A stretch of DNA of 64,000 nt, taken from an uncultured Acidobacteriota bacterium (GTDB lineage Bacteria; Acidobacteriota; Thermoanaerobaculia; Gp7-AA8). The DNA lies in NCBI GenBank assembly GCA_963822445.1, contig CAWGHO010000002.1:1472001-1536000 (forward strand), written 5' to 3'. Positions 1 to 64,000 of the stretch are shown piece by piece. Below the pieces are notes generated by a model, which did no database searches, was not told the origin of the DNA, and saw nothing but the letters and a program-made list of their open reading frames with translations. Position numbers and translations under genes: made by a program. Position 1 is the first letter of the stretch. Each line of letters begins with the position of its first letter.

Positions 1-1542
1 GAAGCGTTCGGACGGCATGCACAGGTCGTGAACTGGTGGACGGCCTGGCCGCCGTTGCCCGGCACCTCCGTGACCTACGGGACGCCGGTCGAACAGATGA
101 CGAACGCGATCTCGCCGGCGGAGCTGACGGCGCGCGTGGCGAAGCTCGACGTCCCCATTTCCACGGTGCAGTACGCGCAGGTCGGCCGCTTCCTGAACAT
201 CACCGGACGCGAGTACGAGGAAGCGGTCAACGGCGGCGGCGCGACGCATCCCGTCAACGTCTTCCGCAAGCTCCTCGCGAAAACGTGGACCGACCACCGC
301 ATCGCCCTCAGTCTTTATCAGCAGCAGGAGCCGCTGCTTCTGATGATGCATTACGACGGTCCGGACACCGTCAACCACCTCTTCGCGCCGTATCACCCGC
401 CGTACCGCGAGGGCATCAGTCAGGAGAACTACCGCCGCTACTGGCCGACGGTCGCGAATTACTACTCCGAAGTGGACCGCCTGATCGGCGAGTGGATGCG
501 CGTGCTCTCCGATGACACGACAGTGATCATCGTTTCCGCGCACGGGTTCCGCTGGGGCAAGACCCGCCCGCGCATGCAGCCGGTCGGCCGCAGCGCGCTG
601 TCCGATCATCGCAATCCCGGTGTCTTCATCGCCTACGGCAATCACGTCATGCCGAACCGCGGCAATCACACGATGTCGATCTACGACCTCGTCCCCTCGA
701 TTCTGGCCATCCTCGGACTGCCGCCGTCGACGGAGATGCCCGGGCAACTGCCGCCGTGGATCTTCCGCGACATCAGCGCGGTCGGCTCGGTGCGCGTCGT
801 GAGCTACGACGAGTTCTTCGCCGGAAGGGGAATCGCCGGCGGCGGCCTCAATCTGCAGCGCTACACGAAAGACCTGCAGGCCATCGGACACCTCACCGAT
901 CCGAAAGCGATGCAGCCCATCTTCGAGGACGGCGACGCCCCGAACGTGACGGCGGCGCAGCCGAACATGGCGAACTGGGGGCCGTACGCGCATTTCAACA
1001 ACCAGGGCATCGAGCTGCGCAAACAGGGAAAGCTGAAGGAAGCGACGGAGTCGTTCCAGTCGGCGATCGATCTCAATCCGACCCGTCCCACGCCGTACCT
1101 GAACATGGCCATGACCCTGTTCGACCGGCAGCAGTACACCGCCGCGGACGAGGTGTTCGTCATGGCCGTGGCCCGCGGTCTGCCGAATGCCGATCGCTGG
1201 TTCGCCGACTTTGCCGCGCTTTACCGCTCGCGCAACATGACCTCGCGCGCGATCGGGATTCTGTACAAGGGCAAGCAGATCTTTCCGCAGTCCTACGTGA
1301 TCGCGGCGAATCTCGGCTCCGCGCTGATGCAGGCCGAGCGCTACACGGAAGGCTTGCCGGAGCTGGAGCGCGCTCTGGGCCTGCAGCCGTCGTCGACGCT
1401 GGTCCTGAACAACCTCGGCATCTTCTACACGAAGCAGAAGGACTACGCGCGTGCGCTCGACTTCTGGAACCGGTCGCTGACGATCGATCCGCGGCAGGGG
1501 CAGATTCGTGCCGCCGCGGACGCGGCCCGAACGCAGTTGTAG
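1..1542 (+). CDS. Alkaline-phosphatase-superfamily (phosphodiesterase/sulfatase-like) protein with C-terminal TPR repeats, 5'-truncated
   Basis: Frame is open from base 1. Motifs GPDTVNH, EVDRLIG, IIVSAHGF, HRNPGVFIAYG, IYDLVPSILAILGLP, then TPR-like helices (NNQGIELRKQGK..., LNNLGIFY...). Confidence 0.75.
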   Translation, partial: EAFGRHAQVVNWWTAWPPLPGTSVTYGTPVEQMTNAISPAELTARVAKLDVPISTVQYAQVGRFLNITGREYEEAVNGGGATHPVNVFRKLLAKTWTDHRIALSLYQQQEPLLLMMHYDGPDTVNHLFAPYHPPYREGISQENYRRYWPTVANYYSEVDRLIGEWMRVLSDDTTVIIVSAHGFRWGKTRPRMQPVGRSALSDHRNPGVFIAYGNHVMPNRGNHTMSIYDLVPSILAILGLPPSTEMPGQLPPWIFRDISAVGSVRVVSYDEFFAGRGIAGGGLNLQRYTKDLQAIGHLTDPKAMQPIFEDGDAPNVTAAQPNMANWGPYAHFNNQGIELRKQGKLKEATESFQSAIDLNPTRPTPYLNMAMTLFDRQQYTAADEVFVMAVARGLPNADRWFADFAALYRSRNMTSRAIGILYKGKQIFPQSYVIAANLGSALMQAERYTEGLPELERALGLQPSSTLVLNNLGIFYTKQKDYARALDFWNRSLTIDPRQGQIRAAADAARTQL

Positions 1543-1635
1543 TGGAGTGCGGTGGCTCTGCCGCCGCTTTCTCACGCCGCGAGAGCGGCGGCTCCGCCGC
1601 CATGCCAAAGCGGCAGCAGAGCTGCCGCACTCCAC
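1542..1635. repeat. REP-like inverted repeat (about 29-bp arms)
   Basis: GTGGAGTGCGGTGGCTCTGCCGCCGCTTT pairs with AAAGCGGCAGCAGAGCTGCCGCACTCCAC, with an internal partial copy. Confidence 0.75.
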
Positions 1636-1665
1636 TTGACCTCCGCCCCCCATCCTCACTAAACT
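1636..1665 (+). promoter_or_regulatory. Putative sigma70 promoter of the fur operon
   Basis: TTGACC (1636-1641), 18-nt spacer, TAAACT (1660-1665). Confidence 0.55.
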
Positions 1666-1674
1666 CCCTTTCGC

Positions 1675-1694
1675 TACTGAGACTCAGTCTCAAC
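1675..1694 (+). promoter_or_regulatory. Putative Fur-family operator (7-1-7 palindrome TGAGACT-C-AGTCTCA)
   Basis: Perfect inverted repeat at 1678-1692 between the promoter and the fur ATG. The same 20-mer occurs upstream of bfd (47950-47969, minus strand). Confidence 0.75.
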
Positions 1695-1709
1695 TGCAAC
1701 GAAAGCGAT

Positions 1710-2210
1710 ATGCCACAACTCGAACGGGAGATCGGACGGTTCCAGGACTTCCTACTGCGGCAGGGGCTCAAGCTCACCACCGAGCGGTCGGCCCTCGTGC
1801 GCGAGATCTTCTCCATCCACTACCACTTCGAGGCCGACGAGCTGCTCTTCAAGATGAAGCAGAAGGGCCTGAAGATCTCGCGGGCCACGGTCTACCGCAC
1901 CCTCGAGCTCCTGGTGAAGTCGGGGATGGTCCGCCGCGTCCACCTCGGCGAAGAGCACTACCACTACGAGCACGTCACCGGAAACTCGCACCACGATCAC
2001 CTGATCTGCACGACCTGCGGCGGCGTGATCGAGTTTCACGACGAATTGCTCGAGCAGCGTCAGCGCGACATCTGCGAGAAGAAGAAGTTCACCCCCACCT
2101 TTCACAACCTTCAGATCCTCGGCGTCTGCGACTCCTGCACGCGCAAGGGAGAACGCCCCGTGACGCCCGATCGCGTCTCCATGATCAGCGCCACCCGATT
2201 GAGGAAATAA
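1710..2210 (+). CDS. fur: Fur-family transcriptional regulator
   Basis: Real start MPQLERE inside track ORF 756..2210. Motifs ISRATVYRTLELL, HHDHLICTTCG, CDSC. Confidence 0.92.
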   Translation: MPQLEREIGRFQDFLLRQGLKLTTERSALVREIFSIHYHFEADELLFKMKQKGLKISRATVYRTLELLVKSGMVRRVHLGEEHYHYEHVTGNSHHDHLICTTCGGVIEFHDELLEQRQRDICEKKKFTPTFHNLQILGVCDSCTRKGERPVTPDRVSMISATRLRK

Positions 2211-2213
2211 CGG

Positions 2214-2981
2214 ATGCTCCAGGCTCTCATCATCGTCTTCCGCGAAGGGTTCGAGTCGTTTCTGACCGTCGCGATCATCTTCGCGTACCTCAAGAAGACC
2301 GGCCGTGACTGGCTGCGTCCCGCGGTGTGGTGGGGCATCGGCATGTCGATCGTCGCCAGCGCGCTCCTCGGCTGGTGGCTGCAGCGCGTGAATCAGCCGC
2401 TCTGGGAAGGCGTCCTCGCTCTCGTGGCCGCGGTGCTGGTGGCGAGCTTCGTCATTCACATCTGGCGCGTCGCGCCGCAGATGAAACGGGAGATGGAGCA
2501 GAAGCTCGAAGTGCAGGCCTCGAAAGGCTCAACGCCCTTGGCGTGGCTGGGCGTCTTCGTGTTTACCCTGCTGATGATCACGCGCGAGGGGATGGAGACC
2601 GCGCTGATGCTCATCCAGGTCGGCAACATGCCGCGCTTCTGGCTCGGTTGCGCACTCGGCCTCGCCGCCGCGGCGTCAATGTCCTGGCTCTGGGCGCATT
2701 ACGGCCATCGCATCAACGTGAAACGCTTCTTCCAGGTCACCGGTCTCTTCCTGCTCCTCTTCACGGTGCAGATCCTCTTCTACGCGATTCATGAGTTTTC
2801 CGAGGCGGAGATCCTTCCGAACTGGGAAGCGATTCACACCGCGACCGAGCCGTACACGCCGGATGGCCCGTACGGGCTGTGGATCATGTTCGGAATGGTT
2901 GCGATCTGTGCCGCCTGGCTCGCAGGCGTCACCGCGCTGGATCGGATGAGAAACCAGCGAAGACTCATCGAGCAGCCATGA
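2214..2981 (+). CDS. FTR1/EfeU-family iron permease
   Basis: Two REGxE motifs (FREGFES, TREGMET) and about 7 TM helices. Confidence 0.92.
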   Translation: MLQALIIVFREGFESFLTVAIIFAYLKKTGRDWLRPAVWWGIGMSIVASALLGWWLQRVNQPLWEGVLALVAAVLVASFVIHIWRVAPQMKREMEQKLEVQASKGSTPLAWLGVFVFTLLMITREGMETALMLIQVGNMPRFWLGCALGLAAAASMSWLWAHYGHRINVKRFFQVTGLFLLLFTVQILFYAIHEFSEAEILPNWEAIHTATEPYTPDGPYGLWIMFGMVAICAAWLAGVTALDRMRNQRRLIEQP

Positions 2982-3745
2982 ACCCCGCGGCGATCCTCAT
3001 CGCCGCCACGCTCGCGCGCTACCTCATGGGGACGGTGTGCGAGATCGAGGCGGAGAAACCGGAGCAGATCGAGATCGCGTTCGCGGAAGCGAAGCGGGTC
3101 GAAGCGATGCTCAGCACGTGGACGGATGAGAGCGAGCTGTCACGTGTGAACCATGGCGCAGTTCCCTCGCCGGAGTTGCGGGCGCTGCTCGATACGACGC
3201 TCGATTGGGCGACGCGCACCGATCGTGCGTTCGATCCGCGAATTGCACACTTGCTGGAACGAACGCGCGATAAAACGAGTGAGGAAAGTTTCGAAGAAGG
3301 CGCATTCGGCAAGGGCTACGCGCTCGACCGCATGCTCGTCCTCCTCGACGGCGAAGCCCTGATCAACTTCGGCGGCCAGATCATCGTTCGCGGCAAACGC
3401 GACGTCAGCGTGGCCGATCCCTCCGATCGCGACCATCCCGTGCTCGCGCTCACCCTCGCCGACGCGTCGCTTTCGACGAGCGCCGGCGGCCACATCCTCG
3501 ATCCCCGCACCGGCCAGTCGCTGCCAGGTCGCGGATCCGTTTCTGTCATCGCGAAGGACGCGCTCACCGCGGACATCCTCTCCACTGCCCTCTACGTGAT
3601 GGGCAAGAACGAAGGTCTCCGCTGGGCGGCCGCTCACGACGTCGCCGCGATTTTCATCGACACGAACAACACCATCCGGTTGTCGCCCGCCGCTCGGAAG
3701 CTCGACGTGGCGGTGCTCGACCGAGACTTTTCAATCAAGGACTGA
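2978..3745 (+). CDS. apbE: FAD:protein FMN transferase (ApbE family), compact
   Basis: Motifs MGT, SELSRVN, AFDP, KGYALD, INFGG, HILDPRTG, ADILSTA. ATG 2978 overlaps the FTR1 stop. Confidence 0.88.
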   Translation: MNPAAILIAATLARYLMGTVCEIEAEKPEQIEIAFAEAKRVEAMLSTWTDESELSRVNHGAVPSPELRALLDTTLDWATRTDRAFDPRIAHLLERTRDKTSEESFEEGAFGKGYALDRMLVLLDGEALINFGGQIIVRGKRDVSVADPSDRDHPVLALTLADASLSTSAGGHILDPRTGQSLPGRGSVSVIAKDALTADILSTALYVMGKNEGLRWAAAHDVAAIFIDTNNTIRLSPAARKLDVAVLDRDFSIKD

Positions 3746-3747
3746 CG

Positions 3748-5082
3748 ATGTTGAAACGACTCACAATCATCACCCTCGCTCTCGTGCTCTCCACGAGCGC
3801 ATTCGCCCAGGACGCATCCGATCTCGAGCGCCGCCTCCGCGCGCTGGAAGAGAAGATCGCCGGCATGCAGCAGACTCCGGACCTCGCCGAGATCCGCCGC
3901 CAGATCGAGATCCTCGGCCAGGAAATCGAGGCCCTCAAGACCCCCGCAGCGCAGCAGGCAACCGTCTCCGCCGACGCGGAGCAGTACGGACTCGGCGCCG
4001 CCGCCTCGAAGGTCTATCGCGTCGATCACGGCCTCTCGTTCGGCGGCTACGGCGAGATGCTCTACGAGAACTACGCCGGCACGATCGACTCCGGCGCGCG
4101 CGCAACCACGCGCGACCAGTTCGACATGCTCCGCGGCATTCTCTACACCGGCTACAAGTACAACGACAAAGTCATCTTCAACTCCGAAATCGAGTACGAG
4201 CATGGCTCGACCGGTTCGGGTGGCGAGGTCTCCGTCGAGTTCGCGTATCTCGACTTCCTCGCGCGTCCGCAGCTCGGTGTGCGCACCGGTCTCGTGCTCA
4301 TTCCGATGGGACTCCTGAACGAGCTCCACGAGCCGACCGCGTACCTCGGCGCGAAGCGTCCGGTCACCGAGAACGCGATCATTCCGTCGACCTGGCGCGA
4401 AATGGGCGCGGGCGTCTTCGGCGAGATGGGGCAGTTCAGCTGGCGCGGCTACGTCGTGAACAGCCTGAACGGCCGCAACTTCACCGCGGGCGGGGTGCGC
4501 GGCGGACGGCAGAAGGGTGCCCGCGCGCTCGCCGAAGATCTGGCGTTCACCGGTCGCGTGGATTGGCAGCCGCTCGTCGGCACGACCGTCGGCGCGTCGT
4601 TCTTCAGCGGCAACACCGGCCAGAGCAATCTGGTGAACAACACCGTCGTCGACGCGCGTTACACGGTTTACGACGTCCACGCCGATGCGCGTTTTCGCGG
4701 CGTGATCCTGCGCGGGCTCTGGTCGCGCGGATCGCTCGATGACGCGGCGGAGCTGAACGTACTGAACGGCCTGACCGGCAATCGCTCGGTCGGAAAGACG
4801 ATGGGCGGCTGGTACGCGGAAGCGGGCTACGACCTCTCCTCGCTGCTGCCGTTCGGCGAGACGTCCTTCACGCCGTATGCGCGATACGAGCAGGTCGACA
4901 CGCAGCGCACGGTTCCGGCGGGCTTCCTCCGCAATCCCGCGAACGAGCAGACGATCTTCACCTACGGCCTGCAGTTCAAGCCGCTCCCTCAGACGGTGTT
5001 CAAGGTCGACTATCAGAACGTCGACAACGAGGCGGGAACGGGCCTCGATCAATGGAACCTCGGCATCGGCTACATCTTCTGA
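3748..5082 (+). CDS. Outer-membrane porin-like beta-barrel (OprO/P-like) with N-terminal coiled coil
   Basis: Signal peptide (AFA|Q), coiled coil, FNSEIEYEHG, EFAYLD, LNELHEPT, IIPSTWRE, C-terminal LGIGYIF beta-signal. Confidence 0.8.
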   Translation: MLKRLTIITLALVLSTSAFAQDASDLERRLRALEEKIAGMQQTPDLAEIRRQIEILGQEIEALKTPAAQQATVSADAEQYGLGAAASKVYRVDHGLSFGGYGEMLYENYAGTIDSGARATTRDQFDMLRGILYTGYKYNDKVIFNSEIEYEHGSTGSGGEVSVEFAYLDFLARPQLGVRTGLVLIPMGLLNELHEPTAYLGAKRPVTENAIIPSTWREMGAGVFGEMGQFSWRGYVVNSLNGRNFTAGGVRGGRQKGARALAEDLAFTGRVDWQPLVGTTVGASFFSGNTGQSNLVNNTVVDARYTVYDVHADARFRGVILRGLWSRGSLDDAAELNVLNGLTGNRSVGKTMGGWYAEAGYDLSSLLPFGETSFTPYARYEQVDTQRTVPAGFLRNPANEQTIFTYGLQFKPLPQTVFKVDYQNVDNEAGTGLDQWNLGIGYIF

Positions 5083-5126
5083 GCGGGCACGGCCCGCTGC
5101 GTAGGTTTCTGCGCCTTGCGGCACAG

Positions 5127-5708
5127 GTGCTCGAGGTGTCCGGATCGCGGCTTCGAGCGGCGCAACGCGCCTGGCATCGTGGCCTCCGGACCGGTTTTCT
5201 GATCGCGATTTTCGCGATTGCGGCGGCGGCGCACGCGCGCGTCTTCATGACGCAGAAGCAGGCGCTCGCCTCCGCGTTCCCGGCGGGGACGGTCGTCACC
5301 CGCCAGGCCATTTTTCTCAAGCCCGCGCAACTCGACGCCGCTCGCAAACAGAGCGGCGTCGAGTTCAAGGACCAGTTGATCGTCCGCTACACCGGCACCT
5401 CCAACGGCCGCGTCGCCGGTTACGCCTACTTCGATACGCACCTGGTGCGCACGCTCCAGGAAACGGTGATGGTCGTGGTCACGCCGGAAGGAAAGGTCGA
5501 TCGCATCGACATCCTCTCCTTCAACGAGCCGCAGGACTATCTGCCGAAAGAACGCTGGATGGATCAGTTCGAAGGCAGGAAGCTCGATGACGATCTCTCG
5601 CTCAAGCGCTCCATCCGCCCAATCTCCGGCGCGAGCTTGAGCGGCCGCGCGATCGTCAACGCATCGCGCAAAGTACTGGCGCTGCATCACGTCATCGGAA
5701 CGAAATGA
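5127..5708 (+). CDS. Extracytoplasmic FMN-binding protein (flavinylation substrate); start uncertain
   Basis: Signal-like LIAIFAIAAAAHA, FNEPQDY, WMDQFEG and the flavinylation motif ISGASLS ([S/T]GA[S/T]). Confidence 0.8.
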   Translation: MLEVSGSRLRAAQRAWHRGLRTGFLIAIFAIAAAAHARVFMTQKQALASAFPAGTVVTRQAIFLKPAQLDAARKQSGVEFKDQLIVRYTGTSNGRVAGYAYFDTHLVRTLQETVMVVVTPEGKVDRIDILSFNEPQDYLPKERWMDQFEGRKLDDDLSLKRSIRPISGASLSGRAIVNASRKVLALHHVIGTK

Positions 5709-6130
5709 GCCGCCTCCAACTGGCCTGGCTGCACCTGTCGCTCGGCCTGACCGCGCTCACAGGAATCGTGTTCGCGGCGATGAAGTACCTGCTCGAAAGC
5801 AAGGACGAGTTCGCGGTCGCCAATCATCCGCTCCAGCCGTTCATGCTCAGCGCGCACGTGGTCATCGCGCCCATCGCCCTCTTCATCCTCGGCTGGACGT
5901 TCTCGAATCACATGCTTCCCAAGCACCGCTTCGGCGACGACACAGGTCGCAAAAGCGGCACCGGCGCGATGTGGCTGATCGTGCCGATGACCCTCAGCGG
6001 CTATCTGCTGCAGGTGTCAGTGGATGAGACGCTGCGGCAGGCGATAGCGGTCGCCCACTGGATCAGCTCGGGATTGTTCGTGATCGCGTACGTCGTGCAT
6101 TTACTGAAGCGAACGGATCAATCGATCTAA
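5705..6130 (+). CDS. Four-TM membrane protein with intramembrane His (putative cytochrome b / DUF4405-like)
   Basis: Four hydrophobic helices with His in SAHVV, SNHML, VAHWI and VVHLL. ATGA overlap with the FMN-binding gene. Confidence 0.6.
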   Translation: MSRLQLAWLHLSLGLTALTGIVFAAMKYLLESKDEFAVANHPLQPFMLSAHVVIAPIALFILGWTFSNHMLPKHRFGDDTGRKSGTGAMWLIVPMTLSGYLLQVSVDETLRQAIAVAHWISSGLFVIAYVVHLLKRTDQSI

Positions 6131-7480
6131 CCGCGACAACGTCTTCTCTTTCCCCAACACCACCGCGACGTCGAAGATCGGCGGCGATGCGCCGCGGCCG
6201 GTCAGCGCGAGCCGAAGCGGATGAATGAGCTTCGCCGCCGAGACGCCGCGTGATTCCGCGAGCGCGCGCAGAGCAGCTTCAGTCGTCGTCACATCGAACG
6301 GCTCGGTCTTCGCCAGCGTTTCGTGAAGCTCCGTCAATCGCGCGCCGAGGTCGTCGCCTTTCAGATGTTTCTTCGAGGCATCGGCGTCGTACTCGAAGTC
6401 GTCGCTCAGGAACGGCTCCATCCCCGCGGCAACTTCGCGCAGCGTGCGTCCGCGCGACTTGTTCAACTCGATCACCGCACGCAACTCCTCGAGCGGCCGC
6501 GCGCGGTCGCCGAGAAACGGCATCAGGTGCGGGTAGATCTCATCGGCAGTCATGCGCATCAGGTACTGGCCGTTCATCCACAGAAGCTTCTCTTCGTCGA
6601 AGACCGCCGGCGCTTTGTTCACGTCGCTCAGATCGAAGACCTGCGCGGCTTCGTCGCGGGAGATCAGCTCGCGGTCGCCCCCTGGGTTCCAGCCGAGGAG
6701 GGTGAGGAAGTTGAAGAGGGCGGCGGGGACGATGCCCATGTCCCGGTACTCCTCGGCCGAAGTCGCGCCGCTGCGCTTCGAGAGGCGCTTGCGGTCGCTG
6801 CCGAGGATGAGCGGGAGATGAGCGAAGACGGGGACGGCCGCGTCGAACGCGCGGAAGAGCAGGATGTGCTTCGGCGTGTTCGACAGGTGATCGTCGCCGC
6901 GCGCGACATGGGTGATGGCCATGTCGATGTCATCGACGACGACGGACAGGTGATACGTGGGATTGTTGTCCGAGCGGAGAAGGACGAAGTCGTCGATCAG
7001 TTCCCCTTCGAACCGGACGTCGCCGCGGATCAGATCGTGAAACTCGATCGGCCCGGGTGTGACGAGCATGCGGATCACGTGCGGCGCGTCGAGACGTTCG
7101 CCCGTCGCGCGGCAGCGGCCGGAGTAGCGATAGGCCTCGCCCTTCGCCTCCACCGCCGCCCGCTCGGCCTCGAGCTCCTCGACGGTGCAGTAGCAGCGAT
7201 AGGCCTTGCCCGCGTCGACGAGCTCGTTCGCGCGGGATCGATAGCGGTCGAGACGGTCGCTCTGGTAGACCGGACCTTCATCCCACTCCACGCCGAGCCA
7301 TTGCAGCGACGCGACGATCTGCTCCGCATGATGCTGTTTCGAGCGCTCGACGTCCGTGTCCTCGATGCGCAGCAGCATCGTGCCGCCGTAGTGCCGGGCG
7401 TGCAGCAGGTTGAAGATCGCCGTGCGCGCGCCGCCGACGTGTAGGAATCCGGTAGGGGATGGGGCAAAACGAAGTTTCAT
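6101..7480 (-). CDS. gltX: Glutamate--tRNA ligase
   Basis: RFAPSPTGFLHVGG (HIGH), LRIEDTD, RGDDHLSNT, RLSKR (KMSKS) and an anticodon-binding C-terminal domain. Confidence 0.95.
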   Translation of the reverse strand: MKLRFAPSPTGFLHVGGARTAIFNLLHARHYGGTMLLRIEDTDVERSKQHHAEQIVASLQWLGVEWDEGPVYQSDRLDRYRSRANELVDAGKAYRCYCTVEELEAERAAVEAKGEAYRYSGRCRATGERLDAPHVIRMLVTPGPIEFHDLIRGDVRFEGELIDDFVLLRSDNNPTYHLSVVVDDIDMAITHVARGDDHLSNTPKHILLFRAFDAAVPVFAHLPLILGSDRKRLSKRSGATSAEEYRDMGIVPAALFNFLTLLGWNPGGDRELISRDEAAQVFDLSDVNKAPAVFDEEKLLWMNGQYLMRMTADEIYPHLMPFLGDRARPLEELRAVIELNKSRGRTLREVAAGMEPFLSDDFEYDADASKKHLKGDDLGARLTELHETLAKTEPFDVTTTEAALRALAESRGVSAAKLIHPLRLALTGRGASPPIFDVAVVLGKEKTLSRLDRLIRSLQ

Positions 7481-7520
7481 CGTGGGATTTGTAGTCTATC
7501 GCGCGGGATAAACTGCAGTG

Positions 7521-7913
7521 ATGCGCCGACAGGATGGCTTCTCGCTCGCCGAGCTGCTCATGGCGATGCTCATCCTGACCATCGTCATCACCACCTCCAT
7601 GGCCGCCTTCCTGGAGCGCAATCGCCGGCAGCAGCAGGCCCGGGAGATCATCGCCGCCTACCAGGCCCTGGCGAACGAGGCCGAGTACTGGCGGCGGATT
7701 CCCTTCAACGACCTCGACAAGCCACAGGAGCACCACTTCCGCAGCGATCTCGCCATCCTCAACTCCCTCGGCACCTACAACACCGTCGTCGCGGTGGCGC
7801 CGGTCGAGCCGACCATCAGAAAAGTGACCCTCACCGTCCGCTGGGCGGAAGGGAAGCGGCAGGCGCGGCTGGGCGTCGTGCGGGTCGACACCGGAGGCTC
7901 GAGCCTGTGGTGA
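7521..7913 (+). CDS. Prepilin-type N-methylation domain protein (minor pilin/pseudopilin)
   Basis: RRQDG|FSLAELL class III signal with Glu5. Confidence 0.85.
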   Translation: MRRQDGFSLAELLMAMLILTIVITTSMAAFLERNRRQQQAREIIAAYQALANEAEYWRRIPFNDLDKPQEHHFRSDLAILNSLGTYNTVVAVAPVEPTIRKVTLTVRWAEGKRQARLGVVRVDTGGSSLW

Positions 7914-8419
7914 GCCGCCGGCGGGAGAAGGGCTACACCCTCGCGGAGATGGTCGTGTCCGTGGCCGTGTTCGGGGTGATCGTGGCCGTCTTCTCGATTC
8001 TCGCGGCGGAGATGCGCGCGCATCAGGCGCGGCTGCCGGTCAACTTCATGCGCCATCCGCAGGTGTCGGCGGTGATCTCGCGCGTGCGGCGCGACGTACA
8101 GGACTCGAAAGGGCACTACGAGAACAACTACGACGGCTACACCGCGGCGGCGGACGTCCTGATCGTGGAGACGCTTCACGAGGTCGGCGGCGTGCGCATG
8201 ATCGTCTGGGATTTTCGCGAGCCCGGTGTCGCGCGGCGGCGGTCGTACAACGTCGGGGTGTTCACTGAGTGGGTCGCGCGCGGATTGCCGGAGTCGGCAT
8301 CGTTCGATGTGAAGGCGGTCGGCTTCCCCGGCAGACCGTGGGGTGTGCGGCTGCGAATTCAAGACGCGGAGGGACGGCTTGCGATCGATCAGATCCTGCA
8401 ACCTCGCGCGCACAAGTAA
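7910..8419 (+). CDS. Prepilin-type N-methylation domain protein (PilW/GspJ-like)
   Basis: RREKG|YTLAEMVV. GTG start overlaps the upstream stop. Confidence 0.85.
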   Translation: MSRRREKGYTLAEMVVSVAVFGVIVAVFSILAAEMRAHQARLPVNFMRHPQVSAVISRVRRDVQDSKGHYENNYDGYTAAADVLIVETLHEVGGVRMIVWDFREPGVARRRSYNVGVFTEWVARGLPESASFDVKAVGFPGRPWGVRLRIQDAEGRLAIDQILQPRAHK

Positions 8420-8822
8420 TCAGCGCGGCTTCGCGTTGCTCTGGGCCATCGGCCTGGCCGTTCTCTTCTTCATGCTCATCGAGCTGATGCTCATCGACTC
8501 CGCGCGCGAGCTGAAGGAAGCGCAGCGATTCCGCTCGCGGATGGTGGCGATGGTGCTGGCGGAGAACGGAGCAGAGCTGGCCGCGTTACGAATCGCCGAC
8601 GCCAACAGGCAGTTTTACGACCCCGATCCGGCCACGGACTGGCAGGGAACGATCGACGGGCGGATGGACAAGAACGAGCAAGCCGGCACATTCGTGATCA
8701 TCGGCAGCGGCGTGACCGCGGGTACGGAACGGACGAAAGCCGAGGTGCGGGTGGAGGGGTATGTCGAAGGGACGGCGCCGGCGGCGAACATCGTAATCTC
8801 GTTCACCAGGCACGCGCCATGA
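8343..8822 (+). CDS. PilX/GspK-like minor pilin (start uncertain, possibly TTG near 8379)
   Basis: NQRG|FALLWAIGL lacks Glu5; also carries LAENGAELA. Both are typical of PilX/GspK N-termini. Confidence 0.7.
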   Translation: MCGCEFKTRRDGLRSIRSCNLARTSNQRGFALLWAIGLAVLFFMLIELMLIDSARELKEAQRFRSRMVAMVLAENGAELAALRIADANRQFYDPDPATDWQGTIDGRMDKNEQAGTFVIIGSGVTAGTERTKAEVRVEGYVEGTAPAANIVISFTRHAP

Positions 8823-8845
8823 GGCCGGGCTTTCGCCCGGCCTCA
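8820..8845. terminator. GC hairpin between convergent genes (possible bidirectional terminator)
   Basis: TGAGGCCGGGC-TTTC-GCCCGGCCTCA; no long U-tract. Confidence 0.6.
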
Positions 8846-8852
8846 ATTGTGG

Positions 8853-9146
8853 TTACCGTCCCATGGAGCGTTTGCGCATGAGGCCGGCGCCGATCACGAG
8901 AGCCGCGAGACCGCCCAGCACCATGCCCGGATTGGCGTTGGCCGCCGCGCGGGCCTTCATCACTCCGTTGTTCAGACCGCCGCGAAGGTCGGTGTTCTTC
9001 ATCGAACTACCGATCTTGCTGGGGTCGAGGCCGAGCTTGCCGAGAAGGCCGCCCAGGCCGGTTGATGTTGACGCCTCAGTCTGCGGCGTCGAAGTCTCAG
9101 GTCGATACGGATGGAACTGACTGGTAGGATTCACGTTGTCTACCAT
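8853..9146 (-). CDS. Small hypothetical protein with C-terminal membrane anchor
   Basis: AGGAGA RBS before ATG 9146 (MVDNVNP). C-terminal NPGMVLGGLAALVIGAGLMRKR tail anchor. Confidence 0.65.
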   Translation of the reverse strand: MVDNVNPTSQFHPYRPETSTPQTEASTSTGLGGLLGKLGLDPSKIGSSMKNTDLRGGLNNGVMKARAAANANPGMVLGGLAALVIGAGLMRKRSMGR

Positions 9147-9177
9147 CAAATTCTCCTTTCCAAACACTTATTTGTAT

Positions 9178-9217
9178 TGCGAACGAAGTGCCAAAGTCAT
9201 TCAGTATCAAATACTTA
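9178..9217 (-). promoter_or_regulatory. Putative sigma54 (-24/-12) promoter with adjacent IHF site
   Basis: Minus strand TGGCACTTCGTTCGCA (GG-N10-GC, 9193-9178). TATCAAATACTTA at 9205-9217 matches the IHF consensus WATCAANNNNTTR. Confidence 0.6.
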
Positions 9218-9234
9218 CAGTTGAGGTGAATCGA

Positions 9235-9423
9235 ATGGGCGGCAATCCCCGCGAGCATGTGAAAGACAAAGGTTTCTGGGACGGCGGCGGCGCCAGTCAC
9301 GGCAAGAACAGCGAGGGCGCTGGCCGGGCCGGAGGCTTCCCGGGAACGCGCAAGCCGAAGCGGACGGGCGTCCGCACGGACCTCGAGTTTCCGGTGGGCG
9401 AGCAAGAGAAAAAGCAGCCCTGA
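9235..9423 (+). CDS. Possible 62-aa Gly/Lys-rich small protein
   Basis: GAGGTG RBS 6 nt before ATG 9235; GC-rich third positions; no recognisable family. Confidence 0.4.
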   Translation: MGGNPREHVKDKGFWDGGGASHGKNSEGAGRAGGFPGTRKPKRTGVRTDLEFPVGEQEKKQP

Positions 9424-9449
9424 AATCCAAACCCCCGTGCTCCCCGTAG
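9422..9449 (+). promoter_or_regulatory. Putative autoregulatory ECF promoter GAAATCC-N16-CGTAG
   Basis: Lies just upstream of the ECF sigma ATG. The same motif and spacing occur at 43832-43859. Confidence 0.6.
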
Positions 9450-9465
9450 TTTCAGCGCGCACTCA

Positions 9466-10029
9466 ATGAGCTTCGTACCGACCACCGCGCTGTTGCCCGC
9501 CGTCGCGCGAGGCGACGTCTCGGCCTTCGAGGCGCTGTACGACCGCCATGCCTCCACGATCTACGCCCTGCTGCTGCGCATCCTCTGCAACGCCGACGAC
9601 GCGCAGGAGGTCCTGCAGGAGACGTTCGTGAAGGCCTGGTCGAGCGCGAAGATGTTCGACGCGGTCCGTGGAAGCGAGATCGCCTGGCTGATCTCGATCG
9701 CCCGCAGCCGCGGCATCGATCGCCTGCGCTCGCGCAAGATTCGCGGCGAGCGTGAAGACGAAGCCGGCCGGGAGATCTCGATCCGCTCGAGCTTCATCGA
9801 TCGCAACACCGGCGCGGACTTCGCCATCCAGTCGCAGGAGCGGGTCGCCGTTCGCGGCGCGCTTTCCGAGCTGCCTGAAGCGCAGAGGATCGCGCTGGAG
9901 CTCGCGTATTTCGAAGGGCTGTCGCAATCGGAGATCGCCGCGCGCCTCGGCGAGCCGCTCGGAACGATCAAGACCCGCATGCAGCTCGGCATGAAGAAGC
10001 TGAGGGACCGGCTGCAGGCTTTTCAATGA
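9466..10029 (+). CDS. ECF sigma-70 factor (SigK-like)
   Basis: AFEALYDRH, DAQEVLQETFVKAW, region 4 LELAYFEGLSQSEIA...LGTIKTR. Confidence 0.92.
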   Translation: MSFVPTTALLPAVARGDVSAFEALYDRHASTIYALLLRILCNADDAQEVLQETFVKAWSSAKMFDAVRGSEIAWLISIARSRGIDRLRSRKIRGEREDEAGREISIRSSFIDRNTGADFAIQSQERVAVRGALSELPEAQRIALELAYFEGLSQSEIAARLGEPLGTIKTRMQLGMKKLRDRLQAFQ

Positions 10030-10727
10030 CGCACGCAGACTTCGAATCGATCGCGGCGCTGGATGTTCTCGGCGCGGCCACGGCGGGTGAGGCGGGCGCC
10101 CTGCGTACGCACCTTCTGGCGTGCATCCCCTGCCGGCGGGCCCGCGACGAGTATGCCGACGCCACGACTTTCATCGCCCTCGGCCTGGAACCTGTTGCGC
10201 CGCCGCGCGAGTTGCGCGCGCGAGTAGCCAGCGCTGTGGAGCGCGAGGGCAGAAAGAGCGATCGCTGGTGGCTGGCTGTCGCGGCAACCCTGTTTCTTGG
10301 ATTGTGGGGCTGGCGCGAGGCGAGCGTTCGCAAGGAGCTCGATCAGCTCAGATTTCGAAACGAGAAACTGTCGTCCGAGATCGCCGCCATGGCCTCTTCA
10401 GCGCGCACGATCGAGTTGACCGGCCAGGAAGTCGCGCCCACCGCTTCGGCGAAGGTATTCATCCAACCGGATCGCCGCCGCGCGCTGGTGTTCTTCCACG
10501 ACCTGCCCGTCAATGCCGCGGACAAGAGCTACCAGCTCTGGATCATTCGCGGCGATCAGCCCGTGAGTGCCGGAGTGTTCGACGTCGGTGCCGACGGTCG
10601 CGCGTCTCTGTCCGTCGAGAACCTGCCCGTGGACACGGAGATCAAAGGTCTGGCGGTGACGCTCGAGCCGAAGGGCGGCGTGGCGCAGCCGACGAACACG
10701 CGGTTCATCGTGGCGGGGAACACCTAG
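10026..10727 (+). CDS. Anti-sigma factor (RskA family, N-terminal HxxxCxxC)
   Basis: HLLACIPC, one TM, YQLWII, AVTLEPKGG..PT. Translationally coupled to the sigma gene. Confidence 0.9.
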   Translation: MTHADFESIAALDVLGAATAGEAGALRTHLLACIPCRRARDEYADATTFIALGLEPVAPPRELRARVASAVEREGRKSDRWWLAVAATLFLGLWGWREASVRKELDQLRFRNEKLSSEIAAMASSARTIELTGQEVAPTASAKVFIQPDRRRALVFFHDLPVNAADKSYQLWIIRGDQPVSAGVFDVGADGRASLSVENLPVDTEIKGLAVTLEPKGGVAQPTNTRFIVAGNT

Positions 10728-10791
10728 AACGCACCGACAGGCGATCCGCACGTGCACCGGCGCAGCAACCAGCGCTGCCGGCCGTGCCGGC

Positions 10792-11562
10792 TCACACCCC
10801 GATGATGTTGTAGCCGCAATCCACGTACATGATCTCGCCGGTGATGGCCGAGGACATGTTCGAGCAGAGGAAGAGCGCGGCGTTGCCGATCTCCTCGAGC
10901 TCCACGTTGCGGCGCAGCGGCGCGCGCTCGGCGTGGTGGTGCAGCATGCCCGTGAATCCCTTGATGCCGCGCGCGGCCAGCGTGTTCACCGGGCCGGCGG
11001 AGATCGCGTTCACGCGGATGTTCTTCGGGCCGAGATTCGCGGCGAGATAGCGCACGCTCGCTTCGAGCGACGCCTTGGCCACGCCCATCAGGTTGTAGCC
11101 TTCCACGGCTTTCACCGCGCCGTGGTACGTCAGGGCGAGCACCGATCCGCCGCCGGACTTTTCCAGCAGGGGCATGGCCGCGCGGCTCAGGCCGACCAGC
11201 GAATAGGCAGAGATGTCGTGCGCGAGCTTGAAGCCGTCGCGCGAGGTCTTCACGAACTCGTTCTCGAGATCTTCCTTCGGCGCGAAGGCCACCGAGTGCA
11301 CGAGCGTGTCGAGTCGGCCGAACGTCTCATCGACGCTTTTGAAGACCGCGTCGACTTCCGCGTCATTCGTGACGTCGCACGGGAGAAGGACCGACTCGGG
11401 CAGCGTCGACGAAAGCGCTTCGACGCCTTCCTTCAGACGCTCGCCCTGATACGTGAACGCGAGCCGCATCCCTTCGCGAGACAGCGCCTGAGCGATGGCC
11501 CAGGCGATCGAGCGCTTGTTGGCGACGCCGAAGATGATTCCGGTTTTTCCTTCGAGAAGCAT
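10792..11562 (-). CDS. fabI: Enoyl-ACP reductase (NADH)
   Basis: GVANKRSIAWAIA, YNLMGVAKASLE, RVNAISAGP. Confidence 0.95.
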   Translation of the reverse strand: MLLEGKTGIIFGVANKRSIAWAIAQALSREGMRLAFTYQGERLKEGVEALSSTLPESVLLPCDVTNDAEVDAVFKSVDETFGRLDTLVHSVAFAPKEDLENEFVKTSRDGFKLAHDISAYSLVGLSRAAMPLLEKSGGGSVLALTYHGAVKAVEGYNLMGVAKASLEASVRYLAANLGPKNIRVNAISAGPVNTLAARGIKGFTGMLHHHAERAPLRRNVELEEIGNAALFLCSNMSSAITGEIMYVDCGYNIIGV

Positions 11563-11577
11563 GGGTGAGAGCTTACC

Positions 11578-11892
11578 TCACGTGAACTTGCGGACTTCCG
11601 CGTCCATCCGCCCGGTCAGGATCTTCCAGAGCATCACGTAGTCCGCGGCCAGTGAATAAAAAGGATGGCCGAACGTGGCCGGCTTGTTGTGCTCGACGAA
11701 GAAGTGCGCGTACCAGGCAAAGGAGTAGCCGATGAGCGGCGCGCCGAGGAAGAGCCAGCGGCTGTAGACGATGCCGCCGATGATGCAGAGCAGGGCCAGG
11801 ATCGACCCGATCGCATGCAGCAACCGCGTGCGCGGCCGCGAGTGGGCGCGCACGTAAAAGGGCCAGAACTCCGAAAACGACCGGATCTCCAT
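11578..11892 (-). CDS. DUF962/Mpo1-like membrane protein
   Basis: FSEFWPFYVRAHS, RLLH, AWYAHFFVEHNKPATF. Confidence 0.85.
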   Translation of the reverse strand: MEIRSFSEFWPFYVRAHSRPRTRLLHAIGSILALLCIIGGIVYSRWLFLGAPLIGYSFAWYAHFFVEHNKPATFGHPFYSLAADYVMLWKILTGRMDAEVRKFT

Positions 11893-11930
11893 GGCGGGCG
11901 GGCGTGATTTTCGCACGACTGCTCATCCCT

Positions 11931-12140
11931 ATGGCTCAGGAATTCGAACAGCTCTTCAAGGACGTCTTCGGCGATCAGGTCGGGAAGCTCACCGCCAAGT
12001 TCGGGGAAATCGCTCGCGAGGCGTTGAAGGACGACTTCACCAAGCTGCACACCGAGATCGCCGAGCTCCGCTCGCGTCTGGCGACGCTGGAGAGGGAGCG
12101 GGCCGAGAAGGCCGCCGATTCGCTGGAAGCGTCGTTCTGA
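11931..12140 (+). CDS. Small coiled-coil hypothetical protein
   Basis: 69 aa from ATG 11931, amphipathic helix then a coiled coil (IAELRSRLATLE). Confidence 0.6.
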   Translation: MAQEFEQLFKDVFGDQVGKLTAKFGEIAREALKDDFTKLHTEIAELRSRLATLERERAEKAADSLEASF

Positions 12141-12147
12141 GAAGCCT

Positions 12148-12388
12148 CTGCAGTTTATCCCGCGCGTAGACGCGGGATCTCTTCGTGCACGAACGTTTCT
12201 CGTGCAACCGGCTTCGCCGTCGCGGTGTAACGGTGAGATTCCGGCGTCTTCGCGGCGGGATAGTTCTGAGTGTTATCCCGCGCGTAGTTGGCGGATGTCT
12301 TCGTGCATGAACGAGTCGCGTGCAACTCGCTTCGACCGTCGCGGTGTAACCGTAGATCCCCGCGTCTTCGCGCGGGGATAAACTGCAG
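12148..12388. repeat. Tandem pair of about 120-bp REPIN/MITE-like units bounded by terminal inverted repeats
   Basis: CTGCAGTTTATCCCGCGCG...CGCGGGGATAAACTGCAG. The internal core CTTCGTGCA.GAACG...CGTGCAAC..GCTTCG..CGTCGCGGTGTAAC is present twice. Confidence 0.75.
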
Positions 12389-12389
12389 G

Positions 12390-15300
12390 TCAGAACGCGT
12401 ACCCGAGCGAGATGAAGTAGACGAAAGCGTCCTCGTACCAGCGGCGGTCCAGCGGGAAGCCGACGTCCACGCGCAACGGGCCGACCGGCGAGAGGTAGCG
12501 CACTCCGACGCCCGCGCCATACCGCAGGTTGTTGAAGTCGATCTTCGACTCGGCGAACACGTTTCCGACGTCGCCGAAGACCGCGCCGCCCACCGGCCCG
12601 AAGATCGGGAAGCGGTACTCGGCGTTGAACAGCAGCAGGCCGCTGCCGCCGACCGGGAGGATCGGACCTTCGAACGCGCCGGTCGTCGGGTTGGGACGCT
12701 GGAAGAGCGTCTTCCGGCAGCCGGGCGTTTCCGGGGCGTCCTCCGACTCGCGGCACAAGTCGCCGAGGCGGTCCAGACGGAAGGCGCGATGAGAGTTCTC
12801 GCCGCCGGCGGTGAAGCGTTCCGACAGCGGAACGTTCGTCGCGTCGCCGAGCGATTGAATGAGTCCGATGCGGCTGGAAAGGGCGACGACCGTTCGCGCG
12901 CTCACCGGGATGTACAGCGCCCCCTGCACGTACTCCTTCAGGAAGTTCGCTTCCGCGGAGATGAACGGGAACGCGTACTCGATCGACGCACTGGTGAAGA
13001 AGCCGCGGTGCGGATCGATGATGTCGTCGCGCGTGTCCCAGAAGAACGTCGGGTTGATGCTGGAGATCTGGATGTTCGAAAGAGACCGATCGAATCCTTC
13101 GACCGGCAGGTCCGCTTTAAGCAGCGCGCAGATCGTGCCTTCCTCGCACTTCGAGATCTTGTACTCGTAGCGCAGTGACCAGCGCGTGCGCTCCAGCGCG
13201 ACCTTCGTCGCCTCGATCGAGGTGCCCTGCTGGACGATGTGCATTTCGGGCCGGGTGTTGTCGTCGCTCTGGAAGATCTGCAGCTGCACGGGCACGTTCC
13301 AGCGGCTGATGAACGGCTCGCGATAGGTGATGAAGTACTCCTGCTCTTCGCTGGACAGGACCGCTTCCAGGCCGAGGTAGCGGCCGGTGCCGAAGAGGTT
13401 GCGGTGCGCGGCGGCGATGGCGATGCGCTCGTTGATGTCCATGCCGCCGTCGTCGGAGATCGTCGCGTTTTCCTCCGGCGTCTGATCCTCATCCTCGTCG
13501 GCGGTGAGGCGCGCGTCCTGCGCGCCGCGCTCCACGCGCAAACCGACGGCGCCGGTCAGCGTCAGGTTCTTCCCTTCCTCCACCTGAATGACGATGTCGC
13601 GGTCGCCGACGCTCGTGCCGGCCTGCTCCGGCTGCACTTCGACGCGCTGGAAGATGCCCAGGCGATACAGCTCGCGTTGCGCCTCGAGAACGCGCGTGTA
13701 GGTGAAGGGATCGCCTTTGTCCATCTCCACGCGGCGCAACACGACGTCGCGGTCGGTGTAGGTGTTGCCGCGGACGATGACCTCGTCGATCGCGACGCGC
13801 GGACCTTCTGCGACGGTGTACGTCACGCTGGCCTTGGTCTTGTCCTCGCTGATCTCGACGCGCGGCGCGACCTGCACCTCGACGTGACCGCGGTCCGCGT
13901 AGAACGACTGCAGGGCGACGATGTCTTCGCGCGCGAGCTGCGGATTCAGCGGGTCACCGGGTTTCAGCTGCGTCTCGGGAAGATCGTTCGCCGCCACTTC
14001 CTGATTGCCTTCGATCTTCACCTCGGTCACCAGCGTCTGCGGCCCTTCGGTGATGGGGAAGGTGACCCTCATCGTTCCGGTCGCGTCATTCGCGTTCACC
14101 ACCGGCTGCGCGGCCGTCGCCTCGGAAAATCCCTGAAGCCGGTAGAACGACTCGATCGCGTCGCGGTCATCGCCGAGCTGTTCGCGGGTCACGCCGGTCG
14201 GTCTGCGGAACAGCGTCGCCAGCGCGCGCTTGAATCCGCCGCGCGACGAGGTCTGCACGACTTTGTGCAGCTCGTCTTCATCCATCTGATCGTTCCCGAT
14301 GAACTCGACCTCGGAAAGGGTGAAGCGCTTGCCCGGGTCGACGATGAAGGTCGTCGTCCACACGTTGTTATCGAGCTTGCTTTCCGTGTCGACGGTTGCG
14401 TTGTAATGGCCACGCTCCTGCAGGCCGGTGACGATCTGGTCCGCCGCGCGGTCGACGGCATCTTCGCTGTATTCGTCGTTGCGTCCGCGGAACGGCAGCC
14501 AGCGCCGCACGGAGCTCTGCGGAACGCCCTGCACCGCGACCTGCACCGTTGGTCCAACGACGACGCGGTACCGCAGCGTCACCGCGTGCGTTTCGGGATC
14601 GTATTCGTGGCCGAGGTAGTCGACGTCGGCGCGGCGGTGGCGGCGGCGGACGAGGAAGCTCTGGATCCGTTTCGCGTCTTCGCGTGCTTCGAGCGCGTCG
14701 AACGTGCGGCCGGCATCGCGTTTCATCGGTTCGATCAACTGCTCGGTCGTGAACGGCGCGACATCTCCTTCGAGAACCACGTTGCGGATGACGGCCTGCG
14801 GTCCCGGCGTGATGTCGAACCTGACGTCGGCGATGCTCCGCGCGCGGTCGAAGTCCGTTTGCGGATCGACGGTCGCTTCGAGGTACCCGCTGCGATTCAT
14901 CGCTTCTTCGATCGCGGCCGCGCTGTCGTCGACATCGTTGAGGGAGTGGATCTCGCCCACGCGCACGGTCAGCTCGCGCTCCGCGCGATTACGCTCGCGC
15001 CCTGACACGCCGGCGAGCTCGATGTCGCCGACGCGGTAATGCAACAGGAGCGAGAACGTCAGCACGATGCCTTCCGCGGTGCGCTGCGAATCGACGCGGA
15101 TGTCGCGGAAGTTCCCGGTGGCAAAGAGATTCTTGATGGATGACTGCAGGTCGCGGATGGTGACCGGTTGCCCGGGCTTGAGCGTCACGTCATCTGCAAC
15201 GGCGGTGGTGTCGAAGCGCGCGTCCGCGCGGAAGTTGATCTGGGAGATGACCGCGCCATCCGCCGCGGCGAGGTTGACGGCGGTGACTGGGGGCGCAGGC

Positions 15301-18300
15301 GGCGCCGCCGGTGTTGCACCAGCGGTCGTGGTCGTGCTGGTGACGACGGAGCTCGTCGCGAACTCTTCATCGCGGTCTTCGTCGCGGATCTCCCAATGCG
15401 CCTCGTAGCGGCGGCGGAAGCGCGCATCGAGCCGGTACTCATCCGACTCGTCGCGCGCGAGCTGCAGGGTCCAGCTCGGGTTGACGATCCACTCCAGCAC
15501 CTGCTTGCTCTGTTGGTTGTCGAGGTTGTAGACGAGCAGGAATCGCAGCTTGTTCGAGAGCCGCTTTTCGAACGTCACCTTCGCGCCGGCGCCGCCGCCG
15601 CTTTCGAGATCGCCCGGGTCGTACGCGAAGGAATCGACGAACGGAAAGACTTTCGAGCCGAGGAGTCCGGAGAGGCTCTGGTAGAGCAGCGACTGGCCGA
15701 AGAATCCGCCGCCGCTGGCCTGCTGGCCGCCGAGCGTGCGTCCGCCACCGAGCCCGCCGAAGCCGAGGAGGGAGAAGAGGGTGATGTCGCTGGCGGGGGG
15801 ATCGCTGGTGATCGTCGGTGTGATGCGATCGAGCGTGCCGGTGATGTTGATCGTCACTTCCAGCGGTCCGCTCTCGATCTCCGACACGTTGCCCGCAACG
15901 CTGCCTTCGATGGTCACGTCGAAGAACGGATCGATGCGGAACGGGTTCTGGAACGCCACCGTGCCGCGGGCGACGCGGTAGTCCACGCCCTGAATGCGGA
16001 CCGTGCCGCCTTCGTCGAGCGTGACTTCGCCGAGAACGACCGGCGCGGCCACGGTTCCGGTGACGTCGAGCTCCGCGCTGCCGGTGACGTCGGCGATGTT
16101 GTTGCGAATGGCGAGCGTGCCCGGCGCGCTGAGATGGATCTGCAGCCCGACCTTCTCCTGCCACGTCGACGGCGTGACCGCGACGATGCGATCGCGAGCG
16201 AGCAGCACGTTGAGCAACGTCTGCTGCACGTCGAACTCGCGGAAGTACAGGCCGCGGGTCACATCGATGTCGCCCTGGAGCATGGCCCGATCGAGATCGC
16301 TCGTCAGCAACAGGTTGAAGGTGCCCTCGACGGTGATGCCTTCGTAGTAGCGGATGGCGACGTCGGTGCCCTGCAGCGTGACGCGCACGCGTTTCGGCTT
16401 CAGCCCTTCGAGGTAGATCGCGCCGCCGGCGATGATCTGGCCGCCGCCAATGGTCGCGCGCACGGACTCGATCTCGACGCGATCGCCGTGGAATCGCAGC
16501 GTGCCGTTGAGCTCATCGATGAGCTGCGGGAAGCCGGCGAACTTCACCTGGGCATCGACGAGCGTGGCCGTGCCGGTGATGACCGGATTGCTCATCACCC
16601 CATTCACCGCCATCGCGATATCCGAATGCCCCTCGGCACGCATGTCCGGCACGAACAGCTGCAGCAGCGCCGCTTCGACGCGTCCGCGCAGATCGAGGTC
16701 GATCCGTTTCTGGCCGACGATCTCCGCGAACCCGGTGGCCGAGAACGTCGCGTCGTCGCTTCGCAACACGACGGTGTCCAGCTCCACGCGTCCGTCGCGC
16801 AGGCCGATGCGCAGAGGCTCGGGCGCGGTGAACTGGTGATCGCCGACCTTGAGATTGAAGACCGGCGCGGTGGCGTCGATGATCAGCGCCTCGATCGGCG
16901 ACAGCCGTCCGCCGAGCTTCATGTCGACGACTAGATTTCCTGACGCGGGAATCGACGCGGTAGTGGGCGAGATGGCAACGGCGCGGGCGATGTCGTGCAC
17001 GACCAGCCGCACCAGGCCGTCGATGGCCATGTTTTCGCCGACGGTTCCTTCGCCTTCGATGGTGGCGATGTCGGCGACGCCGCCTTTCACGATCAGCTTT
17101 CCGCCGCGAATGGCGATGTACAGCGACGGCGGATCCGACCCCTCGGGCAATTTCAGTCCGCGCAACGTGGCGTTGTTGAGCGTCGCCTCGACCATCAGTT
17201 CGGGGTTGTCGAACGTTCCCGCGCCGGTGGAGGTGAGCGTGATGTTGCCGCCGAGGAGATCCTTGAGGCCTTCGAGGAGCTTGAGGCGGGAGAGGTCGAT
17301 GTTGCTCGAGGTGATGTTGTAGCTGAACTTTTCCGTTGCGAAATCGAGCTCCGCGTCGCCGGTAATCTCGCCGGCCGGCGATTGTACGAGGACGTTCGTC
17401 GCGCGCATGCGGCCTTCGGTGAAGACGATGTCCGCGGTCGCGAGATCGACCGGCTCACCGAACACCACGCCTTTTCGCACGGTCACTTTGCCGCTGCCTT
17501 CGAGCGACTCTTTGCGGCCGGCGATCTTCAGCGTGCCGGTGAGATCGCCGGTGACGGGGATGTCGGTGAAGTCGAGGAACGCGGCGATATCGGCGACGGG
17601 GAAGTTCGTCGCCGCGACGTCGAGATCGAAGCTGACGTTTCCTTCGCCGGGCAGCCAGTTGATCGTGCCGTTCAACGCGAGAGTCGCGTCGGCTCTGCGA
17701 ATCGTCAGACCGGCAAAGGTCGCGCGTCCGTTTTCGGGCGTGCCGGCGATGATCATCTTTCCGGTCGCCAGCCCCGCGCCGATCTTCATGTCCAGACCGA
17801 TCGCGTCGATGGCTCGTTGCGCGGGATAGCCATTCGCGTCGAGGGCGATGTCGAATCGCGGGCCCGGACCGCTTTCGGGGAAGACCACGGTGCCGTTCAA
17901 CGCGAGACGGCCGCCGGCGTCGGAGAAAACGGCGCGGTCGAACGTCAGCGTGGAGCTGTTGCCGTCGTACCGCATGTCGATGCTCGCGTCGCCGAGGAGC
18001 ACTTCGTTGTAGCGAATGGCCGAGCCGTTGATCTGCGCAGCGACCTGCGGTTTGTCGATCGGGCCTTTGACCGTGCCGGTGATCGTGCCCGCGCCGCCGA
18101 GTCCGAGGAGCTCGTAGTCTTTCTTGCCAGCGGAGTGGGCGAAGTTGAAGCCGATGCGATCGAGCTCCGAAAAGTCCGTGCTGCGAATGGCCGTCTTCAG
18201 ATCGAGCACGACTCCTTCGATCTTCATGTCGCCGGTGAGGCTGATGTGCGAGTGATCGGTGTCCAGCTCAGCGCTGCGGAATCGCACCGTGCCGCGATCG

Positions 18301-19676
18301 AGCGCAAAGTCCGTCGAGCCGGCGAGGCCGATCGGATATTGCGCATCGGAAAAGGCGACGGCGTTCTTCACCAGCTTCGCCGAGCCTTCCCCCGATCCGT
18401 CGAGGATCTTGTCCTTGTTCCAGCGATAGGTGAGATCGCCGGTCGCCGCCGAGCGCAGCCCAAGGCCTTCGATGCCCCAGTCGCTGAACAGCTTCTCGAT
18501 GGAGATGCCGTAGTAGCGGAGGTCGACCTTCATCGGATACGGATCGGCGTACGTTGCCAGCGTGTAGTCCGCGCCGATGCGGCCGCCGCCGTATCGCGCT
18601 TCAGCGACCTTCAATGACATGTTGCGGCCGTTGACGTCGAGCGTTCCTTTCGCGTCGGCCAGCTCGTACGCGTCGGCGACGATATTCGGCGAGACCCAGT
18701 TGCCGCTCATGCGGAAGTCGCCCTGTTTGCCGCGCAGGTTCGTATCGAGTGCGAGCGTTCCCTCGAGCGTTTTGTCGATGCGGAAGATCTCCGCGATGCG
18801 CTGCAGCTCGATGCGCGACGCGAGCTTCAGGTCGTAGCGGCCTTCGGTGAGCGGATCGAGCTTGCCGGTGAGGAAGGTCTCGATGCCGCGGCCTTTGAGC
18901 GCGACCGACCGCAGCGCGAGGATGCCCGGGGTGTAACGGAAGCCGCCGCGGAGATCGACGTCGAATGGAACGTAGTCCTGAATCGTGACCCGCACCTGCG
19001 GCGAGGTCATGATTCCTTCGTACAACCCTTCCGCGCGCGTGACGGTCACGCGCGACTCGATCTTCTGCGCGACCGCTTCGATGTCGTGCTTCCGATCGAG
19101 GAAGCTGAACGTGCCGTTGTTGACGAAGAGCTTTCCGATGTCGATGCGCACGATCTCGAAGCGCCGCTTCGGTCCCGTCTTCCACTTCGGGAAGTTGTGA
19201 TTGCCATCCGGCAGGATCTCGAACCAGACACGCGGATCGCGGACGTCGACGCGATCGACTTTCACCGCGCGCCCCCAGAACGATTGCACGCCGCCGGTGA
19301 TCTCGACCTGGCGCACGAGCGCGAAGTCCGGCGCGATGCCGCCCGGCGCGTTGGCGATGCGCAGATTGTTGAGGATGATCCTCTGCGGATTCGTGCGAAC
19401 GAAGGAAACGCTCTTGATCGAGACGTCGCGGCCGAGGCGTGCTTCGAGGGTGAGCTCGACTCGCTTGCGGACGAACTCGGCGAAGTTCGGCGAGCCGACG
19501 TACCACCAGCCCCCGCCGATGGTCAGGAAGAGCAGCAGGAAGGAAACGGCGAAGAGCCAGAACAGGCCCTTCAGGCACCCCCACATCGGCCCTTTTCGCT
19601 GGCGCTCGCGCGCGGAGCGGTGACGACCCTCGCGCGGCGGAGGCAGCAGCGGATCGCCTGGGTCGATTGTGGTCAT
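12390..19676 (-). CDS. TamB/AsmA-like protein fused to about 7 POTRA domains and an Omp85 (BamA/TamA) beta-barrel
   Basis: N-terminal TM, long beta-taco-like repeats, DUF490-like end (SDPPASDITLFSLL...YRLDARFRRRY), Thr/Pro linker, POTRA repeats (e.g. IVRGNTYTDRDVVLR), HRNLFGTG, RFTAGGENSHRAF, GVRYLSPVGPLRVD, C-terminal ISLGYAF. Confidence 0.88.
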   Translation of the reverse strand: MTTIDPGDPLLPPPREGRHRSARERQRKGPMWGCLKGLFWLFAVSFLLLFLTIGGGWWYVGSPNFAEFVRKRVELTLEARLGRDVSIKSVSFVRTNPQRIILNNLRIANAPGGIAPDFALVRQVEITGGVQSFWGRAVKVDRVDVRDPRVWFEILPDGNHNFPKWKTGPKRRFEIVRIDIGKLFVNNGTFSFLDRKHDIEAVAQKIESRVTVTRAEGLYEGIMTSPQVRVTIQDYVPFDVDLRGGFRYTPGILALRSVALKGRGIETFLTGKLDPLTEGRYDLKLASRIELQRIAEIFRIDKTLEGTLALDTNLRGKQGDFRMSGNWVSPNIVADAYELADAKGTLDVNGRNMSLKVAEARYGGGRIGADYTLATYADPYPMKVDLRYYGISIEKLFSDWGIEGLGLRSAATGDLTYRWNKDKILDGSGEGSAKLVKNAVAFSDAQYPIGLAGSTDFALDRGTVRFRSAELDTDHSHISLTGDMKIEGVVLDLKTAIRSTDFSELDRIGFNFAHSAGKKDYELLGLGGAGTITGTVKGPIDKPQVAAQINGSAIRYNEVLLGDASIDMRYDGNSSTLTFDRAVFSDAGGRLALNGTVVFPESGPGPRFDIALDANGYPAQRAIDAIGLDMKIGAGLATGKMIIAGTPENGRATFAGLTIRRADATLALNGTINWLPGEGNVSFDLDVAATNFPVADIAAFLDFTDIPVTGDLTGTLKIAGRKESLEGSGKVTVRKGVVFGEPVDLATADIVFTEGRMRATNVLVQSPAGEITGDAELDFATEKFSYNITSSNIDLSRLKLLEGLKDLLGGNITLTSTGAGTFDNPELMVEATLNNATLRGLKLPEGSDPPSLYIAIRGGKLIVKGGVADIATIEGEGTVGENMAIDGLVRLVVHDIARAVAISPTTASIPASGNLVVDMKLGGRLSPIEALIIDATAPVFNLKVGDHQFTAPEPLRIGLRDGRVELDTVVLRSDDATFSATGFAEIVGQKRIDLDLRGRVEAALLQLFVPDMRAEGHSDIAMAVNGVMSNPVITGTATLVDAQVKFAGFPQLIDELNGTLRFHGDRVEIESVRATIGGGQIIAGGAIYLEGLKPKRVRVTLQGTDVAIRYYEGITVEGTFNLLLTSDLDRAMLQGDIDVTRGLYFREFDVQQTLLNVLLARDRIVAVTPSTWQEKVGLQIHLSAPGTLAIRNNIADVTGSAELDVTGTVAAPVVLGEVTLDEGGTVRIQGVDYRVARGTVAFQNPFRIDPFFDVTIEGSVAGNVSEIESGPLEVTINITGTLDRITPTITSDPPASDITLFSLLGFGGLGGGRTLGGQQASGGGFFGQSLLYQSLSGLLGSKVFPFVDSFAYDPGDLESGGGAGAKVTFEKRLSNKLRFLLVYNLDNQQSKQVLEWIVNPSWTLQLARDESDEYRLDARFRRRYEAHWEIRDEDRDEEFATSSVVTSTTTTAGATPAAPPAPPVTAVNLAAADGAVISQINFRADARFDTTAVADDVTLKPGQPVTIRDLQSSIKNLFATGNFRDIRVDSQRTAEGIVLTFSLLLHYRVGDIELAGVSGRERNRAERELTVRVGEIHSLNDVDDSAAAIEEAMNRSGYLEATVDPQTDFDRARSIADVRFDITPGPQAVIRNVVLEGDVAPFTTEQLIEPMKRDAGRTFDALEAREDAKRIQSFLVRRRHRRADVDYLGHEYDPETHAVTLRYRVVVGPTVQVAVQGVPQSSVRRWLPFRGRNDEYSEDAVDRAADQIVTGLQERGHYNATVDTESKLDNNVWTTTFIVDPGKRFTLSEVEFIGNDQMDEDELHKVVQTSSRGGFKRALATLFRRPTGVTREQLGDDRDAIESFYRLQGFSEATAAQPVVNANDATGTMRVTFPITEGPQTLVTEVKIEGNQEVAANDLPETQLKPGDPLNPQLAREDIVALQSFYADRGHVEVQVAPRVEISEDKTKASVTYTVAEGPRVAIDEVIVRGNTYTDRDVVLRRVEMDKGDPFTYTRVLEAQRELYRLGIFQRVEVQPEQAGTSVGDRDIVIQVEEGKNLTLTGAVGLRVERGAQDARLTADEDEDQTPEENATISDDGGMDINERIAIAAAHRNLFGTGRYLGLEAVLSSEEQEYFITYREPFISRWNVPVQLQIFQSDDNTRPEMHIVQQGTSIEATKVALERTRWSLRYEYKISKCEEGTICALLKADLPVEGFDRSLSNIQISSINPTFFWDTRDDIIDPHRGFFTSASIEYAFPFISAEANFLKEYVQGALYIPVSARTVVALSSRIGLIQSLGDATNVPLSERFTAGGENSHRAFRLDRLGDLCRESEDAPETPGCRKTLFQRPNPTTGAFEGPILPVGGSGLLLFNAEYRFPIFGPVGGAVFGDVGNVFAESKIDFNNLRYGAGVGVRYLSPVGPLRVDVGFPLDRRWYEDAFVYFISLGYAF

Positions 19677-19697
19677 CCGGAACGACGGTAGCGCTTG

Positions 19698-20729
19698 CTA
19701 ATCACGAGCCACGAGAAAGAGGTCGCGGAGGTTGTTCCCCGTGGCCGCAATCATAATGGGCTCACCGATTTGCGCGGCGATGCGCATGGTGTCGGATTCG
19801 TGAATGGCGGCCTGCCAGTCGGGGCCGCCGCCGAGGCGCGCGCGCGGGGGAAGGTAGATGCCGGCCGCGCCGCTGTTGCCGTCGACGCCGTCGGAGCTGG
19901 CGAAGAGAGCTTCGGCGGTGCTCTCCATGGCGAAGCGGACCGCGAGCTCGGTGCACCGTCCGCCTTTGCCATTGCCCTGGATGACGACGGTCGGCTCGCC
20001 GCCGGCGACGATGATTTTTGCGGACGCGTTCGCGAGCATCCGCGCGGCTTCGGCGACGTCGCATTCGATCTGTTGCTCGATGACCGTCGCGCCTTCGATG
20101 AGCGATGCCGCGGTTCTCACGAGGGTGGTGTTGTCGGCGATGACGATGCCGCCGCCGGTCGGACCGGATGCGACGTCCTCGCCGCGGCCGGTGGCGACGT
20201 CGGAGTAGATGAGTGTGATCGCGCGGCCTTTCACGAGATCGCGCAGACGGCCGCCTTTGATCGCGGACAGCTCGCTACGTCTTGAATTGATCTCGCGAAT
20301 GGGCAGACCGGACGCGATGAGTTGCGCGTTCGCGCGCGCGACGTCGTCTTCGCCGTGCGGCGGCAACGGAACTTCCACGCATGCCGAGCCGCCGCCGGAG
20401 ATGAGAAAGAGGATGTCGCGATGCTCGTCGACGAACTTCAACAGCGCGCGTCCCGCTTCGAAGCTCGCCGCGGTCATGTGCGGATGTCCGCCGACGTGCA
20501 CCTCCGCGCGGGTCAGCGGCAGTTTGTAGCCGTCGGGAATCGCGACGAACGCGCTTTCGATGTCGATCACGCTCGCGACACCATCGAGCAATCCCCCCGC
20601 GCACTTGCCGATGGCCACCACGTTGCGCGGCATCGACGCGTCAACGTGCGCGCGAACGAGAAGCTCCGGAGCGCAGCGGGCGAGGGTCTCGAAGTAGACG
20701 GACTTGAGGTCGGGCGCGTCGAGGCTCAT
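19698..20729 (-). CDS. Glycerate kinase type 2 (DUF4147/MOFRL)
   Basis: AIGKCA, LISGGGSA, SAIKGGRL, SDV, ASGPT, GGEPTV, GGRCTE, DGVDG, TGNNLRD. Confidence 0.85.
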   Translation of the reverse strand: MSLDAPDLKSVYFETLARCAPELLVRAHVDASMPRNVVAIGKCAGGLLDGVASVIDIESAFVAIPDGYKLPLTRAEVHVGGHPHMTAASFEAGRALLKFVDEHRDILFLISGGGSACVEVPLPPHGEDDVARANAQLIASGLPIREINSRRSELSAIKGGRLRDLVKGRAITLIYSDVATGRGEDVASGPTGGGIVIADNTTLVRTAASLIEGATVIEQQIECDVAEAARMLANASAKIIVAGGEPTVVIQGNGKGGRCTELAVRFAMESTAEALFASSDGVDGNSGAAGIYLPPRARLGGGPDWQAAIHESDTMRIAAQIGEPIMIAATGNNLRDLFLVARD

Positions 20730-20826
20730 AGGCTCAAAGGCTCAAAGGCTCATAGGAAACGATGTGACTCTGCGACTTTGAGACTCTGCGACTTTGAGCC
20801 TTTGAGCCTGTGCGCCTCTGAGCCTA
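20722..20826. repeat. Inverted arrays of 8-mer tandem repeats (AGGCTCAW / TGAGCCTT-like)
   Basis: Four units, then about eight degenerate complementary units. Overlaps the glycerate kinase start codon. Confidence 0.7.
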
Positions 20827-20836
20827 TCCTGACTCC

Positions 20837-22012
20837 ATGCGCCGCCGCACGCACCTCCGCACACGCGTCCTGCTTCTCACCGGCGCGTTTGCGCTCGCGC
20901 TCTTCGCGATCGCGTTCGGCCTGAGCTGGCGGGCGAAGCAATCGCAGGAACGGTGGACGCGGCTCGTCTCCATCGAGATGAGCGCGGTGACCACACTCGA
21001 GGAGCTCATTCGCGCGCAGAACGCGTTTCATGCGCGGCAGGATCCGATCGCGCGTTACCGGCTGGTCGAGCAGCTGCTGACGCATCCGTCGCTCGGCTCG
21101 ATCGACGTGCGGGCCTTGCGCGGGCGGGTGAAGGCGTACCGCGAATTGCGGACCGACTTTGCATCGCGCGCCCTGGTCGATGAAGCGCAGACCATCATCG
21201 CGGCGCGGAAACGGGAGATTGCCCAGCAGCTGCCGCAGCTCGAGCGGGACACGCGTTCGATGATGTCCAGCGGATTAGCCATTGCCTGGATCGTCGCGGT
21301 GATCGGACTGGCCGTCGTGCAGAACACGTTGCGCAAGGTCGTCAAGCCGATCGAAGAGCTTTCCGCTGCTGCCGATCGCATTGCCGCAGGCGACATCACC
21401 GCGACCGCGCCGGTTGCAGGAGATCGCGAGATTGCCACGCTGGGCGTCGCCTTCAATCGCATGGCCGACGAGCTGAAGGCTCGCGCGCGGACTGACGATC
21501 TCACCGGCCTGCCGAACTTCCGCGCGTTCCGCGAGCGCATCGACGTGGAGCTCGAGCGCGCCGATCGCTATCCGGAGCGCTTCGGCATCCTCGTTCTCGA
21601 TCTCGATCGCTTCAAGAAGTACAACGACACGTATGGCCATCTCGCCGGCAACGACGCGTTGCAGCGCGTGGCCCAGGTCATCCGCGAAACGGTGCGCACC
21701 GTCGACTTCGCCGCGCGGTACGGCGGCGAGGAGTTCGCGGTGATCGTGCCGCTGATCGATGAAGTCGCGCTGGCCAATGTCGCCGAGCGCGTTCGCGCGG
21801 GCATCGAGGCCATGCCCGCACCGCCCGATGGTGCGCAGGTCACGGTGAGCATCGGCGCGGCGATGTATCCGAATGACGCGCGCGATCGCGAAGCGTTGTT
21901 TCAGGCCGCGGACGCGAGGCTGTACGAGGCCAAGAAGGCGGGACGCAATTGCGTCGTGGCGCCTAGTCCGACTCGTCCAGTTTCACAATCAAGCGCTCGA
22001 CTGTCCGGTTGA
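20837..22012 (+). CDS. Membrane diguanylate cyclase (HAMP-GGDEF)
   Basis: Two TM helices, HAMP, TDDLTGLPNFR, DLDRFKKYNDTYGH, RYGGEEF. Confidence 0.92.
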   Translation: MRRRTHLRTRVLLLTGAFALALFAIAFGLSWRAKQSQERWTRLVSIEMSAVTTLEELIRAQNAFHARQDPIARYRLVEQLLTHPSLGSIDVRALRGRVKAYRELRTDFASRALVDEAQTIIAARKREIAQQLPQLERDTRSMMSSGLAIAWIVAVIGLAVVQNTLRKVVKPIEELSAAADRIAAGDITATAPVAGDREIATLGVAFNRMADELKARARTDDLTGLPNFRAFRERIDVELERADRYPERFGILVLDLDRFKKYNDTYGHLAGNDALQRVAQVIRETVRTVDFAARYGGEEFAVIVPLIDEVALANVAERVRAGIEAMPAPPDGAQVTVSIGAAMYPNDARDREALFQAADARLYEAKKAGRNCVVAPSPTRPVSQSSARLSG

Positions 22013-22397
22013 GCGACTGCAGGTCGCGCTCGGAGATGTCGGTGCCGCTCAGCTCCTTCAACCACTGGTCATAGAGCGGCCGCACTTTTTCGAGGAGTGC
22101 TCGTCCCCGCCGGGTGAGCTGCACGCGCGAGGAGCGGAGATCGTTCGGATCGTCGTTGCGCTCGGCGAGGCCGAGTTGCTCGAGCCGCGCGATCATCCCG
22201 GTCATGTTCTGCTTGGTCACCATGAGCCGCCGCGCCAGCGCGACCAACGTGACCGGCCCTTCTTCTTCCGAAAGCGCGGTCGCCACGAGCCACTGCTGCG
22301 GGGTGATTTTCGCCTTCTCGAAAACAGGGCCGAGACGGCGGGTGAGCAGGTTCGCGAGCTGGATTACACCGGTGACCAGGTCGCGTTCGCTCGCCAT
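21963..22397 (-). CDS. MarR-family regulator
   Basis: ITPQQW, LARRLMVTKQNMTGMIARLE, DPNDLRSSRVQLTRRG. Confidence 0.9.
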   Translation of the reverse strand: MASERDLVTGVIQLANLLTRRLGPVFEKAKITPQQWLVATALSEEEGPVTLVALARRLMVTKQNMTGMIARLEQLGLAERNDDPNDLRSSRVQLTRRGRALLEKVRPLYDQWLKELSGTDISERDLQSLNRTVERLIVKLDESD

Positions 22398-22435
22398 GTT
22401 TGGTCAATGTATTGACCAGAGGGGAGGATGTCAAA

Positions 22436-23722
<1,287 letters not shown>

Positions 23723-23724
23723 CT

Positions 23725-23786
23725 AGTAGGCAGCGGTTCCCCTGCCTACTGCCTACCGCGAGCGGCGCAGCCGCGTACCGCCTACT
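23725..23786. repeat. 7-mer (TAGGCRG/CYGCCTA) repeat element with internal hairpin, copy 1
   Basis: Shares CCTGCCTACTGCCTACCGCGAGC...CGCAG...GCGTACCGCCTAC with 37369-37451. Confidence 0.75.
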
Positions 23787-24234
23787 ATCTCGGTCCCGCG
23801 GCGATCGGCAAGCGCGCTGCCTTCCACTCCAGGTATCCGCCCTTGAGCGCGGCCGCGTTCTTCACGCCGTGCGCGTTCAGGTTGAGGACGGCCTTGCCGC
23901 TGGACTGCTCGGCGTCGCAGGCGCAGTAGGTGATGACCATCTTGCCCGGCGTCACTTCGTTGAAGCGCTGGATGATCTGGCTGCCGGGGATGCTGAGGGC
24001 GCCTTTGATGTGGCCCGTGCTGAAGCTCGCGTGCGAGCGCACGTCGATGAACGTCGCCTGGCCGGCCTGGTAGAGCTTGTACGCGTCTTCACGGCTGATG
24101 CGGCGGAACTCGGTCGAGGTCTGCACGGGCTGCAACTGGGCGCCCTTGGCCTCGGCCGGCTTCTTCTTGTACTGCGCGTTGGCCACGCCCGCGGCGAGGA
24201 CGAGGGAGACAGCTACGGCGGCGATCTTCTGCAT
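23785..24234 (-). CDS. Secreted rhodanese-like protein
   Basis: Signal peptide, FIDVR, GHIKGALSIP, YCAC, LKGGYLEW. Confidence 0.88.
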   Translation of the reverse strand: MQKIAAVAVSLVLAAGVANAQYKKKPAEAKGAQLQPVQTSTEFRRISREDAYKLYQAGQATFIDVRSHASFSTGHIKGALSIPGSQIIQRFNEVTPGKMVITYCACDAEQSSGKAVLNLNAHGVKNAAALKGGYLEWKAARLPIAAGPR

Positions 24235-24263
24235 GGGGATGGAAAAGCTCCTGGTCGTTTTTT

Positions 24264-24932
24264 CTATTGCAGGCCTTCGAAGAACCGCTTCCAGCGGGGA
24301 ACGAAGTAATTCGAGCGGTCGAGCGAGAACGCGACGGCCACGGCCTTGCCGACGATGCGCCGGCGCTGGATGAAGCCGATGAAGCGGCTGTCGTTGCTGT
24401 TGTCGCGGTTGTCGCCGAGGACGAAGTAATGGTCGACCGGGACGGCTACCGGGCCGAACGAGCGGACCGCGGGGATCTCCGGCGTGACCATCATCTTGTG
24501 CGTGTGGCCGTACAGATCCTCGTCGAGAACGTACGCGGGCCCCTGCTCTTCCGATTCAGCCACGGTGATCGGCGACTGCCGGGCCGGCTGGCCGTTGACG
24601 AAGAGCTGGTTGTCGCGCATCTCGACCTGATCACCGGGGACGGCCACCACGCGCTTCACGAGGCGGGTTCCATCGGCAGGGGAGAACAGCACCACGATGT
24701 CGCCGCGCTTCGGATCGTCCCATTTGAAGATGTTGACGGTGGTGAAGGGGACCTTGAGGTCATAGGCCAGCTTGTTGACCACGACCCGGTCGCCTTCCTG
24801 GATGGTCGGCTTCATCGAGCCCGTCGGAACGTCGTTCCAATCGGCGAGCGCCGAGCGCAGCGAGCTGACGATGAGGATCATCAGCAGGAACACGCGGATC
24901 TCGTAAATGACCTTCTTTTTGTCGAGTGCCAT
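24264..24932 (-). CDS. lepB: Signal peptidase I
   Basis: VPTGSMKPT, RGDIVV, LVKRVV, YFVLGDNRDNSNDSR. Confidence 0.93.
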   Translation of the reverse strand: MALDKKKVIYEIRVFLLMILIVSSLRSALADWNDVPTGSMKPTIQEGDRVVVNKLAYDLKVPFTTVNIFKWDDPKRGDIVVLFSPADGTRLVKRVVAVPGDQVEMRDNQLFVNGQPARQSPITVAESEEQGPAYVLDEDLYGHTHKMMVTPEIPAVRSFGPVAVPVDHYFVLGDNRDNSNDSRFIGFIQRRRIVGKAVAVAFSLDRSNYFVPRWKRFFEGLQ

Positions 24933-24991
24933 GGCTGGATAGGGTACGGCTCAGGGGGCGGAACGTTTCGAGGGGGAGATGTAATCCTGAG

Positions 24992-25097
24992 GGTTGCTGG
25001 GTTGCTGAGTTGCTAGGTTGCTGGGCGCTCCGCCGAGAGCCGCGATCGTGCATGAGCGAAGCACCCAGCAACTCAGCAACCTAGCAACCCAGCAACC
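24992..25097. repeat. Inverted arrays of 8-mer tandem repeats (GGTTGCTG x4 / CAGCAACC x4)
   Basis: Directly visible; forms a long hairpin downstream of the flotillin gene. Confidence 0.8.
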
Positions 25098-25106
25098 TCT
25101 ACAGGG

Positions 25107-26516
25107 TCACGCCGCCTTATCCCCCTCCCCGATCACCTTCACCTTCGACAACAGATCCTTCATCTCCATGCCGCTCAGGGCCTCGAAGAGGGCGGGGACC
25201 TGGGCGGCGATGGCGGCCAGGTCGCCGGTGATGCGGTGGGCGCCGGCGGCGTGGCCGTCGCCGGTGGAGACGACGGTGATCTTGTCGACGTTCGCCAGCG
25301 GGGCGGCCAGCGCTTTGACGATCTCCGGCATCTGGGTCATGAGCTTGTCCACCACCGCGGCCTGGTTCCAGCCCTGGTAGGCATCGGCCTTCACGTTCAT
25401 CGCTTTCGCTTCCGCCTCACCTTTCTTGAAGATGATCTCCGCCTCGGCCTCACCCTCGGCGCGAACCGACGAGGCGCGGCCTTCCGCTTCGATGATCAGG
25501 CGCTGCCTTTCGGCGGCCGCGAGCGTTTCGATGCGCAGGCGCTCGATCTCGGCGGCTTTGAGGACGTTCGCGATCAGCTGCTTCTCGTTGCGGGAAATCT
25601 CCGCTTCCTGAACTTTGATCTGTCCTTCCTTCTCGATCTGCTGCACGCGCACCGACTCGGCGACGACCTGCTGCTCCATGACTTTCGTCTGGATCTCGTA
25701 AGCCTTGTCGGCCTGCGCCTGCTGGCGCTTGGTGGTCTCGACGAACTGCGCCTTCTTCACGTCGAGGTCGCGCTGGGCCTCGGCCTGCGCGGCCAGCGAC
25801 AGCGTCTCGGCGATCACGCGAGCCTGATCGGCCTCGGCCCGTTTGATCGCGGCCTCGCGCAGCGCTTCGGCGCGCTTGATGGCCGTGTCCCGCTCCGCTT
25901 CCGCCGCGGCGATGTCGGCAATCATCTTCACGCGGGCCACGTCCGGACGGCCCATGTTGGTGATGTAGTCGTTCTTGTCCTTCACCTCCCGGATCGTGAA
26001 CGACACGACCTCGAGGCCCATCTTGTCCATGTCGTCGGCGCAGGTGGAGCGCATCCGCTCGGCGACCATCTCCGGCTGCTTGACGATCTCCTCGACCGTG
26101 AGCTGGCCGATGATTCCGCGCAGGTGACCTTCCATCACCAGCCGGATCAGCCCTTCCCGCTGCGGCGGCGTCTTCGACAGAAACTGCTCCGCCGCGGTGA
26201 GGATCGACTCCTGATCGCTCTTCACCTTGATCTGCGCGACGGCTTCCACGGTCACGGCGACGCCCTGCTTCGTGTAGAGGTCCTGCTTCGGCGCGACGTC
26301 GAACGACATCAGCTCCAGCGGCAGGGCCTTGTAGCTGTGGATCATCGGGAAGATCAGCGTGCCGCCGCCTTTGATGACGCGCGTTCCGCCGACCCCGTAC
26401 ACGACGAAAGCCTCGTTCGGCCCGACTTTCCGGTACATCTGCGCGATGAATCCGAGGATCATCAGCGTGCCGATTGCGATGCCGGTAACAATTGCCCAGG
26501 TGGTCAACATGGTCAT
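25107..26516 (-). CDS. Flotillin-family (SPFH) protein
   Basis: YRKVGPNEA, AAEQFL, EGHLRGIIGQLTVEEI, AEA-rich coiled coil, PLANVDKITVVSTG. GGAGG RBS before ATG 26516. Confidence 0.92.
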   Translation of the reverse strand: MTMLTTWAIVTGIAIGTLMILGFIAQMYRKVGPNEAFVVYGVGGTRVIKGGGTLIFPMIHSYKALPLELMSFDVAPKQDLYTKQGVAVTVEAVAQIKVKSDQESILTAAEQFLSKTPPQREGLIRLVMEGHLRGIIGQLTVEEIVKQPEMVAERMRSTCADDMDKMGLEVVSFTIREVKDKNDYITNMGRPDVARVKMIADIAAAEAERDTAIKRAEALREAAIKRAEADQARVIAETLSLAAQAEAQRDLDVKKAQFVETTKRQQAQADKAYEIQTKVMEQQVVAESVRVQQIEKEGQIKVQEAEISRNEKQLIANVLKAAEIERLRIETLAAAERQRLIIEAEGRASSVRAEGEAEAEIIFKKGEAEAKAMNVKADAYQGWNQAAVVDKLMTQMPEIVKALAAPLANVDKITVVSTGDGHAAGAHRITGDLAAIAAQVPALFEALSGMEMKDLLSKVKVIGEGDKAA

Positions 26517-27052
26517 GCCTCCTTCAGTTCGTCCCACATCGCGACGTACGCGATGCCTCGTTCGTAGCGGGTAACGACGACTTCCGTCCCCTTCGGTATG
26601 GCGCGTCCCGAATCGCTGCGCGCGCCGGCGACGCGCCTGGTGCCGGCATGCGTGAAGACGATCTCCCCGGTCCCCTCGGCCTCGCGGATGCCGACCGTGG
26701 TGTGGGCGATCACTCCGATCATCGACAGCGACTCGGCCGTCGCCTCGCGACGCACCAGCGCGGTCATGATCCGATTGATCAGCGTTCCACCCATCGCCCC
26801 GATGACGACCGCGCCCGCGACGACGAGCGCCGGCGAGAACGGCGTGAGCCGGTCGACGAGCAACCCGCCGCCGCCGAACCAGACCAGGCAGCCGGTGATG
26901 GCCGCCAGGTTCACCGGCGACACCCGTTTCCGGCCGCTGTCCTCACCTCCGAACAGCGTCTCCAGGAACGTGACGTCGTCGAATCCCGAGACGAAGGAGA
27001 CGACACTGAGTCCAAGGCCTGCGATGAAGCAGACGACGAAGAACGTGGTCAT
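26513..27052 (-). CDS. NfeD-like (YuaF-type) membrane protein
   Basis: TM helices (LVWFGGGG) and a C-terminal OB fold (IPKGTEVVVTRYERGIAYV); directly upstream of flotillin. Confidence 0.82.
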   Translation of the reverse strand: MTTFFVVCFIAGLGLSVVSFVSGFDDVTFLETLFGGEDSGRKRVSPVNLAAITGCLVWFGGGGLLVDRLTPFSPALVVAGAVVIGAMGGTLINRIMTALVRREATAESLSMIGVIAHTTVGIREAEGTGEIVFTHAGTRRVAGARSDSGRAIPKGTEVVVTRYERGIAYVAMWDELKEA

Positions 27053-27064
27053 GGAAGTGGTCCT

Positions 27065-27562
27065 CTAGGTGCGCCGTTTTCTCCGCGTCTGCGGCGTGGC
27101 GGCGTCGGTTTTCTCGATCAGCCTGTCGATCAGCTGCCTGTTCTCCACGATCGATCCGAAGAGCACCAGGCAATCGCGCGACTTCTCATGCTTGGCGATC
27201 TTCAGCAACGCCTCGTGCAGCACGTGGTCCTCGGCGAACTCCTCCGCCCCGTCGATCAGCCACAGATCGAGCTTGTCATCGAGCTCGTGCCGGGGCCTGG
27301 CCGTCATCGGTGCCATGTCGGCGACGTCATCGACCAGATAGCCCGGGTGAACCTTGAAGAACCGGGCGAGCATGAGCCGCGTGCTGCTGGTCATGTGCGG
27401 GCGCGTTCCGCTCTCGAGCTGGGAGAGGTAGGACTGGCTGATCTGCCCGTCCTGCTCTTCCTTCACCGCCCGGGCGACTTCGGATTGGGTCATCTCCCGT
27501 TCCAGACCGCGGGCGAATCCTTCCAGGGCCCTCAGCCGGGCAAGCTTCTGTCCGAGTGTCAT
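27065..27562 (-). CDS. XRE-family HTH regulator
   Basis: LGQKLARLR...MTQSEVA...ISQSYLSQLESG...LARFFKV. Confidence 0.85.
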   Translation of the reverse strand: MTLGQKLARLRALEGFARGLEREMTQSEVARAVKEEQDGQISQSYLSQLESGTRPHMTSSTRLMLARFFKVHPGYLVDDVADMAPMTARPRHELDDKLDLWLIDGAEEFAEDHVLHEALLKIAKHEKSRDCLVLFGSIVENRQLIDRLIEKTDAATPQTRRKRRT

Positions 27563-27567
27563 AACGG

Positions 27568-27597
27568 ATTGCAATATATTGCTGATTGCGATATTTA
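27568..27597. promoter_or_regulatory. AT-rich divergent promoter with palindrome GCAATATATTGC
   Basis: Perfect 12-bp palindrome at 27571-27582 plus an imperfect direct repeat (ATTGCAATAT / ATTGCGATAT), in the 50-bp gap between the XRE and AAA genes. Confidence 0.5.
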
Positions 27598-27612
27598 TCA
27601 AGTGGCTGCAGA

Positions 27613-29112
27613 ATGACCGCACGCATGTCCCACCGCCAGTCCGTCCACGATCTGAAGAGCCTCATCCGCTCGTTTCACTCACTGATCGCCGTGGAGACGG
27701 TGGAGGAAGAGCGCGTTTTCACCATCGTTCGTGAAGTTGCCAACGACCTGAATCAGTCCCTCTTCGAATGGTCGATGACCACCGGCTTCAAGCGCGGCTT
27801 CGGCCTGACCATCGGCAACACCTTCGAGCCGCTGGCCGTGCTGCAACACATCGGCGACCTCACCGGCGAGGGGATCTACCTGCTCAAGGACATGGCCCCG
27901 CATCTAGCGAAACCGGAGGTTGCTCGCGCACTGCGCGACCTCGTGCAGAAGATGGCTCACACCAGCAGCGCCATCGTGCTGACCGGCGATCCCATCGAAC
28001 TGCCGCGCGACATCGAGGCGATGGCGGTCCGCTTCGATCTGAAGCTTCCCGACGAGGCCGAGCGGCGCGAGGCCATGCGACATGTCGTCGACGCAATGAA
28101 AGCGCGCCAGCCCGTGCAGGTCGACCTCGGCCGCGAGGACGTGAACCGGCTGGTCCAGGCTCTGGCCGGATTGACATTGCATCAGGCGCGGCGGGTCATC
28201 GCCCAGGCCATCCTCGAAGACGGCAAGCTCTCGCCGCTGGACATCGAACGGGTCATCCGCTGGAAAGGCGAGATCATCGAGCGCGGCGGCGTGCTGGAGT
28301 TCTTTCCCGCCGAAGAGAACGCGTTCGAGCTGGGCGGATTCGCGCGATTGAAGACCTGGCTCGATCACGCCCGCGTCGGCTTTACGGCCGAGGCTCGGGC
28401 TGTGAATCTGAAGGCTCCGAAGGGTGTGCTGTTCGTCGGCGTGCAGGGCTGCGGCAAATCGCTGGCCGCGAAGTTCATCGCCCGCCACTGGCAACTCCCG
28501 CTGCTCAAGCTCGACGCGGGACGGCTCTACGACAAGTACGTCGGGCAGTCGGAGAAGAACTTCCGCCGCGCCACGGTGGTCGCGGAATCGATGGCGCCGG
28601 TCGTCCTCTGGATCGACGAGATGGAAAAGACCTTCGCATCAGGCACGGCCGCGGACGCGGACGGTGGATTGTCGCAGCGGCTCTTCGGCGCATTTTTGAC
28701 CTGGTTGCAGGAGAAGAAGGACGGAGTGTTCGTCGTCGGCGCAGCGAACGATCTCAATCGCATGCCGCCCGAGCTGCTGCGCAAAGGACGCTTCGACGAG
28801 ATCTTCTTCGTCGACCTGCCGACGCTCGAGGAGCGGCGGAGCATCTTCACCATCCACCTGCGCATGCGGAAACAGGATCCGGCGGCGTTCGACGTCGGCG
28901 AGCTCGCGCGAGCGTCGGAAGGGTTCAGCGGCGCGGAGATCGAACAGGCCGTGATCGCGTCGCTCTACCGCGCGCTGCATGCGAAGCAGGCGCTCACGAC
29001 CGCGAACATCGTGGAAAGCCTTCGCGCGACGGTGCCCCTTTCCGTCGCGCGGCGCGAGGATGTGGAGCGCCTTCGATCGTTTTCCGCGGGGCGGTTTACG
29101 CCGGTGGCGTGA
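27613..29112 (+). CDS. AAA+ ATPase (Ycf46-like)
   Basis: Degenerate N-terminal AAA domain, GVQGCGKS, LWIDEMEK, PPELLRKGRFDEIFFVDLP, GFSGAEIEQ. Confidence 0.9.
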   Translation: MTARMSHRQSVHDLKSLIRSFHSLIAVETVEEERVFTIVREVANDLNQSLFEWSMTTGFKRGFGLTIGNTFEPLAVLQHIGDLTGEGIYLLKDMAPHLAKPEVARALRDLVQKMAHTSSAIVLTGDPIELPRDIEAMAVRFDLKLPDEAERREAMRHVVDAMKARQPVQVDLGREDVNRLVQALAGLTLHQARRVIAQAILEDGKLSPLDIERVIRWKGEIIERGGVLEFFPAEENAFELGGFARLKTWLDHARVGFTAEARAVNLKAPKGVLFVGVQGCGKSLAAKFIARHWQLPLLKLDAGRLYDKYVGQSEKNFRRATVVAESMAPVVLWIDEMEKTFASGTAADADGGLSQRLFGAFLTWLQEKKDGVFVVGAANDLNRMPPELLRKGRFDEIFFVDLPTLEERRSIFTIHLRMRKQDPAAFDVGELARASEGFSGAEIEQAVIASLYRALHAKQALTTANIVESLRATVPLSVARREDVERLRSFSAGRFTPVA

Positions 29113-31879
29113 CCCGCAGTACGACCAGGGTCAGGTCATCCTCGACCTCGCCGCCGGCGAATGACGTCGCGGCCTGGGCGATGCGTTGTTGCAGTTCTTC
29201 CGCGCTCACATCGCCCGCGCTCGACACCAGCTCTTCGATCCGCCGTTCCTCGAACATCTCCCCCGTCCCATTTGCCGCCTCGGAAACGCCGTCGGTGAAG
29301 AGCACGATCCGGTCGCCGGGCGTGAGCGCGATCTCCCGCTCTTCGTAACGCGTGTCCCGAAAAAGGCGCGAGATCGCCGGTCCGCCTTCTTCCAATCGCA
29401 CCATCGATCCGTCCGTGCGCGCGAGGATCGGCGCGTTGTGGCCGGCGTTCGTCCAGCGCAGCCGCATCGCCGCGGTGTCGATCGTCGCGTAAAAGAACGT
29501 GACGAAGCGTCCACCGGACAGACTCGAGACGACGACGCGCCGCACGCGCTCGCACAGATCGCGCGGTGAGCTGCTCGCCGAGGCGCGCACCGCGGCTTGC
29601 AGTCCCGACATCAAAAGCGCCGCGGGCATGCCCTTTCCCGCGACGTCGCCGATGCACACCGCCAGCTCCGTCTCGCTGAGCGGAATCAGGTCGTAGTAAT
29701 CGCCGCCCATCGTCCGCGCCGGTTGCCAGGTGCCGCTCACGTCGATCCCGGCCAGCCGCGGCATCTCCCGCGGAATGAGGGTCTGCTGAATCGCGCGAGC
29801 CTGGGAGTAATCCTCGTCTTCGCGCTGCAGTCGGATGCGATCGAGGCCGATGTCGACCTGGTCGGCGACGGAGCGGAGGAAGTCGATGTCCTCCACGTCG
29901 AACTCGCCGCCGGACAGTTTCGGCGCGACGGCGATGAATCCGTTCGCCGGCGTGCCCGGCGTGTTGATCGGCACGACCAGCGTGGCCTCGATGCGTTTGA
30001 ACGCGGCCGCGGCATCGTCGGAAAGCGCATGCCGTCGCGGATCGAAGGGACGATCGAGCATCTTCAGGATCGGAGCGCGCGCGACGCGCAGCGCGCCGAG
30101 AAGGGAGTCGGAGACACCGACCTTCGCCGCGGCGATGAACTCATCGTGGCGGCTGGAGAAGATCACCACGGCCCGGTTCTGCAAGGCGTGCTGCGTTTTC
30201 TCTGTCGACGACGAAAGAAAACGGCTGAGATCCGACGCGGCCAGCGCATCCGCTCCGATCGCGCGCAGTGCTGCCGGGTAATCGAACTTCTGGCGGAACA
30301 TCGTCCGCTCGACGAAGCGCTGCAATTTGTTGCGAATCGGCACGGCCACGAGCGCGACCACCAGCGTTGCACCGATGACCATGGTCTGGTTCTCGACGCC
30401 CGCGACATTGACCAGCAGCGTTCCCAGAAGACCGACGATGGCCAGGTAGACGATGGCGATCACGCCGCTGAGCATCGCGTACACGACCGTCTTCCTGACG
30501 ATCACGTCGATGTTCATCAGCCGGTACTTGAGGATGGCCACGGCGAAGGAGAACGGGATCAGGAGGTAGAGCAGTTTCGTGGAGATATCGACGACCTGCG
30601 CCGCGCCGAACCATTCGCCGATGCCGCGTCCGGTGAACAGGTGGAAGAAGATGATCGCCTCCATCACCGTGGTGAGCACGATCCTCGTCGCCAGCGCGAA
30701 GGACGTGCCCCACAGAGGCCACTTCACCTGCCGTTTTTCCTCGGCATCGGCATCGCGGTAGGAGCGATAGAACGCGATGCAGGAGAGAACCGGGAAGGCT
30801 CCCAGCACTCCGGAGACCGCCAGGCCGCAGGCCATACCCACTCCGAGCGCGATCCAATGATTTCCTATGGCTTTGGCGATCTGGGTCACGCTCAGGAACG
30901 CCGCGACGAGGAAAAAAATCGATTGAAATGGCCGCCGCCAGAATGCCTCGCGCATCCCTTCGAGCCGGCCCTTCCGCGCGACGCGCAACGCGACGCCGAA
31001 CCCGGCCAGCGTCACGATCGCGACCAGGACGTTCACCGCGAGCTTGACCTGCTTCTCCGCGGCGTCACCGGCCGCCGTGGCGATGGTGAAGATCAGGCCG
31101 AGACCGACCAGACCGATGACCATCGCCGCGGGGATTCCGTATACCCAGCGAAAGACATGCGGCGAGGAACGGACGACGGGACGCTCGCGCGGAAAGATCA
31201 GCGCCAGATGCAGCGTGAGCGGAAGGAAGGCGACGGTCACGGCCATGACCGTCAGGAACGGCAGGACGCCGCGGTTCTCGGTTTCCGCATTCACGCCGCG
31301 GATGTTCGAACTGTCGAGCCCGAGCGCCGGCGTCCCGATGAGGTAGATCGCACCGACGGCCATCATCGCGAAGAAGACCATCACCCGCCGGTCGTCGGGC
31401 CGCTTCACGACGACGAGCAAGGCGATGGCGATGTAGGCGAGGCCGACGATCAGGTGAACGATCAGCGTTGCCAGGAAAATGGGGATGTGCAGCGGCGAAG
31501 CGAGTCGCAGCCTCGCCTCGAACGTCCGCGAGCCCCTTTTCACGCGGTAAACGGCGGTGTCGCCGGCGCGCATCGAGCCGGCCTTCGCGGTCAGGGTCTT
31601 GTTGTCCTTCACGGAAACGCCGTTGATCGCGAGCAGGTAATCGCCGCCGCGGATGCCGGCGCGCTCCGCCGGACCGGTCGGATAGACCATGAAGACGCGG
31701 CCGGCCGCGAACATCTCGAATGGCGGCCGCTTCTCTTCCGGCATCTCCGGGAAGAACGACAGGCCGGCCATCCCGATCTCGTCCCAGTGCCGGAGCCGCA
31801 ACGCGCCGTACCAGCTCGCCGCGCCGATGGCGAGAATGGTGATGACGACGGCGATGGTGACGCGCAGGCGGAGAGACAT
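29096..31879 (-). CDS. PDZ / multi-TM / GAF / PP2C (SpoIIE/RsbU-type) phosphatase, paralog A
   Basis: PAERAGIRGGD (PDZ), AILKYRLMNID, GGDYYD, GDVAGKG, NAGH, FTDG, DDLT. Confidence 0.9.
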   Translation of the reverse strand: MSLRLRVTIAVVITILAIGAASWYGALRLRHWDEIGMAGLSFFPEMPEEKRPPFEMFAAGRVFMVYPTGPAERAGIRGGDYLLAINGVSVKDNKTLTAKAGSMRAGDTAVYRVKRGSRTFEARLRLASPLHIPIFLATLIVHLIVGLAYIAIALLVVVKRPDDRRVMVFFAMMAVGAIYLIGTPALGLDSSNIRGVNAETENRGVLPFLTVMAVTVAFLPLTLHLALIFPRERPVVRSSPHVFRWVYGIPAAMVIGLVGLGLIFTIATAAGDAAEKQVKLAVNVLVAIVTLAGFGVALRVARKGRLEGMREAFWRRPFQSIFFLVAAFLSVTQIAKAIGNHWIALGVGMACGLAVSGVLGAFPVLSCIAFYRSYRDADAEEKRQVKWPLWGTSFALATRIVLTTVMEAIIFFHLFTGRGIGEWFGAAQVVDISTKLLYLLIPFSFAVAILKYRLMNIDVIVRKTVVYAMLSGVIAIVYLAIVGLLGTLLVNVAGVENQTMVIGATLVVALVAVPIRNKLQRFVERTMFRQKFDYPAALRAIGADALAASDLSRFLSSSTEKTQHALQNRAVVIFSSRHDEFIAAAKVGVSDSLLGALRVARAPILKMLDRPFDPRRHALSDDAAAAFKRIEATLVVPINTPGTPANGFIAVAPKLSGGEFDVEDIDFLRSVADQVDIGLDRIRLQREDEDYSQARAIQQTLIPREMPRLAGIDVSGTWQPARTMGGDYYDLIPLSETELAVCIGDVAGKGMPAALLMSGLQAAVRASASSSPRDLCERVRRVVVSSLSGGRFVTFFYATIDTAAMRLRWTNAGHNAPILARTDGSMVRLEEGGPAISRLFRDTRYEEREIALTPGDRIVLFTDGVSEAANGTGEMFEERRIEELVSSAGDVSAEELQQRIAQAATSFAGGEVEDDLTLVVLRVTPPA

Positions 31880-31913
31880 GTGCGTAGGAGTGTACGCACA
31901 CCGTGAGCGCGAG

Positions 31914-34688
31914 TTATGGAGAGATGCACACCACGACCAGCGTCATGTCGTCCTCGACTTCGTCATCGGAAAACGAAGTGGCCGCATTGACGATGGTCCG
32001 CACCAGCTCCTCCGCGCTGACGTTGCCAGCGGCTGCGGTCAGCGCCTCGATCTGTTCTTCACCGAACATCTCTCCTGCCGCGCTGCCCGCTTCGGAGATT
32101 CCGTCCGTGAAGAGCACGACCCTGTCGCCGGGCGTCAACGCGATCTCCTGCTCCTCGTAACGCGTATCGCGGAAGAGCCGCGAGAACGCCGGACCGCCCT
32201 CGGACAGCCTCACGATCGTGCCGTCGGCGCGGGCGAGGATCGGCGCGTTGTGACCGGCATTCGTCCAGCGCAGTCGCATCGCGGCCGTGTCGATCGTTGC
32301 GTAGAAAAACGTCACGAACCTTCCGCCGGACAGACTGGAGACGACGACGCGCCGCACGCGCTCGCAGAGGTCGCGCGGCGAGCTGCTCGCCGACGCGCGA
32401 ACCGCGGCCTGCAGGCCAGACATGAGCAGCGCGGCAGGCATCCCTTTTCCGGCAACGTCACCGATGCAGATGGCCAGCTCCGTGTCGCTGAGCGCGAGCA
32501 GATCGTAGTAATCGCCGCCCATCGTCCGCGCCGGTTGCCACACACCGCTGACATCGAGACCGGCCAGTTGCGGCATCTCGCGCGGAAGAAGACCTTGCTG
32601 AATGTCGCGGGCCTGCGAGTAGTCGACGTCTTCGCGCTGCTGGCGAATGCGATCGAGACCAACATCGACCTGGCTTGCGATGGCGCGGAGGAAGTCGATG
32701 TCTTCGTCATCGAGCGCGCCGCCGGACAGCTTCGGTGCGACGGCAATGAATCCATTCGCCGGCGTGCCCGGCGTGTTGATCGGCACGACCAGCGCGGTCT
32801 CGATGCGTGCCAACGCGCCAGCGGCAGCGTCGGGCAATGCAGCGCGACGCGGATCGAACGGTTCGGTGAGCGAGGCAAGAATCTGCGCGCGGGCGATGCG
32901 CAGCGTGCCGACGATCGAATCGGCCACGCCGACTTTGGCAGCGGCCACGAAATCATCGTGGCGGCTGGCGAAGATCACCACTGCGCGGCTCTGCAATGCG
33001 CGCTGAGTTTTCTCCGCTGCCGACGCGAGGAGAGATGCTGAATCGGTCGCAACCAGCGCTTCCGCGGCGAGACCGCGGATGGCTTCGGGATAGTCGTATT
33101 TCTGGCGGAACAGATTGCGCTCGACGAGCGCCTGCAGCTTGTTCCGCATCGGCACGAACACGAGCGCAACCACCAGCGTCGCGCCGATGACCATGGTCTG
33201 GTTCTTCACGCCGGTGTACTTCACCAGGATCGCGCCGAGGATTCCGACGAGGCCGAGGTAGACGACGAGGATGAATCCGCTGAGCATCGCGTAGACCACC
33301 GTCTTCTTGATGATCACGTCGATGTTCATCAGCCGGTACTTGAGGATGGCTACGGCGAACGAGATCGGAATGGTCAGGGTGAGTAGCGTGGGGATGACGC
33401 CGAGAATCTCCAGCAGCCCGCGCCACTCGGTCATGTCCAGGTGGCCGACCGTGATCCAGAGCGCGAGGATCGCACTCACGCTCATGATCACGATTTTTCC
33501 GCCGACCGACAGCAGCAGGCCCCACATCGGCCAGGCCACCTGGCGCTTCTCTTCGGCGTTCGCATCCCGGTACCCGCGATACAGCGCCGCGACGGCCAGG
33601 AAGGGGAAGGCGAGAATGACCAGGAACGGGAGAACCATCCCCAGGATGAAGAGAATGATGGTGACGATCTTCCAGCCCGCGCTGGCGGTGAGCCGTCCAA
33701 CGGCGGCGAGGACGCCGATCGTGGCCAGCGACAGGGGGAAGGGCCGGTTGAGGATCGCTTCGCGGAACCCTTCGCGCCGTCCGGCCCACCAGACGTGAAT
33801 GAGGACGAGGAGACTCACTCCCAGCAGCGTGTAGCCGGCCGGCACGAGGATCCTGTCCATCAGCTTGTCGGCTTCGTTCATCGCCCGCGACATGACGGCA
33901 CTCGAGGCGATGAGTGCAAAGAGAAGCACGAGGCAGGCGATGAATGCCGCGGCGTAGATCCAGCGGATGACGTACGGCCGTGCCTCCACGATGGGCCTGC
34001 GACGCGGAAAGACCAGCGCCAGGTGAAGGATCATCGGGAGATACATCAGCGTCAGAATCCCGACGAGAGACACCGAGAGGAATGCTGAGAACGGATCGAT
34101 GACGATGCCACGCGCGCCGGTGGATTCGTAGGACGTCGCCGCTTTGCCGATCAACGCGACCGCCGTGAGAAGAGCGAGCGTGTAGAAGATGACCGCGCGC
34201 GAATCACCGGGCGCGCGGATGACGATCAGCAGTCCGATGGCCACGAACGTCAGTCCGACCAGCAACCCGACGACGTGCGTGGTGATGATCATCCGGGCGC
34301 GCAGCGGCGACTCGAGGCGGATCGGGATGTCCATCACGCGATCGCCGCGCTTCACGCGATAGGTGACCTGCGACCCCTTGACCAACCGCGCGTCGAGCAC
34401 TCGGAGGCGTGTCGTGTCGTCGCGCGGAATGCCGTCGACGGTGAGGATCTCGTCGCCGTAGCGCAGCCGTCCATCAGCGGGACTGCCGGCGAAGACGAGG
34501 ATGACCTGCCCTTCCTTCATCTGCATCATCCTGGCCTGCTGCTTGGCGTTGAAGCCGGCGAGGAAGGAGGTGCCGACCCAACCGCGCTCATGCCAGTGGC
34601 GAGCGCGCGCGGCCATGTAGACGATCGAGCCGGCGATCGCGAAAACGGTCAGGCCGAGGATGATTGCGAATCGCTTCCGCGGCGACAT
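31914..34688 (-). CDS. PDZ / multi-TM / GAF / PP2C (SpoIIE/RsbU-type) phosphatase, paralog B
   Basis: Same architecture; cytoplasmic half nearly identical to paralog A. Confidence 0.9.
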   Translation of the reverse strand: MSPRKRFAIILGLTVFAIAGSIVYMAARARHWHERGWVGTSFLAGFNAKQQARMMQMKEGQVILVFAGSPADGRLRYGDEILTVDGIPRDDTTRLRVLDARLVKGSQVTYRVKRGDRVMDIPIRLESPLRARMIITTHVVGLLVGLTFVAIGLLIVIRAPGDSRAVIFYTLALLTAVALIGKAATSYESTGARGIVIDPFSAFLSVSLVGILTLMYLPMILHLALVFPRRRPIVEARPYVIRWIYAAAFIACLVLLFALIASSAVMSRAMNEADKLMDRILVPAGYTLLGVSLLVLIHVWWAGRREGFREAILNRPFPLSLATIGVLAAVGRLTASAGWKIVTIILFILGMVLPFLVILAFPFLAVAALYRGYRDANAEEKRQVAWPMWGLLLSVGGKIVIMSVSAILALWITVGHLDMTEWRGLLEILGVIPTLLTLTIPISFAVAILKYRLMNIDVIIKKTVVYAMLSGFILVVYLGLVGILGAILVKYTGVKNQTMVIGATLVVALVFVPMRNKLQALVERNLFRQKYDYPEAIRGLAAEALVATDSASLLASAAEKTQRALQSRAVVIFASRHDDFVAAAKVGVADSIVGTLRIARAQILASLTEPFDPRRAALPDAAAGALARIETALVVPINTPGTPANGFIAVAPKLSGGALDDEDIDFLRAIASQVDVGLDRIRQQREDVDYSQARDIQQGLLPREMPQLAGLDVSGVWQPARTMGGDYYDLLALSDTELAICIGDVAGKGMPAALLMSGLQAAVRASASSSPRDLCERVRRVVVSSLSGGRFVTFFYATIDTAAMRLRWTNAGHNAPILARADGTIVRLSEGGPAFSRLFRDTRYEEQEIALTPGDRVVLFTDGISEAGSAAGEMFGEEQIEALTAAAGNVSAEELVRTIVNAATSFSDDEVEDDMTLVVVCISP

Positions 34689-34707
34689 GCAATCAGTGTA
34701 GTGCGGC

Positions 34708-35382
34708 CTAGTCCCGGGAGCCGCGCCGGTTCACGATGCTCATGAACTCCTGCCGCGTTCGCTCATCGTTCAGGAACTCGCCGCGAAGGACGTTGGTCTC
34801 CATGAACGACGACTCCTGCTCCACGCCGCGCATGACCATGCACATGTGGACGCCGCCCATCCAGACGGCGATGCCGCGCGGCTCGAGGATCTTCTCGATC
34901 GTGTCGGCGATGTCGTGGGCGAGATGCTCCTGCGACTGCAGACGGCGCATGTGCACTTCGACGATGCGCGGGATCTTGGACGCGCCGATGATCATCTTCT
35001 CGGGGATGTACCCGATGATGAAGCGGCCGAAGAACGGCAGGATGTGATGCGCGCAGAGCGTCTTGTACGTTCCGCCGATCACGACCAGGTTCTGGCAGTT
35101 CTCGTCGGCGGCCGAGCAGGCCTTGCGGAAGAGCGTGGTGAGCTTCTTGATGTCGGTGTAGTCGTAGCCGCTGGTCATGGCCACGAGCGATTCCGCCCAG
35201 CGGCGCGGCGTGTCCCGCACGTTCTCCTCGTCGAGATCGACGTGGAGGATGCGCAGGGCTTCGCGGAGGTGGAGCTGCAGCGTTTCCCGGTCGACGGTTG
35301 GCCGCGGGCCGCTCAGAAGGCCCCGCTCGTCGAGGAGAGCCTCGAGCTCGGGGGAGATGGTCAATTCGGTCGGTTCCTTCAT
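34708..35382 (-). CDS. folE: GTP cyclohydrolase I
   Basis: DTPRR, LCAHHILPFFG, GASKIPRIV, RRLQSQE, HMCMVMRGV. Confidence 0.9.
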   Translation of the reverse strand: MKEPTELTISPELEALLDERGLLSGPRPTVDRETLQLHLREALRILHVDLDEENVRDTPRRWAESLVAMTSGYDYTDIKKLTTLFRKACSAADENCQNLVVIGGTYKTLCAHHILPFFGRFIIGYIPEKMIIGASKIPRIVEVHMRRLQSQEHLAHDIADTIEKILEPRGIAVWMGGVHMCMVMRGVEQESSFMETNVLRGEFLNDERTRQEFMSIVNRRGSRD

Positions 35383-35473
35383 GCATGGAGCCTATCAGTT
35401 GACGACTGAATGACCATTCATTCATACTGGCGCGGAACCTGTAAAAGTCCCCCCGCAGAAGGAGTTTCACACC

Positions 35474-37366
35474 ATGGCCGAAGTCAAAACGCAGGGCGCC
35501 GTCGAGGCGATGGAGGTTGCCGAAGCCTCTCGCGAGACCGAATGGGAAAAGCCCTCGTTCGTCGGAGATCTCTTCCTCGGCAAGCTCAATCTCGACCTGA
35601 TTCACCCCTTCCCCGAGCAGCCCGAGCCCGATAAGGCCGAGGCCGATGAGTTCCTCAGCAAGATGGAGCGCTTCCTGGCCGAGAACGTCGACGCCGACGA
35701 GATCGACGAGCGCGGCGAGTACGACTACGAGCTCTTTAAAGGCTTCAACGAAATGGGCGCGTGGGGGATGAAGATCCCGAAAGAGTACGGCGGCCTTGGC
35801 TTCTCCGCGACCAACTACAACCGCGCCATCGGCCTCATCGCCACCTGGTGCGGATCGAGCGTGGCCTGGCTCTCCGCGCACCAGTCGATCGGCGTGCCCC
35901 AGCCGCTCAAGCTGTTCGGAACGGAAGAGCAGAAGAAGAAGTACCTGCCCCGTCTCGCCAACGGCGCGATCTCCGCGTTTGCGCTCACCGAGCCGGGCGT
36001 CGGATCCGATCCCGCGAAGATGGAGACGCGCGCGACGCCCAGCGCCGACGGCAAGGGCTGGATTCTCAACGGCGAGAAGCTCTGGTGCACGAACGGCCTC
36101 AAAGCGGAAGTCATCGTGGTCATGGCCCAGACCCCGCCGAAGATGGTGAAGGGCAAGGAGAAGAAGCAGATCTCCGCGTTCATCCTGGACATGGACACGC
36201 CCGGGATCGACATCGCCCATCGCTGCCAGTTCATGGGCCTGCGCGGCATCGGCAACGTCCTGATCAAGTTCGATAACGTCTTCATCCCGAAGGAAAACCT
36301 CCTCTGGGGCGAAGGGCTCGGACTCAAGCTCGCGCTGATCACGCTCAACACCGGCCGCCTGACCATCCCCGCCGGTTGTGCGGCCAGCGGCCGGCGCATG
36401 CTCGAGATCGCGCGCGACTGGGTGAACGAGCGCGTTCAGTGGGGCGTGCCGATCGGGAAGCACGAAGCGGTCGCGGCGAAGCTCGGCTGGATGGCCTCGC
36501 ACACGCTGGCGATGGAATCGATCGTCTGGCTGACCTCAGGCCTCGCCGATCGCGGCGACGTCGATCTCCGCCTCGAAGCGGCGATGGCGAAGCTGTTCAA
36601 CACCGAGGTAGCGTGGCAGTGCGTCGATCACCTGGTGCAGATCCGCGGCGGCCGTGGATTCGAGACCGCGGGATCGCTCAAGGCCCGCGGGGAGAAGGCC
36701 TATCCCGTCGAACGGATCATGCGCGACATGCGCATCAACCGCATCTTCGAAGGGACGAGCGAGATTCAGCATCTCTTCATCGCCCGCGAAGCCGTCGATC
36801 CGCACATGAAGCGCGGCTACAAGATCCTTCTGCCGGAGACGCCGACCGGTGAAAAGATGGAAGCGGCCGCCAAAGCAGGCGCCTTCTACGCAACCTGGTA
36901 CCCCTCCCGTTACCTCGGCTGGAGCCGCTTCCCGAAACACAACGACTTCGGCCGCCTGTCGACGCACATGGGCTTCATCGAGCGGCAGTCGCGGCATCTC
37001 TCGCGCTCGATCTTCCACGCGATGATGCGCTACCAGGCCAAGCTCGAGCGGAAGCAGATGGTGCTGTTCCGCATCGTCGACATCGGCACGGACCTCTTCG
37101 CCATGGCCGCGACGGTCAGCTACGCGACGATGCTCGCGAAGAAGGGGCAGAAGAACGCCCTCGAGCTGGCGGACCTGTTCTGCCGCGAGGCCCGCAAACG
37201 CGTCGACCAGAACTTCCGCACCCTCTTCGACGACGCCGACGATCTGTCCTACAAGATCGTCCAGCGGATGATGAAGGGCGAGTACGAGTGGCTGGAAGGC
37301 GATCTCGTGCAGCCCGTGGTTCCGACCGCGGAGCAGGTGGAAGAAGCGATTCGGAAACTGGCCTAA
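35474..37366 (+). CDS. Acyl-CoA dehydrogenase (VLCAD/ACAD9-like)
   Basis: AHQSIG, AFALTEPGVGSD, LNGEKLWCTNG, RINRIFEGTSEI. Confidence 0.93.
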   Translation: MAEVKTQGAVEAMEVAEASRETEWEKPSFVGDLFLGKLNLDLIHPFPEQPEPDKAEADEFLSKMERFLAENVDADEIDERGEYDYELFKGFNEMGAWGMKIPKEYGGLGFSATNYNRAIGLIATWCGSSVAWLSAHQSIGVPQPLKLFGTEEQKKKYLPRLANGAISAFALTEPGVGSDPAKMETRATPSADGKGWILNGEKLWCTNGLKAEVIVVMAQTPPKMVKGKEKKQISAFILDMDTPGIDIAHRCQFMGLRGIGNVLIKFDNVFIPKENLLWGEGLGLKLALITLNTGRLTIPAGCAASGRRMLEIARDWVNERVQWGVPIGKHEAVAAKLGWMASHTLAMESIVWLTSGLADRGDVDLRLEAAMAKLFNTEVAWQCVDHLVQIRGGRGFETAGSLKARGEKAYPVERIMRDMRINRIFEGTSEIQHLFIAREAVDPHMKRGYKILLPETPTGEKMEAAAKAGAFYATWYPSRYLGWSRFPKHNDFGRLSTHMGFIERQSRHLSRSIFHAMMRYQAKLERKQMVLFRIVDIGTDLFAMAATVSYATMLAKKGQKNALELADLFCREARKRVDQNFRTLFDDADDLSYKIVQRMMKGEYEWLEGDLVQPVVPTAEQVEEAIRKLA

Positions 37367-37368
37367 TC

Positions 37369-37451
37369 AGTAGGCGGTAGGCAGTGGGCGGTAGGCGGGT
37401 TTTCCTGCCTACTGCCTACCGCGAGCCGACGCAGTCGGCGTACCGCCTACC
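37369..37451. repeat. 7-mer (TAGGCRG/CYGCCTA) repeat element with internal hairpin, copy 2
   Basis: Inverted 7-mer arrays between convergent genes; matches 23725-23786. Confidence 0.75.
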
Positions 37452-37671
37452 CTTTTCGGACCTTCTCCTCATCATCCACGGACTCGTGCCCCTCGTACTT
37501 CCGCAGGCACTCCCGGCAGATCAGCGATGAGTAGTTCGCGCCGGGGCGGGGGACCCAGCCGTCGCGGTGGACGGCCTCGTCGAAGCAGCGCGTGTATTCG
37601 TCGGGGATCTCCCCGACGATCTCCGTGGTGAGCTCGCACTCACCGCATTTCAGGACGACGCGACCTTCCAT
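37447..37671 (-). CDS. 74-aa protein with two CxxC motifs (putative zinc finger)
   Basis: MEGRVVLKCGEC...DGW...LICREC. ATG overlaps the peptidase stop (TGATG). Confidence 0.65.
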   Translation of the reverse strand: MEGRVVLKCGECELTTEIVGEIPDEYTRCFDEAVHRDGWVPRPGANYSSLICRECLRKYEGHESVDDEEKVRKG

Positions 37672-39323
37672 CAGCGTTCTCCGGCCGCCGGAAAGACCGG
37701 CGTGAGGTCGACCGGGATGTCCTTCATCTTCGCGATGATCGACTCGATCTCCGGATTCGACACGCCGTACTTCGTGAGCAAGCGTTGCGCCCGCGCGTAG
37801 TCGCCGGTGGCCTGGGTGACGAGGATCTCCGTCGTCAGGTCGCGGACGCCCTCGCGGATCTTCGCGAAGTCGACGGTGAACGTGCCGTTCGCCGCGGGCA
37901 TGATCGCGCCGCGCTCGCGCAGCCAGTTCCACTGCACCGCGGTGCCGCGTCCGTGAGCTTCGTCGATGCCGAAGCGCATCGAGCGGAACATCAGTCCCGC
38001 GTACGTCGCCCACTGCTGGCGCTCGCTGAACGACGTCAGCAGACCGTTGTCGCGCGCGTAGAGCATGTTCCACTCGCCGAGCACGTCCGCCTTGCACTCC
38101 TCCATCGCCGAGTAGGTTTCCTTCAGCAGAAAGCGGACGTCGACGCGCTCGCCGTTCGGCTGGGTGATCAGTCCCGGCCCGAGGCCGTGGGAGAGCTCGT
38201 GAAAGAGGACGTGGTTGAAGTAGGCGTCGAAATTCAGCAGATCGCGCTGGGAAGCATCGAGCACGCGCAACGCGATCGGCTGGCCGCTGATCCGGTACTT
38301 CGCATCCATCACGTTCTTGAGCAGGACCTTCTTCGAGCCCTTCTGCTCGCGCACGACCTCGTCATTCGGCAGATTGAAGGCCGCGGTCTGCACGCCGCGG
38401 CGCGCGTCACCGGCGGTGTAGATCTCCTGCACCACGCGGATCGGGGACTCCGTTCCGCGGTTCGGGTTCTTGTACTCGTCCGGCTCGGGGAGGTTGCGCT
38501 CCATGGCCGGCAGATGCTGCGCGTACGCGGCGAGCTTCTCCGTCTCCGGCTTGTCCACGACCGTGACGAACGACTCGAACGCCGCCTTGTAATTGAAGAG
38601 CGCGTCCTCGTAGACCTCGTACGGTCCGATCACCACTTCGATCGGGCCCTGCAGGTCCATCCAGGCCATGTCGCTCTCGCGATAGTTGTCCTTGAAGAAC
38701 GCGTCGGCGAGCTTGGTCAGGTAGTCGCGCAGGCGCATGTCCGTCGTCAGTGCCGCGGCCTCGCGCAGCTTTGCCGCGGCCGGTTCGAGCTGGTCGCGGT
38801 AGTGGACCGAGTAGGGAATGGTGATCAGCTTGTCGCCCTGCCGGCGAACGACGGTGAAGAGTCCCTGCAGCGCGTCCTTCTGATCGGGATGCGCGGCGAT
38901 GTAGCTCTCCAGTTCTTCCTTGGTCATGTCCGCGGGATAGAAAGCCGCGCCGGCGGGCTTCTTCGCATCGCCGATGAACGGATGATCTTCATCGAGGCGA
39001 TCCCAGGGACCCTTGCTCGCGAGAAAGTAGTCGTAGCCCGCGCGATCGAGCGGCGAGTCATCAGCCTGCGCCGCGAGCTGTTTGCGCCACTCCGGGTTCT
39101 GCTCGGACACCTGCCGCCAGTAGATCTCGTCGATGTGCTTCGAGGCCTCGATCAGCTTGGCCACGACCTGCCGCTCGTTCTCGTTGAGCAGGGAGCGGTC
39201 GTAGTCGATCGGCGTCAGCGGCAGTTGCGCGAGCCGCGCCGGCGTGTCCGGTGAAACGGGCAGCTTTGCGGTCTGGCAGGCCATCGGGAGAACCGCGAGC
39301 AGGATGAATAGAAGCTTTTTCAT
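37671..39323 (-). CDS. Peptidase M49 (dipeptidyl-peptidase III-like) lipoprotein
   Basis: LPMAC lipobox-like, IGPYEVYED, AFNLPND, FHELSHGLG, EECKAD. Confidence 0.88.
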   Translation of the reverse strand: MKKLLFILLAVLPMACQTAKLPVSPDTPARLAQLPLTPIDYDRSLLNENERQVVAKLIEASKHIDEIYWRQVSEQNPEWRKQLAAQADDSPLDRAGYDYFLASKGPWDRLDEDHPFIGDAKKPAGAAFYPADMTKEELESYIAAHPDQKDALQGLFTVVRRQGDKLITIPYSVHYRDQLEPAAAKLREAAALTTDMRLRDYLTKLADAFFKDNYRESDMAWMDLQGPIEVVIGPYEVYEDALFNYKAAFESFVTVVDKPETEKLAAYAQHLPAMERNLPEPDEYKNPNRGTESPIRVVQEIYTAGDARRGVQTAAFNLPNDEVVREQKGSKKVLLKNVMDAKYRISGQPIALRVLDASQRDLLNFDAYFNHVLFHELSHGLGPGLITQPNGERVDVRFLLKETYSAMEECKADVLGEWNMLYARDNGLLTSFSERQQWATYAGLMFRSMRFGIDEAHGRGTAVQWNWLRERGAIMPAANGTFTVDFAKIREGVRDLTTEILVTQATGDYARAQRLLTKYGVSNPEIESIIAKMKDIPVDLTPVFPAAGER

Positions 39324-39371
39324 GAGGCGGGATTCTATTCGAGCGGGCGAATCTGCTAAGTTTCACGCCTT

Positions 39372-39950
39372 GTGATCATCGAGTGTCCGAGTTGCCAGGC
39401 GAAGTACAACTACGACGAGGACCGTTTCGACAGGAAGCCGTCGAAGAAGATCAAGTGCGCGCGCTGCCAGCACGTCTTCGAGATTCACAATCCCGCCTTC
39501 GCCGTGAAGGACGACACCGCGCCGCGAAACGAGCTGGATGCGACGTCGGCGAAGCCGGTGCCGAAGGTGGTCGAAACGACGGAGCAGTCCATCATTCCCG
39601 ATTCGCGCCGCACCGATAAGCACGAGCCCGCGCTGGCCATGCCCCCGGGCCGCCGGCTGTCGCTGGCGATCCTCGACGGTCCCGACGCCGGCCAGGTCTA
39701 TCGCATCGAGAAGCCGCGGATCACCATCGGCCGCTCCGGCGCCGATCTCACGTTGAACGACAACGAATCGTCCCGCCTGCACGCCGCTGTCGAAGTCCGG
39801 GACATGCTCATCACCGTCTCCGACCTCGGCTCGACGAACGGCACGCTCGTCGGCGGCGAGAAGATCTCCGAGGCGGTCGAGCTGAGCAACCAGTCCGAGT
39901 TCCAGGTCGGCGCGACGACGCTGATGCTGATCGTCACGGAAGACGCGTAG
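39372..39950 (+). CDS. Zinc-ribbon (MJ0042-type) plus FHA domain protein
   Basis: CPSC...KCARCQHVF; FHA motifs IGR, SRLHA, DLGSTNGT. Confidence 0.88.
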   Translation: MIIECPSCQAKYNYDEDRFDRKPSKKIKCARCQHVFEIHNPAFAVKDDTAPRNELDATSAKPVPKVVETTEQSIIPDSRRTDKHEPALAMPPGRRLSLAILDGPDAGQVYRIEKPRITIGRSGADLTLNDNESSRLHAAVEVRDMLITVSDLGSTNGTLVGGEKISEAVELSNQSEFQVGATTLMLIVTEDA

Positions 39951-40732
39951 TGCTCGCGCTCTACCGCCATCGCCAGCTCATCGCGGCGCTCACGGCGCGG
40001 GACCTGAAGGCGCGATACCGCGGCTCACTCCTCGGATTTTTCTGGTCGCTGGCCAACCCGCTGATGCTGCTGGCGGTCTACACGCTGGTCTTCACGAAGT
40101 TCTTTCCCCAGCAGGTCGTGCAGCCGTATCCGCTGTTTCTCTTCTCCGGAATCCTGCCCTGGACGTTTTTCGCCGCTGCGGTGCTGGAGTCGACCACCTC
40201 GATCTCGGCGAACGCGGGTCTGATCAAGAAGGTGATGTTTCCCGCGGAAGCGCTGCCGATCGTGGTCGTGCTCTCCCACCTCGTCCACTTCCTGCTGGCG
40301 CTGCCGATTCTGCTCGCGGCGATTCTGGTGTTCGCGGCGCTGGGCAAGTTCGACATCAGCTGGACGGTCGTGCTCGCGCCGGCGCTGATGCTGCTGCAAA
40401 CGCTTTTCGTCGCCGGGATCGCGATGACCGTGTCGTCCGCATCGGTGCTGTTCCGCGATCTGCGGGACATCATCGCCAACCTGATGCAGCTCGGCTTCTT
40501 CGTCACGCCGATCATTTACCTGATCGACAACATCCCCTCGCGCGCGCTGCGGGCCATGCTGCGGATCAATCCCATGACGCCGTTCGTCGTCGCGTACCAG
40601 GACATTTTCTTCTTCGGCCGCGTGCCGAATCTCTCGGATGCGATTCTGATCGTCGCCTACGCGGGAACGTCGCTGGTGATGGGGTTCTTCGTGTTCGATC
40701 GCCTCCGCGACACGCTCGCGGAGGCGATCTGA
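39950..40732 (+). CDS. wzm: ABC-2 polysaccharide export permease
   Basis: RDLKARYRGSLLGFFWSLANPL, LIKKVMFP, FRDL, FFVTPIIY, NPM. Confidence 0.9.
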   Translation: MLALYRHRQLIAALTARDLKARYRGSLLGFFWSLANPLMLLAVYTLVFTKFFPQQVVQPYPLFLFSGILPWTFFAAAVLESTTSISANAGLIKKVMFPAEALPIVVVLSHLVHFLLALPILLAAILVFAALGKFDISWTVVLAPALMLLQTLFVAGIAMTVSSASVLFRDLRDIIANLMQLGFFVTPIIYLIDNIPSRALRAMLRINPMTPFVVAYQDIFFFGRVPNLSDAILIVAYAGTSLVMGFFVFDRLRDTLAEAI

Positions 40733-40741
40733 AACGCCGGC

Positions 40742-41470
40742 CTACGGTCTGTACTCTTTTGCCAGGACGAACTTTCCGTCGTTCGTGCTGTTCGAGACCA
40801 CCACCGCGTAGCAGACCGCGGCCTCCTGTGGTTCGAACACGATGTAGCCATCGACTACCAGGGAATTCACGGCTGTCTGACCCCAGGCGTTCCCCGGCAA
40901 TTCCAGGTTCACTGTGCCGCCCGCCGTTCCGAATCTGCTGTAGACGGTGCCCTGAATCGTGTTCGGGTTTGCTGATTGATTGAAGCAGCCGACGTTCGTG
41001 CGGAACTGCCCGGTGACACTGATGCCCGCGGCAATCGACGGCGAGTCCGTTCCCGCGAACTCGAGCGTCGGGATCGACGTGCCGTACCGCTGCCCGTCCG
41101 TGTGCACCTCGGCCTCGACGATGAAGCGGTGGCTGGGATCGGCGCTCTTGAACGTCACCGCTCCTCCGCCGACGTAGCCGTTGAACATGACGTTCAGAAA
41201 GTTCGCATAGAACTTCAGCTCGCCCGGCGCCAGCGTGATCGTCTCCGTCCGCTTGGTGCCGGCCGGGTTGTGCAACGTGATGTCGATCGGGAACGCGACC
41301 GAAGTCGGATTCAGGATGGCCACGTACGTCTTGAAGCTGGCCCCGGCGCCGGGCGTATTGCCCATCACCGGCACGGTCTGAAAGTCGGAGGCAAAGCTCG
41401 ACGGCGCGACGCGCTGCGCGAACGCGGGAATGGCACAAATCGCGAGAAGAACTAACAGGAATCGTTTCAT
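40742..41470 (-). CDS. Secreted hypothetical beta-rich protein, paralog 1
   Basis: Signal peptide MKRFLLVLL..AFA|Q; VPVMGNTPGAG, FRTNVGCFN, AVCYAVVVSNSTNDG. Confidence 0.75.
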   Translation of the reverse strand: MKRFLLVLLAICAIPAFAQRVAPSSFASDFQTVPVMGNTPGAGASFKTYVAILNPTSVAFPIDITLHNPAGTKRTETITLAPGELKFYANFLNVMFNGYVGGGAVTFKSADPSHRFIVEAEVHTDGQRYGTSIPTLEFAGTDSPSIAAGISVTGQFRTNVGCFNQSANPNTIQGTVYSRFGTAGGTVNLELPGNAWGQTAVNSLVVDGYIVFEPQEAAVCYAVVVSNSTNDGKFVLAKEYRP

Positions 41471-41528
41471 CTGGTTGGTCTCCTTGTAGGGAGACAGATT
41501 AGTTCCGTCATGCCCCTGGAGCAACCGG

Positions 41529-42251
41529 CTACGGCTCGTACTCCGTCGCTGGAATGAACCTTCCATCATTCGTACTGTTCGTCACCACCACCGCGTAGCA
41601 GACCGCGGCTTCCTGCGGATCGAACACGACGTACCCGTCGGTCACCGCGGCGTTCACGCCGGTCTGGCGCCACGCGTTCGCCTCGAGATCGAAGCTCAGC
41701 GTGCCGAGGACCTGGCCGGACTTGCTGTAGACGGTTCCGCTGACGGTTTGCGCGACGGCGGACTGATTGAAGCAGCCGACGTTCGTCCGCGAGCCCGCAT
41801 CGACGCTGATGCCCGCGGCGAACGAGCGCGAGCTCGAACCCGCGAACTCGAGCGCGGGAATCGACGTGCCGTAACGCGCGCCGCTCGTCCAGACTTCGAC
41901 GTCGACGATGAACCGGCGGCTCGGGTCGGCCGTGCGGAACGTGACCGCGCCGCCGCCGACGTAGCCGGAGAAGACGGCATCGAGGAAGTTCGCGTACGTC
42001 TTCAGTTCACCCGCGGCGAGCGTGATCGTCGCCGCCCGCGTGTTTCCCGCCTGGTCGTACAGCGTGACCTCGACCGGGAACGCGGCCGCGGTCGGATTCA
42101 TGATCGCCACGAAAGTCTGGAACGTGGCGCCGGCGCCGGGCACATTGCCCATGACCGGAACGGTCTGGAAATCGGATGCGAAACCGTTCGGCGCGACGCG
42201 CTCCGCGAAGATCGGGATCGCCAGCAGTAAGAGTGCAAAGAGTCGTTTCAT
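41529..42251 (-). CDS. Secreted hypothetical beta-rich protein, paralog 2
   Basis: MKRLFALLLLAIPIFA; colinear with and highly similar to 40742-41470. Confidence 0.75.
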   Translation of the reverse strand: MKRLFALLLLAIPIFAERVAPNGFASDFQTVPVMGNVPGAGATFQTFVAIMNPTAAAFPVEVTLYDQAGNTRAATITLAAGELKTYANFLDAVFSGYVGGGAVTFRTADPSRRFIVDVEVWTSGARYGTSIPALEFAGSSSRSFAAGISVDAGSRTNVGCFNQSAVAQTVSGTVYSKSGQVLGTLSFDLEANAWRQTGVNAAVTDGYVVFDPQEAAVCYAVVVTNSTNDGRFIPATEYEP

Positions 42252-42267
42252 CGGATCAATCTCCTGT

Positions 42268-43788
42268 TCACGGCTGCGGAGTGTTCGGGTTGGGGATGTC
42301 CGGCACGGGAGGCACGTTCGTACCGCCATGGCCCTGCAGCAGGCCGTTGTGCGCCGGCGCGAGGAACGGGAAGCGGGAGAGGAAGTTCTTGTCGTTCACC
42401 TCGACGCCTTTCGCGAGCCCGGCGCCCGGATCACCCGCCGCGATGAGGCTGATCAGGACGGTGTTGACGTTGACCTGATGACTCGCGGCGCTCGTTCCGC
42501 CGCCGAGCCTGCGTCCGTTCGGAAACTGCGAGTTCACGGCGGCGTCGATGGTGATGACGTCGCCCGTCGATCCGTCGGCGACCGGAATCGGCCGGCCCAG
42601 GTTGATCGCGTTGACGATGTCGAGCCGCGGGCCTTTCAGCGTCGCGATCGCGCTGGCCGGAACGCCGAGGGCTTTGTAGATGCCGAGGGCTTCGAGATCG
42701 CGAACGAGCACGGGGAAGAGAATGTCAGCGCCGAAGCGGCTGACGTCCTTCATCGGATCGGTGCGCAGGTAGAGCGTGTGCCGAGCCGTTCCGACCAACC
42801 CGGCGTTGAACAGCGGCAGCGCGTTGCGCCCGACCTGCACGTAATTGCCCGAGCCACGAACGCCGGTGACGATGTTCGTGGCATCGACGGTCTGCGTGGC
42901 CTGGCGGCTGATGCTCGTCCAGACGCGCAGCAGGCTGTCGGTCGAATTCGCCATGAGCTGGCCGTTGTGGGGAATGCCGTTCGGGAAGAGATCGGAAGTC
43001 GGAATCTCCAGCGCGATCGAGAAGACGTTGAAGCCGGTGAACACGTCTTCGATCGGCGTGCTGCGCGCGCCGGCAATGCCGCCGAGGTCGCCGCGGCCGA
43101 GGTTCACCAGGTCGAAGATGCCCTTCTCGTCGAGCTGATAGGGATCGTCGAACTGCCCGGCGATGATCCGTCCACCGCCGCCGAGTGTGTGGATGAACGT
43201 GTCGACGAAAGACTGGTCGTAGAGCGCGTCCTGGCGGCTGCCGTTGTCGCCCGAGTCGTAGCCTTTGAACGCGCCGAGGCCGTAGACCAGGCGATCGGTC
43301 TGCGGGCCGTGATTGTTCGGGAGCACTTTGAGGTTCTCGCCGAGGATGACCGGATTCGGCTGACCGGGGGCCATGACACGCGTGACGGTCATGGTCTCGG
43401 TCCCGCCGGTGAGCTGCCACAGCAGCTCATTGCCGCCGCCGAGCGGATCGCCCGCGCTGGGCGCGGCCTCGGCAGCGAGCGTGTTCTTGAACTCGATCCG
43501 GTAGACCGCCTCATCCTTGAGGCTGGTGCCCTTGCCGATGTGGAACTCGTAGCGGTAGCCGTTGCAGGCGCGGAAGCCCTGATTGCCCTGCCCCGGCTCG
43601 TGAAGCGGGTTGAAATTCATGATCAGGTAGAGCTTGTCGTGCGCGCCGTCCGACACCCACGCGTAGGTGTCGGTGTTGTCCGCGCAGGGCTCGTTGAGCA
43701 CCGCCAGGGCTTCGCGGTGCGACGACCCGAGCGCCGTCGCGGCAATGAAGATCAGTAAAACGATCGAGAGAGTGCGTATCGATGCCAT
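42268..43788 (-). CDS. DUF4331-family secreted protein
   Basis: Signal peptide then SSHREA...DNTDTYAW; AGQFDDPY, GFNVFSIALEIP, YVQVGR, FPNGRRL, FPFLA. AGGAGG RBS. Confidence 0.85.
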   Translation of the reverse strand: MASIRTLSIVLLIFIAATALGSSHREALAVLNEPCADNTDTYAWVSDGAHDKLYLIMNFNPLHEPGQGNQGFRACNGYRYEFHIGKGTSLKDEAVYRIEFKNTLAAEAAPSAGDPLGGGNELLWQLTGGTETMTVTRVMAPGQPNPVILGENLKVLPNNHGPQTDRLVYGLGAFKGYDSGDNGSRQDALYDQSFVDTFIHTLGGGGRIIAGQFDDPYQLDEKGIFDLVNLGRGDLGGIAGARSTPIEDVFTGFNVFSIALEIPTSDLFPNGIPHNGQLMANSTDSLLRVWTSISRQATQTVDATNIVTGVRGSGNYVQVGRNALPLFNAGLVGTARHTLYLRTDPMKDVSRFGADILFPVLVRDLEALGIYKALGVPASAIATLKGPRLDIVNAINLGRPIPVADGSTGDVITIDAAVNSQFPNGRRLGGGTSAASHQVNVNTVLISLIAAGDPGAGLAKGVEVNDKNFLSRFPFLAPAHNGLLQGHGGTNVPPVPDIPNPNTPQP

Positions 43789-43818
43789 GCGGTTCCTCCT
43801 GTTTGTGAACGCACTGGT

Positions 43819-43859
43819 CTACGGGGGCCGGGAAATCCGCGGATCTGCGGCGGCCGTAG
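43819..43859. promoter_or_regulatory. Overlapping divergent ECF-type promoters
   Basis: Plus strand GAAATCC-N16-CGTAG (43832-43859) faces PAS-LuxR. Minus strand GATCC-N17-CGTAG (43845-43819) faces DUF4331. Confidence 0.55.
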
Positions 43860-43871
43860 GAAAACCTGCAG

Positions 43872-44456
43872 ATGCGGCCGATCCTCGATCGCCAGTTCCG
43901 GGCAGTGCTCGACTCAGCGCCTGACGGCATGCTGGTCGAGTGCGGCGACTGCATCGCCTACGTCAACGCCGCCTACGCCCACCTCCTCGGATACGAAAGC
44001 GCGACCGAGCTCGCCTCGGCGACAATCGGCGACATCGCCCATCCGGAAGACGTGGACCGTCTGCGCTGGTTCGGCCGCTGCCGCGCGGAGGGCAAGCCCG
44101 CGCCGACGCGGTACACCTTCAGCGCGTGCGCGCGCGGCGGGACCGTGGTGACGCTCGACGCGAGCATCTCCGCGGCGCGCTGCGACGGAGAGCTGCTGAT
44201 CACCACGATCGTTCGCGAGGTGCATGTCGCTCAAAAGCCTGCCTTGGAGTTGCCCGGGACGAAGCACCTGTCTCCGCGAGAGCGAGAGGTCCTGCATCAC
44301 CTGCTCGACGGAAAGCGCTCGAAAGAGATCGCGTTGCTGCTCGACGTGTCGGAGAAGACGATCTGGTCCCATCGGGCGCGGGCGTTCCAGAAGATGGCGT
44401 TGCGGGGCGTGGGCGATCTGTTTCGCGTCGCGGCGGAGGCGGGGTTGATCCGATAA
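43872..44456 (+). CDS. PAS-LuxR transcriptional regulator
   Basis: FRAVLDSAPDG..YVNAAY..LGY..HPED; LSPREREVL..G..SKEIA..VSEKTI. Confidence 0.88.
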   Translation: MRPILDRQFRAVLDSAPDGMLVECGDCIAYVNAAYAHLLGYESATELASATIGDIAHPEDVDRLRWFGRCRAEGKPAPTRYTFSACARGGTVVTLDASISAARCDGELLITTIVREVHVAQKPALELPGTKHLSPREREVLHHLLDGKRSKEIALLLDVSEKTIWSHRARAFQKMALRGVGDLFRVAAEAGLIR

Positions 44457-44467
44457 ACTCGCCCGCA

Positions 44468-45811
44468 GTGTCCGATTTCCCCATCGCCCTCGAAAACGTC
44501 TCCAAGAGCTACCGCCTCTGGGGCACGCGCTCGCAGTTCGCGACGCTGAAGAGCGCGCTGCTGAAGCGCGATCTGAAGATGGCGCCGGAAACGTCGATCG
44601 CGGCGATTCGCAACCTCTCCTTCGAGGTCCACCGCGGCGAGGCCTTCGGCATCATCGGCCGCAACGGCTCTGGCAAATCGACGCTGCTCAAGCTGATCTC
44701 GGGGATTCTCAAGCCGACGACGGGAAAGGTCGCCGTGAACGGCCGTGTCGCCGCACTCATCGAGCTCGGCGCGGGCTTTCATCCGGAGATCACCGGCCGC
44801 GAGAACATCTACATCAACGGGATCATGCTCGGCCTCACCCGGCGCGAGATCGACCAGCGCTTCGACAAGATCGTCGAGTTCTCGGGCATCTCCGAGTTTC
44901 TCGATCAGCCCGTGAAAACTTACTCGTCGGGGATGTACGTGCGGCTCGGATTCGCCGTGGCCGTGCATGTCGATCCGGACGTGCTGCTCATCGACGAAGT
45001 GCTGGCCGTCGGCGACGAGGAGTTCTCCGCGAGATGCATTGCCAAGATTCAGGAGATGAAGTTCCGCGGCGTGACGCTGCTCTTCGTCACCCATCAACTC
45101 GACCAGGTCCGCAATCTGTGCGATCGCGCGCTGTGGCTCGATCACGGCCAGCTCGAAGCGATCGGCGATCCGATGCGGGTCGTCGATGCGTATTTGCAGG
45201 AAGTGGCCGGCATCGCGCCCGCGCCGACGCCGCAGCCGGAAACGCCGGTGGCCGAGGAGAAGCGGACCGACGAGGAGGAACGCTGGGGCAGCGGCGAGAT
45301 TCTTCTCAAGCGCGTGGCCCTCACCGACGACCATGGTCGCGAGCTCGTGGCCATCGGCGCGGGCACGCCCGTGACCATCGATCTCGACGTCGAAGTGCGC
45401 GCGCCGCAGGAGGACTTCGTGTTCGGCATCGGCATCTACCACGCCGACGGAACGTGTGTTTACGGCACGAACACCGATCTCGAAGGCTTCGTGCCGGAAC
45501 GGATCGAAGGCTCCGCGCGCGTGCGATTCGTGATGCCGTCGCTCGATCTCGTGGCGGGCACGTATCGCGTCGATGCCGCCGTACACACGCACAACGGCCG
45601 GGCCTTCGACTATCGCCGCAATGTGATCCGCATCGTCGTCGGCTCGCGCGTCCACGACATCGGCGTCTACCGCCCGAAGCACGACTGGAAGTTCGACGGC
45701 GGAATCACCTTCAAGGCCATGGACTCGCTGCGGAGGAACGTGCCGGAAGCAATCGCCGAGGCGTTGCGGGAGGCCGAAGGCGATCCGGCAAAAGGGCGAA
45801 AGCGTCGGTGA
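44468..45811 (+). CDS. wzt: ABC polysaccharide export ATPase with Wzt C-terminal domain
   Basis: GTG start at 44468. GRNGSGKST, YSSGMYVRLGFA, LIDEVLAVGD, C-terminal RWGSG...YGTNT. Confidence 0.9.
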   Translation: MSDFPIALENVSKSYRLWGTRSQFATLKSALLKRDLKMAPETSIAAIRNLSFEVHRGEAFGIIGRNGSGKSTLLKLISGILKPTTGKVAVNGRVAALIELGAGFHPEITGRENIYINGIMLGLTRREIDQRFDKIVEFSGISEFLDQPVKTYSSGMYVRLGFAVAVHVDPDVLLIDEVLAVGDEEFSARCIAKIQEMKFRGVTLLFVTHQLDQVRNLCDRALWLDHGQLEAIGDPMRVVDAYLQEVAGIAPAPTPQPETPVAEEKRTDEEERWGSGEILLKRVALTDDHGRELVAIGAGTPVTIDLDVEVRAPQEDFVFGIGIYHADGTCVYGTNTDLEGFVPERIEGSARVRFVMPSLDLVAGTYRVDAAVHTHNGRAFDYRRNVIRIVVGSRVHDIGVYRPKHDWKFDGGITFKAMDSLRRNVPEAIAEALREAEGDPAKGRKRR

Positions 45812-45812
45812 C

Positions 45813-45884
45813 GTTACGACGTTGCGGGGTTACGGGGTTCTGAGGCAGTTGCCCCGCAACCCCGAAACCCCGTAACCTCGTAAC
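45813..45884. repeat. Inverted arrays of 8-mer repeats (GTTDCGGG / CCCGHAAC)
   Basis: Four plus four degenerate units; same family as 52395-52465. Confidence 0.75.
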
Positions 45885-45898
45885 AGAGGTCCCAAACA

Positions 45899-46657
45899 AT
45901 GGAAATGCCCTTCCTGATCGTCCTCGTCGTTCTCGGTCTTTACATCCTCAGCTCGATCAAGATCCTTCCCGAGTATGAGCGGGGCGTGATCTTCCGCCTC
46001 GGGCGACTGCTGCCTGAAGCGAAGGGGCCGGGCATCTTTCTGGTGTTTGCGCCGATCGACAAGATCGTGCGCATCTCGCTGCGGCAGGAGGCCTTCGAAG
46101 TACCGCCGCAGGACATCATCACCCGCGACAACGTCACGCTGAAGGTGAACGCGGTCATCTTCCTCAAGGTGACCGAGCCGCGTCGCGCGGTGGTCGAGGT
46201 CTTCGACTATCGCTACCAGACCTCGCAGTTCGCCCAGACCACGCTCCGCTCGGTCCTCGGCGAAGTGGAGCTCGACGACCTCCTCGCCCATCGCGATCAG
46301 CTCAACGTGCGCATTCAGTCGATTCTCGATCAGCACACCGAGCCGTGGGGCGTGAAGGTCGTGAACGTCGAGGTCAAGCAGGTCGACCTGCCGGAATCGA
46401 TGCTGCGCGCGATGGCCAAACAGGCCGAGGCCGAGCGGGAGAAGCGGGCGAAGCTGATTCACGCCGAGGGTGAGTTCGCGGCTTCGGCGCGGCTCGCCGA
46501 GGCGGCGCACGTGCTGGCCACGGAGCCCACCACCATGCAGTTGCGCTACCTGCAGACGCTGACCGAGATCGGCGTCGAGAAGAACACCACCATCGTCTTC
46601 CCGCTGCCGGTCGACATCCTGGCCGGCCTCGCCAACCTGAGCGCCAAGAGTAAATGA
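45899..46657 (+). CDS. Stomatin/slipin (SPFH) protein
   Basis: EYERGVIFRLGR, QTTLRSVLG, AMAKQAEAERE, LRYLQTL. Confidence 0.93.
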   Translation: MEMPFLIVLVVLGLYILSSIKILPEYERGVIFRLGRLLPEAKGPGIFLVFAPIDKIVRISLRQEAFEVPPQDIITRDNVTLKVNAVIFLKVTEPRRAVVEVFDYRYQTSQFAQTTLRSVLGEVELDDLLAHRDQLNVRIQSILDQHTEPWGVKVVNVEVKQVDLPESMLRAMAKQAEAEREKRAKLIHAEGEFAASARLAEAAHVLATEPTTMQLRYLQTLTEIGVEKNTTIVFPLPVDILAGLANLSAKSK

Positions 46658-47217
46658 GCGAGTTGCTGATGATGGAGGCGGCGCTCTTTCAACTGCGCGC
46701 GGCGGTGGGCGATGACCCCGAGCTGATGGCAGTCCGCATCAGCGCGGACGTGCTCGCGAACGCGATCCAGGCCGCGAAGGAGCAGGGCATCAACGCCGCG
46801 CGCGTCAACGACATCGAGTTCTCGCTCAACGATCTCGTGACCGCCATCGACGATGCCGGCGCGCCGGACGCGTTGTGTAATCCGGTGGCGTTGCTGCAGA
46901 ACGATGCCGCGTCGTTGCGCACGGCAACGGCGTTGCCGGCGCCGCTGGTCGGCGCGATCCGCGACCTGCAGGTGAAATTGAAGGCGCGGGCGAAAGCGAT
47001 GGAGCGCGGTCAGTTCCGGACCGAAGGATCGCCGGAAGAACCGCTGCCGCATCCGCCGGCGGAGTTGCGCGACGCCGCGGTGCCGATTGCGCGTCAGCTC
47101 GAAGCGGCGGGATTCGAGACGCCGGTTCTCAATGCGCTCATCGCCGACCCGGAGAACCTCCGCTACCATATGCTCAACGAGATGGTGGACGAGCTGGATG
47201 TGATCGCGGGCGCGTGA
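46654..47217 (+). CDS. Hypothetical alpha-helical protein
   Basis: ATGA overlap with the stomatin stop; typical codon bias; no recognised family. Confidence 0.65.
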   Translation: MSELLMMEAALFQLRAAVGDDPELMAVRISADVLANAIQAAKEQGINAARVNDIEFSLNDLVTAIDDAGAPDALCNPVALLQNDAASLRTATALPAPLVGAIRDLQVKLKARAKAMERGQFRTEGSPEEPLPHPPAELRDAAVPIARQLEAAGFETPVLNALIADPENLRYHMLNEMVDELDVIAGA

Positions 47218-47227
47218 GTCGCGCCGC

Positions 47228-47704
47228 TCAGCTCTCTTCGCGGATCTGCTGCGCGAGGTAGTTCTGCGCGCCGACCTGATCGATCAGCGCGAGCTGCGCC
47301 TCGATCCAGTCGACGTGCTCTTCTTCATCCTCGAGAATCTCTTCGAGCAGATGGCGGCTGTTGTTGTCGCCGAGCTCGCGGCAGGTCTCGATGCCCTTGT
47401 TCAGGCGCGGCAGGGCATGCATCTCCAGCGCGAGATCGACTTTCAGAATCTCGGGGACGTTCTCGCCGATGTTGATCTTGTCGAGCTTCTGCACGTTCGG
47501 GATGCCGTCGAGGAAGAGCACGCGCTCGATCAGTTCCTCGGCATGTTTCATCTCGCCGATGGAATGCTTGCGGATGACTTTCTGCAGCCGCTCGTAGCCC
47601 CAGTTCTCGCACATCTCCGCGTGCACGAAGTACTGGTTGATGGCGGTGAGCTCGGCGGTGAGAACGTCGTTGAGGATGTCGATGATGCGTTTGTCGCCTT
47701 TCAT
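47228..47704 (-). CDS. bfr: Bacterioferritin
   Basis: MKGD, ELTAINQYFVH, EMKHA (heme Met), EEEHVDW, NYLAQQI. Confidence 0.95.
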   Translation of the reverse strand: MKGDKRIIDILNDVLTAELTAINQYFVHAEMCENWGYERLQKVIRKHSIGEMKHAEELIERVLFLDGIPNVQKLDKINIGENVPEILKVDLALEMHALPRLNKGIETCRELGDNNSRHLLEEILEDEEEHVDWIEAQLALIDQVGAQNYLAQQIREES

Positions 47705-47714
47705 GGGCGCAACG

Positions 47715-47939
47715 CTACACCATCGCGGGCTGAGCGGTATCGGCGGGCGTGGTGCAGGCCGGGCAGGCTTCGGCCGAGGCAGCGGCGGCACGGGCGAGCA
47801 TTCCGCGCAGGGCGTTGTGGCAGGAGCCGCATTGATCGCCGATGCCGCACCGCTGAAGGTCGCGCAGCGACGACGCGCCGGCGTCGATCAGTTTGTTGAT
47901 CTCGCGGTCGGATTTGCCTCGGCAGATGCAGACGATCAT
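47715..47939 (-). CDS. bfd: Bacterioferritin-associated ferredoxin
   Basis: MIVCIC...QCGSC, immediately upstream of bfr. Confidence 0.88.
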   Translation of the reverse strand: MIVCICRGKSDREINKLIDAGASSLRDLQRCGIGDQCGSCHNALRGMLARAAAASAEACPACTTPADTAQPAMV

Positions 47940-47949
47940 GTTCGGTTCT

Positions 47950-48003
47950 GTTGAGACTGAGTCTCAGTACGTGCATCATCCCGCGTTCTTTTCCTTTCGT
48001 CAA
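47950..48003 (-). promoter_or_regulatory. bfd promoter (TTGACG-17-GATGAT) with putative Fur-family operator
   Basis: 7-1-7 palindrome at 47952-47966; the 20-mer is identical to 1675-1694. Confidence 0.72.
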
Positions 48004-48057
48004 TCGTTTCCTGCGGAGCGGCCGGAAATGGAACCCGGTTTGCACTAGGAAGCTGAT

Positions 48058-48594
48058 GTGAAACGTCTTCTGGCTCTTACACTTACGTGTCTTTTCTGGA
48101 GTCTCGGCGCGTCGGCCGAGCTCCGTCTCGAAGTCGACCTCTCCGATCGTCTATTGCGGGCCATCGTCGATGGCGAAGTGGTCCGCGAATACGCCGTTTC
48201 GGTGGGCAAGGACAAGTACCCGACCCCCGTGGGCGCATTCAAGGTTCGCAAAGTAGTCTTCAATCCGGCGTGGAAGCCGCCCGACTCGAAATGGGCGAAA
48301 GGCAAGACCGCCAAGCCGCCCGGGCACCCCGAGAATCCGATGAAGCTCGTGAAGATGTTCTTCCGCGAGCCCGACTACTACATCCACGGCACCGACGACG
48401 ACGACTCCCTCGGCGGAGCGGAATCGCACGGCTGTATCCGGATGAATACGGCGGACGTCGAGGAGCTCACGCGGCTGGTGATGGAGCACGGCGGCAAGCC
48501 GATGCCCGAGCCCTGGTACCGGCGGATCTTCCGCAGAAAGACGACGAAGGTCGTGTATCTGGAGATGGCCGTGCCGATGGAGATACGGAGTTAG
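48058..48594 (+). CDS. L,D-transpeptidase (YkuD family)
   Basis: Signal peptide, VSVGK...TPVG, YYIHGT...ESHGCIRM. Confidence 0.92.
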   Translation: MKRLLALTLTCLFWSLGASAELRLEVDLSDRLLRAIVDGEVVREYAVSVGKDKYPTPVGAFKVRKVVFNPAWKPPDSKWAKGKTAKPPGHPENPMKLVKMFFREPDYYIHGTDDDDSLGGAESHGCIRMNTADVEELTRLVMEHGGKPMPEPWYRRIFRRKTTKVVYLEMAVPMEIRS

Positions 48595-50799
48595 TCAGTC
48601 TTCTAAATCAAATATCGCCATGTAGCGCAGCGGATTCGGATACGGCGGATCCGCTGGCAACACCTCGGCGGGCAGCCCCAGCTCCGCCGCGAGCAACTCC
48701 GCTTCCTCGCGCATCTCCGAGCTGTCGATCCCCTCGGCGCGAGCGCGGCGAAGCTCGCGTTTCGCGGTATCGACATCGCCGGCCGCCAACGCCTCCCGCG
48801 CGCGGATCAGCGAGAGAACCGGCGCGAGCAGCGGTTCCTTTTCGATCGTCTCCGTGTTCCACGTCCGCCATCGGTCAGATCCGATGCGAATGGCGAGCAA
48901 GCGCAAGGCTGCCCATGGCGCGGCAGGTGGCTGAACGGACGCTGCCTCGTCGAGGCGGCGATCGCGGAGCTCGAAATCGCCGCTTCGCCACGCCGTGTAC
49001 GCCGCAAATGCCGACGCGTCGAAGATCCGCACCGACAATCCGAGCTGACGCGCGCGCGTCCCGGTCTGCCCGAATCGACGCTGTGCTTCATCGAGCTCGC
49101 CGAGGCGCAGCATGGCGATGCCGGCGAGCAATCTCGCCTCGAGCTCGATCGTTCCCAGCCCTTCATCCGCCGCACTGCTCGCCGACAGATCGAACAGCTC
49201 CCGCGCGCGTTTGATCTCGCCGCGGCTCCATGCGACACGCGCCTCGACGTACGCGCGGAACGGCGGCCGCGATTGCAGTCGCGTGCGACGCAAATCGCGC
49301 AGCGCTCCTGCCGTGTCACCGAGCGACGCGCGATCGGCGAGGACGAGCATCAACCGGCGGTCGTCGGGCTTGCTGACGTCGATGTGCTGCAGCTCGCGGC
49401 GTGCGGCCTCGCGGTCGCGCTGGCCGAGGAGGATGTGTGCCGCGGCGAGACGGAGGCGCCACGCGGCGGGACGGACCTCCAGCGCCGATTTCGCCAGCGC
49501 CAGCTCGTGATTCCGATCGCTGCTCGGTGTAGCGAGATACCGCGCGAGCAGCGACTCGTACGTCGTCGGCGATCCCGACTCGAGACGCGCGTAGGCTTTC
49601 GCGGCCCAGGCTCGCCCGTCTGCCGGTTTGCCGGCGGCGTCGGCGAAGCTCGATAGAAACGCCGCCGGAAACGCCGTTGACGAAGGTCTGCGCCACGCTT
49701 CCTCGAACAGCTCCACCGCTTTCGGTCGATTGCCTTCCGCGTCGGCGCGCAGGGCGAGCTCGATGAGGCCGCGCGTCTCCGAGTCCGCGCGAATGTCGGA
49801 CATGCGCAGGTCGTATCCATGATCGATCTGACGCGCGCGCGATCGCTGAACGAAGAACGCGGCGGCGCCGGCGATGATCGCCGCGGCGATGACAGCCATC
49901 GCGATCCATCGTCGCGACTTCGGTCTCGGCAAACGTCGCGTCGGCCCCTGGCCGTCGAGCACCGCGCGGATCTCGCTCGCAAGCTCGCCGGCGTTCGCCA
50001 ATCGCTCGGAGCCCCTTTTGGCGAGGCAGTGCTGCACGATCACGTCGATGTCGCGGAGCAGCGACTCGCCGGTGTCCTGCAGGCGCGGCGCGGGATCGTG
50101 CAGCACGGCGACCATTTGCGAGATCGCCGAGCCGCGCTCGAAGGGCAGGCGGCCGGTGACCATTTCGTACAGCACACAGCCGAGGGCGAAGACGTCGGTT
50201 GCCGCGGTGACGCCGCGGGCTTCGATCTGCTCCGGCGCGGCGTAGCCCATCGTGCCGAGGACCACGCCGGGCTCGGTCGGCAGAATCTCCGTCGGTGAAT
50301 GAGCGCCGGTGGTGATTGGTCCGGTCCCGCCGCGGGCGAGACCGAAATCGAGAACTTTCACGCGACCGCTGGTGGTCATGAAGATGTTCTCCGGCTTGAG
50401 ATCGCGATGAACGATGCCGCGCGCGTGCGCCGCGGCGACACCATCGGCGATCTGGAGCATGACCTCGAGCGCCTCGCGCGACGTCAGTCGCGACCGCGCC
50501 ATCCGCGCGCGAAGCGTTTCGCCTTCGAGCAGTTCCGTGACCGCATAGTCGACGCCGTTTTCGGAGCCGACGTCGAAGATGGCCAGGATGTTCGGATGCG
50601 AAAGTGCCGCGACGGCGCGGGCCTCGCGGCGAAAACGCTCCAGCGCTTTCTCATCGCCGGCCAGCTCCGGCGGCAGCACTTTGATCGCGACTTCACGCTC
50701 GAGCCGCGAGTCGTGCGCGCGATAAACCTCCCCCATGCCGCCGGCGCCGAGGAGGCCGACGATCGTGTACGGGCCGAGGCGGGTGTCGGGGGCGAGCAA
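48595..50799 (-). CDS. Hanks-type Ser/Thr kinase with TM and TPR-like helical C-terminal region (start approximate, TTG 50799)
   Basis: LGAGGMGEVY, VAIK, HRDLKPEN, DFGLA, APE. The track's extension to 51156 overlaps another gene. Confidence 0.88.
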   Translation of the reverse strand: MLAPDTRLGPYTIVGLLGAGGMGEVYRAHDSRLEREVAIKVLPPELAGDEKALERFRREARAVAALSHPNILAIFDVGSENGVDYAVTELLEGETLRARMARSRLTSREALEVMLQIADGVAAAHARGIVHRDLKPENIFMTTSGRVKVLDFGLARGGTGPITTGAHSPTEILPTEPGVVLGTMGYAAPEQIEARGVTAATDVFALGCVLYEMVTGRLPFERGSAISQMVAVLHDPAPRLQDTGESLLRDIDVIVQHCLAKRGSERLANAGELASEIRAVLDGQGPTRRLPRPKSRRWIAMAVIAAAIIAGAAAFFVQRSRARQIDHGYDLRMSDIRADSETRGLIELALRADAEGNRPKAVELFEEAWRRPSSTAFPAAFLSSFADAAGKPADGRAWAAKAYARLESGSPTTYESLLARYLATPSSDRNHELALAKSALEVRPAAWRLRLAAAHILLGQRDREAARRELQHIDVSKPDDRRLMLVLADRASLGDTAGALRDLRRTRLQSRPPFRAYVEARVAWSRGEIKRARELFDLSASSAADEGLGTIELEARLLAGIAMLRLGELDEAQRRFGQTGTRARQLGLSVRIFDASAFAAYTAWRSGDFELRDRRLDEAASVQPPAAPWAALRLLAIRIGSDRWRTWNTETIEKEPLLAPVLSLIRAREALAAGDVDTAKRELRRARAEGIDSSEMREEAELLAAELGLPAEVLPADPPYPNPLRYMAIFDLED

Positions 50800-50883
50800 T
50801 GAGGGAAGGATAGACCTCCTGCGGCAGGGGGTCCTTCGGTGTCTGCGCGCCTCAGGATGACAGCGTGTGGGTATCCTTAATTC

Positions 50884-51507
50884 ATGAAGCGATTCATACG
50901 GGTGGCCGACGGCTTCTATCCAAACCCGGATGCGGTCCGGAAACGCGCGCTGTCGATGACCTACACCGAGCCGGAAAACCTGGTGGGATGGCGCACGAAG
51001 GCTTATCAGCCGCGCGGGATCAAGGAACGCATCGAGAAGCGATTCAGCCTGCGCATTCCGTACTGGGAAGAAGACGTGAACGCGATCGAAGCATGCAACG
51101 GCGTGTTCTTCACCAGTTACGCGAAAGGCGATCGCGGCGAGACCGTGGGGATTCATTACGACGACCCGCTGCCGTGGGTGATGTTCCTGATCTACCTCAC
51201 CCCGAAAGCGCCGTATGACGCCGGCACCTCACTGTGGCAGCACAAAAGCACCGGCCTCATGAAACCGCCGACGCCGACCGAAGCGAGGGAACGGGGATCC
51301 ACGGTCGAGAAGCTGCTGGCGATCCTCGAGCGCGACTCGCGCGTCCGCAGCCGCTGGACGGAGATCGACCGGGTCGGCAACGTCTTCAATCGCGCGGTGA
51401 TGTTTCCCGGCGGCTTCTATCACTCCGCGTCGCGCCACTTCGGTTCGGGGCTTCGTGACGGCCGCATCTATCAGTCTTTTCACTTTCCTGTGAAACTACT
51501 CGGCTAG
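50884..51507 (+). CDS. DUF6445-like putative 2OG-Fe(II) oxygenase
   Basis: DGFYPNPDAVR, IHYD, IYLTP, GTSLW, NVFNRAVMF...HSA, distal R (HxD...H...R triad). Confidence 0.7.
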   Translation: MKRFIRVADGFYPNPDAVRKRALSMTYTEPENLVGWRTKAYQPRGIKERIEKRFSLRIPYWEEDVNAIEACNGVFFTSYAKGDRGETVGIHYDDPLPWVMFLIYLTPKAPYDAGTSLWQHKSTGLMKPPTPTEARERGSTVEKLLAILERDSRVRSRWTEIDRVGNVFNRAVMFPGGFYHSASRHFGSGLRDGRIYQSFHFPVKLLG

Positions 51508-52392
51508 ATGCGTAATCGCGACACGACGAGAACTGTTCTTTTCGCGGAGGTGCAGGCGGCGATCAGCGAGGCCTGTCTGGTCCTGATCTACGGCGCGTCC
51601 GACCTGGGCAAGCGCTTCGAGCTGAAGAAAGACATAACCATCGGCCGCGATCGCTCGAACGACATCGTCATCGAGGCCTCGGACGTCTCGCGCCAGCACG
51701 CGCGCGTCGAGCGGCGCGAAAAAGGCGAGTGGTGGATCACCGATCTCGCCAGCCGCAACGGCACGCGCCGCAACGGGACGGCACTGACGGGGACGGTCAC
51801 GATGGCCAACGGCGATCTGATCGCCATCGGCGGGGTGATCTTCAAGTACATCGCCGGCGGCAACGTCGAGGCGCTGTTCCACGAAGAGATCTATCGCATG
51901 ACGATCTTCGATGGCCTGACCAAGGTCGCGAACAAGCGTTACCTGCTGGAGTTCCTGGAGCGCGAGATCGCGCGCGCCTTGCGCTACGGCTCGCGGCTGT
52001 CGCTGGCCATGATCGACATCGATCTGTTCAAAGGCATCAACGACAAGCACGGCCACCCGGCCGGCGATCTCGTGCTCGAGCAACTGGCCGCTTCGCTGGG
52101 CGCCATCGTTCGGCGCGAGCAGCTTCTGGCGCGCTACGGCGGCGAGGAGTTCGCGGTGGTCATGCCCGAGCTCGACAAGCCGGAGCTGAAGGCGTTCTGC
52201 GAGAAGCTCCGCGCCACGGCCGAGGCGGAGGTCTTCGAGTTCCGAGGCGAGCGCATCCCCGTGACGATCAGTATCGGCGCGGCGATGTTCGAGCCGGAAA
52301 TGACCCGCGACGACCTGATCGTGCGCGCCGACGAGCAGTTGTATAGGGCGAAGAGGGCGGGGAGGAATCGGGTGGTGATTGCCGGAGAGTGA
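51508..52392 (+). CDS. FHA-GGDEF diguanylate cyclase
   Basis: IGR, VSRQHA, SRNGT; DGLTKVANKR, RYGGEEF. Confidence 0.92.
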   Translation: MRNRDTTRTVLFAEVQAAISEACLVLIYGASDLGKRFELKKDITIGRDRSNDIVIEASDVSRQHARVERREKGEWWITDLASRNGTRRNGTALTGTVTMANGDLIAIGGVIFKYIAGGNVEALFHEEIYRMTIFDGLTKVANKRYLLEFLEREIARALRYGSRLSLAMIDIDLFKGINDKHGHPAGDLVLEQLAASLGAIVRREQLLARYGGEEFAVVMPELDKPELKAFCEKLRATAEAEVFEFRGERIPVTISIGAAMFEPEMTRDDLIVRADEQLYRAKRAGRNRVVIAGE

Positions 52393-52394
52393 TG

Positions 52395-52465
52395 GTTACG
52401 GGGTTTCGAGGTTGCGGGGTTTCGGGGTGGCACCTCGTAACCTCGTAACCCCGAAACCTCGTAAC
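52395..52465. repeat. Inverted arrays of 8-mer repeats (GTTDCGRG / CYCGWAAC)
   Basis: Directly visible; same family as 45813-45884. Confidence 0.75.
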
Positions 52466-52500
52466 AGCGCGATACTCGTGGCGCTCGGGAGCCCTTCGCA

Positions 52501-53859
52501 ATGAATTTCCGCCAGTTCTACCTCGGCTGTCTCGCCCATGCGTCCTACTTCATCGCGTCGGACGGTGAGGCGGTGGTCGTCGATCCGCAGCGCGATGTGC
52601 AGCAGTATCTCGACGAGGCGGCGAGCACGGGCTCGCGAATCCGCTACATCATCGAGACCCACCTTCACGCGGATTTCGTGAGCGGGCATCGCGAGCTTGC
52701 GGAGTGCACCGGTGCGGAGATCGTGTTCGGCGCGGCGGCGAACGCGGAGTTTCCGCATCGCGCGGTTCGTGATGGCGAGGAGTTGCGCGTCGGGAATGTC
52801 GTTCTTCGCGCGCTCGAAACGCCGGGGCACACGCCGGAGAGCATTTCCTGGGTGGTGATCGACGAGGACAAGCAGCGCGTGCTGACCGGCGACACTCTGT
52901 TCATCGGCGACGTCGGCCGCCCCGATCTCGCCGGCAGCCGCGGCTACACCTCGGAACAGATGGCGGGGATGCTCTACGACTCGCTGCACGGCAAGCTGCT
53001 CGCGCTCGGCGATGACGTCGAAGTGTGGCCGGCCCACGGTGCGGGGTCGGCCTGCGGGAAGAACATCTCCAACGAGCGCTGGTCGACGATCGGCGTGCAG
53101 CGCAGGGTCAACTACGCGTTGCAGCCGATGCCGCGCGAGGCCTTCGTGAAGATGATGACCGCCGATCTGCCGCCCGCGCCGCGCTACTTTCCGATGGATG
53201 CGGAGATCAACCGCCGCGGCGCGCGTCCTTTGCACGAGATCGCGGCGCCGGCACTCACGCCGGATCAGATGCAGGAGAAGATCGATCAGGGCGCGCTGGT
53301 CCTCGACGTGCGCGATGCGACGGCCTTCGGAACCGCGCACATCCCGGGGTCGATCAACATCGGACTGCGCGGGCAGTACGCATCGTGGGCCGGAACACTC
53401 GTCTCGAAAGACGACACCCTCCTCATCCTCGCCTCAGGTCGCGCGGAAGCGGAAGAAGCGGTGATGCGCCTCGCGCGCGTCGGGCTGGAGAACGTCGCGG
53501 GCTGGCTGGATGGGGGAATCGCGGCGTGGTGCGAATCCGGTCGCAGCGCCAAGACGCTGCCGCAGATCGACGTCGATGAGTTGCGCACGCGACTGCCGGA
53601 GCTGAGCGTGCTCGACGTGCGTCGACGCGGCGAGTACAGCGACGGACACGTTCCCGACGCCATGAACGTGCCCCTCGACGAGCTTTCCGAGCGTCTCGAC
53701 GCGCTCGATCCTTCCAAACCCCTCGCGGTGATCTGCGCCGGCGGCTATCGATCCTCCGCCGCGGCGAGCATCCTCCAGCGCCGCAACTTTCCGGCGCTGT
53801 TCAACGTGATCGGCGGAACAGGCGCATGGGTGGCGGCGGGATTTGAGACGCAGGCCTAG
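52501..53859 (+). CDS. MBL-fold persulfide dioxygenase-like protein with two rhodanese domains (CstB-like)
   Basis: THLHADFVSG, TPGHT, TGDTLF, PAHGAGSACG, rhodanese ICAGGYRS. Confidence 0.9.
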   Translation: MNFRQFYLGCLAHASYFIASDGEAVVVDPQRDVQQYLDEAASTGSRIRYIIETHLHADFVSGHRELAECTGAEIVFGAAANAEFPHRAVRDGEELRVGNVVLRALETPGHTPESISWVVIDEDKQRVLTGDTLFIGDVGRPDLAGSRGYTSEQMAGMLYDSLHGKLLALGDDVEVWPAHGAGSACGKNISNERWSTIGVQRRVNYALQPMPREAFVKMMTADLPPAPRYFPMDAEINRRGARPLHEIAAPALTPDQMQEKIDQGALVLDVRDATAFGTAHIPGSINIGLRGQYASWAGTLVSKDDTLLILASGRAEAEEAVMRLARVGLENVAGWLDGGIAAWCESGRSAKTLPQIDVDELRTRLPELSVLDVRRRGEYSDGHVPDAMNVPLDELSERLDALDPSKPLAVICAGGYRSSAAASILQRRNFPALFNVIGGTGAWVAAGFETQA

Positions 53860-56504
53860 CGGAAGTTCCTGATCAGCACCGCGTCGCGCGACAACACGCC
53901 GCGCGTGACCGCCAGCGTCTTCCCATCGGGAGCGACGTCGAAGCGCAGCACGTACTGATCGTCGAAACGGGTGACCTTCCGCGGCGGCGAGCCATCCAGC
54001 GGGTGGAGCCAGATGTTCATCCGTTCGTTCAGGCCGGCGTTGTGAAGCAGGGCCTTGCCGTCCGCGGTCCAGTGGACGAAGGACGAAGCGGTTACGCTGA
54101 CGTTCTCGATCGTCGCCGGGTTGCCGCCGTCGATATCGGCCACGCCGATCGCGCCGGGCGCGATGAAGGCGATCTTCCTGCCGTCCGGCGAGACGGAGGC
54201 CCGCTCGGATTCGGAGCGCGTGACCGGCACCGGCGTGCCGCCATCGATCGATACTTTCCAGATCCGCTTCACGCCGTCGGCGCTCGATCCGAACAGGACC
54301 CAGCGATCGTCAGGGGTGATGGCCGGGAGCTGCGCGCTCGGCGATGCGACCGTGGCGAGGATGCGGATGTCTCCGCCCTCGCGATTCATGCGCGCGAGCA
54401 CGGCGTCGCGCTCGCGAAACATGATGAAGACGATCGTTTTTCCGTCGCCGGTCACCGTGGGGCCGACCGACCCGAACTCCGAATCGCTGAGCTTCCGCTT
54501 GTTGCGGCTGCCGTCGAGCGACCAGATGCTCCACTTGCCGCTTTCGAACGAGCCATAAATCACGGAGCCGTCGGGCGCGACCGCGACGCCTCCATGTCCG
54601 TCGTAGCGCCCGTCGGACAGCTTCTCCGCGGGAGCCGTCGCGTCGACGGTGGTTCTCCAGATCGCGGTGTTCGTATCCGACGCCACGGCCAGCAGAGTCT
54701 GGCCATCACGCGAGACAGTGACCGCTCGATAGTCGAAAAGATCGTTCGTGATCTGCCGTGCACTCTTCCCATCGCCCTGCACGAACCAGATCTGGGACCC
54801 CGTGCCTCGGCGCGATCCGGCCGCGCTGACTACGAGGCCGCCGCCGTCATGCAGCGAGGCGATGCTTGCCGGAAACCTCAATCCCTCTGTCGTCAGTTCA
54901 CGTACCGCCGCCGTGTCGACGTCGACGGCGATCAGCTTCGAGTCGCCGCCGATCCGCAGCGGCGAGGCGATCGATTTGCCATCAGACGACCACTCCGGCC
55001 CTCCCCAGAAAACCGGCGCGAGAAACTCCGGCGGCGATTTCTGGAGGATCGTCTTTTCGCCGGTGCCGTCCGCGTTGGCGATTACGATCGAGCTGTCCCC
55101 TGCCTTCGGCGCATGAATCCGATGGAAGGCGACCTTCGCCCCGTCCGGCGAGAACGTGACCGCGCTCTCGATGTTCGTGAGCACCCGCCGCGGCTGTCCG
55201 CCGAGAATCGGAATCTGGTACAGCGTCCCCTGCCGATCGCCGGAGCCGGTGGCCTTGACCGTGTAATAGATCGATCGCGAGTCAGGTGAAAACTTCAGGC
55301 CCCACACACCCATCGCGGCCGGAGGAACCAGCTGCAAAGCGCTACCCGACGCGAGCTGGCGCACCCACAGACTGTGTTTGCCGGCATCGGAGTAGGCGTA
55401 GGCGATGTACTCGCCGTCGGGCGAGATCGCTGAGCCGATGACGTTCCCGCTCATCGTCACCCGCTCGATCGACATCGCACCTTGCGCCGGCGCCGCTGCA
55501 ACGGCCTGCGCGGCCGGACGTTTGCGCACCGCCAGCACGCCCAGAATCGCCGCCATCGCGATCGCGGCAAAGGCGATCCACGCCGGCCAGCCTTGGACGC
55601 GCGTGGCCGCCGGCGGCGGCGTTTCGCGAATGCCGCTCATCCGCGGCTGCGAGCTCAGATCGCTCTTCAGCTCGCGCAGATCGATGGCCAGGTCTTTCGC
55701 CGACTGGTATCGCTGCTCCTGATCCTTCGCCAGGGTCTTGCGGACGATGCGCTGCAGCTCGCGCGGCGCGTCCGGCGCCTTCTCCTCGAGCGGCGGCGGC
55801 TCGGAGTAGATGATCTTGTGCAGCGTGTCGATGGACGAGTCGCCGATGAACGGCCGCCGCCCGGTCACACATTCATAGAGGACGCAACCGATCGAGAAGA
55901 TGTCCGAGCGGTGATCGACGTCCGCGCCGCTGGCCTGCTCCGGCGACATGTAGCCGACCGTGCCCAGGACCGCGCCGGGCGTCGTGCTCATCACCGCGGT
56001 CTTCGTTTCGGGGTCCGGTTCGCGCGCGATCTCGTGCAGTTTGGCCAGGCCGAAGTCGAGGATCTTCGCGAAGCCGTTGCGCGCGATCACGATGTTCTCC
56101 GGCTTGAGATCGCGATGGGTGATTCCGGCGGCGTGGGCGGTGGCGATGCCATCGGCGATCTGCGCGATCCATTCGAGTGCGCGCGGTAGATCGGGACGTC
56201 CGCGGCCGAGGACCTCGCGGAGGGTCTCCCCTTCGACGAGCTCCATGGCGATGAAGTGGCCGCCTTCCGGCAGCTCGCCTACTTCGTAAATCGTCACGAC
56301 GTTTGGATGGTTGAGGCTCGAAGCGGTGCGGGCCTCGCGCATGAACCGTCCCAGGCGCTCGGGGTCGGCGACGACGCGAGGATCGAGGACCTTCACCGCG
56401 GCCGCGCGGCCGAGCGAGGTGTCGAAGGCTTTGTAGACCCGGCCCATGCCGCCTTCGCCGAGGAGCGAGTCGATGCGATAGCGGCCGACTGTCGATCCGA
56501 TCAT
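53856..56504 (-). CDS. Hanks-type Ser/Thr kinase with TM and TolB-like (PD40) beta-propeller
   Basis: LGEGGMGRVY, HRDLKPEN, DFGLAK, YMSPEQ; repeated SPDG motifs. Confidence 0.92.
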   Translation of the reverse strand: MIGSTVGRYRIDSLLGEGGMGRVYKAFDTSLGRAAAVKVLDPRVVADPERLGRFMREARTASSLNHPNVVTIYEVGELPEGGHFIAMELVEGETLREVLGRGRPDLPRALEWIAQIADGIATAHAAGITHRDLKPENIVIARNGFAKILDFGLAKLHEIAREPDPETKTAVMSTTPGAVLGTVGYMSPEQASGADVDHRSDIFSIGCVLYECVTGRRPFIGDSSIDTLHKIIYSEPPPLEEKAPDAPRELQRIVRKTLAKDQEQRYQSAKDLAIDLRELKSDLSSQPRMSGIRETPPPAATRVQGWPAWIAFAAIAMAAILGVLAVRKRPAAQAVAAAPAQGAMSIERVTMSGNVIGSAISPDGEYIAYAYSDAGKHSLWVRQLASGSALQLVPPAAMGVWGLKFSPDSRSIYYTVKATGSGDRQGTLYQIPILGGQPRRVLTNIESAVTFSPDGAKVAFHRIHAPKAGDSSIVIANADGTGEKTILQKSPPEFLAPVFWGGPEWSSDGKSIASPLRIGGDSKLIAVDVDTAAVRELTTEGLRFPASIASLHDGGGLVVSAAGSRRGTGSQIWFVQGDGKSARQITNDLFDYRAVTVSRDGQTLLAVASDTNTAIWRTTVDATAPAEKLSDGRYDGHGGVAVAPDGSVIYGSFESGKWSIWSLDGSRNKRKLSDSEFGSVGPTVTGDGKTIVFIMFRERDAVLARMNREGGDIRILATVASPSAQLPAITPDDRWVLFGSSADGVKRIWKVSIDGGTPVPVTRSESERASVSPDGRKIAFIAPGAIGVADIDGGNPATIENVSVTASSFVHWTADGKALLHNAGLNERMNIWLHPLDGSPPRKVTRFDDQYVLRFDVAPDGKTLAVTRGVLSRDAVLIRNFR

Positions 56505-56519
56505 GCGGTGGCGCTGATT

Positions 56520-57653
56520 CTACGTGGGAGTGGCCGCGGGGCAGCCGCGCTCGCGCAGGTCGCGCACGACCGCATCGACGCCGTCCCGAACGATGTTGCC
56601 GCGCGAATGGCGGCAGAACGGACAGGCGTGCGCGTCGCCGTTCGTGTCGAGGTAGAGATAGCGCTCGGCCGCTCCGAGACAGCCGTGGCGGCGCTGGTAG
56701 AGCGCGGGATAGGTGACGATCGGGCCGCTCGCGTTCGCGGGATCGAAATTCATCCAGTCGCTGAAGGCCTCCAGCGTCCGCAATTCATTCGCCGAGAGCA
56801 GAACGTCGCGGCCCTCATAGTGACCGACGGCCCGCGGTTCCATGATCTGGATGAACGCCGCGCCTTTCGATCGCGCCAGCTCCGCGTAGCGTTCCAGCTG
56901 GTCGCGCGTCGCGAGCTCTCGCGTCGGACAAACGCTGAAGGCGACGATGAGGCCCGCGGCTTTCGCATGCCCGGCCGCGGCCATGGCCGCGTCGAATGCG
57001 CCGCGGCGGCCGCGAAAGGCATCGTGCTGCTCGCCGTTCCAGTGATCGACGCTGATCACCACGCCGGTGAATTGCGAGGCGGCGAGGTCGCGGGCGATCG
57101 ATTCGGTGAGGCCGACGCCGGAGGTGATGATCCAGCAGTCGATGGTGTTCCCGGCATCGGCCGCGGCGTGAAGAAGATCGCCAACACGGCGCATCGGCTC
57201 GCCGCCGGTGAAGAAGATCTGGGTCACGCCCCGGGCGCGCAGGCTTTCAACGATGTCGCGAAGATCCGCCCGGCTCAGCGCCTCGGCATGATTGAGGTTC
57301 TCCCACTCGCAGCAATGCTCGCAGCGCAGCGGGCACTCTTTGGTGATGGCCACGATCGCCGTCTGCAGCACGTTGCCGCTGGTGCGATCGACGTTGCGGC
57401 GGATCTCCTGCGCGAGAAAGCGCTCGGAGGCGGGCGAGGGAAAACAGGGCGCGTAGATGTCGAATGTGTAGCGCGAGCCGCTGCGAACGACTTTGCGCAG
57501 CACGTTTCCCGCGCGTGTGGCCGCGGTGAAGCGTCGAAGACCGCGCAGGGCGGTGATCGAGCCGCGCAGACCGTGGCCGCGCACAGCCGTCATCACGGCC
57601 TTCAGCCACAACGCGGCGATGACCCGCCGAAAGCGCCACCCGTTGACGATCAC
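56520..57653 (-). CDS. Radical SAM protein with SPASM/twitch-like C-terminus
   Basis: CPLRCEHC (CxxxCxxC), FTGGEP, C-terminal GCLGA...GDAHACPFC...GC. GTG 57653 overlaps the upstream stop. Confidence 0.88.
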   Translation of the reverse strand: MIVNGWRFRRVIAALWLKAVMTAVRGHGLRGSITALRGLRRFTAATRAGNVLRKVVRSGSRYTFDIYAPCFPSPASERFLAQEIRRNVDRTSGNVLQTAIVAITKECPLRCEHCCEWENLNHAEALSRADLRDIVESLRARGVTQIFFTGGEPMRRVGDLLHAAADAGNTIDCWIITSGVGLTESIARDLAASQFTGVVISVDHWNGEQHDAFRGRRGAFDAAMAAAGHAKAAGLIVAFSVCPTRELATRDQLERYAELARSKGAAFIQIMEPRAVGHYEGRDVLLSANELRTLEAFSDWMNFDPANASGPIVTYPALYQRRHGCLGAAERYLYLDTNGDAHACPFCRHSRGNIVRDGVDAVVRDLRERGCPAATPT

Positions 57654-59131
57654 CGCGCGCGCTCTTCCTGCAGATGCTCGCGATTCCGCGCGTACAGATC
57701 GATGCCGAGTTGGGCGAGCCCGCCCGGAGTCGTGCGCAACATGTTCAGCGCCGTGACCTGCGGGAGCTTGCGTCGCGGCGGCAGCGGGTTGTACCACCCG
57801 CTCGACGCCAGAAACGCAGACCGCGCGCCGATCGCCTCCGGCAGATCGAACGTCAGATCGACGGCCTGCCCGTACTCGCTGAGCACGTGGTAGCGGCCGT
57901 CCTTCTCAGCCATCAGATCGTTCGTCGCGGCGATGACCGTCGTTTCCGGCGATTCATCGACGATGGTGGTCAGCGCCACCGATCCGATGCGCCAGAAGCC
58001 GAAGCCGCCGCTCATGCGAACCTGCAGCTCCTCGGCATCGCCGACCCCGATGGGCACCAGCATCGTGCGCAACGCGGCCATCCCCGGCGTCTGAACGACG
58101 GCCACCTGCGTCCATGCACCATCGCGGAGGATCTCGACGCGCAGATCGACACCTTCCCGCGCACGCCAGGCTTCGATCCCCGCGCGCTCGGCTTTGTTGG
58201 CCGCGTTCATGGTCGGGCCGAACGTGCTCCCGAGCATTTCGAAGCCCTGGTGGAACACGGCCGACATCCACAGCGTGTTTTCCGCGGTGATCTCGAGCGC
58301 ATTTCCCTGCGGCCGCTCGAAGGTGACGATCAGTCCTTCGCGAAGATCGCGGCGCCTGGCGAGGAACGCGCGATCGAGGTCGGATTGCCAGACCGCGTCG
58401 TCGATCGCCCGCACCCGGTCCATGACGTCATTCCCGTCGAGATCGACAGCTCGCGACGGCGCCTGCGTTCCTTCGACGAGCACCGCGCGACCATCATGAG
58501 TAGCCAGTGCGCGCTGCGATGGTCCGTGCTCGACGAGGATCACCTTCGCCGAGTCGGTGTACTGAATCTCGGGATTGCTGTTGGTCAGGCGGAGGGTCAA
58601 GGTCCGGCCGTCGACGGACGGAAGCGCCAGCAGGTCATCGCGCTGCACGGAACGGAAGATGGCACCGGGATAGGCCTCGCCGGCGAGGGTCTGCTGCGCG
58701 CCATCGATGACATGAACCGTCGGGCAGGAGCTGGAGGCGATGAGGAGCGCCATGAGCGCGACGCCGGCAACCGCCGCCCCGGCACTGAGGCCGCCGATCT
58801 TCCAGGGGCTGAGCTTGTACGTCTCGATCTTCGTCGCCTCATCGAGATTGAACCGGCGGAGATGGTGGAACTTCTCGACCGGATCGCTGGCAACCATGCC
58901 TTTGCTCTCGTCGATCTCCCCGATGATGTAGGGATACTCGAGCGTCCAGTTGGGCATGAGGATCACGTAGCCCTGCGCGTACGTGAGCCGGACGCGGTTC
59001 TCGCGGGCTTTGGCCTGATCGAGGCCGGCGCGATCGACGGGCGCTCCGCTGTAGCAGGCGAGGACGATCAGAACCGCCGGGAGAAGAAGTAGACAGCAAA
59101 CGACGGCACGACGGTAGCCACGTCCGAACAT
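57650..59131 (-). CDS. Hypothetical exported/lipoprotein with internal TM followed by an SSCP motif
   Basis: VLAC lipobox-like N-terminus, second hydrophobic segment, then SSCPTVH...GEAYPGAIFRSVQRDD, FLASSGWY. Confidence 0.7.
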   Translation of the reverse strand: MFGRGYRRAVVCCLLLLPAVLIVLACYSGAPVDRAGLDQAKARENRVRLTYAQGYVILMPNWTLEYPYIIGEIDESKGMVASDPVEKFHHLRRFNLDEATKIETYKLSPWKIGGLSAGAAVAGVALMALLIASSSCPTVHVIDGAQQTLAGEAYPGAIFRSVQRDDLLALPSVDGRTLTLRLTNSNPEIQYTDSAKVILVEHGPSQRALATHDGRAVLVEGTQAPSRAVDLDGNDVMDRVRAIDDAVWQSDLDRAFLARRRDLREGLIVTFERPQGNALEITAENTLWMSAVFHQGFEMLGSTFGPTMNAANKAERAGIEAWRAREGVDLRVEILRDGAWTQVAVVQTPGMAALRTMLVPIGVGDAEELQVRMSGGFGFWRIGSVALTTIVDESPETTVIAATNDLMAEKDGRYHVLSEYGQAVDLTFDLPEAIGARSAFLASSGWYNPLPPRRKLPQVTALNMLRTTPGGLAQLGIDLYARNREHLQEERAR

Positions 59132-59173
59132 CGCTCACCTCCGAATGCGCGGGAGACAGTATGGCAGGCGGTG

Positions 59174-59256
59174 CCGGCGGGACGCCGGCGCAACAGCCAC
59201 CGGGACGGTGGCGCTCCAAACCGGAGCGCTGGCGTCCCGCGGCCCGTGGCGCTCCA
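59174..59256. repeat. Cluster of REP-like palindromes (GCCGGCGGGACGCCGGCG / GGAGCGCTGGCGTCCC)
   Basis: Three to four degenerate copies in both orientations in a divergent intergenic region. Confidence 0.6.
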
Positions 59257-59341
59257 CTTACCGGTCTTCATCCTCCATTCACCGGCGCTCCGCAGACCTT
59301 CCGCCCGTCACGCCGTACCTTGCTCCCATCAGGAGGCTGTC

Positions 59342-59731
59342 ATGGACGAAACAACCCTCGACAACAAACCGCAGTTCTCATCGCAGAAGCTCGTATTCGG
59401 GCTGGTGCTGATCGCGATCGGCGTTCTGGCGTTCGTCGACGCCGTCGATCTCTGGAACCCGCGCGTGCTCTGGAGGCTCTGGCCAATCGTGCTGATCCTC
59501 ATCGGTCTTTCCAGCGAAGTCGATGCGCTTCGCGCGCGACGCAGCGACGGAGGCTCGATCCTCATCGGCATCGGCGTCTGGTTCCTCGCGGCGACGCACG
59601 ACCTGTTCGGACTCACCCATCGCACCGGATTCCCGCTGGCAGTCGTGATCGTCGGCCTCTTCATGACCCTGCACGCGATCGTCGACAAGCCGGCACCCCA
59701 GAAGAAGGAGAAGACCCATGAACCCTGCTGA
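59342..59731 (+). CDS. LiaF/LiaI-like (DUF5668) membrane protein
   Basis: AGGAGG RBS before ATG 59342; GLVLIAIG...LWPIVLILIG. Confidence 0.75.
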   Translation: MDETTLDNKPQFSSQKLVFGLVLIAIGVLAFVDAVDLWNPRVLWRLWPIVLILIGLSSEVDALRARRSDGGSILIGIGVWFLAATHDLFGLTHRTGFPLAVVIVGLFMTLHAIVDKPAPQKKEKTHEPC

Positions 59732-60428
59732 AGCCACCGCACCGAACTACATCTTCCGGAGCCTGACCAAGCTGCTGATCGGCCTGTCGGTCCTGAGCAT
59801 CGGTCTCCTCTGGACGCTCGACAACGTCGATCTCATCGAGTCCGAGTCGATCACGCAGTGGTGGCCGGTGGTGTTGATCGTGATCGGCATCGTCCGTCTT
59901 CTCGATCCCGCGGCGAACAAGGTCGGCTCTGTGGTCATCGCCCTCATCGGCGCCGGCCTGCTGTTGGACACGCTCGATTACTGGGACTTCGACCTCGGCG
60001 ACTTCTTCCCGCTGCTGATTGCCTTCATCGGCGTGAAGCTCGTCAGCGACGTCTTTCGCCGCAGGAACGCCCGCACCGCGGATGGCGGTGCGCCGGACGC
60101 GGTGGTGCATGCCTTCGCGTTCATGTCCGGAGTCGGACGGCGAAGCGTCTCGACCGATTTCCGCGGCGGCGACGCGAATGCAATCATGGGCGGGGTCGAG
60201 GTCGATCTCACGAACGCACAGATTCAACCGGGACAGGAAGTGGTCTTCGATACGTTCGCGATGATGGGCGGCATCGAGATCAAGGTTCCCGAGGGCTGGC
60301 GCGTGGTGAGCGAGGTCCTTCCGCTGATGGGCGCCTTCGAGGACAACACCGCGAACAAGACGGCCGGCACGTCCGTGCTGATCGTGCGCGGGGTCGCGCT
60401 GATGGGCGCCATCGAGGTCAAGAACTGA
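59718..60428 (+). CDS. LiaF-like protein (TM region plus DUF2154-like C-terminus)
   Basis: WWPVVLIVIG; FRGGDANAIMGGVEVDLT, MGGIEIKVPEGW, MGAIEVKN. Confidence 0.82.
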   Translation: MNPAEATAPNYIFRSLTKLLIGLSVLSIGLLWTLDNVDLIESESITQWWPVVLIVIGIVRLLDPAANKVGSVVIALIGAGLLLDTLDYWDFDLGDFFPLLIAFIGVKLVSDVFRRRNARTADGGAPDAVVHAFAFMSGVGRRSVSTDFRGGDANAIMGGVEVDLTNAQIQPGQEVVFDTFAMMGGIEIKVPEGWRVVSEVLPLMGAFEDNTANKTAGTSVLIVRGVALMGAIEVKN

Positions 60429-60431
60429 CCG

Positions 60432-61460
60432 ATGCATCCCCTGATCGGCGACACGAAGCGGCTCGCGCTCTACCTCCTGGCCTGGACGCTCCTCGGAGCC
60501 CTCCTGGCGCTGCTGGTGGTGGAGCCGGGCCGCGTTTCGTGGCAGGTCGCGTTGCTCCTGGCCATCCCGCCGACGGTGGTTTACGGGTTCGTTTGCCTGG
60601 CGGCGTGGTATCCGGCGCGCGCGCTTCCGCTGCGCGCCGCGCGGATCGCAACGACAGTGATCGCCCACTTCCTCGCCGCGGGGATGCTCGGCAGCATCTG
60701 GCTGGTGCTGGTGCAGACGTGGGCGCAGCTGCTGGATCGGTCCGAGGCGCTCATCTCGTATGCAACGACCTTCTTTGCGATCGGGACACTTCTCTATCTG
60801 CTGTCGACGCTCTTTCATTACCTGCTGATTGCTGCCGAGGAGTCGCGGCGGATCGAGAAGCGGGAGCTGGAGGTGAAGATGCTCGCGCGCGAGGCCGAGC
60901 TGAAGGCGCTCAAAGCGCAGCTCGATCCTCACTTTCTCTTCAACAGCCTGAATTCGATCAGTGCCTTGTGCGGATCGAATCCCGCGTCGGCGCGCACGCT
61001 GACGACTTTGCTCGCCGAATACCTGCGCAAGAGCCTGCGCATCGGCAGCGCGGAATCGATTACGTTGTCCGAAGAGCTGGAGCTGGCGTCGAGCTACCTC
61101 GCCGTCGAACGGATCCGCTTTGGCCCGCGGCTGGAGTTCGTGCAGAACGTCGACGAGCGCGTGCGCGGTTACCGCGTGCCGCCGTTGTTGCTGCAGCCTC
61201 TGGTCGAAAACGCGGTAACGCACGGAATCGGACAGTTGCTCGAGGGCGGTGTGGTGCAGATCGACGCGAGTCGCGATGACGATCGCGTGCACATCAGCGT
61301 GGAGAACCGCTGCGATCCCGATCGCCCGTCGCGGAGCGGAACGGGGATCGGTCTCGACAACACGCGCCGCCGGCTGCAGACGTTCTACGGAAACGGTGCG
61401 ACGCTCGATGTGACCGCGGAGCCGGAGCGGTTTCGCGTGGCCATTACACTGCCTGGGTAG
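60432..61460 (+). CDS. LytS/YehU-type sensor histidine kinase
   Basis: ELKALKAQLDPHFLFNSLNSI, LQPLVENAVTHG, GTGIGLDN. Confidence 0.92.
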   Translation: MHPLIGDTKRLALYLLAWTLLGALLALLVVEPGRVSWQVALLLAIPPTVVYGFVCLAAWYPARALPLRAARIATTVIAHFLAAGMLGSIWLVLVQTWAQLLDRSEALISYATTFFAIGTLLYLLSTLFHYLLIAAEESRRIEKRELEVKMLAREAELKALKAQLDPHFLFNSLNSISALCGSNPASARTLTTLLAEYLRKSLRIGSAESITLSEELELASSYLAVERIRFGPRLEFVQNVDERVRGYRVPPLLLQPLVENAVTHGIGQLLEGGVVQIDASRDDDRVHISVENRCDPDRPSRSGTGIGLDNTRRRLQTFYGNGATLDVTAEPERFRVAITLPG

Positions 61461-61476
61461 AACCCTCCGCTAAGCA

Positions 61477-62208
61477 ATGGAACCCATCAAAGTCCTCATC
61501 GTCGACGACGAGACGCACGCGCGGGAGATCCTGGTCGAGTATCTCGCCGAGTATCCGCAGTTCGCGATCGCCGGCGAATGCGCGAACGGGTACGAGGCGG
61601 TGAAGGCCGTCAGCGAGAAGCGTCCCGACCTGCTGTTTCTCGACATCCAGATGCCGAAACTGGACGGCTTCGAAGTGCTGGAGCTGCTGGACGCGAAGCC
61701 GAAGGTCGTCTTCGTCACGGCCTACGACGAATACGCGGTGCGCGCGTTCGAAGTGCATGCGATCGATTACCTGGTCAAGCCGTTCACCGCCGAGCGTTTC
61801 GCGACCGTCGTCGCGCGCGCGGAGCAGGCCGTTCGCGGCAGTGCCTCGCAGGCGATCGGTGATCTCAGCGCGTTCCGCAGGAAACCGCTGCAGCGCATCG
61901 CCTTCAAACAGGGCGGCTCGATCGAGGTCGTGCCGGTGCAGCGCATCGACTACATCGAAGCGCAGGATGATTACGTGCACGTCTTCGCCCGCGGCGAGAA
62001 GTACGTCAAGCAGCAGACCCTGACCGAGCTGGAACAGGTGCTCGACGGAACGCGCTTCGTGCGCGTGCACCGCGGCTACATCGTGAACCTGGAAAGCCTG
62101 GCGCGGGTCGAGCCATACGCGAAAGACTCGCGGGTGGTGGTGCTGAAGGACGGGAGCCGGATTCCGGTGAGCCGGGCGGGGTATGAAAGGTTGAAGGCGC
62201 TGTTATGA
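61477..62208 (+). CDS. LytTR-family response regulator
   Basis: IVDDE, FLDIQMP, DYLVKP, FVRVHRGYIVN, IPVSR. Confidence 0.94.
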   Translation: MEPIKVLIVDDETHAREILVEYLAEYPQFAIAGECANGYEAVKAVSEKRPDLLFLDIQMPKLDGFEVLELLDAKPKVVFVTAYDEYAVRAFEVHAIDYLVKPFTAERFATVVARAEQAVRGSASQAIGDLSAFRRKPLQRIAFKQGGSIEVVPVQRIDYIEAQDDYVHVFARGEKYVKQQTLTELEQVLDGTRFVRVHRGYIVNLESLARVEPYAKDSRVVVLKDGSRIPVSRAGYERLKALL

Positions 62209-64000
62209 CGCTGACGCGAATGCAGAATGCAGAATGCAGAATGCAGAAAGGGTCGCGCCCCTCGGCACGCTCTCTGTTCTTTTTCTGCATTCTGCATTCT
62301 GCATTCTGCATTCTGCTCACGCTCGGTTGCGCAAAGCCGCCCGAGACGGCTCAGCAGCCCACGGACATCATTCTCATCACCATCGACACCTGGCGTTGGG
62401 ACAGTGCGGGGTTTGCCGGGCATCCGCGCGTGAAGACGCCGTATCTCGACTCGCTCGCGAATCGCGGCGTGGTTTTCACCAATGCTCATGCGCACAACGT
62501 GGTCACGCTGCCTTCGCACGTGAACATGCTCACCGGGCTCAATCCCTACGAACACGGCGTGCGGGAGAACGCTGGATACGTCCTCGACGAAAAAGTGCAG
62601 ACGCTCGCCGAGCGGCTTGCCGCGGCCGGATACGCGACGGGCGCATTCGTAGCCGCGTTCCCGCTCGACAAGCGCTACGGCCTCGGCCAGGGCTTCGAGG
62701 TCTACGACGACAACTACGGCAAGGGCCGCGCGTCGCTCGATTTCACCGTTCAGGAGCGTCCCGCCGCGGCGGTGCTGCAGTCGGCCGCGAAATGGTGGGG
62801 CTCGGTCGCCGGACGAAAGCGATTTCTGTGGGTTCATCTGTACGAGCCTCACGCGCCGTACGCGCCGCCCGAGCCATTCGCTTCCGAGTATCGCGATCGG
62901 CCGTACCTCGGCGAGATCGCGGCTGTCGATCACGCGCTGGCGACGCATCTCGCGCCGGCGGTCGGCAAGGACGCGACGATCATCGTCACCGCCGATCACG
63001 GCGAAGCGCTCGGCGATCACGGCGAGTTGACTCACGGCCTCTTCGCGTACGAGGCGACGCTCAAGGTTCCGCTGATCGTCGTTGCTCCCGCCATCGCGCC
63101 GCGCAAAGAAAACGCGTACGTGCGTCACATCGACATCGCTCCGACCATTCTCGAGCGCGCCGGCTTTCCTGCCGATAAAGCGCTCCCGGGGCAATCGCTG
63201 TTGCAGCCGATCGCGAAAGCGGACACGTACTTCGAGGCGCTCTCCACCTCGCTGAATCGCGGATGGGCGCCGCTGACGGGGCTCATTCGCGACGATCGCA
63301 AGTTCATCGATCTTCCGATCGCCGAGCTCTACGACCTTCCGAACGATCCGTCGGAATCGCGCAATCTGTATCGCGATCTTCGTCGCGAGGCGACGGCGGC
63401 GCGGCAGGCGCTCGATCAGTTGAAGGTCGCGCCGGGTGCCAGCCGGAACATTTCCGCCGAGGAGACCGCGCGGCTGCGCAGTCTCGGGTATTTCACCGGT
63501 GGCGGCGGAGAAAAGCCGGGGGTGGCCGAGGATCCGAAGAACCTCGTGCATCTCGATTCGAAGATGCACCGGATCATCGAGCTCTATGAGCGCGGCGCGG
63601 TCGCCGAATCGGTTGCCGTCGCGCGTGAGGTGGTTCGCGAACGCCCGAAGATGGCCGCCGGTCGCGAGCTCCTCGCGTTCGTGTTGCAGCAGTCCGAGCG
63701 CGTGGGCGAAGCGATCGAAGTCTTGCGCGGACTTCAATCGTCCGCGTCAAAAGTGCAGCTGGCGCTGCTGCTCACCGAGACCGGAAACGCTGACGAAGCG
63801 ATCGCGATCATGGCGCCGCTCGTCGCGGCACAGCCTGACGCGGACGCGCTGAATGCCTACGGAATCGCACTTTCGCAGGCAGGCCGCAATCAGGAAGCGA
63901 TCCAGCAGTTCCAACGCGCGCTCGCCCTCGACCCGAACAATGCTCCGGCCCACCAGAACCTCGGCATCGCCGCCCTTCGCATGAACGACCTGCGAGGCGC
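62205..64000 (+). CDS. Sulfatase-like lipoprotein with C-terminal TPR repeats, 3'-truncated (absent from the ORF track)
   Basis: Manual translation from ATG 62205: ...ILLTLGC lipobox, IILITIDTWRWD, TLPSHVNMLTG, WVHLYEPHAPY, TADHGEALGDHGE, LRSLGY, then TPR-like NAYGIAL/HQNLG. Confidence 0.85.
   Translation, partial: MTLTRMQNAECRMQKGSRPSARSLFFFCILHSAFCILLTLGCAKPPETAQQPTDIILITIDTWRWDSAGFAGHPRVKTPYLDSLANRGVVFTNAHAHNVVTLPSHVNMLTGLNPYEHGVRENAGYVLDEKVQTLAERLAAAGYATGAFVAAFPLDKRYGLGQGFEVYDDNYGKGRASLDFTVQERPAAAVLQSAAKWWGSVAGRKRFLWVHLYEPHAPYAPPEPFASEYRDRPYLGEIAAVDHALATHLAPAVGKDATIIVTADHGEALGDHGELTHGLFAYEATLKVPLIVVAPAIAPRKENAYVRHIDIAPTILERAGFPADKALPGQSLLQPIAKADTYFEALSTSLNRGWAPLTGLIRDDRKFIDLPIAELYDLPNDPSESRNLYRDLRREATAARQALDQLKVAPGASRNISAEETARLRSLGYFTGGGGEKPGVAEDPKNLVHLDSKMHRIIELYERGAVAESVAVAREVVRERPKMAAGRELLAFVLQQSERVGEAIEVLRGLQSSASKVQLALLLTETGNADEAIAIMAPLVAAQPDADALNAYGIALSQAGRNQEAIQQFQRALALDPNNAPAHQNLGIAALRMNDLRG
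62218..62315. repeat. Inverted arrays of 7-mer repeats (GAATGCA x4 / TGCATTC x4)
   Basis: Directly visible; lies in frame inside the 5' end of the sulfatase-like CDS. Confidence 0.85.

Follow-up and report, generated by a model that had tools for sequence, protein, structure and literature searches.

A conserved ApbE–porin–FMN_bind–membrane protein module in Acidobacteriota, a candidate system for flavin-based reductive iron uptake

Acidobacteriota rank among the commonest bacteria in soil, and their iron acquisition has been little studied experimentally. In the window analysed here (a stretch of 64,000 nucleotides), a soil acidobacterium carries an operon that sets a Fur-family regulator and an FTR1-type iron permease beside a flavin transferase, a porin, a putatively exported FMN-binding protein and a small membrane protein, which raises the question of what the combination does for its host. 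The initial annotation described six co-oriented genes, most of them abutting or overlapping, and read them as a candidate flavinylation-based reductive iron-uptake system. All six genes, Fur, FTR1, ApbE, porin, FMN_bind and a 4-TM protein (TM4), are present on the plus strand at 1710–6130 (Table 1); the second and fifth junctions are ATGA overlaps, and the first, third and fourth are gaps of 3, 2 and 44 nt. Long antisense ORFs, such as that at 3634–5124 on the minus strand, were ruled out as genes, the homology lying entirely on the plus strand. A Fur-repressed operon for reductive iron uptake is the reading that we favour, with somewhat more confidence than doubt; in it, the most probable task of a set of four genes is to reduce ferric iron within the cell envelope for import.

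Table 1. Features of the operon, with window positions and the basis of each assignment
Feature	Position	Strand	Basis
Sigma-70-like promoter	1636..1665	+	TTGACC, 18 nt, TAAACT; consensus match only
15-nt 7-1-7 palindrome TGAGACTCAGTCTCA, likely Fur operator	1678..1692		Exact genome copies and relatives' loci
Fur-family regulator, 166 aa	1710..2210	+	PF01475, 1.5e-32
FTR1/EfeU-type iron permease, 255 aa, two REGxE motifs	2214..2981	+	PF03239, 2.7e-28
ApbE FAD:protein FMN transferase, 255 aa	2978..3745	+	PF02424, 8.7e-38
Outer-membrane porin, 444 aa	3748..5082	+	Predicted 16-strand barrel, Foldseek porin matches
FMN_bind protein, 193 aa, putatively exported, predicted ApbE substrate	5127..5708	+	PF04205, 23.9 bits
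4-TM membrane protein TM4, 141 aa, candidate di-haem cytochrome b	5705..6130	+	Unnamed family

The full set of six genes is syntenic in nine of nine genus-level contigs of sufficient length. Across the phylum, the conserved system is the four genes ApbE–porin–FMN_bind–TM4: at 45 genome loci anchored on TM4 and drawn from 31 Acidobacteriota families, FMN_bind is present at 44, the porin at 39, ApbE at 39 and all four at 35. Metagenome loci, which were collected by porin alignment, gave the same picture wherever the sequence extended far enough, with FMN_bind following the porin at 62 of 62, TM4 present at 46 of 52 and ApbE at 35 of 38. A six-gene order that holds in every one of the genus contigs and a core of four genes that returns across the phylum put the arrangement well outside what chance would give, and the neighbourhood survey bears out the expectation that these genes keep company in other genomes. 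A single-protein scan of genome contigs found only 11 close relatives. At the remaining six of the 52 metagenome loci another membrane ORF occupies the TM4 position; it is not detectably related to TM4 (hhalign probability 0.1) and has no Pfam match.

Two members of the module point to flavinylation. ApbE scores 130.8 bits against PF02424 (cut-off 25.6), in a profile match that is split into two stretches with positions 86–127 (about 40) missing, and it keeps the motifs GKG, GGQ, H-ILDP-TG and AD-LST, which are invariant columns in a 12-sequence orthologue alignment and which we take to be catalytic. Its start is uncertain (ATG 2978 or GTG 2879). The FMN_bind protein passes the PF04205 cut-off of 22 bits marginally (25.9 bits in the genome search). 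Each is the only gene of its kind in the genome. The start of FMN_bind is more likely to be GTG 5127 than ATG 5052; the former lies after the porin stop (5082) and yields a signal-peptide-like N-terminus, judged by eye from a basic stretch, a hydrophobic stretch and a terminal AHA, and the mature protein would be a single small FMN domain of about 155 residues. ApbE enzymes flavinylate the motif [S/T]GA[S/T]. The SGAS that had been noted as this target occupies residues 167–170 of the protein read from 5127, within ISGASLS, making Ser170 the candidate flavinylated residue, and it proved to be a family trait: a stretch of the form [S/T/A/V]-G-[A/G]-[S/T] is found in 31 of 31 aligned orthologues, with G168 invariant.

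Of the intramembrane histidines of TM4, first pointed out as two pairs, four are invariant in the family (67/67 each), helix 2 carrying H51 and H69 and helix 4 carrying H118 and H132, whereas H10 is unconserved (30/67). Their spacing is 18 residues on helix 2 and 14 on helix 4, so that the pairs are not symmetric, and by the positive-inside topology each membrane face would have one pair. The AF2 model (pLDDT 96.4) has four helices, and among natural structures it comes closest to HyaC, FdnI, cytochrome b6 and CybB, with Z-scores of 10.3–11.2 that fall within the chance range for helical bundles. Searches by sequence and by structure gave no family assignment: TM4 reaches no Pfam threshold (18.6 bits against PF01292, cut-off 30.1), a Foldseek search with the model returned no match at E ≤ 0.001, and comparison of the family profile with PDB sequences found no relative (best E 0.82). 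Among the 67 family members, ten match PF01292 at E ≤ 0.01, all below threshold, and three match DUF4405 (PF14358) at the same E-value, also below threshold, with no match for the TM4 of this operon. The four histidines appear to be arranged as haem ligands are in a di-haem cytochrome b, and on the strength of this pattern and the model we regard TM4 as a candidate member of that class.

The genes that adjoin the module suggest what it produces. FTR1 of this operon scores 99.5 bits against PF03239 (cut-off 25.3), contains both of the REGxE motifs reported for it, as REGFE and REGME, and matches the EfeU family NF041756 at 6e-38, under that family's cut-off. The genome holds no second FTR1. Of the usual partners of the permease, which the initial annotation had noted as absent from the operon, neither P19 (PF10634) nor EfeO (Peptidase_M75, PF09375) was found anywhere in the 94.7% complete assembly. 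FeoB was likewise not found there; FeoB_N matches in this genome were discarded as generic GTPases, the control being positive for each of 14 genomes and a query with a FeoB protein reaching only 22.6 bits. The importer beside the module varies: this operon has FTR1, other genera have FeoAB, and a ZIP pair takes the place in two cases. Neighbours among the 45 loci comprise Fur (20), FeoB with DtxR/FeoA (7), FTR1 (4), ZIP pairs (2), ferritin (2), NifU-type genes (3) and, once, P19 (L049). Within one family FTR1 and FeoAB fill the same slot between fur and apbE (L032 versus L033 and L034), and since FeoAB takes the place of FTR1 even at this distance (L032), FTR1 is an exchangeable addition to the four-gene module, as is Fur. 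This interchange of importers points to Fe2+ as the product of the module.

FTR1-type permeases are classically coupled to the oxidation of Fe(II) and not to the reduction of Fe(III), and the electrons could in principle run the other way. The module would then be an electron sink for a ferroxidase-type FTR1, as in Fet3/Ftr1 and the proposed FtrABCD, with Fe(II) oxidized at the permease and its electrons passed through FMN and cytochrome b to the quinone pool. Besides the classical association of the family, the FTR1 of this genome, for which neither P19 nor EfeO was found, and the fusion of FTR1 to an FtrD-like iron–sulfur domain at one locus (L030) speak for such a sink. We judge it decidedly improbable: most loci lack any FTR1, the module stands beside FeoAB at 7 of 45 loci and ZIP at 2 of 45, importers that take up Fe(II) without oxidation, and protein-bound FMN normally has a low redox potential and would accept electrons from Fe(II) poorly.

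The promoter-like site upstream of the operon is the sole one in 1400–6400 (average of 0.5 in shuffled sequence), and 3' of it lies a palindrome that resembles a Fur box. The 6.0 Mb genome holds three exact copies of this palindrome, each just upstream of an iron-related operon, the other two preceding a ferritin operon and a PepSY_TM/TonB-receptor operon. With at most one mismatch it occurs upstream of fur at nine of nine genus loci; with up to two mismatches it recurs ahead of the module across the phylum, the 35 matches in genome loci being spread over 25 of the 45 and the 64 in metagenome loci over 43 of 80, against none and one match, respectively, for a reversed control pattern in the same search. 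The palindrome is thus likely to be a Fur operator, a putative assignment that rests on its distribution, and it offers a testable candidate Fur box for Acidobacteriota. The regulator itself, which has one other Fur-family gene beside it in the genome as a whole, scores 112.7 bits against PF01475 (cut-off 23.1); its best NCBIfam matches are Fur equivalogs, but all fall under their cut-offs (for example 89.2 versus 220), so its specificity for iron rests on context. Next to the ferritin gene of the palindrome-preceded operon lies a small Cys-rich ORF that resembles Bfd; with no Pfam match at E ≤ 0.1, this identity was set aside.

Fur-family proteins can sense other metals, and the module might instead be a periplasmic redox system acting on manganese, copper, a quinone or humic-like compound or a target of oxidative stress, co-regulated with metal homeostasis without reducing iron itself. 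The module offers no recognised substrate-binding site, the neighbouring ZIP proteins can carry zinc or manganese, a cytochrome c peroxidase sits within the module at L059, and a recognisable iron importer adjoins it at under half of the loci (FTR1 or FeoB at 14 of the 39 metagenome loci whose upstream sequence reaches 3.5 kb or more). Even so, we hold a substrate other than iron to be improbable, given that the operator is common to the ferritin and PepSY_TM/TonB-receptor operons of the same genome and that the neighbours are repeatedly iron-specific (FeoAB, FTR1, P19, ferritin and NifU).

The annotation of the fourth gene as an outer-membrane barrel stands, now as a 16-strand porin fold. The sequence has no Pfam match at E ≤ 0.01, Porin_O_P (PF07396) included, and no NCBIfam match; its look-alikes in the Atlas are named porins, with PF07396 present in 19–47% of the members of some look-alike clusters. 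A signal peptide and a coiled-coil N-terminal segment precede the 16-strand barrel, which closes with a C-terminal GYIF, and the AF2 model (pLDDT 86.7) matches OmpT, OmpU, OmpM1 and OprP in Foldseek (E 2e-13 to 4e-13, probability 1.0). The family has 53 invariant columns in 34 sequences, including NSExExEH and NELHEP. A dedicated porin that is always found with redox proteins, as shown by the FMN_bind gene at each of the 62 porin-anchored loci, recalls the porin–cytochrome complexes, and the operon might encode their porin–flavoprotein analogue, a conduit for dissimilatory or extracellular electron transfer that respires Fe(III) minerals. According to the available part of Meheust et al. (2021; PMC8238504), extracellular electron transfer in other bacteria does make use of flavinylated proteins. 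Yet the module has only one small FMN domain and lacks a wire of several flavins or haems, a 16-strand porin like OmpU or OprP leaves too little room for a protein inside, and the Fur-type operator and the linkage to importers and ferritin fit assimilation; respiration by this route seems to us most improbable.

For assimilatory reduction of ferric iron, the reading that we prefer, the parts could work together as follows. ApbE, exported to the periplasm, would attach FMN covalently to Ser170 of FMN_bind. TM4 would bind two b-type haems, with H69 and H132 holding the one towards the cytoplasm and H51 and H118 the one towards the periplasm, and would draw electrons from the membrane pool, probably from quinol, and pass them through the inner membrane to the flavoprotein. 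The porin would admit Fe(III) in soluble or weakly chelated form, and the FMN protein would reduce it to Fe(II) or free it from its ligand by reduction. These three steps draw on protein families, folds and context. The Fe(II) would then be imported by whichever ferrous transporter adjoins the module in the inner membrane, FTR1 here and FeoAB or ZIP elsewhere, as the swaps of neighbouring genes suggest. When iron is sufficient, Fur would occupy the palindrome, which lies shortly beyond the −10 element, and turn the operon off, its own gene included, a step that we infer from the distribution of the operator. Each in silico check that could have counted against the flavinylation-based reductive reading, on gene co-occurrence, the invariant histidines, the conserved motif, the partners of FTR1 and an operator common to iron operons, favoured it, and the reading is supported at that level. 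A bolder version, to which we give limited credence, would make the porin a channel selective for iron and a direct working partner of the flavoprotein: at its periplasmic mouth, Fe(III) would receive electrons from an FMN protein wired to the quinol pool through a minimal 4-TM di-haem cytochrome, the whole forming a trans-envelope plug-in independent of TonB and siderophores and combined at will with FTR1, FeoAB or ZIP in Acidobacteriota and, by source names, Planctomycetota.

The initial annotation knew of no characterised example of the six-part architecture. The idea behind it is less new than that suggests, and is partly known from related clusters in print, FMN_bind with FTR1 and P19 (Meheust et al., 2021) and the flavinylation-linked haem-b protein DUF4405 (Huang et al., 2024); what stands is a four-gene module with exchangeable FTR1 and Fur. 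In the available part of Meheust et al. (2021, eLife; PMC8238504), P19–FTR1 clusters with FMN_bind are assigned a proposed role in redox-assisted iron assimilation, and the 260 P19 clusters, mostly Gram-positive, are described without a core transmembrane electron-transfer component. They resemble the present operon in uniting FTR1, ApbE and an FMN_bind protein, exported there and putatively so here; unlike in those clusters as presented there, P19 was not found in our genome, the porin and the 4-TM His protein are integral and FTR1 can be swapped for FeoAB. The same part of that article gives models of flavinylated assimilatory iron reductases of PepSY-like (FoxB/VciB) and MsrQ-like type. The logic is shared, with a membrane protein that holds two haems, a periplasmic protein flavinylated by ApbE and an importer of ferrous iron, some under Fur, although here it is predicted from genes. 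The components described there differ: PF03929 and PF01794 membrane proteins versus an unnamed 4-TM family here, DUF2271 versus FMN_bind, VIT1 versus FTR1, Feo or ZIP, and no dedicated porin versus one. PF03929, PF16357 and PF01794 were found in none of the six genes; the PepSY_TM gene of this genome lies elsewhere, under the same operator.

In Bifidobacterium breve, the bfeUO-sifABCDE cluster (Lanigan et al., 2017; PMC5449479, from the part available) includes the FMN-binding protein SifE, is induced by iron limitation and is needed for growth under iron chelation. There too an FTR1-family permease adjoins a cluster with an FMN-binding, membrane-associated protein; as presented in that part, however, this Gram-positive system has BfeO (EfeO-like) and an ABC transporter, and lacks a porin, a 4-TM His protein and a Fur gene. 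DUF4405 and FezC, which are associated with flavinylation and ferrosomes and of which the latter is linked to iron, bind haem b and are proposed transmembrane electron carriers in the available part of Huang et al. (2024, mSystems; PMC11334425). Like them, TM4 is a small membrane protein next to apbE in which four histidines are the most conserved residues. DUF4405 is described in that part as a six-TM protein of Proteobacteria and Firmicutes paired with Flavodoxin_4, whereas TM4 has four helices and FMN_bind and a porin as partners.

FdnI, HyaC and CybB, di-haem cytochromes b of PF01292 (PDB codes 1kqg_C, 4gd3_A and 5oc0_A), share the four-helix bundle with the TM4 model, with VIA Z-scores of 11.1, 11.2 and 10.3 over 130–135 residues, within the chance range for helical bundles. 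Their four histidine ligands lie on helices 1, 2 and 4. TM4, in contrast, has its candidate ligands paired on helices 2 and 4, the arrangement of cytochrome b in the bc1 complex, falls under the PF01292 cut-off and has no dehydrogenase partner.

Should the proposed function hold, the module would be a widespread iron route needing neither siderophores nor TonB, TM4 would be a fifth kind of membrane electron carrier in flavinylation-linked systems after the NapH-, MsrQ-, PepSY- and DUF4405-like ones, and two unnamed families, the porin clade and the 141-residue candidate cytochrome b, would gain a first function. The swap of FTR1 and FeoAB also bears on whether bacterial FTR1 must couple to iron oxidation. 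TM4 would in addition be small enough to make an attractive minimal model of transmembrane electron transfer. Its family comprises 618 clusters at 50% identity and occurs in Acidobacteriota and, by source names, Planctomycetota, and the protein is present in 108 of 401 sampled Acidobacteriota genomes; seven of 13 long relatives are TM4–ApbE fusions.

Six genes, all on the plus strand and adjoining or overlapping one another, fill positions 1710–6130 of the window (see table). The initial annotation described them as six co-oriented genes, a description upheld by the gene positions, the Pfam and NCBIfam families and six-gene synteny in 9/9 same-genus contigs of sufficient length (L014–L018 and L020–L023). 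The FMN_bind gene more likely starts further downstream than annotated, since the ATG previously assigned lies inside the porin gene and the new N-terminus has the order basic, hydrophobic, AHA. The last gene encodes TM4, a His-rich protein with four transmembrane segments, and overlaps the convergent minus-strand gltX by 30 nt. The gene upstream of the operon encodes TPR repeats joined to a phosphodiesterase/sulfatase-like domain, and a related genus has the same gene ahead of its operon.

Features of the operon, its candidate operator and related loci. Plain positions refer to the window; L numbers are loci from related genomes or metagenome contigs, G000 is the window's own genome and P numbers are relatives of TM4.
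Feature	Position	Strand	Remarks
Phosphodiesterase/sulfatase–TPR gene	28-1542		
Same, related genus	L033:2370-4769		
Promoter-like site	1636-1665		carries -10 element upstream of palindrome
Palindrome TGAGACTCAGTCTCA	1678-1692		perfect 7-1-7; 13 nt past -10, 18 nt before fur ATG
Fur	1710-2210	+	PF01475, 1.5e-32
FTR1/EfeU permease	2214-2981	+	PF03239, 2.7e-28; both REGxE motifs in translation
ApbE	2978-3745	+	PF02424, 8.7e-38; start uncertain, ATG 2978 or GTG 2879
Porin	3748-5082	+	444 aa; no Pfam or NCBIfam match
FMN_bind protein	start GTG 5127 preferred over ATG 5052	+	PF04205, 23.9 bits versus cut-off 22
TM4	5705-6130	+	141 aa; sub-threshold matches only (Ni_hydr_CYTB, 18.6 bits versus 30.1)
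Small Cys-rich ORF, then ferritin-like gene	47228-47940	-	PF00210, 9.2e-39 (ferritin-like gene)
Second exact copy, TGAGACTnAGTCTCA	47952-47966		divergent promoter region
YkuD-domain protein	48058-48594		exported
Third exact copy with following operon	G000:C1:75100-78705 (L069 412-4006)		~30 nt upstream of PepSY_TM gene, then TonB-dependent receptor
Second Fur-family paralogue	G000:C1:421666-421961		PF01475, 1.5e-16
TM4–ApbE fusions	P0130, P0152, P0160, P0172, P0179, P0184, P0198		474-531 aa; TM4 N-terminal, full ApbE domain C-terminal
TM4-replacing membrane ORF	L079:7274-7780; also L083, L086, L106, L120, L145	+ (L079)	
CCP_MauG insertion/ferritin after TM4	L059:7402-8529, L059:9635-10399; L027:9478-10041	+	
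FadL/Toluene_X-type protein	L060:10990-13599	-	
FTR1–FtrD-like fusion (PF10080); second ApbE	L030:16112-17404; L030:7920-9029	-; +	
Tandem ZIP-family genes	L036:11870-13457; L066:11933-13444		divergent from porin gene

The porin–FMN_bind–TM4 trio is present in 11/11 short loci (L002–L012, of which L003 comes from a genome marked unpublished). A profile search of 401 sampled Acidobacteriota genomes found the TM4 family in 108, each time as a single copy, and in 68 of 228 genera; these tallies take in three genomes marked unpublished. Forty loci from these matches (one to three per family, with matches far from contig ends preferred) and five from a search of relatives gave 45 TM4-anchored loci in 31 families. 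A census of these with HMMs from our own alignments, bearing on the expectation that the genes co-occur in other genomes, recovered TM4 in 45, FMN_bind in 44, the porin and ApbE in 39 each and all four in 35, in agreement with it. In a porin-anchored census, which retained 80 metagenome loci out of 570 confirmed, FMN_bind follows the porin in 62/62 loci that extend 650 bp or more downstream, TM4 comes next in 46 of the 52 that extend 1250 bp or more, and ApbE was found in 35 of the 38 with room on both sides. ApbE lies either upstream of the porin or downstream of TM4, and seven of the 13 longer TM4 relatives checked are TM4–ApbE fusion proteins. Apart from iron-related neighbours, the flanking genes are unrelated between families (151 of 201 flagged flanking ORFs scanned; the other 50 are five L025 ORFs scanned separately, L034 flanks and others shorter or more distant). 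Since the module recurs while its flanks differ, the conserved system is one of four genes, to which Fur and FTR1 are additions.

Several variants were observed. Six of the 52 metagenome loci carry, after FMN_bind, a His-bearing membrane ORF of ~170 residues instead of TM4; it has no Pfam match and no detected relation to TM4 (hhalign probability 0.1), and may be an alternative electron carrier. One genome has a di-haem cytochrome c peroxidase gene (CCP_MauG) between the porin and FMN_bind genes, and in another locus a FadL/Toluene_X-type outer-membrane protein replaces the porin beside ApbE–FMN_bind–TM4. P0231 combines TM4 with a Phenol_MetA_deg domain (outer-membrane barrel), a fusion that may stem from faulty gene calling.

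The TM4 family comprises 618 clusters (50% identity, E ≤ 0.001), none of which bears an informative name. MAGs labelled Planctomycetota contribute some members, and look-alike clusters in the Atlas occur most often in Acidobacteriota and Pseudomonadota. Across 67 diverse sequences G20, H51, H69, G85, H118 and H132 are invariant and H41–P42 of an NHP loop nearly so (64/67 and 65/67); H10 is not conserved. The AlphaFold2 model, a four-helix bundle with a pLDDT of 96.4, carries two of the invariant histidines on helix 2 (H51 and H69) and two on helix 4 (H118 and H132). Per sequence, the loop 71–86 holds 4.72 Lys + Arg and the C-terminal tail 3.12, and the loop 29–43 holds 0.36 Lys + Arg and 1.99 Asp + Glu, which by the positive-inside rule would make both termini cytoplasmic, with H51/H118 toward the periplasmic face and H69/H132 toward the cytoplasmic face. 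A pair of stacked bis-His haems would be expected to have its ligands placed in this predicted way. The natural structures that match the model best are di-haem b cytochromes, namely HyaC (4gd3_A; Z = 11.2 over 135 residues, r.m.s.d. 4.5), FdnI (1kqg_C; Z = 11.1 over 130 residues, r.m.s.d. 3.4), cytochrome b6 (7r0w_I; Z = 11.0) and CybB (5oc0_A; Z = 10.3), and a designed two-haem bundle (7ah0_A; Z = 12.8) ranks first overall; as helical bundles reach such Z scores by chance, the fold is consistent with a di-haem cytochrome b rather than decisive. Foldseek gave a TM score of 0.66 to HyaC at a non-significant E-value. Per-member Pfam scans matched PF01292 in 10/67 and DUF4405 in 3/67 sequences, always below cut-off, and TM4 has no sequence relative in the PDB, for which reasons we class it as a candidate cytochrome b whose family has no name, outside both PF01292 and DUF4405.

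Related systems have been described. Meheust et al. (2021; PMC8238504) reported 260 P19 + FTR1 clusters with an FMN_bind gene, mainly Gram-positive and lacking a transmembrane component, whereas the present module has TM4; they also proposed PepSY-like and MsrQ-like assimilatory iron reductases. The main text of that paper makes no mention of Acidobacteria, porins or DUF4405. Haem b binding has been shown for DUF4405 and FezC, which are found alongside apbE in Proteobacteria and Firmicutes (Huang et al., 2024; PMC11334425), but TM4 falls outside DUF4405. In B. breve, a cluster combining FTR1 with an FMN-binding protein has genetic support (Lanigan et al., 2017; PMC5449479). A full-text literature search returned no description of a porin + FMN_bind + four-TM module, although the supplementary tables of PMC8238504 might list such clusters.

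The exported FMN_bind protein had been assigned the ApbE target motif SGAS (residues 167–170 from the GTG start), and this stretch is kept in 31/31 orthologues with G168 invariant; the predicted modified position is Ser in the window protein and Thr in most orthologues. D103, E134 and Q147 are invariant too, H105, R108 and T109 are almost so, and one may speculate that the acidic and His residues form a metal site. The window ApbE lacks Pfam profile positions 86–127 and a 12-residue stretch found in most orthologues, and retains the invariant motifs. Because a genus-level orthologue (L034) shares part of this deletion, we read the shortening as probable natural variation, with some risk for function remaining. 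The genome to which the window belongs (94.7% complete at 6.0 Mb) encodes one ApbE, one FMN_bind protein and one FTR1, all inside the operon, so this flavoprotein is the only predicted FMN_bind-type client of ApbE. P19, EfeO (Peptidase_M75) and FeoB were not found in this genome; FTR1 therefore stands without any of its usual partners, as had been noted for the operon.

The AlphaFold2 model of the porin (pLDDT 86.7) has a helical, coiled-coil-like N-terminal segment followed by 16 strands, and Foldseek matched it to OmpT, OmpU, OmpM1, OprP and OprO (E from 2e-13 to 6e-12, probability 1.0). Its family is large (>5,309 proteins at E ≤ 0.001 among 8,000 candidates scored). In the porin's own clade (34 sequences, 42–77% identity), 53 of 444 columns are invariant, among them nine acidic, two His and eight basic residues in motifs such as GGYGE, NSExExEH and NELHEP, an unusual constraint that points to a channel with specificity, not a general one.

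Among the 45 loci, the module is adjoined by Fur in 20, FeoB with a DtxR/FeoA gene in seven, FTR1 in four, a ZIP transporter pair in two and P19 in one; ferritin lies immediately 3' of TM4 in two, NifU-type Fe–S genes lie beside the module in three and Rrf2 in one. In the window's own family the slot between fur and apbE is taken by FTR1 (L033, L034) or FeoAB (L032). Of the 39 metagenome loci whose upstream sequence is 3.5 kb or longer, 18 include Fur, 10 FTR1 and four FeoB, and FTR1 divergent from fur is a recurrent variant (e.g. L079, L093, L102, L151). One locus (L030) has FTR1 fused to an FtrD-like membrane iron–sulfur domain and a second ApbE gene on the opposite strand, adjoining the module. 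The replacement of FTR1 by importers whose uptake of Fe(II) involves no oxidation is, in our view, the best available evidence that the product of the module is periplasmic Fe(II). It also speaks against the main rival explanation, in which the module would serve FTR1 as a ferroxidase-type electron sink, and we disfavour this rival; the low potential usual for flavins weighs against the sink as well. The reading as reductive iron uptake agrees with all computational tests that could be applied. As its most likely mechanism, held with fair but limited confidence, electrons would pass from quinol to the inner and then the outer haem of TM4, and from there to the covalent FMN of the periplasmic FMN_bind protein, which would reduce Fe(III) that had entered through the porin; the resulting Fe(II) would be taken in by FTR1 here and by Feo or ZIP in other lineages, and Fur would repress the entire operon. 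What the sequences and models show is the gene content, its conservation, the folds, the motifs and where the operator occurs; the cofactors, the direction of electron flow, the substrate and the regulation are what we infer here.

The palindrome upstream of fur agrees with the classical Fur box, TGATAATnATTATCA, at 5/7 positions per half-site, and Fur probably binds it. Only three exact copies occur in the genome, against a chance expectation of ~0.02–0.05 (14 specified bases, 6 Mb). The second is flanked on one side by a small Cys-rich ORF with no Pfam match and then the ferritin-like gene, and on the opposite side by the YkuD-domain protein. The third precedes PepSY_TM (PF03929, 1.8e-53) and TonB-dependent receptor (PF00593, 4.9e-58) genes, apparently a separate siderophore-type reductive uptake operon in the same regulon as the module. 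The palindrome stands before fur at 0–1 mismatch in 9/9 genus loci and, at ≤2 mismatches, yields 35 matches in 25/45 genome loci and 64 in 43/80 metagenome loci, versus none and one, respectively, for the reversed control pattern. Loci without an adjacent fur often have it right before the apbE or porin gene, and Feo-type loci frequently have a second copy before apbE; the intergenic region between the ZIP and porin genes (L036, L066) contains a palindrome nearer to the classical box, TGAGAATCATTCTCA. This distribution, at ferritin and PepSY_TM operons and across the phylum, provides computational evidence for placing the module in an iron regulon. The genome also encodes a second Fur-family paralogue, with a variant palindrome, TTAGACTTAGTCTAA, upstream. 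If the paralogue is controlled through this site, as may be the case, it would govern a separate regulon responding to another metal or to peroxide.
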